In this document: positions 1 to 33,054 of the stretch, piece after piece
Layout: each line of letters opens with the position of its first letter
Numbering within the stretch: position 1 is the first letter of the stretch
Virus record (IMG/VR): IMGVR_UViG_3300017912_002025
Span: 1 to 33,054 of that record
Length of the DNA stretch: 33,054 nucleotides
Source of the DNA: a virus
Lineage: Duplodnaviria > Caudoviricetes
Reading direction: 5' to 3' (one strand)
Position numbers and translations under genes: made by a program
Notes under the pieces: generated by a model
What the model was told of the DNA's origin: nothing
Database searches by the model: none
What the model saw: the letters and a program-made list of their open reading frames with translations, nothing else

Positions 1-135
1 TGGGGGCTGCTGCACGTGCAGTGGGAGAAGGATGGTCACCGGTTCGAGTACGAGCCGACGAGCGAGGATAACGGTGACGGCATGGATTACAAGTGGCCGG
101 ACCGCGAGTACATCGATGGGGAGTTGGTGGTATGA
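1..135 (+). CDS. 3' end of hypothetical protein (partial)
   Basis: Frame 1 is open from base 1 (WGLLHVQWEKDGHRFEYEP...GELVV) to TGA 133-135, overlapping the next ATG (ATGA). Confidence 0.65.
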   Translation, partial: WGLLHVQWEKDGHRFEYEPTSEDNGDGMDYKWPDREYIDGELVV

Positions 136-1385
136 CGCAGAAAAAACTCAGCCTGTCGGGCAGTAAGCTGACCCTTGGCGGTGTTGACGCCGGACAGATG
201 CGCGCGGGCGTCACAGGTGGCGCGCGCCGTACCGTTCAAGTTGAGGTTCGTCGCAAGCGCGCACCCGCCGCGCCACATCGAAGAGTCGAGCAGCCGCCGG
301 ATGTCCTGTCGAATGAGGAGCGTGTGCAGAGGATACGCGCACTTCAAGAGGGCATGAAGAAACCAGTAGAGATACCGGTGGATACGCCCCCGCCGAAGAA
401 GAAAGACCCTGTTCCGTGGACCGTGGACTCTCATCAAAAGCATCCTGAGACAGAGATGTGGCATGACCGTGTCGGGTGGGACAACCCGAAGTCAGAGAGT
501 CGGTTCCGTGTGGGCGAGAACATTACCAAAAAGGAAATTGCAATAAACAAGAAGATTGCGGCTGCTGACTGCAAGACCATTGAAGAGGCGTTGGGTTTGA
601 TTCCAAACCTGCGGACGGTGTCGAACAGCACAAGGCTCAGTGCCGACATGAACAGGCTGTTCGAGTACGCTCGGGGGGACACATGGAGCAAGCATGTGTT
701 CAACCAGAGTTTTGTTTCGAAGCGCCCTGATGTTCGAGGAGGGAAGTGGACGAGGCACATGCGCCCGATGGGTGCGAAGGTGCTGGTCCGGTTTCTGGTG
801 CATGTGGGTCCGGAGTTTTACATCGATGGTGACATCGATCTGCGAGAGTTGCGTAAGTACGCATCGAGTGCGGATGTTTTCGAGGAGCCGCCCGCCAGCA
901 ACGACAACAAGATTGTCCCGCAGCCGGAGTCAAAAGAGACCGAACGCACTGCTGTGGTGAAGCAGCGGACGTACCAGCAGAAGCTGCGGGCACACATGCT
1001 GTCGCTCAATCCTACTTGTCCATTCACGGGAGTTAAGAATCACCGCATGTTGTTTGTGAGTCACATTAAACCGAGCAGTCATTGCGGGCTGTACGAGATT
1101 GACGGAAAGACACTACAGGAAAAAGAAGACGCGGCGAATGTGTTGATGCTGACGCCCAATGCGGACTGGCTGTTTGATCAGGGCTACATCAGCTTCACCG
1201 ACGACGGCAAGCTGATGCGGAGCATAGAGATTCACGGTGACGAGTTCAAAAGACTGGGTCTTCAGCACGAAGCGAACATTGAACGTCTGTTGAATGGCCC
1301 TGTTGGAGAACGGCGTCGGGGGTACATGGAACACCACCGCAGATTTATATTTCGTGGACCGAAAAAGGAGAAGTGGGATGGATGA
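132..1385 (+). CDS. IF-2 N-terminal-like segment fused to C-terminal HNH (HNH_2-type) endonuclease
   Basis: ATG 132 with ATGA coupling to the upstream ORF. N-terminus KKLSLSGSKLTLG...RTVQVEVRRKR...LSNEERVQRIRALQEG. C-terminus CPFTG...SHIKP...NVLMLTPNADWLFDQGYISFTDDG. Confidence 0.75.
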   Translation: MTQKKLSLSGSKLTLGGVDAGQMRAGVTGGARRTVQVEVRRKRAPAAPHRRVEQPPDVLSNEERVQRIRALQEGMKKPVEIPVDTPPPKKKDPVPWTVDSHQKHPETEMWHDRVGWDNPKSESRFRVGENITKKEIAINKKIAAADCKTIEEALGLIPNLRTVSNSTRLSADMNRLFEYARGDTWSKHVFNQSFVSKRPDVRGGKWTRHMRPMGAKVLVRFLVHVGPEFYIDGDIDLRELRKYASSADVFEEPPASNDNKIVPQPESKETERTAVVKQRTYQQKLRAHMLSLNPTCPFTGVKNHRMLFVSHIKPSSHCGLYEIDGKTLQEKEDAANVLMLTPNADWLFDQGYISFTDDGKLMRSIEIHGDEFKRLGLQHEANIERLLNGPVGERRRGYMEHHRRFIFRGPKKEKWDG

Positions 1386-1551
1386 AGACGAGGGCGACGA
1401 GTATTTGGTTTGCGATTGGTGCGGCCATGAGTGCCAAGATTTCACAACATTTTTTGGGGACATCCGTTGCGACGAGTGTGCCTATGAAGACGAAACCTAC
1501 AGAAGGGAGATTCTAGGTGAAGATACGAGCGACAGGGCCGCTCCGGCGTGA
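1378..1551 (+). CDS. Small acidic Zn-ribbon protein
   Basis: AAGGAG upstream of ATG 1378; CDWC...CDEC. Confidence 0.6.
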   Translation: MDEDEGDEYLVCDWCGHECQDFTTFFGDIRCDECAYEDETYRREILGEDTSDRAAPA

Positions 1552-1678
1552 GGTGCAGAACAGTAGGGTTGATGCATTTGACCCCAACATGAGGTCCAAC
1601 TTATCGGCGAGAACATTACGCCGCCTAGACAAGAAGCTGAAAAAAAGGAAGGTAAAGAAACATGAGCGTATACGATAA
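1517..1678 (+). CDS. 53-aa highly basic hypothetical protein (not in ORF track)
   Basis: GGGAGA SD, GTG 1517, TAA 1676-1678; MKIRATGPLRREVQNSRVDAFDPNMRSNLSARTLRRLDKKLKKRKVKKHERIR; fills the gap between its neighbours. Confidence 0.55.
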   Translation: MKIRATGPLRREVQNSRVDAFDPNMRSNLSARTLRRLDKKLKKRKVKKHERIR

Positions 1679-1913
1679 GCGCGTGACGCGCGACATGAGG
1701 ATGATGCTGCTGAAGATTCACAACGATCTGAAGCGCATCAAAAACACAGTCGAGGAGTGCAACGACATGTGGCTGTCGGATCTGCGGGAGATGGAGGCGA
1801 TCATCCATACTCTGCATAAGGAGTTTGATTTCAAGCCGCCGCAGAAGACTGGTTCGTACTGGGCTGACTGGGTGTTTGCCGAGGATGTGAAAGAGGAGGA
1901 CAAAGAAGAATGA
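1662..1913 (+). CDS. Hypothetical phage protein
   Basis: 83-aa ORF, purine-rich upstream region, ATGA coupling to the next gene. Confidence 0.7.
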   Translation: MSVYDKRVTRDMRMMLLKIHNDLKRIKNTVEECNDMWLSDLREMEAIIHTLHKEFDFKPPQKTGSYWADWVFAEDVKEEDKEE

Positions 1914-2110
1914 AAACCCTCTGGGTTCTGTTGCTAGTCACAGGGTATGGTTTCGATTCGGATTCGTTCGAAACCAAATCCCTTGGTGGCTACGACACCG
2001 TGGCCGAGTGCCATGTGGCAGCGACCAAGATTTTTTGGGAGCGGATGCCTATCAATCAAGAGGCGATATGTATACGAGTGGAGGCGAGGGCCAATGACGA
2101 TGACGATTGA
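1910..2110 (+). CDS. Small putative exported Cys-pair protein
   Basis: Hydrophobic N-terminus MKTLWVLLLV; YDTVAEC...AICIRV. Confidence 0.6.
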   Translation: MKTLWVLLLVTGYGFDSDSFETKSLGGYDTVAECHVAATKIFWERMPINQEAICIRVEARANDDDD

Positions 2111-2303
2111 AAAGGGTGACGGCACGATGCAGCGGCGTCTGGACATGGGCTTGTGCCCGAAATGCCAGACAGCCATGGACCCTGGACCGGCGACCGTGTG
2201 CCGATGTTGTGGATTACAGATCAACGGTGTAAGTCAACCCCCTAGTTGTACACCGTTGGTCGATATCGACGATGTCATCAGTAATGCTGGGTCATTACAA
2301 TGA
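2094..2303 (+). CDS. Small Zn-ribbon protein
   Basis: GAGG upstream of ATG 2094; CPKC...CRCC. Confidence 0.55.
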   Translation: MTMTIEKGDGTMQRRLDMGLCPKCQTAMDPGPATVCRCCGLQINGVSQPPSCTPLVDIDDVISNAGSLQ

Positions 2304-2518
2304 GGCAGCTTGTAGTTTCAGGTATCATCAGTTATCATCAAGAAACTTGTGATAAATGTGGTGATCGGGCGGACGTAATCTGGAGAGATGGGCACTTGTG
2401 TGCGCCATGTTATTTCAAGGAGGTTGGTCATGAACCAAACACATTTAATGCCAGAGGCAAAAACAGAGCCAGAGATGGAGTGGAGCACCGCCGTTCAGGT
2501 GATCGACTGGTGCGTTAG
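2300..2518 (+). CDS. Small Zn-ribbon protein
   Basis: ATGA coupling; CDKC...CAPC; 3' part overlaps the next ORF. Confidence 0.45.
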   Translation: MRQLVVSGIISYHQETCDKCGDRADVIWRDGHLCAPCYFKEVGHEPNTFNARGKNRARDGVEHRRSGDRLVR

Positions 2519-2615
2519 CGAAATGCTCGACAAGATTCACGAGTGGCCTGACGACTATGGTCCGGGTAGGTCCGAAGAAGTCATGGAAGCATGGGACAGG
2601 ATTCTGCGGGGTTGA
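2430..2615 (+). CDS. Hypothetical acidic protein
   Basis: AAGGAGG SD before ATG 2430. Confidence 0.65.
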   Translation: MNQTHLMPEAKTEPEMEWSTAVQVIDWCVSEMLDKIHEWPDDYGPGRSEEVMEAWDRILRG

Positions 2616-2619
2616 GTTG

Positions 2620-2832
2620 ATGGTAGCGTTTCTTGTTGTCGTAAACTTTTGTGTGCAAGTTATGGGGCCACCCAGATGCGGGCACATCGAAGACAACAGG
2701 GGACCGTATGCAACAGAAGCTCAATGCAGAGAGCGCATACAACAGATGTTTTCGTACATGAATCATAGATTCCCGCCGGGTTCGGTGGTAGCGCACGGTG
2801 TATGCGTGGAGATCGAGGGAGAAAAACTTTGA
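2620..2832 (+). CDS. Small putative exported Cys-rich protein
   Basis: Hydrophobic N-terminus MVAFLVVVNFC; GPYATEAQC...GVCVEI. Confidence 0.55.
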   Translation: MVAFLVVVNFCVQVMGPPRCGHIEDNRGPYATEAQCRERIQQMFSYMNHRFPPGSVVAHGVCVEIEGEKL

Positions 2833-3053
2833 AACAACGTGATCCAAACTGGCGCGACATCCGTCGCCACCACGTAGTGCCGGACAAACGTCCGGCGCTG
2901 CTGCAAAAAATTCATCAACAAGAAATGGCTAACGCCTGTCCTCGGTGTGGCACACCGCTTGCTTCTGTTGTAGAAGTTCACGGCCACCGTCAATGTTCTG
3001 TCTGTGGTAGTGTGATCGATGACTGCTGCCAAGGAGAGTGCGCCTATGAATGA
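2829..3053 (+). CDS. Small Zn-finger protein
   Basis: TTG 2829 overlapping the previous stop; CPRC...HGHRQCSVC...DDCCQG. Confidence 0.6.
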   Translation: MKQRDPNWRDIRRHHVVPDKRPALLQKIHQQEMANACPRCGTPLASVVEVHGHRQCSVCGSVIDDCCQGECAYE

Positions 3054-3294
3054 CGACAACATTATTTATTTCTCGAAGGAACAACCCAACATCGACAAGA
3101 TCGACGCTTCGGCGGTCGAAGTCTTGTGCGACATTGCAGGAAGAAACTTGGATGACGTTGTCATTCTGGGATCGGACAAGGAGACAGGTGCTATCAAGAT
3201 GATGACGACACAAGAGGATGTCGCTGACATTCTGTTCTATCTGGAGGTAGCCAAGAAGGCTATCCTAGATCAAGGCGTCAATGATGGTCCCTGA
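3046..3294 (+). CDS. Hypothetical phage protein
   Basis: AAGGAG SD; ATG 3046; overlaps the helicase start. Confidence 0.7.
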   Translation: MNDDNIIYFSKEQPNIDKIDASAVEVLCDIAGRNLDDVVILGSDKETGAIKMMTTQEDVADILFYLEVAKKAILDQGVNDGP

Positions 3295-4735
3295 CTTTAA
3301 CTACCGCACGGAGCCTTACGCCCACCAGCGTGAGGCTCTGGAGCGCTCATACGACAAGCGCAACTACGCCTACTTTATGGAGATGGGATGTGGCAAGTCG
3401 AAGGTTCTTATTGACAACGTGGTCTGGCTCTACGAGCAGGGCCGCATTGACACAGCGGTTATTGTTGCGCCGAAAGGTGTTTACCGCAACTGGGAAACGT
3501 CGGAGATTCCCACCCACTTCCCGACCAACATTCCGCACGAGATTTATGTATGGAATCCGAGTCCCAACAAAGCGCAAGCCGAACGTCTCCAGTCTGGCGT
3601 TCAAGAGCGTGGTGTCCTCCGCATACTACTGGCAAATGTGGAAGGGTTCGCGTCTAAAAAGCTGCCCGCATTTGTGGGCGCGTTCACACAGGGCAGCAGT
3701 TTCCTACTTGCTGTTGATGAGTCCACTACAATCAAGAATCCCAAAGCCAAACGCACTAAGACGCTGGTCCTCTTCGGTGCAAAAGCTGCATACAAAAGGA
3801 TCCTCACCGGCTCCCCTGTTACGAAGTCACCCATGGACCTTTACGCGCAGTGCGGATTCATGGACAAGAGACTTCTCGGCTTTGACTCGTACTACTCGTT
3901 TCAAGGACGTTATGCGGTCACTAAAACGCAGCGCATGGGCGCACATAACTTTCTACAGATTGTGGGCTATCGGAACCTTGAAGAACTATCGGAGAAACTT
4001 GACACGTTTTCCTACCGGGTCACCAAGGAAGAAGCACTAGACCTGCCCGACAAGGTGTACACCACCCGAGAGGTGAGCGTCACTGACGAGCAGCGCCAGC
4101 ACTACATGACACTGAAGAAGCAGGCCATTGCCATGTTCGACAACGGCGATCTGGTAACAGCGCCGGCTGTGATCACACAACTGCTGCGCTTGCAGCAGGT
4201 GTTATGCGGGCATATCAAAACCGATGACGGCGACTTGATCGAGTTCCCCACCAAGCGGCTCGATGCGCTGAAAGAAACCATCGAGGAGATGACCGGCAAG
4301 ATCATCATTTGGTCACGCTTCCGCTACGACATCAAGAAGATTGCGGACGAACTGCAACGAATCCATGGACCGGGGTCCGTGGTCACATATTTTGGGGACA
4401 CGAGCGATGAACAGCGCCAGCAGGCGATTCATGACTTTCAGTTCGGTGACGCCAGGTTCTTCGTGGCAAACCCGCAGACCGCAGGCTTCGGGCTGACGCT
4501 GACGGCTGCAACAAACGTGATCTATTACGCCAACGACTTCGACTTGGCGACTCGGATGCAGTCCGAGGATCGGTGTCACCGGATCGGGCAGCACAACAGA
4601 GTCACCTATGTCGACCTAATCACTCCGGGTTCGATTGATCAGAGGATTGTTCGTGCTCTTCGGGACAAGATTGATCTGTCGGCGAAGGCTCTTGGCGAAG
4701 AAGCTCGGAAATGGTTAGAGCTTTCTTCCCCTTGA
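3281..4735 (+). CDS. SNF2-family (SF2) helicase/ATPase
   Basis: FMEMGCGKS (motif I), AVDEST (II), LTGSP (III), GFGLTL (V), QSEDRCHRIGQ (VI). Confidence 0.93.
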   Translation: MMVPDFNYRTEPYAHQREALERSYDKRNYAYFMEMGCGKSKVLIDNVVWLYEQGRIDTAVIVAPKGVYRNWETSEIPTHFPTNIPHEIYVWNPSPNKAQAERLQSGVQERGVLRILLANVEGFASKKLPAFVGAFTQGSSFLLAVDESTTIKNPKAKRTKTLVLFGAKAAYKRILTGSPVTKSPMDLYAQCGFMDKRLLGFDSYYSFQGRYAVTKTQRMGAHNFLQIVGYRNLEELSEKLDTFSYRVTKEEALDLPDKVYTTREVSVTDEQRQHYMTLKKQAIAMFDNGDLVTAPAVITQLLRLQQVLCGHIKTDDGDLIEFPTKRLDALKETIEEMTGKIIIWSRFRYDIKKIADELQRIHGPGSVVTYFGDTSDEQRQQAIHDFQFGDARFFVANPQTAGFGLTLTAATNVIYYANDFDLATRMQSEDRCHRIGQHNRVTYVDLITPGSIDQRIVRALRDKIDLSAKALGEEARKWLELSSP

Positions 4736-5072
4736 AGTGACGGTTCTGTGCTTTCTCTGTGGATACGGGATTGTTCGAAAGTTGATGTGTGTACAGGCCA
4801 ACAGCACCAGTCTCGAGGTCAACATATAACAGGCGCACACCTAGTTTGCGTTGAACGTCTGTTAGTTTGCGGGCAATTGATGTGCCGGACGCACGAAACG
4901 CATGAGTCTTTACGTCGAACAAGTGTGTTTTTCCGTTCGGCGATATGGCAACAAGGTCCACTGGCCCCTGTGCCATCACCGGCTGGTAAACATAACAGTC
5001 TTGAGACAACAACCACTCTGCTGCCAGCAGTTCTGATCGCTGACCATCTCGGTTTTTGTTGTGTGGTCGCAT
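4620..5072 (-). CDS. PD-(D/E)XK nuclease (resolvase- or homing-endonuclease-like)
   Basis: GQRSELLAAEWL...GPVDLVAI...LFDVKT; ATG at 5072 preferred because the longer start overlaps the RHH gene. Confidence 0.75.
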   Translation of the reverse strand: MRPHNKNRDGQRSELLAAEWLLSQDCYVYQPVMAQGPVDLVAISPNGKTHLFDVKTHAFRASGTSIARKLTDVQRKLGVRLLYVDLETGAVGLYTHQLSNNPVSTEKAQNRHFKGKKALTISELLRQEPSPTDQSCPEEHEQSSDQSNPE

Positions 5073-5079
5073 AATGTTG

Positions 5080-5107
5080 TTGACTTCCCCGCTGTATAGA
5101 TTATTGT
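5080..5107 (+). promoter_or_regulatory. Candidate sigma70 promoter for the RHH gene
   Basis: TTGACT-N16-TATTGT in the divergent intergenic gap. Confidence 0.35.
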
Positions 5108-5144
5108 GAGCGACCGTAACAGACATGCACCGAGGAGTAAACAG

Positions 5145-5297
5145 GTGAATTTGAGTAAGTGGAAAACCGTTGCCGTCTCGGCGCCCATGTATGCCATGCT
5201 CAAGCAGATGGCCGACGAAAATGACAGGAGTGTGAGCAAACAAGTCGCGCACATACTCAAGAAGTTTTTTGAATCGGAGGGCAAAAATATCGATTGA
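5145..5297 (+). CDS. Ribbon-helix-helix (Arc/CopG-like) DNA-binding protein
   Basis: GAGGAG SD, GTG 5145; KTVAVS strand, YAMLKQMA helix, RSVSKQVAHIL helix. Confidence 0.75.
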   Translation: MNLSKWKTVAVSAPMYAMLKQMADENDRSVSKQVAHILKKFFESEGKNID

Positions 5298-5369
5298 TCG
5301 TGGACCGTGGTTCGTGTATCACCCTCCAGCGGCGGCGAGAAATCGTCGCCGCACGACAGCCGAAGGGCT
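5294..5369 (+). promoter_or_regulatory. Candidate promoter followed by two leader hairpins
   Basis: TTGATC-N17-TATCAC; 10-bp stem with GAAA loop (5329-5352); AGCC-GAAG-GGCT (5358-5369). Confidence 0.5.
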
Positions 5370-5395
5370 TAAACTTTAACGTAAGGAGAAGAAGT

Positions 5396-5962
5396 ATGAG
5401 CGATGTGTTTTCGCTGTTTGACGAGGAAGTCGATGCCCAAAAGTTCGACAATGTGGATGAGACGAAAGGTTCCCGCCTTTCCAATCTCATCCGCGCATCC
5501 CTCAAGATCGACGAGGAAATCGCGGAAGCGGAAAAATACCTCAAGGATCTTAAATTCAAGAAACGCAAGGTGAATGAAGAGGACATCCCCGCTCTGATGC
5601 AGGAGATGGGTATGGAATCTGTCACAGTTGAAGGGCACAAGATTGCGCTTCGACAGTTCGTGCATGCCCGCATCCCAGATGACAGGCGTGACGAAGCGTT
5701 TGCGTGGCTCCGTTCCATCGGCGAAGGCGACATCATCAAGCACGATGTCACCGTGTCATTCAACACAGGGCAGGACAACATGGCTGGCTCCGTGGTTGAA
5801 GACTTGCGCCAACAGTATGGTCTGGACCCCGCGCAAAAAACCCATGTCCATCCGCAGACGCTGAAGGCGTGGGTCCGTAACCGCATTGAGTCGGGTCAGG
5901 ATATCGACTTCGACCAGTTCGGTGTGTTTGTAGGAACTGAAGCTAAGATTACGAGGACGTAG
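5396..5962 (+). CDS. Phage replication-module hypothetical protein (coiled-coil N-terminus)
   Basis: AAGGAG SD before ATG 5396; directly upstream of the SSB-like gene. Confidence 0.8.
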   Translation: MSDVFSLFDEEVDAQKFDNVDETKGSRLSNLIRASLKIDEEIAEAEKYLKDLKFKKRKVNEEDIPALMQEMGMESVTVEGHKIALRQFVHARIPDDRRDEAFAWLRSIGEGDIIKHDVTVSFNTGQDNMAGSVVEDLRQQYGLDPAQKTHVHPQTLKAWVRNRIESGQDIDFDQFGVFVGTEAKITRT

Positions 5963-5966
5963 AACG

Positions 5967-6776
5967 ATGGCTGAAAAGCAAGCTGTAGCGAAAAAGGCGG
6001 AGTCGCTACCCGCAAATCTCATGGACGATCTGTACGCTGGTGCAGGTCAGGGGATGGAGAATATTACCTCCGAGGATATGCAGATTCCGTTTATGCGGAT
6101 CTTGCAGCCGCTCTCCCCGCAACTGATCAAGACGGACTCGAAGTTCATCAAGGGTGCGTCTGCCGGTGACATCTTCAACACTGTGACCGGGCAGTTTTGG
6201 GAAGGCGACGAAGGCGTGACGATTATCCCGTGCGCCTACGAGATGAAGTTCCTGGAGTTCCAACTGCGTGAGTCTGGTGGTGGCTTCCTTGGTGAGATCG
6301 ATCCGAACAATCCTGACATCCGTCAGGCGAATCGGGTGGGTGCCAATGAAATCCTGCCGTCGGGTAACGAGTTGGTTCGTGCAGCCCAGTTCTTGGTCGT
6401 GGCTATCGACGAGAACGGTGCAACCCAGCAGATGATTCTCGATATGAAGAAGACTCAGATGAAGGTTGCCAAGCAGTGGAACACTCGCCGTGCGGGTATG
6501 AAGCTGATGCACCCAGAGAAGGGTCTGTTCACTCCGCCGATGTGGGCAACTGTGTGGAACCTGAAGACCGTGCAGGAGAGCAACGACAAGGGTTCGTGGT
6601 TCAACTACTCGATCTCCCAGCTTGACATTCAGAGTGTGCCGGCAGCAGCGGTGCAGGAGTGTAAGGGTCTGTATGAAATGTTCCGGAAGGGAGAAATCAA
6701 AACGTCCGCAGGGACCGCCGAAGAGATGAACTCGGCGTCCTCGTCTCAGCAAGAGGCAGATGAAATCCCGTTCTAA
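5967..6776 (+). CDS. Putative single-stranded DNA-binding/annealing protein
   Basis: Position in the replication module; acidic SSB-like C-terminus ADEIPF. Confidence 0.65.
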   Translation: MAEKQAVAKKAESLPANLMDDLYAGAGQGMENITSEDMQIPFMRILQPLSPQLIKTDSKFIKGASAGDIFNTVTGQFWEGDEGVTIIPCAYEMKFLEFQLRESGGGFLGEIDPNNPDIRQANRVGANEILPSGNELVRAAQFLVVAIDENGATQQMILDMKKTQMKVAKQWNTRRAGMKLMHPEKGLFTPPMWATVWNLKTVQESNDKGSWFNYSISQLDIQSVPAAAVQECKGLYEMFRKGEIKTSAGTAEEMNSASSSQQEADEIPF

Positions 6777-6784
6777 CGTAAGCC

Positions 6785-6936
6785 GGTTAGACCGCGCCTG
6801 ACAGGGGGAGGCGGACAAAAGGGCACACTCAAGGCTACGGATACTGACACAGTTTTGCGACATGGCGGCTCACATAGAGTCTTGCAGTACCAGAACGGGT
6901 GTGTGCCCACCCCCTGCCCTAACCCAACAAAGGGGA
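6785..6936 (+). promoter_or_regulatory. Structured intergenic element upstream of primase (leader RNA or origin)
   Basis: Nested complementary pairs GGTTAG/CTAACC, CAGGGGG/CCCCCTG, GGGCACAC/GTGTGCCC, TACTG/CAGTA. Confidence 0.55.
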
Positions 6937-6941
6937 CAGCT

Positions 6942-8477
6942 ATGAACTTGGACGAAAGGTTCATGGCCGTGTTTGAAGGATTCAAATCGGCACATGGACA
7001 GACAATTATTTCAGAAGAACGGCGGGCCGGTAAACAGAAGGCACAGTCCCGCACAGTTCGAACACCGATTACTCTCGAACTTATTCGGTCCCATCTGAAC
7101 GGTGTGAAGGGTGTAGGTTCGATACCTATCAACGAGGACAACCAGTGCAAGTTTGGTGTCCTCGACATTGACGAATACCCACTGGACCTAGCTGCTATTG
7201 ACCGGCGGCTGCGTGACCTCGAGATCCCAGCCGTGGTCTGTCGCTCGAAGTCTGGTGGGGCACACATATACTTCTTCTTCACGGAGTTCATGAGCGCAGG
7301 GGAGTTCCGTGACAAGGCTTCGGAGATCGCCGCCTATGTTGGGTATGGCCGGTGTGAAATATTTCCGAAGCAGGAGCAGGTTCTGCACGAGCGCGGTGAC
7401 GTTGGTAACTTTATCAACCTGCCGTACTTCGATGCAGAACAAACCCTGCGCCATGCAATCCTCGAGGATGGTTCTGCTGCGTCTCTCGAGGAGTTTCTTG
7501 ATCTCGCCGACAGTCGTGCCGTTACCCCGGAGGCGTTCATCTCGCTTACCTTCGGGGTTGTCGAAGACGAGTTCAAGGAATGGGCGCCCTGCCTGAACTG
7601 TATGTTCGGGCAGGGCATTCCCGAGGGCACCCGCAACACGGTGATGTTTGCCGCTGCGGTTGGGTGCAAGAAGGAGCAGCCCGAGACATGGAAACAACGA
7701 CTCGAAGAGATCAATCAGCGGTTTGCCAACCCGCCGCTACCGGCGTCCGAGATCGTCACGATCCAGAATCAACACGAAAAAAAGGACTACGGATTCCCGT
7801 GCGATCAGGAGCCACTGAGGAGCTTCTGCAACAAGACGCTGTGTAAGACCAAGAAATTTGGTATCGGCGTCACGAGCATGTCTCTAGACGTTACAGGGCT
7901 ATGTGTTGTGAAGTCCGAGCCACCAGTCTGGTTCTGCGACGTGGGTGGTCGGCGTGTTGAGTTGACAACCGACGATCTGCAAACACCGCAGCGTTTCCAG
8001 AAGGCATGCATGGAACAGATTCATGTCATGCCTCCTATGATGAAGATGCAAGACTGGCAGACCATCGTCACCATGCTCATGGACGACATGAACCACATCG
8101 ATGTGCCGCACGAACTCACATACAAGGGTCAGTTTAACGAGCTTGTCGAGGCGTATTGTGATGGCCGGGTGCAGGCACAGTCGGCGGAGGAAATCGCTCT
8201 TGGCAAGCCGTACACCGACGAGGACGAGGGGCTGACGTACTTCAAGCTCGAAGCGTTGATGAAGTTCCTGCGTAACCAGAAGTTCGACAGCTATAGCCGG
8301 GGCCAGATACAGGAGCGCCTGAAAGAGTTGAACAACGGCGGGCAGGCGAACGGGCACAAACGGTTTAAGACCACGACGGGGGAGCAGAAGCAGCTTCGTG
8401 TGTGGTGGGTTCCAGCCACCCATCAAGAAGTAGATGTGCCGGGGATCGATGTAGTTGGAGAGGAGATTCCGTTCTGA
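6942..8477 (+). CDS. Archaeo-eukaryotic primase superfamily primase/primase-polymerase with PriCT-like domain
   Basis: LDIDEY (DxD), RSKSGGAHIY (SGxGxH-like), FINLP, EGTRNTVMF; AGGGGA SD before ATG 6942. Confidence 0.85.
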   Translation: MNLDERFMAVFEGFKSAHGQTIISEERRAGKQKAQSRTVRTPITLELIRSHLNGVKGVGSIPINEDNQCKFGVLDIDEYPLDLAAIDRRLRDLEIPAVVCRSKSGGAHIYFFFTEFMSAGEFRDKASEIAAYVGYGRCEIFPKQEQVLHERGDVGNFINLPYFDAEQTLRHAILEDGSAASLEEFLDLADSRAVTPEAFISLTFGVVEDEFKEWAPCLNCMFGQGIPEGTRNTVMFAAAVGCKKEQPETWKQRLEEINQRFANPPLPASEIVTIQNQHEKKDYGFPCDQEPLRSFCNKTLCKTKKFGIGVTSMSLDVTGLCVVKSEPPVWFCDVGGRRVELTTDDLQTPQRFQKACMEQIHVMPPMMKMQDWQTIVTMLMDDMNHIDVPHELTYKGQFNELVEAYCDGRVQAQSAEEIALGKPYTDEDEGLTYFKLEALMKFLRNQKFDSYSRGQIQERLKELNNGGQANGHKRFKTTTGEQKQLRVWWVPATHQEVDVPGIDVVGEEIPF

Positions 8478-9997
8478 TGCAGACCACAATCTTTGGACCC
8501 CCAGGCACGGGCAAGACCACGCGACTGATCAACATCGTTCAGCAGGAACTGGACCGTGGAACGCCGCCCGACAAAATTGCTTTCGTGTCCTTCAGCAAGA
8601 AGGCTGCACAGGAAGCGCGGGATCGTGCTGCGGAGAAGCTGGGCATCAACGAGCAGCAGATGATTTGGTTCCGTACGCTGCACTCCTTCGCGTTCCAGAA
8701 CCTTGGTCTTAGCGGCCAGAAAGTAATGAAAGGGGCAGACTACAACAAGGTCGGTGAGTTGCTGGGCCTGCCCATGCTCTCGTCTGCTTCTGTCCGCATG
8801 GACGACGGCATCCTGTTCTCGGCTGGTCAGTCCAAGGGCGATCAGTATCACGGCATCCTCCAGCTTGCTCGAGTGACAGGCAAGTCGATGGAAGAGATGT
8901 TCAACGAAAAGAACACGGACTACCGTCTGCACTTCCAGCAACTGAAGGTCATGGATCAGGTGATTCGTGACTACAAGAAGATGACCGACAAGGTGGACTT
9001 CGTAGACATGATCGAGCAGTTCGTGATGCAGGGTAACTGTCCGCTGCTTGACGTGCTGATTGTGGATGAAGCTCAAGACTTGGTGCCTCTCCAGTGGCGT
9101 ATGGTACACGAAGTGATGAAGCCGTGCGCCAAGCGCATATACTTTGCCGGCGACGATGACCAGTGCATCTACTCGTGGATGGGCGTGGACGTTCAAGACT
9201 TCCTAAACGCATCGGACGACCACGTAGTTTTAGGAACGTCATATCGTCTTCCGTCAGAAGTGCATTCGCTAGCTAATGATGTCGTAAAGCAGTTGGCATT
9301 CCGGCAAGAAAAAGTTTGGCATCCGGCTCGAGAAGGTGGTGCCGTGGTATGGCATCATGATATCCTCGATGTGGACTTGCGAACTGGCGAATGGTTGATT
9401 CTTGCCCGCACTAACAACATTGCGAACAAGGTCGCGAACACCCTCAAGGAACAGGGATACCTGTTCTGGCGCGAGGGGCCAGGCTGGTCCATCTCCCCAA
9501 ATGTTCTGAACGGCATCGAGGTGTGGTTGCGGCTATGCAAAAATCAGTTTGTTTCTCCCACGGAGTTGAAGACTTTTTCGAAGATCATCCAGTCATCGGT
9601 CATCACCAAGTCAGGCAGACGCAAACTTACAAACCTAGACCCCGAAGCCACTTACAACCTCACCGATTTACAGAACCTGTGCGAGTTGAACGCGACTGCC
9701 GAGACACCGTGGTACGATGTGATCCGGGTGTCCGAACAGGAGACGATCTACATTACTTCTGTGCGGCGGATGGGCGAGTCTATCTTGTCGGGCAAGCCGA
9801 GGATTCGGATCTCGACGATCCACAAGGCGAAAGGTGGGGAGGCAGACAACGTCCTCCTCCTGCTTGAATCCAGCCCTGTCATAACAAGAGCCGAGGACAC
9901 CGAAGGTGAGATTCGCACCTTCTATGTGGGCATGACTCGTGCCCGCAAAGAGTTACACCTTGTCGAGTCACACTCCAACCACAGGTTCGAAATATGA
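8477..9997 (+). CDS. UvrD/Rep-like SF1 DNA helicase
   Basis: GPPGTGKT, VDEAQD, AGDDDQ, STIHKAKGGEAD, YVGMTRA; TGATG coupling at 8475-8479. Confidence 0.93.
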   Translation: MQTTIFGPPGTGKTTRLINIVQQELDRGTPPDKIAFVSFSKKAAQEARDRAAEKLGINEQQMIWFRTLHSFAFQNLGLSGQKVMKGADYNKVGELLGLPMLSSASVRMDDGILFSAGQSKGDQYHGILQLARVTGKSMEEMFNEKNTDYRLHFQQLKVMDQVIRDYKKMTDKVDFVDMIEQFVMQGNCPLLDVLIVDEAQDLVPLQWRMVHEVMKPCAKRIYFAGDDDQCIYSWMGVDVQDFLNASDDHVVLGTSYRLPSEVHSLANDVVKQLAFRQEKVWHPAREGGAVVWHHDILDVDLRTGEWLILARTNNIANKVANTLKEQGYLFWREGPGWSISPNVLNGIEVWLRLCKNQFVSPTELKTFSKIIQSSVITKSGRRKLTNLDPEATYNLTDLQNLCELNATAETPWYDVIRVSEQETIYITSVRRMGESILSGKPRIRISTIHKAKGGEADNVLLLLESSPVITRAEDTEGEIRTFYVGMTRARKELHLVESHSNHRFEI

Positions 9998-10278
9998 AAA
10001 ACCGAGAATACTTTTTGAAGCAGGCGGAAGAATTGATCAATGGACCGAGGGCCGAAGACTATGGACCGGCAGTCCTGAATCATGAACGGATTGCTACGAT
10101 CTGGAATGTGCTGCTTCGCAGGAAGCTGTTGGACAAGATTACGCCGACCGAAGTGACGGCGATGATGATTGGCCTGAAGCTAGCGCGTCTTGCCCAGGAC
10201 ATGCACAAGGATGATTCGTGGACCGATATCATTGGCTACGCCGCATTGGGTGGGGAGATTTCGAACGATGAAAGCTGA
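9994..10278 (+). CDS. DUF6378-like protein
   Basis: INGPRAEDYG...RIATIW...LKLARL...DSWTDIIGYAAL pattern. Confidence 0.8.
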   Translation: MKNREYFLKQAEELINGPRAEDYGPAVLNHERIATIWNVLLRRKLLDKITPTEVTAMMIGLKLARLAQDMHKDDSWTDIIGYAALGGEISNDES

Positions 10279-12142
10279 TCTGTTTGACCTTGAAGAAGAG
10301 TGGTATCCGCCGTCATCCCTGCCGGACCTGACAAACTGTGAACGAATCGCGATCGACCTTGAAACCTGTGATCCGAATCTAACAACCTTGGGTCCGGGTT
10401 GGTGTCGCAATGATGGCTATGTGATTGGCTTCGCTGTCGCTGCCGGAGACTTCGTTGGTTACTTCCCTATCCGCCATCAAGGCGGCGGCAACATGCCAGA
10501 GAAAACTGTAATTAACTGGCTGAAGAAACAGTTAGCCACGCCTAACATTGATAAGATTATGCACAACGCCATGTATGATCTGGGCTGGCTACGCTGGGCC
10601 GGCATCGAGGTGCAGGGTCGCGTGATCGATACGATGGTTGCGGCTCCGTTGCTGAACGAGAACCGCCGCTGGTACAACCTGAACAGTCTGGCCGGTGAGT
10701 ATCTCGGTGAGTGGAAGAACGAGAAGATGCTGAAGGCGGCGGCGTCTATGTACGGCGTCGATCCCAAGGGGGAGATGTGGAAGCTACACGCCTCGTTCGT
10801 GGGCAAGTACGCGGAGCAGGACGCTGCTGTCACACTGCGTCTGTGGGACCGGCTGCGGGCAGACATCGACAAGGATGAAGTCAACAGCATCTTCGATCTC
10901 GAGACATCGCTGATCCCGCTGCTGCTTGACATGAAGTCAAAAGGTGTGCGCGTTGATGTAGACAAGGCACACGATGTGCAGAAGGAACTGAAGAATCGCG
11001 AGGACGTTTTACTTAAAGAAGTAAAGGAAGAGACCGGCGTCCTTGTGGAGCCGTGGGCCGCCGCATCCATAGCAAAGGCGTTCGACGCCCTCGGGTTGCA
11101 CTACAACAGGACAGAGAAATCGAATGCGCCAGCCTTTACAAAAGCATTTCTTGCGAATCACCCACACCCGGTGGCGCAGAAGATTGTACGCCTTCGCGAG
11201 TTTAATAAAGCCAACACGACTTTTATCGAAACTATACTCGAGCATTCTCATAATGGCCGTATCCATTGTGATTTTCACCCTCTTCGTTCAGATGAAGGGG
11301 GCACAGTTACCGGACGATTTTCTTCGTCCAACCCGAACCTCCAACAGATCCCGGCCCGCGACCCCGAAATAAAAAAGATGATTCGTGGTTTGTTCATCCC
11401 GGAGGATGGAGAGAAGTGGGGTAGCTTCGACTATGCTTCACAAGAACCACGATGGCTGGCCCACTACTGTGCCACACTGACCGGTGCCCGACGGGATCCA
11501 CAGATCGATGACGTAGTCCGAATGTACCACGAAGGCAACGCCGACTTCCACCAAATGGTGGCGGACATGGCAGGTGTGTCACGTAAGGAAGCCAAGACTG
11601 TGAACCTTGGCATCATGTATGGCATGGGCCGGAAGAAGTTGGCCGGCACTCTCGACATCACCGAGGACGACGCCAAGGGGCTGTTGCACAGGTATCACGA
11701 CAAGGTGCCGTTTGTGAAAGGTATGGCCGATCTGGCGATGAACCAAGCGATGGACAAGGGCGTGATCCGCACATGGCTTGGCCGCAAGTGCCGGTTCGAT
11801 ACGTGGGAGCCAAAAGCATTTGGCTACAACCGTGCGCTGCCACTTGAAGAAGCCGTCAAAGAATATGGCGGCAAGGGTATGATCCGCCGCGCGTTTACCT
11901 ACAAAGCACTGAACCGACTGATCCAAGGGTCAAGTGCGGACCAGACCAAGAAGGCAATGGTGACGTGTTATGAAGAAGGGCTGGTGCCGATGCTCACAGT
12001 TCACGACGAATTGTGTTTTAGTGTGAACTCTCGTGAACAATCCGACAAAATTGTCGATATCATGAAGAATTGTGTACCAGACTTGAAGGTGCCGTTCGAT
12101 GTGGACGCCGAGCTTGGCGAAAACTGGGGCGAGGTTGGGTAA
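10268..12142 (+). CDS. polA: Family A DNA polymerase with 3'-5' exonuclease
   Basis: Exo motifs IDLET, HNAMYD, YAEQD; pol motifs DYASQEPR, KTVNLGIMYG, VHDEL; ATG 10268. Confidence 0.96.
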   Translation: MKADLFDLEEEWYPPSSLPDLTNCERIAIDLETCDPNLTTLGPGWCRNDGYVIGFAVAAGDFVGYFPIRHQGGGNMPEKTVINWLKKQLATPNIDKIMHNAMYDLGWLRWAGIEVQGRVIDTMVAAPLLNENRRWYNLNSLAGEYLGEWKNEKMLKAAASMYGVDPKGEMWKLHASFVGKYAEQDAAVTLRLWDRLRADIDKDEVNSIFDLETSLIPLLLDMKSKGVRVDVDKAHDVQKELKNREDVLLKEVKEETGVLVEPWAAASIAKAFDALGLHYNRTEKSNAPAFTKAFLANHPHPVAQKIVRLREFNKANTTFIETILEHSHNGRIHCDFHPLRSDEGGTVTGRFSSSNPNLQQIPARDPEIKKMIRGLFIPEDGEKWGSFDYASQEPRWLAHYCATLTGARRDPQIDDVVRMYHEGNADFHQMVADMAGVSRKEAKTVNLGIMYGMGRKKLAGTLDITEDDAKGLLHRYHDKVPFVKGMADLAMNQAMDKGVIRTWLGRKCRFDTWEPKAFGYNRALPLEEAVKEYGGKGMIRRAFTYKALNRLIQGSSADQTKKAMVTCYEEGLVPMLTVHDELCFSVNSREQSDKIVDIMKNCVPDLKVPFDVDAELGENWGEVG

Positions 12143-12190
12143 AATTCGCCAAAATTTCCCAAGTAAAAGTCATTGAAAAGGAGAAGAAAA

Positions 12191-12487
12191 ATGAAAATCA
12201 ATGTTGTAGACAACCAGCTACACTGCCCACACTGTAGTCATGAACACCTTCACCACGTTCAGACGTTCATGTATTGTCGAAGCGAAGACAAGGAAGGAGT
12301 TTTCGTTACAGCAGACCCTATCTCGGGTCTGGTGTCGCAATCAAAACTGGAGTTGGACGACGAAGGGAATCCATCTGTGCGGAGACACGCTACTGTTCTC
12401 ATGTTCGAGTGCGAAGGATGCCAAGACACCCATGCGCTTATGATCACCCAGCACAAGGGCTTTACGTTTGTTGAGTGGGAAGACTAG
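12191..12487 (+). CDS. Zn-ribbon hypothetical protein
   Basis: AAGGAG SD; CPHC...CEGC. Confidence 0.7.
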   Translation: MKINVVDNQLHCPHCSHEHLHHVQTFMYCRSEDKEGVFVTADPISGLVSQSKLELDDEGNPSVRRHATVLMFECEGCQDTHALMITQHKGFTFVEWED

Positions 12488-12491
12488 AGTG

Positions 12492-12677
12492 ATGCCGAAG
12501 TGTTTTGCCTGCGGCGGCGACGTGATCTGGGGCGGTGACCACGACCTCGAAGGTTACGAGGAGTATTTCATCGTCTCGAATCTACACTGCAAGGACTGCG
12601 GTGTGTTCTACCTTATGTATCACCCAACGCCTGAATCCGATGAGCCAAGCGCATCGCCCGATTCGGAGTCTGTTTAG
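12492..12677 (+). CDS. Small Zn-ribbon protein
   Basis: MPKCFACGGDVIWGGDHD...LHCKDC; overlaps the lysozyme 3' end. Confidence 0.6.
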   Translation: MPKCFACGGDVIWGGDHDLEGYEEYFIVSNLHCKDCGVFYLMYHPTPESDEPSASPDSESV

Positions 12678-13062
12678 CCCATCTGGAGTCCAACATCTGG
12701 CGGCTGGCTTCGGCCCAGTCCCGATTGTCCACCGCTTTTTTCATCTTCATGAACTTTGTTAGACGCGGACGCCCGAGTTGGAAGCACATGTTCGCAATGC
12801 ACAATTGTGCCTCTTCAGGCAAGTCGTTGAAATCGTTGTACAATATTTCGCAATCTCGTACAGTTCGTTCGATGTCTTCGTAGAATAGCTCGTCGACGTG
12901 CTCCTGAGAGACCGTAGTGCCCACTTCGAACCCGTATAGCTCGTCATCTTCGGTAATTAGGTGCCCGATACCCACGGTTTTGTATCCGAGATGGTCCAAA
13001 TAAATTTCGAGCTTGCATCCTTCATCGATGGCAAGCTCGTGTTGAAGCTGTTCTAGGTTCAT
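12613..13062 (-). CDS. T4-like lysozyme (GH24 endolysin)
   Basis: DEGCKLEIYLDHLGYKTVGIGHL (E-D-T triad), NMCFQLG, SRWAKQTPNRA. Confidence 0.92.
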   Translation of the reverse strand: MNLEQLQHELAIDEGCKLEIYLDHLGYKTVGIGHLITEDDELYGFEVGTTVSQEHVDELFYEDIERTVRDCEILYNDFNDLPEEAQLCIANMCFQLGRPRLTKFMKMKKAVDNRDWAEASRQMLDSRWAKQTPNRAMRLAHRIQALGDT

Positions 13063-13071
13063 GAGTTCCCC

Positions 13072-13170
13072 CTACATGCAAAGATCGTCGTACTTGGCAC
13101 TGTGCACCCGGTGTCGACTCATGTCCCCGGTATGCTGTGTACGTAACAAGTCTAGCAGCCAACGAAACAT
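13072..13170 (-). CDS. 32-aa microprotein upstream of the endolysin (not in ORF track)
   Basis: ATG 2 nt after the previous stop, GGAG upstream; MFRWLLDLLRTQHTGDMSRHRVHSAKYDDLCM; stop 9 nt before the lysozyme ATG. Confidence 0.6.
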   Translation of the reverse strand: MFRWLLDLLRTQHTGDMSRHRVHSAKYDDLCM

Positions 13171-13172
13171 TA

Positions 13173-16100
13173 TCAACCTACTCCCCGCAGACGGTCGAAT
13201 AACTCTTGCGTCTTTGGATCCTGGATCGTGGACCGTGCTGCGGTCACCGTTGTGGGTTGTACGGGAGCCGCTTGAGGGAGATTAGTAGCGGCTCCCGTGT
13301 CCACTGGCGCTGGTGGAGGATCCATCGCCGTGGGTTGATTTGATTCTTCTACGTCTTGCTGTGGAGGATTGACACGAAAAGACATCCGCCGCTGATTCTG
13401 GAAAAACTCATCGGCGCCCTCCGCCGTCAGCGGTCGTAGCTTATACTCTCGTTCGATACCCTGCAACTCGAGCAAAAGATCGCGCCGATTAAATTCAGAA
13501 GAACGACCGACGCTCTCGTAGAATTGTTCAATGTCGTTGAGTATACCTCGGTCGATGTTCAGCGGTTCAAACCTGCCTTGCACAATATCTTTGAACCCAG
13601 AGAAACCTTCCTCTTTGGCGGCACTGCGGATTTCGGCTTCGCTCATTCCGAGCGCTTTCATGTTTTGGATCAGCCGAAAAGCGCGGTTGTAGATCTTAAA
13701 CTTGCGTTCGTTTTCTTGGCGGTAGTTTTCAATTATCTGTTGTGGATCTTCAATGGTTCTAGAAAACACTCGAAGCTGCTGGTTAAAGTTCTGCTGGGGT
13801 TCCCTTGCATCTTTGTTGTGTTCACGAGTCCGATAGGACAATGCCAGCTTCGGTGTAACTTTAACTTCACCCACACCAGTTAGCTGACGCAAAACTTCTT
13901 CGGAAAGCTGCCGCACGTTTCCGCGTGGGTCCAACCCTTCTTCAGAAAACAGCGCGGCCCCCAACCGACCGGGCACAATAAACTCCACATCGCCCGATGC
14001 AGGGCTTACTTGCATAAGACTGACAACGTCGGACGTAATCGTAGGCTGGAATGCGTCGAATACGTGAGCAAAAGACTTGAAGGCAACTTCTCCCGCTGAA
14101 TCCTGGTTCTTGTAAACCTTGGAGCCGGTGCGCGTTACGCCACCTCGAGTAGTGATGTCTTGAAGGCGCTCAAAGATAATTGATTCTTCGGCAAACGGAG
14201 AGGCGACCTCCGTTAGAAACCCGCTCACAGCATCATACATGACATTGGTAGTGTCGAGATCAAGCTCTTCTCCGCGTTCCACCGCGTTGTGAATCGCTGC
14301 TACCGGGCGGCGCAGGTAGTCGTACGGGTTGATGTAACTGAAGTCTACGTAACCCGTGATCTTGCCATCTTTATCCACCGATGTTGGGATCAACGTGCTG
14401 TTCTTACTCCATGGGGGGGCAATCTCTCGTAACGCATCAATGCTGTCACGGGTAAGATCATTTGCCAAAAGTGCCGCTTCCTGCACCGCTGGGCCAACGA
14501 CCATGGTTGTGGCAGCAAACCCTGTTAACCGACGCTTACCGATGTCCCGCAGTTTACGACCGGCTCGTTGCTGCGCGGCGGCCTGCGCCAGTTGTTCTTG
14601 CACCTCTGGGGCTGCGCGGTCTAACTGCTGAAGCCGGCGCATCTCGGAGCCAGCCTCGTCCATCATGCGCCTGCCCTGTTGAACTTCGTCAAGAGACCGG
14701 TTCAATGTATTGAAAGACGTGCGGATAATTTCTGCGGGGAACGCGATGAAGTTACCAATAGGCAGCCGGCGCAGTCCTTCAATAAACTGCGGCACACGTT
14801 CGTAGTTCGGCACTGTATTTTTCACTATGTCGGCAGCATATGCGTTGAGGCTGTCGGCACCTTGCGACCTAGCAAAGTCTTCCGCCCGAGCAACATCACC
14901 ACCAAACGCGTTGATTAACTTGCTACGTTCAAAGTCAAAGTTATAAATCTTCCAGATGTCGTCGCCACCTTGGTACAAATCACGTGCGCGCTTGTCGAGG
15001 GAAGACAAAAACTGTAGCCCCTTGCCCCGTGCTTTTGACTGCCCGAGAAACACACCAAACTCATCGACCTCGCGATTTGACATACGGGCCAAGCCGTCAT
15101 CTATTGTGCGCTCAAGCTCCCGAAGTTGCGACTGTGTCCCGACCACGCCAAGTTCTTGCAACTCTTGGAAGAAGGCTGCCCGGTCTTCCGGCGAAGACTT
15201 ACGGATATTTTCCAGCACCAAGCTGAGAGACTCGTATACGTTTGCGCCACGCCCGATGTTACCCTGCGCTGCGGCGAACAGCGCGGCAGAAGTGACGTTG
15301 CGAAGTTGTGTCGTCAAGCTGTAAACGGTTTTTACTTTTTGTGTAAAACCTTTGCCCACCAAAAAAGGTGCGATGATTAGGTTAAGTCCTTCGAACTGAC
15401 GTGTTGTACGTGTCAGGTCGTTGAACACCGGCTTGCTTGTGTACAGGCGTAGCTCTGCTGGCGAGGCTATACCGTCTTTATCCACCGACGGGGCAGAACG
15501 CAGAGAACCGAACCCGCCACCTGTTTCTGCGGGATCCATAATTTGATAACGGTTCTTGTCCGCGATGCTTAACCGGTCATAGACAGTGCCGTCTATCACA
15601 TCATCACCGCCGATTCGAGTGCCGTCCTCAAGGATTTGTCCACGATTTTGTCGCATGAATCCGTAAAAATTATCGACAGCGATAGTTTCCGCTAGTTCCC
15701 CGACGGTTCTGGTGAACACTTCGGACGGACTGTCGGTAATCTCCCCCAACAGTTTACGTAACTGCTCCTCTTCCAGCTTACGCGGACGGAACATCATTGT
15801 GCTCATCCGCTGTTGAACCGTGCGGTCGAGGTTTGGAGCTTTGCGAAGAAAACCCTCGCTGTTGCGGTACTTGTTAACAAACGTATCGATCAACTCGTTG
15901 ATCGCTCGATTAGTTACCTGTCCACCAGCTTCGATCGGAGTGCCTAACTCGCCCGCTTCTGCAACAACTTTGTTGTAAAGTTCACGAGCAGTGTTCTCGT
16001 TCTCACGTAAAAATTGGGCAACTTCTCTTCGGTTTTTCTTGTACTCGTTGGACTTAAAATAAGAATCCGGATCGTCGAACACCCGATACTTCCGCCGCAT

Positions 16101-17540
16101 ATACTTACCGAGGTTGCCCAAGATTTCGTCACGAACATTGTCTTGGACATTCTGTGTGCCATAGTCACTGTTAAGAATCTTAATCGACAGGTCGTCGATC
16201 TGCTGCCGCATCTTTAACGCCGGGGCACGAGCAAATTCTGGCAGTGCTTCAAGCAGGTGTTCTGTGTTGTTCGGGTCAAACGCACCATCGCCCCGAGCGG
16301 CGCGACGAGCAGCGGCTTGTCGAACTGCCGAGCTAGCCAAGAAGCCTTCGTCTTTTGTAAGAAACCCGTATATCGCATTCATCGCTTCGACACGGGTCAA
16401 AGGGCCGTAGTCCTTCAGGTTTACAGAGTCCGCCCCCTTGAAGATTTTGTTCACGGCAGTTTCAAGTTCCTTGATCGTGTAGGCCGCCGCGTTTGCTTGC
16501 CTGTCGATAAAACCCTGGATCGCGGACCGGCGTTCCGCAGCCTCCTGTGATAAGTTCCCGCGAAAACGAAGACGTGCCTTGACGCCTTCATACGCGTCAC
16601 CCACCGTAGTGTCTGCTTCAGCCCGCACCATCGCCGTGATCCGACGTGGGATTTTTATGGCCGCAAGACTCTGCGCCATTTCACTGTTGCCCGTGGCTTC
16701 AGAAATTCTTTGCAAGGCACTGCGAGTGTTTGTTGCTATCGGGGCTAGTACCTCGCCAGTAGCAAAAATAAATGGCTTGGCAGCAAGCGCCGTGGTGCTC
16801 AACAAGTACGGAAACGCCATCGCCAACGCGCCAGCCTCTCCACCAAGACGAGCCTTGTTGCGGGCACGGCGAAAGACTTCTTCACGCCCGCTAAGACCGA
16901 TATCTTCCTCGGTCATGGTAAGGCCACCCTCGACAAAATCACCGATGGTGGTCGTGCCATCGTGAGCAACCATGGCATCAACAACTGCGGCAGCGCCAGC
17001 TTGTTGCGCTCGAAGCCCTGTCTTTTGTGCGGTGGTGAGTTTTGCAGGCATTGGCCCAGCAGCAGACGGACGGCCCCGACCGGCGGAGCGGATCGCTTTA
17101 TCCAGCTTGCCGAGCTTAGTGACTTTTGATACGACTCCCGCCGCCCCCAGACCCGGGACAACAAACTGGCCTATAACATCACCGGCAGTGCCAGCGACCC
17201 CTACGGGGTCAAGACCGGCTGCCTTGCGAAAGTCTTCGCCTGCTTCGCTAACAGTCCGGACTGTGTTCGTATCAAACACAAAGTCAATGCCCATGGCCCC
17301 AAGCTCGGCTACACCCTGCACGGCTTTGGTCGCACCAGATCCCAAACCCTCCGCAAACTCTTGAAGGGCGCCTTCGGATTCCGTGGCGGGATCAATAATT
17401 CGCTCCGGAGCTACGAGCTTTTCGTCGTCAGTCTTTTCGGGGAACCGCCGGTCAAACTCAGCAAGCGCTTCTTCTTGGGTAAACTCGGCGTCATCATAGA
17501 CAACATATTTGCCTCTATGAAGAACTCTTTGTTCTGCCAC
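13173..17540 (-). CDS. Large putative internal virion/ejection protein
   Basis: 1455 aa, helical Ala/Gly/Arg-rich; last gene of the virion arm, as for podovirus ejection proteins. Confidence 0.65.
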   Translation of the reverse strand: MAEQRVLHRGKYVVYDDAEFTQEEALAEFDRRFPEKTDDEKLVAPERIIDPATESEGALQEFAEGLGSGATKAVQGVAELGAMGIDFVFDTNTVRTVSEAGEDFRKAAGLDPVGVAGTAGDVIGQFVVPGLGAAGVVSKVTKLGKLDKAIRSAGRGRPSAAGPMPAKLTTAQKTGLRAQQAGAAAVVDAMVAHDGTTTIGDFVEGGLTMTEEDIGLSGREEVFRRARNKARLGGEAGALAMAFPYLLSTTALAAKPFIFATGEVLAPIATNTRSALQRISEATGNSEMAQSLAAIKIPRRITAMVRAEADTTVGDAYEGVKARLRFRGNLSQEAAERRSAIQGFIDRQANAAAYTIKELETAVNKIFKGADSVNLKDYGPLTRVEAMNAIYGFLTKDEGFLASSAVRQAAARRAARGDGAFDPNNTEHLLEALPEFARAPALKMRQQIDDLSIKILNSDYGTQNVQDNVRDEILGNLGKYMRRKYRVFDDPDSYFKSNEYKKNRREVAQFLRENENTARELYNKVVAEAGELGTPIEAGGQVTNRAINELIDTFVNKYRNSEGFLRKAPNLDRTVQQRMSTMMFRPRKLEEEQLRKLLGEITDSPSEVFTRTVGELAETIAVDNFYGFMRQNRGQILEDGTRIGGDDVIDGTVYDRLSIADKNRYQIMDPAETGGGFGSLRSAPSVDKDGIASPAELRLYTSKPVFNDLTRTTRQFEGLNLIIAPFLVGKGFTQKVKTVYSLTTQLRNVTSAALFAAAQGNIGRGANVYESLSLVLENIRKSSPEDRAAFFQELQELGVVGTQSQLRELERTIDDGLARMSNREVDEFGVFLGQSKARGKGLQFLSSLDKRARDLYQGGDDIWKIYNFDFERSKLINAFGGDVARAEDFARSQGADSLNAYAADIVKNTVPNYERVPQFIEGLRRLPIGNFIAFPAEIIRTSFNTLNRSLDEVQQGRRMMDEAGSEMRRLQQLDRAAPEVQEQLAQAAAQQRAGRKLRDIGKRRLTGFAATTMVVGPAVQEAALLANDLTRDSIDALREIAPPWSKNSTLIPTSVDKDGKITGYVDFSYINPYDYLRRPVAAIHNAVERGEELDLDTTNVMYDAVSGFLTEVASPFAEESIIFERLQDITTRGGVTRTGSKVYKNQDSAGEVAFKSFAHVFDAFQPTITSDVVSLMQVSPASGDVEFIVPGRLGAALFSEEGLDPRGNVRQLSEEVLRQLTGVGEVKVTPKLALSYRTREHNKDAREPQQNFNQQLRVFSRTIEDPQQIIENYRQENERKFKIYNRAFRLIQNMKALGMSEAEIRSAAKEEGFSGFKDIVQGRFEPLNIDRGILNDIEQFYESVGRSSEFNRRDLLLELQGIEREYKLRPLTAEGADEFFQNQRRMSFRVNPPQQDVEESNQPTAMDPPPAPVDTGAATNLPQAAPVQPTTVTAARSTIQDPKTQELFDRLRGVG

Positions 17541-17551
17541 GGCATGACTCC

Positions 17552-18802
17552 CTAGCGAGTGATTGTCACTTCTTCACCAAAGTCAGCATCCAAATTCAAC
17601 AATGCTTTGTCCGCCGCAGTCAACTGGCCGCCACCTTCGAGGATACTGTTGGCAATTTGTTTTGCCAACTGGGGGTTGTCCTGTAGCGCTTCGAGAGTAG
17701 TGCCCGGGGCAGCAGCCAAAACATTTGCCAAGCCATCGCTCATGCCCATCGACTTGAAGCCGTTGAAGCGCTCCATGTACACAGATGGTTTCTGACCTTT
17801 GAAGACGTATCCGATTGCATCTTCTTCCGAAACACCAAGATCCATAAGTCCACGGATCTGATTCATCTTGGTGTCCTTGCTGAGTTCTTTCAGAAGGTCG
17901 CCCGATATGTCGTACTTTTTCAGAAGCACAGCCTGCGCGGATGCCTCGGCGCGTGTCTTATCCGCCAGACCCATCTGAATGCCAGCCAGTGCAAGATCTT
18001 GTTCCGCCTTCTCGACTTCACGGCGGTCTTGCGCGAAACCTTTGACTGCGGTTTTTGCCGCAGCGGTCACGTTGTCAAGCGCGTACGGGCTGTCACCAGC
18101 GGCCATCTCAAGGAAAAACTCTACGATACGGTCTTTTTTACGTGCGTCTAAGTCTGGCTTTTCAATTCCATACTTCTTCAACAAGTCCATCGCGTCATCT
18201 ATATACTGGTCGCTTGTTTTTTTCGCACCGCTTTTGCCACCAAGCTGTTCGAATATTTGGTCCAACCTTTGGGTGTACTCTGACACAGCATCACCATCAC
18301 CATCGCCCTGCTTTGGAGCATTTTTCGCAGCGTCTTCGGCGGCTTGCCGACGTTCTTCTGTGCGTGGATCCGGTGTTTTGAGCTTGCCGGTTGTGGGGTT
18401 AATGGCACCGGGCTGCGGGTATGGTGCTCCTCTGACTGGAGCAGGGATGATTTCTAAGAAGTTTACGTCCCCGGCCTGGTTGGAATCTATGTTCGGATCG
18501 GGAAGACCAGGGTCATTGACACCGGGAGCAGGGTTTTGTCCTGTGTTAGGTGTCGTTGTGTCGCCCTCGTCACGAAGCCCGGGGAAAAGTACACCTGGCA
18601 GGTCACGAATAAACTGGGGGGTGTTCGGCCCAAAAATGTAAGTGTTCGCAAAACCCCCGTCAGACATGCGAACGGGTTCCTGTTGCATCGCGGCTTGCAT
18701 GATCCGTGGACCGGAAGCCAAGATCCCCTGTGGCATACGCGCCATGTTACGGCGCTGTTGCGAACTAGCAAACATCCGACGGTCAAGCGGTCTTTGCATC
18801 AT
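17552..18802 (-). CDS. Putative internal virion/ejection protein
   Basis: 416 aa; Pro-rich N-half and helical C-half; lies between the Gln-rich gene and the largest virion gene. Confidence 0.55.
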   Translation of the reverse strand: MMQRPLDRRMFASSQQRRNMARMPQGILASGPRIMQAAMQQEPVRMSDGGFANTYIFGPNTPQFIRDLPGVLFPGLRDEGDTTTPNTGQNPAPGVNDPGLPDPNIDSNQAGDVNFLEIIPAPVRGAPYPQPGAINPTTGKLKTPDPRTEERRQAAEDAAKNAPKQGDGDGDAVSEYTQRLDQIFEQLGGKSGAKKTSDQYIDDAMDLLKKYGIEKPDLDARKKDRIVEFFLEMAAGDSPYALDNVTAAAKTAVKGFAQDRREVEKAEQDLALAGIQMGLADKTRAEASAQAVLLKKYDISGDLLKELSKDTKMNQIRGLMDLGVSEEDAIGYVFKGQKPSVYMERFNGFKSMGMSDGLANVLAAAPGTTLEALQDNPQLAKQIANSILEGGGQLTAADKALLNLDADFGEEVTITR

Positions 18803-19734
18803 GATGGCGCTCCTGCGGTCGGGCTGTTAAAGAAGCCACCGTACAAGCCTGCACCGAGCAACCCGATGCCCTGAGATAACAAGCTCGGCGGTGGAGTGTA
18901 CTGCTGAGTTGTTTGCTGTTGCAATGCCGGGACACCACGGAAGATGTCGCCCAAGAAGCCAAGCTGCTGGAACGGAAGCTGCTGTTGCGCTAGCGCGTTT
19001 GCCTGTGCAACATTCAGACCCTGCTGTGCTTGCTGTTGCTGTAGGCTACCGATACCGAGAAGCTGGTTAATATCCTGTGCCCCCATTTGCTGACCTTGCA
19101 TACCAAGACTAGCCAGTCCCCCGGCCAGCCCTTGAGACAAGCCCCCGGTTAACTGTGCCTGCCGAAGCTGCTGGGATGCTGCGTCTTGCGCCAGCTTCGA
19201 GGCTTGCGAGAACCCGGCGCTGCGAAGGCGCTCACCCGTACGAGCCTGCTGCTCTAGTGTGTTGCGACCAATTTCACCTTGCAGCACTGCTGCTCGGCTA
19301 CCGCCAAACGCACCAGACCCTACCGCTTTGGCTGCTGCCTGCTGCTCTTGCATCCGTCCTTGGCGCCCGATGTCGTCTTGTGCCCGCTGCACCACGTCAT
19401 CGAGGTACGGGTCCATGTATTCTTTATATGCGTTCGGGTCCATGCCCGCACCAGCAGCAAGCTGCTGTGCTTGAGCAAGTCCAGAAGTCAGAGCTTCTTT
19501 AGATTCGTCAAGAAACGGCTGAAATGTACCAACGCCGCTCAGAGCTTGTTGAATAGCCTTTTGCTGTCCTTCTGACAAGCCAGCAAGCTGCTGCTGGACA
19601 AACGGCATGGACAAGCCTTTGCCGCCCTCGTCCACCGGTTTGAACAGGTTCTGCGCCGAAGTCAGAAGATCCGCAATATACTGCTCCTGAAACTCGGGCA
19701 GTCTAGTTGTTACCGTTTGTGTCGCTGTTGCCAT
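18799..19734 (-). CDS. Putative DNA transfer/ejection protein (Gln/Ala/Gly-rich)
   Basis: YMDPY...GAFGGSR motif; Q-rich coiled coil; Gly-rich hydrophobic C-terminus. Confidence 0.6.
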   Translation of the reverse strand: MATATQTVTTRLPEFQEQYIADLLTSAQNLFKPVDEGGKGLSMPFVQQQLAGLSEGQQKAIQQALSGVGTFQPFLDESKEALTSGLAQAQQLAAGAGMDPNAYKEYMDPYLDDVVQRAQDDIGRQGRMQEQQAAAKAVGSGAFGGSRAAVLQGEIGRNTLEQQARTGERLRSAGFSQASKLAQDAASQQLRQAQLTGGLSQGLAGGLASLGMQGQQMGAQDINQLLGIGSLQQQQAQQGLNVAQANALAQQQLPFQQLGFLGDIFRGVPALQQQTTQQYTPPPSLLSQGIGLLGAGLYGGFFNSPTAGAPS

Positions 19735-20255
19735 TACGCTTGGGCCTCCAGTTCGGCCATCATATCATACATTCTGGCAGCACCGATATCCCTATCTCCA
19801 CCACCGGCTCCTCGGACAGCCGCCGCTGTCATTACAAATTCACCGTCGGACAAACGGGCGGGCACAGAATCAGACGTGCCGGTCCCTGGTCCGTGGACCT
19901 CCCCACCATGCATCATGGTAGCGATGCCGCCTTGAATCTCACGGCGGTAGTCTGCCAAGTCTTGTGGGTCATTCAACTGTACAATCCTGCCGTCTTGCAT
20001 ACGCGACGTGATTGCAAAATCTTTGCCCACGGGTTCAGGGCGTGGGTCGGGAGCGTATTCCCGACGTTCACCCAAAGCTCCGGCAAGCCCCAATGCGCCA
20101 ACACCAAGACCCAGCTTCTGCATCCCGGACATGCCGCTGAAGAAACTACCGATGCCGCCCATCGAGCCGCCACCGACTCCAAAACCAATCATTGCCGGGA
20201 TTGCAAGGGGCGCGATTCTGCCGATGCTTTTCGTAAGGTTTCTAAACAGTCCCAT
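19734..20255 (-). CDS. Putative virion protein with Gly-rich hydrophobic N-terminus
   Basis: GGEVHGPGTGTSDSVPARLSDGEFV motif; coupled start/stop. Confidence 0.65.
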   Translation of the reverse strand: MGLFRNLTKSIGRIAPLAIPAMIGFGVGGGSMGGIGSFFSGMSGMQKLGLGVGALGLAGALGERREYAPDPRPEPVGKDFAITSRMQDGRIVQLNDPQDLADYRREIQGGIATMMHGGEVHGPGTGTSDSVPARLSDGEFVMTAAAVRGAGGGDRDIGAARMYDMMAELEAQA

Positions 20256-20485
20256 TAGGTCACTACCTTTACAGTACCACTGTCATTATACAGAGCGCCC
20301 GTCTCCAGTCCAGATGCGCTCGTCGGCAGTTCAGTCAACGTAATCTTTGTCCCACGCAACTCGCCTGGATTGCGCTCCTGCGCGATAAACAGTTCCAACG
20401 CACGAGTCAGGTCAGCCATATATTGCTGCGTGTACTCGAACGGTGGTTCGGGGAGCCTTGGCGGTGCTATCTGGTTCGATGACAC
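20255..20485 (-). CDS. Small virion-module protein
   Basis: 76 aa coupled to its neighbours; LPTSASGLETGALYNDSGTVKV. Confidence 0.65.
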   Translation of the reverse strand: MSSNQIAPPRLPEPPFEYTQQYMADLTRALELFIAQERNPGELRGTKITLTELPTSASGLETGALYNDSGTVKVVT

Positions 20486-22362
20486 TAGCGCCTCCCGTCT
20501 GGCCGCAGGTCAATGCGCGGGCTACCCAGTTTCCACTTTGCACCCAGCGCCTCGGACTCGACCCGCAATGCGAAGGAACGACCACGAGCACGGAGGTGCA
20601 ACTGATTTGTAAACGTCTCAACCGGAGAGCTTGCCGTGCGGACTGCATCCCCAGAGGCAGTGTTGTCGAAACTCGCACCCGGGAAGTTTCTGGCCTTGAC
20701 CGTGAATGTGGCTTGCGGGCTGCTAAGATTCGTTGACCCGTTAAACGTCAGGTCCGGAATCACTCTTTGTATATACGTGAATTTGTCCCCGTCGCCAATG
20801 TCAATCGCGGCGGACTCGATGAACGAGTTCATAGCGGAGCCATCGTCATCGTAGCCAAATTCATGGTTGTAGAGATACGCGGATCCAGCAGCAATCGGGT
20901 AAGTTCGCACACCACGGTCGATCCATGCCGTGCGGGGGAGATTGCCGAAATACCAAACTTTTTCGCCGTAATTGTACACAACGTATCTGTCGTTGTCGCT
21001 GCTGCTGGCCGACGGATAAAACCAGAAGACTTCCGAAAACTCGGAGTTGATGCCGGAGATAACCTTGTCGGCCTGCTCAAAGTTGAAGTCGAAAAAGACC
21101 TTGTCCTTTACAGTGCAAGGAAGCTGCTGCGTTTGACCGGCGTAGACATAGAAGTTGTCAATGCCCATCCAGTACACAACGTCCTCGGTTGCGACGGCAG
21201 CATTCGGACTCATAATCGTGATGTTTGACGCAAGCTGCTGCAAGCCAAAGGTGAACGGTGGGCCGATGAAACGCATGGAGTTCAACGCCGTGTCGGTCCA
21301 CACCAGAATCTCACGCTTGGTTTCTACGGCCTGCATGAATGTCGAGCCGGCACCCAATGTCAAATCACCAGCGGTGTTGGTGGCTGCGGGATACCAGATA
21401 AGCGGATTCTCCTGGTCCGAAAAGCGGATCAAGAGCGGGTCTTGTGTGCCGTTGCCTTGGTTGGCAGATGCACTGCTGTTCAGACCATCGCAGCCAAACG
21501 CGATAACGTGGCGGTCCTGGTCAGATACCAGCACCTGTTTTGCAATTTGCGGAACGCTGGTCTTAGTGCCGGTGCGCGTGGATAGTTCGACTGCCGCCGT
21601 GGACAGGTTGTTTGATTTGTCCCAGTAGTAAAGGTTCGCATCACGAGCGTTGATGATCAAGTCTTCACCAAAGTTGTCGTGCGACCACAGACGAATCTGG
21701 TTGGTTGTGGTCAGGCCACTGGATGCTGCATCGCCCCAGCCGTCACGGCCATAGGTGCCAGCACCCCAACCCGTGCCGCCGACAGAAGTGTCGAGGCCAG
21801 TGTTGATCTGATAAGTGCCGACAGTGCTGGAGCCGCCGTTGCCGCTGTCAGACGAGTTGGCTGCAACTGCGCTAGTAATCTCGTAGCTGTCCGCATCGAC
21901 AACACGCACGACCTGATACTCTTTATTGAGAACGTCAGCGGTGATGACACCACCAAGAGATACTGCGCCAGAGAAGGTGACGAAGTCGTTTTCAAACGCA
22001 CCATGCGCGGTGTCGCTAACAGTGATTGTGGTGCTGCCATTGGTGGCAGCAAACGTCACATCACCAGCGCTGGTTGTTGCCCGGACAGGAGTGATGTCGT
22101 TCATCCCCTGACCTTCTTCGATGTAGTATTTCAGATGTGTGCCGATGCCGAGGTAGTTCGAGCCGTCGAGTGCAATCCAGTTGTGCAGCGCACGAGCGGA
22201 GCCAAGATAGGTGCTACTGGTGTACTTTTCCCAACCACCAATCTTTTCAGGGTAGCCGAAACGAAACCGAATCTTGTCGCAGTCGCGCCAGCCACCCTCG
22301 TTAGAATACGAAGTGACCTCCTGATTTACGCCGGGTCTGAACTGTAACTTTGTAAGCGGCAT
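20485..22362 (-). CDS. Putative tail hub/packaged-DNA stabilisation protein (P22 gp10-like position)
   Basis: 625 aa beta-rich; IRFSDQENP...W motif; directly upstream of the ejection genes. Confidence 0.6.
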   Translation of the reverse strand: MPLTKLQFRPGVNQEVTSYSNEGGWRDCDKIRFRFGYPEKIGGWEKYTSSTYLGSARALHNWIALDGSNYLGIGTHLKYYIEEGQGMNDITPVRATTSAGDVTFAATNGSTTITVSDTAHGAFENDFVTFSGAVSLGGVITADVLNKEYQVVRVVDADSYEITSAVAANSSDSGNGGSSTVGTYQINTGLDTSVGGTGWGAGTYGRDGWGDAASSGLTTTNQIRLWSHDNFGEDLIINARDANLYYWDKSNNLSTAAVELSTRTGTKTSVPQIAKQVLVSDQDRHVIAFGCDGLNSSASANQGNGTQDPLLIRFSDQENPLIWYPAATNTAGDLTLGAGSTFMQAVETKREILVWTDTALNSMRFIGPPFTFGLQQLASNITIMSPNAAVATEDVVYWMGIDNFYVYAGQTQQLPCTVKDKVFFDFNFEQADKVISGINSEFSEVFWFYPSASSSDNDRYVVYNYGEKVWYFGNLPRTAWIDRGVRTYPIAAGSAYLYNHEFGYDDDGSAMNSFIESAAIDIGDGDKFTYIQRVIPDLTFNGSTNLSSPQATFTVKARNFPGASFDNTASGDAVRTASSPVETFTNQLHLRARGRSFALRVESEALGAKWKLGSPRIDLRPDGRR

Positions 22363-23619
22363 TTACCACACCGTAATTTCAACAAAACCATCCAAACCGG
22401 GGTCGCCATCAACGTAACTACTAATGTCCGTGGTCGAGCCGCCACTCCCCAGTGAATATGTAAGTGTTTCGCCGCCTACATTACTGCCAGTGACATATTT
22501 TACTACGAGATCACCGTTTTGCCCGCTGGTAGGGGCAACGTCATATTGGTTTGTGTTAGCACGGCCACCGGGCGCACCATATCCGGTCAAAACATCTCCG
22601 CCAGATGAACCTGTCTGTGAATCATATCCTGATTGGCCCACGTTCTGACCGCCCTTCCCTCCAACTGCTGTAATGCTGATACCCAACGTGCTGTTGGTAA
22701 CTGTCGTGCTGCCACCGTTACCACCGTTATAACTGACGTTACCGCCGGGGTTTGCCCAAGTTGCGCCACCGCCACCGCCACCGGATGCGCGGATAAGAAC
22801 AGCTTGCGCGTCGGATGGAATTGTATAACTACTGCCGGACGTTTTAACTGTAACGACTTGCGGGTATCCCGCAATGTTGTTGATCTGTGTTTGTAGGTTG
22901 CTGGTTACACCATCCAAATAACCAACCTCTGTGCTTGTTACTGCGCTTACAGAAACATCTCCGTTGCTATCGGATACCAATGCGCGAGATGCCGTAAGGT
23001 TTTCCATCTTGCTGAAGGCAAGGGCAGCACTCGAAGCAACACTCGCATTTACGACTGCGTTACTGGCAAGTTGGTCTGCACCCACAGCATCATCTGCTAT
23101 CTTGGCGCTGGTAACCGCGTCATCTGCCATGTCTGCGGTGGCTATTGTGCCGTCCAATATCTTGGCGGAAGTCACGGCTCCATCCGCGATGTCTGCGGTA
23201 GCTACCGGAAAGGCCATCAGGGTTACAGCGGCTCCGGCTCCTGCGCCGTCGGCATAGACAACACCAAAGTCGCCCGCAAGAATAGTCGCGTTAGCGCCAC
23301 TGCCTTGGCTGAAAATCGCGTTTTGGCTGGTGTTGTTGTAAACGAAGTACAGCTTGTCCTGGTCATTCGGGCTGATCGTAATCGTATTTGCACCGGATGG
23401 TGAGCCGCCAAGAACAAGAACTTTATAGTGGCCGTCGGACAAAGCGCCATCACTGGTGGACAGCGTGTGCGTGGTTCCAGACAGCGTAATAGCACCAACG
23501 CCATTCAACGCTCGGTCAATGATGTCAAAATTTGTGTTGGTGGTCGTGCCCCAAGTACCCGACTGCTCACCAGATCCGGGCTTTTCGATGCCGTTATTAG
23601 CTGTATAGGTGGATGCCAT
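22363..23619 (-). CDS. Tail fibre/baseplate-like structural protein
   Basis: SGTWGTTTNTN N-terminus; 10-aa IADxAVTSAK repeats; Gly-rich C-terminal domain. Confidence 0.7.
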   Translation of the reverse strand: MASTYTANNGIEKPGSGEQSGTWGTTTNTNFDIIDRALNGVGAITLSGTTHTLSTSDGALSDGHYKVLVLGGSPSGANTITISPNDQDKLYFVYNNTSQNAIFSQGSGANATILAGDFGVVYADGAGAGAAVTLMAFPVATADIADGAVTSAKILDGTIATADMADDAVTSAKIADDAVGADQLASNAVVNASVASSAALAFSKMENLTASRALVSDSNGDVSVSAVTSTEVGYLDGVTSNLQTQINNIAGYPQVVTVKTSGSSYTIPSDAQAVLIRASGGGGGGATWANPGGNVSYNGGNGGSTTVTNSTLGISITAVGGKGGQNVGQSGYDSQTGSSGGDVLTGYGAPGGRANTNQYDVAPTSGQNGDLVVKYVTGSNVGGETLTYSLGSGGSTTDISSYVDGDPGLDGFVEITVW

Positions 23620-24336
23620 TTACTTCACCATTTCTGTCCATGTTTCAGTTGTACCACCAACTGTGATTTCTGTCCACGAGTCCCCAGTGTGCGTGACCTC
23701 CGCCCAGTTCTCGTTAGTAGCCCCAGCGTTGATCTGCTCCCACAGCAACCGGCCATCGGTTGTCTGGTCGAAGGCGAAGATGACATCATAGTCGCCGGAG
23801 AAGACGCCGATACCCGCCGACGTTTGCAGGAAGGTGCTGCTCATGGTCTGGTCAGCTTCCTTCACGATGTTCGCCGCCGCCGTCTCTACGGAGTCGCCGA
23901 TCTGTGTGGACAGCCCCTTGGCAATCAGGTTGCCGTCACTGGTCTGCGTAAAGTTGCCAGACTGCTCGGACACACCAGATGCGGTAAAGTTCTGCGAGGT
24001 TGTCTGCGTAAAGTTAGCCGACTGCTCGGATACGCCAGAAGCAACAAGAAGGCCGTCGGAGTCCTGATCAAACTGCGAGATCATGTCGGCGTCGGTCTGA
24101 CGAACACGGGTTGCATCCAGTGACTGCGAGAAGTTCGCGTCGAGCGTCAGCACACCAGCCGCTGTACCGGCGGCAAAGGCGGAGAACTCCGAGTTGCCTA
24201 TGATGTCGAGTGATGCCGGTGAGATAAAGTTCTGTTCTGTTGTCTGCGTGAAGTTGGCGTCAAGCGTCTCCGCGCCGAGGATCATAATGCCCTGATCGGC
24301 GATGGCGCGTTCTGCAATGACGTTGACGCCGAACAT
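23620..24336 (-). CDS. Structural protein built of 20-aa repeats
   Basis: F-x-Q-[TSD] recurring every 20 aa. Confidence 0.7.
   Translation of the reverse strand: MFGVNVIAERAIADQGIMILGAETLDANFTQTTEQNFISPASLDIIGNSEFSAFAAGTAAGVLTLDANFSQSLDATRVRQTDADMISQFDQDSDGLLVASGVSEQSANFTQTTSQNFTASGVSEQSGNFTQTSDGNLIAKGLSTQIGDSVETAAANIVKEADQTMSSTFLQTSAGIGVFSGDYDVIFAFDQTTDGRLLWEQINAGATNENWAEVTHTGDSWTEITVGGTTETWTEMVK
23761..24270. repeat. Degenerate 60-bp coding tandem repeat
   Basis: GTCTGCGTAAAGTT...GACTGCTCGGA at 23942 and 24002; related units at 23762, 23822, 24122, 24242. Confidence 0.7.
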
Positions 24337-24509
24337 CAGTCAGCATCCGCAATCGTCAAGTCACCGGCTGCGACCTGTTTTAGGATTTCAGCATAATCCG
24401 TGTTGGCTGGGTCAAGAGGAACAAACATAGTTACACCGTCAACTAGGACGATGATATACACATTTTCCCCGTCTAAGTTTGCTTGATATTTAGCCGATGT
24501 TATATTCAT
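24336..24509 (-). CDS. 57-aa fibre-associated small protein (not in ORF track); paralog of 28240-28425
   Basis: MNITSAKY...VPLDPANTDYAEILKQVAAGDLTIADAD; abuts the upstream stop; TGATG coupling downstream. Confidence 0.8.
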   Translation of the reverse strand: MNITSAKYQANLDGENVYIIVLVDGVTMFVPLDPANTDYAEILKQVAAGDLTIADAD

Positions 24510-25589
24510 CTATAGCTCCGCAACCGCTTCGTAATGTAGCGCTACTCCAGAGTTTGCAGAAACGGACACATTGTTTACATAGTTACCAAATCCAGATTCC
24601 CCCGGTGCTTGTATGTAAACGGCTACATTGTCAGCGCCGCCCCTTATTTTCCCGCTGTTACCCGCATAATCGTAGCTAGTAATAGTGGGCGTTGCTCTCA
24701 TTTTCACAGGAAACGAGGTGAACCCCGCAGTAGGGTAGTTAGAAGATGTTTCTGTTGTGCTGTAAGTTGCGCCTACTTGTGTAGCTGTACCGGGGGCAAC
24801 AGAGTAGTTGTATGATTTTTGGTAATACCTCTGACATGCCGCCAACTCATCCGCAAACGAACGATGCTCAAACGGAGTGGCCTGCTCGCCGATCTCAAGC
24901 TGGATGCCGGTGATGAAGAAGTTATCGTTAGTGTCTTGACCCCAATCGGCTGTGTGACCATAGGCTTGTTTGCCGTCTGCACTAGCACCATAGGATGTAT
25001 TATCTGTGCCAGTGTAATTGGAGCCAGCCAACAAATACCACGACACAACTAGCCCTGCACCATTGTCATCGTTGATTGTGCCAGACGTATCGCCACCTAC
25101 TGTGATTGTTTTAAACTCCCAAGTGTCAGCAGAACTAATTGTGTAGGTGCTGCCGATAACTCGTGACGCATCATCTTGTTCTAAATTAACTGCATACGTG
25201 CCGGTGACATTGGATTTGACATAGAATGAAAGGGTCATAGATTTAGCGGCAGACGTACCAAACGCAAACTGCTGTAGGTTTTGACCTTCAATGTTTTGAC
25301 GAAACCGCACTCGTTCATCTGCTGCAACAGCACTTTCTGCTGTAGTAGCGAGTATCTTCCAGCTATTTGCAAAGCCGCTAGGACCAGACGAATCTTGAGA
25401 CTGTGTTATTGCAATGTTGTCAGTGTTGTTGATGTTTAACTCAAAGCGGTCAACAAGAAACCCGCCACCTGTGGTACTGGTTCCTCGCTGTGCTATTTGA
25501 AACGCACCATTGATTATGACATTGGACCCACTAATGCCACCGGCATCTGCCGAACTGGCGAGATCTGCAAATTCTCGCGCTCTACTCAT
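24510..25589 (-). CDS. Tail fibre/receptor-binding protein, copy A
   Basis: NVIINGAFQIAQRGTS...ITGIQLEIGEQATPFEHRSFADELAACQRYY. Confidence 0.75.
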   Translation of the reverse strand: MSRAREFADLASSADAGGISGSNVIINGAFQIAQRGTSTTGGGFLVDRFELNINNTDNIAITQSQDSSGPSGFANSWKILATTAESAVAADERVRFRQNIEGQNLQQFAFGTSAAKSMTLSFYVKSNVTGTYAVNLEQDDASRVIGSTYTISSADTWEFKTITVGGDTSGTINDDNGAGLVVSWYLLAGSNYTGTDNTSYGASADGKQAYGHTADWGQDTNDNFFITGIQLEIGEQATPFEHRSFADELAACQRYYQKSYNYSVAPGTATQVGATYSTTETSSNYPTAGFTSFPVKMRATPTITSYDYAGNSGKIRGGADNVAVYIQAPGESGFGNYVNNVSVSANSGVALHYEAVAEL

Positions 25590-25592
25590 CGC

Positions 25593-25982
25593 TTACTCCG
25601 GCTTCACAGGCCACACGACAGTGTCGAGGGACTGATAGGTTTGCGTGATGTCACGCAGCGCCTGACGGTAGTCCCGCCGGGCCTGTGACATGGTCAGATC
25701 CGAAGAGGCCCACCAATCTGTTTCCGCAAGGCGGCGGTTCCGCTCTTCGCGCAGCAGCTTCAGCGGCTCGGCAGCATCAAGCTCGGCCTTCTTCGCAGAG
25801 ACCGTGGCCCACGATACACCCCAGTTGTCAGGGTTGTCGGACTCGATTGCGGTGCCGTTCTCATTCTCGCCAATAACCCGGCGGAACATGGCATTGAACT
25901 CGTCCTCCGTGGTCGGCTCACCACGAAGCACCCACTGTTCGTCAGGGATGAGGGCTACGATTGCGTCTGCTACTGTTGCCAT
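25593..25982 (-). CDS. Tail fibre assembly chaperone-like protein
   Basis: LREERNRRLAETDW...YRQALRDIT...WPVKP. Confidence 0.8.
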   Translation of the reverse strand: MATVADAIVALIPDEQWVLRGEPTTEDEFNAMFRRVIGENENGTAIESDNPDNWGVSWATVSAKKAELDAAEPLKLLREERNRRLAETDWWASSDLTMSQARRDYRQALRDITQTYQSLDTVVWPVKPE

Positions 25983-25991
25983 GCCTTCCCC

Positions 25992-26483
25992 TTACGTTGC
26001 CGCCAATAGATGGCCGCTAAAGTGACTGTAAGTTCCTTTAAGAGCCTGCCCATAACTTGAGCCATACCAGTATATACCCATAGTATCCGAAGCGTTCATT
26101 TCAACAGTTACAGAGGCTACCCCAGAAGCTCTGTTAACACCGCCATTGCTATAAGATTGAAAAGACACAAGGTTTGCGCCATTTTTGTAAAAAAGCCCAA
26201 CACCAAAAGCTGCCTCGTTAATAAGGACGCAAGCATTGAAACAGTAAATGCCATTAACCGGCGCAGTGTACAGTCCTGTGGATGGGACAAAACATGAATC
26301 TGTATCAAAAACTTCTGTGTCCCATCCCAAGACGTTATCTTGGTCATGGGTGGCGTCAGAAGGCGTGTGCGCTAAAAAGGCGGCGTTTTTAGCCCTAGCC
26401 ACATAACCAGCAGTGTTCACTGTAAAAGCAGTGTTCCCGTTAGTCGGGTCTTGGATTTCGGAGACCTTCAGTATGCTGCTCAT
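25992..26483 (-). CDS. C1q-like domain virion protein
   Basis: AFLA...FVPSTGLYTAPVNGIYCF...FSGHLL. Confidence 0.75.
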   Translation of the reverse strand: MSSILKVSEIQDPTNGNTAFTVNTAGYVARAKNAAFLAHTPSDATHDQDNVLGWDTEVFDTDSCFVPSTGLYTAPVNGIYCFNACVLINEAAFGVGLFYKNGANLVSFQSYSNGGVNRASGVASVTVEMNASDTMGIYWYGSSYGQALKGTYSHFSGHLLAAT

Positions 26484-26962
26484 TGGGCAATCTCCAGCAA
26501 AGTCATTCGACCATCTGTGTCGTCATGTTGAAACTTGACTGCATCACCTGTGGCGTTTTTCGCGAAGGTTTTATATTCAACTTGACTGGTGGTGTTAGGG
26601 CTATCCTCATACACAAAACCAGCAAATGTCGTTACATACCCATTCCACCCGCTTCTTTCTAATCGTCTTTGATTGGTGCCGGTGACCGCACTGCCATCCC
26701 TGTACAGGCGAATGTCAGAAGTCATTGAACCTGTGCCGCTGATAAGCTGACGAGCCTGTTGAGAAACTATTACCAATATTTTACTGTTTGAGTATTGAGG
26801 TGTTATTTGAGCAGTGAGGCCCGTATGTGTAAATGATGCTGATGTTATATTTACGTCAGTGGTGGCGTCTGCGCTATGCACAACCTGAACAACATGCCCC
26901 GCAATGGCCACCCCGTTGCCGCTGGTCTTTTCAGTGATGGTGTCTACGAATAGTGTACTCAT
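26480..26962 (-). CDS. Short fibre/decoration protein
   Basis: MSTLFVDTI N-terminus; GHVVQVV...ITPQYSNSKILV...DSPNTTSQVEYK...LLEIAQ. Confidence 0.7.
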   Translation of the reverse strand: MSTLFVDTITEKTSGNGVAIAGHVVQVVHSADATTDVNITSASFTHTGLTAQITPQYSNSKILVIVSQQARQLISGTGSMTSDIRLYRDGSAVTGTNQRRLERSGWNGYVTTFAGFVYEDSPNTTSQVEYKTFAKNATGDAVKFQHDDTDGRMTLLEIAQ

Positions 26963-26964
26963 GT

Positions 26965-27498
26965 CTAACCTACCAAGTGTCCGCTGAAGTGTGATGGCGA
27001 ACCGCTACTGCTAGACGGAGTAGCGCCGTTGAGAACAGCGGTCGTACCGCCCTCTAAGTATATAAAGACTTCAACATAATCGGTGGCATCAAGTTTTAAG
27101 GTGACGCTACCAGAAACAATACCTCGGTCACTAGCGTATAAGGTTTCGTGTGCAAATTGTGCATACACCGAACCGTTTTTGTAAAACCGACCAAGAACTC
27201 TAGTGTTACTTCCGCTACTATAATCAACATTAAGGGATGTATTGAATTGGTAGACGCCGTTTACTGGAGCAACAAAACGGTTGTTGGTCGAACTGTCAAA
27301 GTCTGAACCAGTGTCAAAATCCGTGGCATTAAAATCCACCTTATCCCAGCTACCAATAGACATAGTTTGGTCTGCGGTTAGATAAGCAAAAAAAGCGGGT
27401 CTGGCAGGAGTTGTGACTCGACCAGATGAATCTACTAGAACACCATCCGTCGTACTGCCCGTCGCCCGTACCTTGTCTACATTCAGAATCGAAGCCAT
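26965..27498 (-). CDS. C1q-like domain virion protein
   Basis: RPAFFA...RFVAPVNGVYQF...DYVEVF...FSGHLVG. Confidence 0.78.
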   Translation of the reverse strand: MASILNVDKVRATGSTTDGVLVDSSGRVTTPARPAFFAYLTADQTMSIGSWDKVDFNATDFDTGSDFDSSTNNRFVAPVNGVYQFNTSLNVDYSSGSNTRVLGRFYKNGSVYAQFAHETLYASDRGIVSGSVTLKLDATDYVEVFIYLEGGTTAVLNGATPSSSSGSPSHFSGHLVG

Positions 27499-27505
27499 AC
27501 GCGCC

Positions 27506-28240
27506 TCACAGGATTGTCAGATTGCCACCGCTGGCAATCGTTACGGTTACGCCATCAGCAATCGTAAGCGGTCCGATGCCAAGGGCATTCTTTGTGGCGG
27601 CGATGGTGGTGTTCTCGCTGATAGTCTGGTCGCTGGTGCGGAACCCTGCCGTGTCCACCGTGGTGTTCGTGGTCTGGAAGGACGTTGCGGTAATCTCACC
27701 AGCAAACGTGCCGCCGGACGCCTTCGATACTGTATCAGTAACCGTGAACGCACGAAAGGCGCGGATCACCAACTCATCACTAGTCGCGGCCCCGGTGCCG
27801 AGTGTGATTGTATCTCCGTTGCTGGCCGTGAAGTCTGAACTGTCCAGGTGCACCCCGTTAAGGTAAACATCGACATCGTTACCACTAAAAGCCAGTATCG
27901 CACCATTTGCATCCGCCCCCGTAAATGCCGTCTGGTTGTTCGTAGCCACATACTTGAATAGCTGCATCGCGTAGCTGGTTGGCTGATCAACAGCGCGGCC
28001 AAAAAAGCGCACAGTAATTACGTCGCCGTTAGCAGGGGCAGCAGAGAATGTCAGGGTGTTGCCCTGCGCCGTATACGCCTTGTTGGTTCCCGGCTCCTGC
28101 ACGACGTTACCGATGGTGACAAGCATTGCCTCGCCAGACACGACGCTTTGCGCCAGCGTAAACGCCGTCGCACTCCCGTCGCCGGTAAATCTCTGGAAGG
28201 TGATGTCACCTAGATTTGGGTCTACGCCGATATATGCCAT
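27506..28240 (-). CDS. Fibre/baseplate adaptor-like protein
   Basis: MAYIG N-terminus; FTGDGSATAFTL and VQEPG modules shared with 29883-30968. Confidence 0.7.
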   Translation of the reverse strand: MAYIGVDPNLGDITFQRFTGDGSATAFTLAQSVVSGEAMLVTIGNVVQEPGTNKAYTAQGNTLTFSAAPANGDVITVRFFGRAVDQPTSYAMQLFKYVATNNQTAFTGADANGAILAFSGNDVDVYLNGVHLDSSDFTASNGDTITLGTGAATSDELVIRAFRAFTVTDTVSKASGGTFAGEITATSFQTTNTTVDTAGFRTSDQTISENTTIAATKNALGIGPLTIADGVTVTIASGGNLTIL

Positions 28241-28425
28241 TAGTCAGCGTCCTCAATCGTTAAAGTGCCAGCTTCTACTTGCCGCATAATTTCGTCGTAG
28301 TGGCGGTTGCCGGAGGCAAGAGGTACACCCTTTTGCTCTCCATCAATCACTGCAAGAATGCCAATATTTTCATTCGTCTTTACGTCAATGACATACTGAG
28401 CAGATGTAATATTCATCTCGTCCAT
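28240..28425 (-). CDS. 61-aa fibre-associated small protein; paralog of 24336-24509
   Basis: MNITSAQY...VPLASGNRHYDEIMRQVEAGTLTIEDAD. Confidence 0.8.
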   Translation of the reverse strand: MDEMNITSAQYVIDVKTNENIGILAVIDGEQKGVPLASGNRHYDEIMRQVEAGTLTIEDAD

Positions 28426-28427
28426 TT

Positions 28428-29528
28428 CTATAACTCCGAATCCAACACAAGGCCGTTTACAGTAATCGTTGCGGCTCTATTGTCTGTTAAACCGCTAAAG
28501 CCACTAATGGTCATTTTCACAGTTGTAGAATGGGTTTGCGTAGACATTGCTAAAGTTGGTGCATTAGTTGATCCGCTTGTACCATTATTATTGCCGTGCC
28601 AAGCCGTTGGAGTAGCAGCCAAAGTGCTGGCAGTAGGGTCAGCCCGTAATGTTGTGACTAGGGGAACCCCGATATTTGCTATTTGACTAGACCCGTTGCT
28701 TGTAGCGGCATACATAGCGTTATTAGTGGGAACTTGATAATACCTCTGACACAGAGCCAGTTCCTCGCCAAAGCTGCGGTGTTCAAAGGGGGTGGCTTTG
28801 TCGCCGACTTCAAGTTGGATGCCGGTGATAAACAACTCATTGCTTGTGTTGTCACCAATATTAACAGTCAAACCAGCGGCCCTGTCACCATCAGACTTAG
28901 CTTCCCAAGCTGTAGGAACAGCACCACTGTTATAGCTGGAGCCAGCAGCAAACCACCACTCTAGTTCTAGCGAACCTCCATTGTCGTCCGCAAATGCACC
29001 GCTAGTATCGCCAGCAAAAGTAAGTGTCTTGTATTCCCATGTGTCAGCACTGTCGATGGTGTACGTTTTGCCAATGATGCGGGTGTTATCGGTATCGTAC
29101 ATATTCACCTGATAGGTGCCAGTTTTGTTTGACCGAATATAAAAAGACAGAGTAGCACTCAAGGCGTCACTCGTGCCTTTCTTTAGCATCTGCAAGTTTT
29201 GACCTTCAACTCGCTGTGCAAAAATGATGTTCGACGGCGACGAGTCTGCTGCCGTACAGTCAAACTTGAAGCTATTGGCAAAGCCAGAGGGTGCAATAGC
29301 TGATTGTGACAGCGTAAATGTACCGCTGCTAGACATTGATTGATGCCAACGGTCACAAACATTGTAGCCATTAGCTGTTGTGGCAGATGCGCTGGTTCCA
29401 CGCTGACTTACCTGCATGGCTCCATTGATGAGAATGTTACGCCGCCCATGCACGGAGGTGTCAGCAATCTGGTCCGTGGTAATCGTGTTGTCCGTGATGG
29501 AGTTTGCTACAATTTTACTGAGCGGCAT
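28428..29528 (-). CDS. Tail fibre/receptor-binding protein, copy B
   Basis: NILINGAMQVSQRGTS...ITGIQLEVGDKATPFEHRSFGEELALCQRYY. Confidence 0.75.
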   Translation of the reverse strand: MPLSKIVANSITDNTITTDQIADTSVHGRRNILINGAMQVSQRGTSASATTANGYNVCDRWHQSMSSSGTFTLSQSAIAPSGFANSFKFDCTAADSSPSNIIFAQRVEGQNLQMLKKGTSDALSATLSFYIRSNKTGTYQVNMYDTDNTRIIGKTYTIDSADTWEYKTLTFAGDTSGAFADDNGGSLELEWWFAAGSSYNSGAVPTAWEAKSDGDRAAGLTVNIGDNTSNELFITGIQLEVGDKATPFEHRSFGEELALCQRYYQVPTNNAMYAATSNGSSQIANIGVPLVTTLRADPTASTLAATPTAWHGNNNGTSGSTNAPTLAMSTQTHSTTVKMTISGFSGLTDNRAATITVNGLVLDSEL

Positions 29529-29538
29529 GGCCTAATCC

Positions 29539-29817
29539 TTACGGGGTTTCTTGCGAATCCACAAATGTTTCATACGCAGACTTGATTGCGCTAGTCCACA
29601 CGGCGTTGCACACTGCCTGTACAGATGCGTCTTCCCCGCTGATGTCGGTGTCGGCCCATGTGTCGCCAGACTTGGTGCGGCATTGCAAGACGTGCCGGTG
29701 ATAAGTGCGGCTAATCTCGTCGCTGCCATCTTTGATGATGGTTGCCTTGCGAACCTGTACGGCTTTGTACGGCCCACGCACCTCGCAGTCGTATTCAAAT
29801 TCTTTTGTCAGTGCCAT
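29539..29817 (-). CDS. Small fibre-associated protein
   Basis: AAGGAG SD; VQVRKATII...EISRTYHRHVL...VQAVCNAVWT. Confidence 0.8.
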   Translation of the reverse strand: MALTKEFEYDCEVRGPYKAVQVRKATIIKDGSDEISRTYHRHVLQCRTKSGDTWADTDISGEDASVQAVCNAVWTSAIKSAYETFVDSQETP

Positions 29818-29840
29818 TGTTTGCTCCTTCTAAGTTTATC

Positions 29841-29884
29841 GTCGCATGGCTGCGACCTGTCCAACCCCTACCTCTGGCGGGGTT
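29841..29884 (-). promoter_or_regulatory. Twin-hairpin intergenic element
   Basis: AACCCC/GGGGTT (29863-29884) and GTCGCA/TGCGAC (29841-29856). Confidence 0.5.
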
Positions 29885-30968
29885 ACGCTGTAAGATAAGT
29901 CAAACTGAAACCTATGTCGGATGAACCGCTTTTCAGATAACTCAGGCTAAGACTGTTTGAGCCAGTGTTGTCGAAGTCTAATGTAAACTGCAAAACATTA
30001 CCGCTGTTTGCAAATGTTGTTGGATGAACAGTCACACCTGTAATAGTTCCCGTCGTATTCCAATTATTTAGATGAACACAACCAAAAGGCGCACTCCCCG
30101 CCACTTTATCAAAAGGCAATCCACCTACGAATACATCACCCGAACCAGCCGACGATTCTGTTATGTTGTTGAGCATAACTTGTAAAAGAACAGTTCGCCC
30201 TATCTTGGTGTAAGTCGCATACGGTGAGTTTCCAGTCGTGGTGTAAGTGTAACTGCCAGCAGTAGTTGAACCATAAACTGTTGGCGTCCAAGTACCCTCC
30301 TCATAGTCACTCAGCGCATTTGCCGCCGCCGTGCCGCCGATGTACAGGTTGCCGCCAAGATAGAGATTAGCCCAGCGATTGTTTGATGCACCTAAGTCAT
30401 TGCTGTTGTCAGCGTCTGCTAAGTCTTCTCTAGGAGTTACCGCACCATTGGCAAACCGCAATCCAGAGTGTCCGCTTTCACCATCAATATAAAAGCCGCT
30501 AGACTGTGACCCCAGCGCACCAAACCGTGTGCCGTCCTTTTGTACTTCCACTATGTCGCCGTGACTTGTCGCACGGTCTACAGTCAGCGGTGCTGCGCCA
30601 TCGTCATCAACAGTCAGGCCATTCGCTACAGTGACCGCACCACTAAACGTACCGGTCGTCGCCGACAGCGCAGCGTTAGCATCATGCTCAAGGCGCGGGT
30701 TGATAGTCGCCTCACCACGGTAGATGACATACACATTGCCGGTGCCTGACGGCGGTGCCTCATCGAATGTCAGTGTCGTGCCAGATGCGGTGTAGGACTT
30801 GCCGGACCCCGGTTCCTGCTGGACGTTATCAACAAACACCTCTAGGTCTTCGCCCACATTGACGGACCTGTTCAGCGTAAAGGTGGTCGCCGAACCAGTT
30901 CCGTTAAATGACTGACTCGTTGTCTGGTTTACTATCGCTGTGTTGGGTGCTTTGCCGATGTATGCCAT
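29883..30968 (-). CDS. Tail fibre protein
   Basis: MAYIG N-terminus; ANALSDYEEGTWTP...YTKIGRTV fibre-tip module. Confidence 0.8.
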   Translation of the reverse strand: MAYIGKAPNTAIVNQTTSQSFNGTGSATTFTLNRSVNVGEDLEVFVDNVQQEPGSGKSYTASGTTLTFDEAPPSGTGNVYVIYRGEATINPRLEHDANAALSATTGTFSGAVTVANGLTVDDDGAAPLTVDRATSHGDIVEVQKDGTRFGALGSQSSGFYIDGESGHSGLRFANGAVTPREDLADADNSNDLGASNNRWANLYLGGNLYIGGTAAANALSDYEEGTWTPTVYGSTTAGSYTYTTTGNSPYATYTKIGRTVLLQVMLNNITESSAGSGDVFVGGLPFDKVAGSAPFGCVHLNNWNTTGTITGVTVHPTTFANSGNVLQFTLDFDNTGSNSLSLSYLKSGSSDIGFSLTYLTA

Positions 30969-32308
30969 TAGCCAGCCTCCAGTGCTGCGACTTTTGCTTC
31001 AAGCGTTTCAATCTTTGCCACCGCTTCTTGCAGTGCTTTCGTCAACACAGCCGTCATCCGACCATACGACACACCCTTTTTAATGCTGCCATCTTTTTCT
31101 TCACCACCGACAACAACCTCTGGGACGTGGGCCTCTACTTCTTGAGCAACAAACCCAATCTGTGGGTCATCGTCGTTTTCATTTGCAACAAGATGATACA
31201 TGCGAGGCTGCAACGATTTCACGGTATCAATGCCATAACTCAAATCCGTGATATCACGCTTGTAAGAGGCATCAGACGCATCTGTCCAAGCCCCGCCAGT
31301 TGATAGTGTTGCAATGTTGGAACCGCTATGGAAATACAGTGCAATACTGCCGCCACTGTTGACGGCATATATATTCCTAAACTGTCCATTACTTGTTCCA
31401 AAACCAAGCGTATAGCCGCCGGACCCTACATTTATACTTCCCGTGTAACTGCCATAGTCGTTGGTGGTGTCTATATATGCATTTCCACCGTTGTTTACAA
31501 AAATTCTAGGATTACCATCGCCGTCTGAAATAACTATGTTGTTGCTAGATGTGCGGATGTCTCGGCTACCCTGATTACCGTCAAATCCACCAATAATTGT
31601 ATTTTTGCTGCCGGTAGTAACATAATAACCGGCAGCAAGACCGCCACTTCTAGCGCCCACAAAGCAGTTGCTATGGCCGCTGGTGTTACTGTAGCCAGCA
31701 TAGTTACCGACAAAAACATTATAACCAGTAGACGAGGAATTGGTTTCACCGGCCCTATATCCAAGAATGGTGTTGGCTGGTGAGTCTGTGCTGGTAAAGC
31801 CAGCCCTATATCCTAAAAAGGTATTTGCCGCACCCGTTGTAGTAGCTTTCCCGGCCTCATACCCGAGAGCCGTATTGCCACTTGCGGTGGTGTTTGCAGT
31901 GAGTGTTCCATAACCCACAGCCGTATTATTATTTGCAGTGGTGTTTGCATCCAAAGCCTCGTAACCAACGGCCACGTTGTATGTGCCTGTTGTGTTTAAC
32001 TTCAATGCAGAGTGGCCCACTGCAACATTGTCAGATGCCGTAGTGTTTGCGCCAAGTGCGTTGACGCCGATTGCTATGTTGGTTGTGCCTGATGTGTTTG
32101 CATCTAATGCTGATGTGCCGATTGCGACATTAGACCCGCCACTCAGCGAACCTCCGCCAAGAGCCGCATCCCCCAGAGCCACATTGTTCGTGCCTGTCGG
32201 ATAGTTGCCGTCCAGCTTGATTGTGCCGCCATCCGCGCTAAGATTTCCAGAAACGGTTATCGATGCCGCAGAGTCAATTTGATTTGAACCGACCTTACTA
32301 AGTGCCAT
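30968..32308 (-). CDS. Tail fibre with 14-aa beta-roll repeats and S74-type intramolecular chaperone
   Basis: NxAxGxxALxANTT repeats; SDASYKRDI; GFVAQEVE; C-terminal coiled coil. Confidence 0.85.
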   Translation of the reverse strand: MALSKVGSNQIDSAASITVSGNLSADGGTIKLDGNYPTGTNNVALGDAALGGGSLSGGSNVAIGTSALDANTSGTTNIAIGVNALGANTTASDNVAVGHSALKLNTTGTYNVAVGYEALDANTTANNNTAVGYGTLTANTTASGNTALGYEAGKATTTGAANTFLGYRAGFTSTDSPANTILGYRAGETNSSSTGYNVFVGNYAGYSNTSGHSNCFVGARSGGLAAGYYVTTGSKNTIIGGFDGNQGSRDIRTSSNNIVISDGDGNPRIFVNNGGNAYIDTTNDYGSYTGSINVGSGGYTLGFGTSNGQFRNIYAVNSGGSIALYFHSGSNIATLSTGGAWTDASDASYKRDITDLSYGIDTVKSLQPRMYHLVANENDDDPQIGFVAQEVEAHVPEVVVGGEEKDGSIKKGVSYGRMTAVLTKALQEAVAKIETLEAKVAALEAG

Positions 32309-32637
32309 CAGGTAATCTCCAGTACCGACAGAGTTACATCAGCGGCAGACGCCTGACTTGCCGTTACTCGCAAGATGTCACTCGCGTTCATCACAATCTT
32401 CTGGTCGCCACCCGCCGCGACCAGCGACGAGCCTACCGGGACGATAGCGTCCTTCACGATGTGTACGTTGTCGCCGTCGCTGTTGATCAACTGCACAGAC
32501 ACAGTGATCGACACCGCTAGAATGTTCGCTACGTTCAGGCCAATGATGGTGGTTTCTGTTGAGGCTGGGCAGGTATAGACATCTGCGTTTGCAGTGCCTA
32601 CCCCAGTATCCGTGAAAGTCTTAAACGCATTTGCCAT
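32308..32637 (-). CDS. Small structural protein
   Basis: 109-aa beta-rich ORF MANAFK...LSVLEIT, coupled to the next gene. Confidence 0.7.
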   Translation of the reverse strand: MANAFKTFTDTGVGTANADVYTCPASTETTIIGLNVANILAVSITVSVQLINSDGDNVHIVKDAIVPVGSSLVAAGGDQKIVMNASDILRVTASQASAADVTLSVLEIT

Positions 32638-32641
32638 GTCA

Positions 32642-33013
32642 CTATCCTAACGCAATCGCGAATGCCAGCGAGTTATCCGTAAAGCCTTGGATCACGTTGT
32701 TGGCGTCGTTAAAGATCATCTTCTCCGCCGGGAGCGTACAAAAGATAGTGCGCGTACCAGCGGACCAGTTAACAGCGTTATCGCTGTTAGAGCTTTGTAG
32801 GATCGTGGTACGAGCCAGCGTTGTACCGGATGACGTATACGTTCCAATCCCTACCTCGAAATCTGTGCCGTCAGAGCAAGCATAGTACGTCGTGTTACCG
32901 TTGCCCACAGACGAGAACGCCTCAAAACCAGTAACGGCACCAGCGAGTGTATAGGTGCCAGTGCCGGTGGTGGTGGTCGTCTCCTTGACGCGATCCTTGA
33001 GTACCAGTGCCAT
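32642..33013 (-). CDS. Structural/tail protein
   Basis: MALVLKDRVKETTTTTGTG...EVGIGTY; ends LAFAIALG. Confidence 0.75.
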   Translation of the reverse strand: MALVLKDRVKETTTTTGTGTYTLAGAVTGFEAFSSVGNGNTTYYACSDGTDFEVGIGTYTSSGTTLARTTILQSSNSDNAVNWSAGTRTIFCTLPAEKMIFNDANNVIQGFTDNSLAFAIALG

Positions 33014-33054
33014 TACTTCAACTCGATGGTCAGGTTCCCTGCATTGATGCGGAA
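33013..33054 (-). CDS. 3' end of a structural gene (partial)
   Basis: ...FRINAGNLTIELK* with TAATG coupling to the next gene. Confidence 0.55.
   Translation of the reverse strand, partial: FRINAGNLTIELK

Follow-up and report, generated by a model that had tools for sequence, protein, structure and literature searches.

The stretch of viral DNA analyzed here (33,054 nucleotides, hereafter the window) starts with a reading frame whose 5' end is open (1-135) and whose TGA stop overlaps the ATG of a gene on the plus strand (132..1385; ATGA at 132-135). This gene, identified from its translated open reading frame and Pfam matches, encodes a protein of 417 residues (P0001). The segment around its start (119..135, plus strand) shows in the sequence itself a GGGAG motif (119-123) that resembles a ribosome-binding site. 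The initial annotation of this DNA had described an IF-2-like N-terminus, a helix, a Pro/Lys linker, and a C-terminal nuclease, all of which are seen in the translation. It had also allowed for translation starting downstream of the IF2-like part; the GGAG at 120-123 and the overlap with the upstream stop instead support a start at 132.

Residues 4-50 (141..280, plus strand) are a recent tract of captured host infB, recognized by its nucleotide identity, its sharp ends, and the IF2_assoc profile. The tract holds the IF2_assoc strands KKLSLSG..KLTL and VQVEVRRKR, plus APAAPH. The IF2_assoc profile (PF08364), suggested earlier as a check on the first 80 residues, matches residues 11-43 above the gathering cut-off, with an E-value of 2.9e-5 for the whole protein and 9.6e-7 for residues 1-80. 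An older IF2-derived helix (residues 57-78; 300..365, plus strand) was identified by host comparison, alignment A4, and a structure model of P0001 where the helix spans residues 61-76. In the alphaproteobacterial IF2 N-terminus, it corresponds to the second of the conserved motifs. It is followed on the same strand by a Pro/Lys-rich linker predicted to be disordered (366..416; pLDDT <50 for residues 73-101), a family-specific middle domain (483..881; around residues 118-250) with weak likeness to MerR/excisionase-type winged-helix folds, and an HNH nuclease domain of the VcaM4I/TagI type (927..1355; residues 266-408), assigned from Pfam, structure match, and catalytic residues. The HNH_2 profile (PF13391), also put forward as a check, matches residues 296-355 (E-value 3.2e-10; 40.1 bits for a cut-off of 21). 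Searches with Pfam revealed in P0001 no GTPase domain, as anticipated, and neither IF2_N (PF04760) nor the C-terminal tRNA-binding domains, whereas the host protein has them. The possibility that P0001 is an IF2 was rejected since these domains are missing. In P0001, an IF2_assoc segment is fused to a middle domain that is new and to an HNH domain of the VcaM4I type. We found no report of an IF2/nuclease fusion in the titles and abstract starts of open-licence PubMed Central and bioRxiv articles, in line with the earlier remark that no described system of this architecture is known.

The nuclease part of P0001 (residues 266-408) matches VcaM4I (6yex) with an E-value of 1.9e-11, and the sequence likeness is confined to the HNH part. 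The best Foldseek matches are 6yex (E-value 1.4e-6) and 6ghs. Residues H311, N336, D345, and D349 correspond to H224, N241, D250, and D254 of VcaM4I, i.e., the catalytic histidine, the structural asparagine, and the two metal ligands. H311, N336, and D349 are kept in all 49 aligned sequences, and position 345 is an aspartate in 36 of them and an asparagine in 13. From these sequence matches, we classify P0001 as a predicted HNH_2 nuclease of the VcaM4I/TagI type. VcaM4I (EVE-HNH) and TagI (SRA-HNH) are modification-dependent type IV enzymes that have in common with P0001 the HNH domain, the catalytic set, and the plan of a sensor followed by HNH, and the layout of P0001 may work in the same way. 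Unlike them, P0001 is phage-borne, lies at a fixed early position, carries a host-derived IF2 motif, and lacks EVE or SRA; no Pfam match to such PUA-superfamily readers was found in the protein. The middle domain was modelled with confidence, mostly as helices. The isolated HNH domain of VcaM4I is a toxic non-specific DNase, and HNH domains of this type are regulated by their N-terminal parts. No counterpart of the auto-inhibitory linker helix of VcaM4I was found with confidence in P0001.

Other known systems resemble P0001 in fewer respects. The N6mA-dependent type IV enzymes HhiV4I and HtuIII (wH-HNH; PMC11037411) share with it a possible winged-helix beside the HNH domain, and one member of that group is virus-encoded. 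The middle domain of P0001 is weakly MerR/excisionase-like, and the abstract describing these enzymes shows no IF2 motif. The motif GANTC shows no depletion: the window has 118 copies for 115 expected. Free-standing phage HNH homing endonucleases are similar in being HNH-superfamily genes between phage genes. In contrast to them, the gene studied here has a fixed syntenic position, catalytic residues intact across deep branches, and a whole-gene dN/dS of 0.12-0.31, and its HNH_2 type is closer to restriction enzymes. These features fit a maintained phage function.

Positions 141-280 of the window are identical at 138 of 140 nucleotides to infB of the SAR116 genome G076 (46 of 47 residues; E-value 1e-63), with one synonymous and one non-synonymous difference. 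The likeness runs from the first KK codon to APAAPH and the flanks are not host-like: the tract has sharp ends, with host contigs continuing into host flanks beyond 141 and 280. In each of the five SAR116 genomes searched, the tract is the only match of the whole 33-kb window. Among genomes matching the N-terminus, 9 of 16 have titles with Puniceispirillaceae, Puniceispirillum, or SAR116, and the others are Alphaproteobacteria. When that SAR116 family was searched, 85 of 96 genomes had matches, almost all of them within infB-sized frames. Hence, the N-terminal 50 or so residues of the phage protein were copied from SAR116 infB, and the earlier proposal of a captured host infB 5' end is borne out. 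Compared with bacterial IF2 (alpha-isoform Domain I, IF2_assoc), the phage protein shares this tract and the second helix motif but is fused to a nuclease, and its motifs are either separated by a shorter linker or reordered. What is conserved in the alphaproteobacterial IF2 N-terminus (alignment A4) is the strands and the helix, and the captured tract falls on the stretch of the host infB 5' end that is conserved best. Between strands and helix, the host has a variable linker, which is shortened in the phage protein. The helix (residues 57-78) matches the best of 64 host helices at 15 of 22 residues and at just 43 of 66 nucleotides, which indicates that it is older than the tract. The captured tract makes SAR116 the probable host. 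In a SAR116 genome bin, a segment (G029:C17:2162-2780) matches at 70-72% part of the phage record G137; this could be a binned phage contig, a second hint at the host.

A fusion of this kind could be produced by the assembly of a phage contig with host infB, all the more since exact 31-mers are common to host and phage and both are present in the same runs. The initial annotation had named a chimeric join near 360-430 as something that would refute its reading. We looked for one and saw none: in a run that may be the source of the window, a single 10.5-kb contig with a depth of 83.5 spans 141-1600 without any difference and carries the phage alleles, while the host infB branch in the same run has a depth of 8.8. 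Contigs from two other studies show a related tract (8 differences) joined to the core, with the 75 nucleotides of the helix skipped, and diverged tracts occur in 25 clusters of related proteins. At the left junction (140/141), the covering contig has 30 letters on the right side, one below the bridging bar of the tool. The fusion is not a chimera, and we regard an assembly artefact as wholly implausible. A contig of run X14 shares the upstream gene and the start region and then continues with unrelated sequence from around 141, which points to other alleles in this slot; since it diverges just after the start codon region, alleles without the gene may exist. In the two RNA runs examined, host infB was found and no phage version of the tract was.

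The window encodes helicases, a primase, a DNA polymerase A, and tail genes. Its polymerase is 47-54% identical to those of HTVC023P, HTVC027P, 023Pt_psg01, and DSL-LC04, the four best of 4878 records. The replication module has the order of that of HTVC023P: two hypothetical genes, primase, helicase, a small gene, and polymerase. On the basis of polymerase clade and gene order, we assign the window to the HTVC023P-type podophages, a group described as lytic and as the most abundant known group of marine phages (bioRxiv 10.1101/2019.12.14.876532). In 16 of the 20 loci compared, the nuclease gene is surrounded by small genes and located upstream of the SF2 helicase; three of the others end before the helicase and L017 has different neighbours. 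A gene of the GP88 family is found upstream in 7 loci. This fixed position, in a group of small genes that lies upstream of the replication module, suggests that the nuclease gene is an early gene. The tail cluster of the window contains paralogous tail-fibre-like pairs (24510-25589/28428-29528 and 25992-26483/26965-27498), with phrog_4492 and phrog_15750 matched twice each.

No tyrosine integrase was found in five phage records, one of them 97% complete, and the positive control was found in 14 of 14 cases. A search of the same five records for a T7-type RNA polymerase gave no match, nor did its positive control; the phage probably uses the host RNA polymerase. When ten gene-bearing records were summed (among them window positions 1-33054 and G137, G138, and G141-G147), several hexamers were entirely absent: CTGCAG (0 for 91 expected), GACGTC (0 for 61), CGGCCG (0 for 59), GGTACC (0 for 37), and CTTAAG (0 for 24). 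The first 30 kb of HTVC023P show no avoidance of CTGCAG, CAGCTG, or AACGTT. This avoidance suggests heavy restriction pressure in SAR116 hosts, which explains the missing hexamers as well as avoidance of self-cutting does; they are equally absent from records lacking the IF2 piece (hereafter the hook).

To place P0001 in its family, we used protein searches, which revealed 25 clusters (at 90% identity) related to it at 29-91% identity. A further 8 full-length clusters bring the family to 33. Both IF2 strands are kept in 25 of these, separated by a loop that varies in length through in-frame losses and gains. Among the remaining 8, one has the last strand only (clipped start), one has the helix and the first strand, and six are devoid of the IF2 piece, two of which look clipped. 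The helix motif is present in 11 of the 33 clusters. These counts of strands and helices rely on search patterns partly fitted by eye. In L005, the piece is missing at the DNA level. Its absence from six clusters and from L005 shows that it is dispensable.

The phage copies of the tract match best different SAR116 lineages: 91% identity for L018, 86% for L007 and L008, 79-86% for L025-L027, and 81% for L014. In a tree of 60 distinct host tracts of SAR116 and 8 phage tracts, the latter fall in four separate places; they require 4 changes on the tree, and the separation is enforced by starred branches. This tree leaves out the degenerate copies of L011 and L013, and also L002, which the extraction pattern did not pick up. 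Grouping the phage tracts in a single clade is rejected (log-likelihood 119 lower, p-AU 4.7e-67), and so is the grouping of the window tract with L007 and L008 alone (p 0.0016). For the four pairs of phage tracts with dS above 0.29, dN/dS is 0.11, 0.07, 0.11, and 0.19; the values of two close pairs, 0.55 and 0.18, rest on 5 and 3 differences and are uninformative. Part of the low dN/dS between phage tracts could be inherited from unsampled hosts. The separate placements and the low dN/dS show that the piece was taken repeatedly from different SAR116 lineages, with at least four placements, and kept as a protein under purifying selection. This recurrent recapture had escaped the initial annotation. 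In L002 and the window, the middle regions are identical at 435 of 467 nucleotides. The strand blocks of L002 differ at 10 of 42 and 9 of 39 nucleotides from both the window and the host, with one amino acid change in 27 codons. By this comparison, the protein of L002 was conserved as its DNA drifted, and the copy in the window has been renewed.

One may ask if the tract matters only as DNA, as a site of integration or recombination, or not at all, as a neutral passenger renewed by homology to the host. Two observations are expected under this explanation: the tract falls on the stretch of the infB 5' end with the highest conservation, the only place where recombination is easy, and lineages without the tract exist. 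However, synonymous changes dominate, indels preserve the reading frame and leave both strands intact, and the second IF2 motif persists at 15 of 22 residues with only 43 of 66 nucleotides. The tract is also part of a coding sequence whose genome position is fixed, in phages where we found no tyrosine integrase. We consider a DNA-level or neutral role of the tract quite improbable.

The arrangement of the protein varies across the family, with middle and HNH domains shuffled between lineages. In P0016, the hook is internal, behind a different N-terminal domain. In P0018 and P0020, the helix was relocated to a place before the HNH domain, and in P0069 it comes first. This independence of position fits what would be expected of a tether, judging from the domain orders. 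The initial annotation suggested a survey of other cargo domains behind the same N-terminus. Two scans of viral loci (9 of 9 and 11 of 11) gave this nuclease family exclusively, and of 75 short matches, 74 are truncated N-termini of host-type IF2 and one is a fragment of the nuclease family; no other cargo was found in these searches.

Which partner might such a tether have? A study of E. coli (PMC12297416) reports that IF2 Domain I binds NusA directly and pulls it down, that an AlphaFold 3 model puts residues 1-50 and two strands (57-90) of IF2 on the KH2/AR1 region of NusA, that cross-linkers at IF2 positions 13, 50, and 88 capture NusA, and that the nucleoid binding of IF2 is lost when the NusA C-terminus is deleted. 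Its authors add that the IF2 N-terminus and the NusA C-terminus are both not conserved, and that binding is short-lived. In a profile alignment, the captured segment corresponds to residues 57-90 of E. coli IF2 (aligned region 54-142, E-value 0.0028) and K88 to K42 of the phage protein. SAR116 NusA has a KH region and a helix-hairpin-helix (AR-like) C-terminus, and the NusA proteins of this clade are 80-95% identical to each other. The E. coli N1 region (1-50) is absent at the SAR116 IF2 N-terminus, and the score of the helix against E. coli residues 22-46 is non-significant (-0.4). This weak likeness to the last N1 helix hints at a permuted order of the NusA-contacting parts.

By analogy with E. 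coli, we tentatively favour the explanation that the IF2 piece tethers a predicted, likely early DNase to NusA on transcribing host RNA polymerase, at a level of confidence that stops short of an even chance. The hook would bind host NusA as its E. coli counterpart does; the HNH domains would dimerise and cut double-stranded DNA, as in VcaM4I; and the middle domain would bind DNA, and may add a preference for sequence or modification that spares the phage. Tethering to transcribing RNA polymerase would thereby lead to the cutting of transcribed host DNA early in infection. An existing infB-derived tract would be renewed by homologous recombination with host DNA during infection, so that the hook would follow the current host. 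According to a preprint (bioRxiv 10.64898/2026.02.08.704698), the N-terminal extensions of IF2 cannot be exchanged between structural types, and hence a host-matched hook would be favoured. The complete scenario, in which the nuclease is aimed by wearing an IF2 motif for NusA binding that is renewed from infB of whichever SAR116 lineage was infected, is possible and rather doubtful. The link to NusA is carried over from E. coli by homology, and the E. coli interface also uses residues 1-50. As the phage is probably dependent on host RNA polymerase, a NusA-tethered DNase needs a self-protection step, and none was found. Furthermore, given how similar the SAR116 NusA proteins are and how often the host-specific loop is deleted, renewal may be a neutral effect of homology.

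The initial annotation had proposed that the piece steers the nuclease to ribosomes or nascent transcripts, or acts as an IF2 mimic or decoy. A tether or mimic agrees with the conservation at the protein level, whereas the case for the ribosome as target is weaker. Still, the piece might tether the nuclease to another partner, such as 30S or initiation complexes or proteins of DNA repair or replication restart, and RNA or DNA would be cut there. Selection on the protein and modularity fit this explanation equally well. In a preprint (bioRxiv 10.64898/2026.06.26.734871), deletion of IF2 N1 slows 30S recruitment, and two others (bioRxiv) report that IF2 isoforms differing in their N-terminus act in double-strand-break repair and recombination. 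Yet, the former maps the stable 30S contact to the N2 domain, with N1 only speeding recruitment, and residues upstream of 294 are unresolved in its structures. The captured piece is not this N2 domain, and the PF04760 domain of host IF2 (residues 287-337) lies outside it. The solved relatives of this HNH type are DNases, and NusA is the only direct partner for which data on this segment were found. Another partner is thus unlikely, if still worth considering.

A tether to NusA can also be confronted with a role as decoy or switch, where the piece competes with IF2 for NusA and uncouples transcription from translation, or where NusA activates the nuclease, and the middle domain alone directs cutting. 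Family members without the piece do keep the middle and HNH domains and the catalytic residues, VcaM4I-type HNH domains are under the control of N-terminal parts, and E. coli reportedly adapts more slowly once the IF2-NusA contact is lost. However, a pure decoy need not be fused, and the 75 short matches contain no stand-alone phage peptide. The viral loci of both scans all belong to this nuclease family, and the piece is in frame with the nuclease across several different arrangements. We see such a role as improbable.

Whatever the mechanism, the 140-nucleotide tract allows uncultured phages of the HTVC023P type to be assigned to specific SAR116 lineages, and a phage gene repeatedly borrows a short motif for interaction from a host gene that is essential, instead of evolving a look-alike. 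Binding of the hook to NusA would open a new route to the shut-off of the host. It would also be natural evidence, outside E. coli, for the recently found link between IF2 and NusA; the two needed motifs would have been picked out by selection, marking the minimal NusA-binding parts of IF2. A hook on the host transcription machinery would be a new means by which a virus aims its attack. If the tract is indeed renewed, it would work as a barcode that identifies the host in a subgroup of this most abundant group of marine phages. A mimic updated from the host genome would be the counterpart in phages of guide acquisition, at the protein level.

Another phage protein engages NusA via a short unstructured segment: lambda N, which binds AR1 (PMC7171158). 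The target region on NusA would be common to lambda N and the phage hook. Unlike P0001, lambda N has no host gene as its source and carries no nuclease, and its role is to promote transcription of the phage. It contains (L229:138-539) a basic-flanked ILSL that resembles the first IF2 strand (KKLSLS, KPLSLS) by three letters only. This stretch presumably lies in the AR1-binding part of lambda N. Lambda N might mimic IF2, and a three-letter resemblance (LSL) proves nothing in this respect.

Several relatives of P0001 have other N-termini. In L010 (1939-2826), L012, L015, and L016, an unannotated domain of around 135 residues that starts with MAKYT replaces the hook and the middle domain, while the HNH domain and the genome position are unchanged; this N-terminal domain has no Pfam match. 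P0016 combines this type of domain with a more distant IF2-like piece. In L017-L023 and P0070, which lack the IF2 piece, the N-terminus is a charged helical stretch of around 40 residues for which no host source was found. The middle domain also exists as a stand-alone protein without nuclease (P0074, 168 residues). Finally, a change of lysine to asparagine in the last strand (VEVRRNR) is present in L014, L018, L025, and L026, and in P0017-P0021 and P0023. It is common to phage copies from two host clades, and its position matches the cross-link site K88 of E. coli. This shared change is possibly a case of convergent tuning or an old end of the tract.
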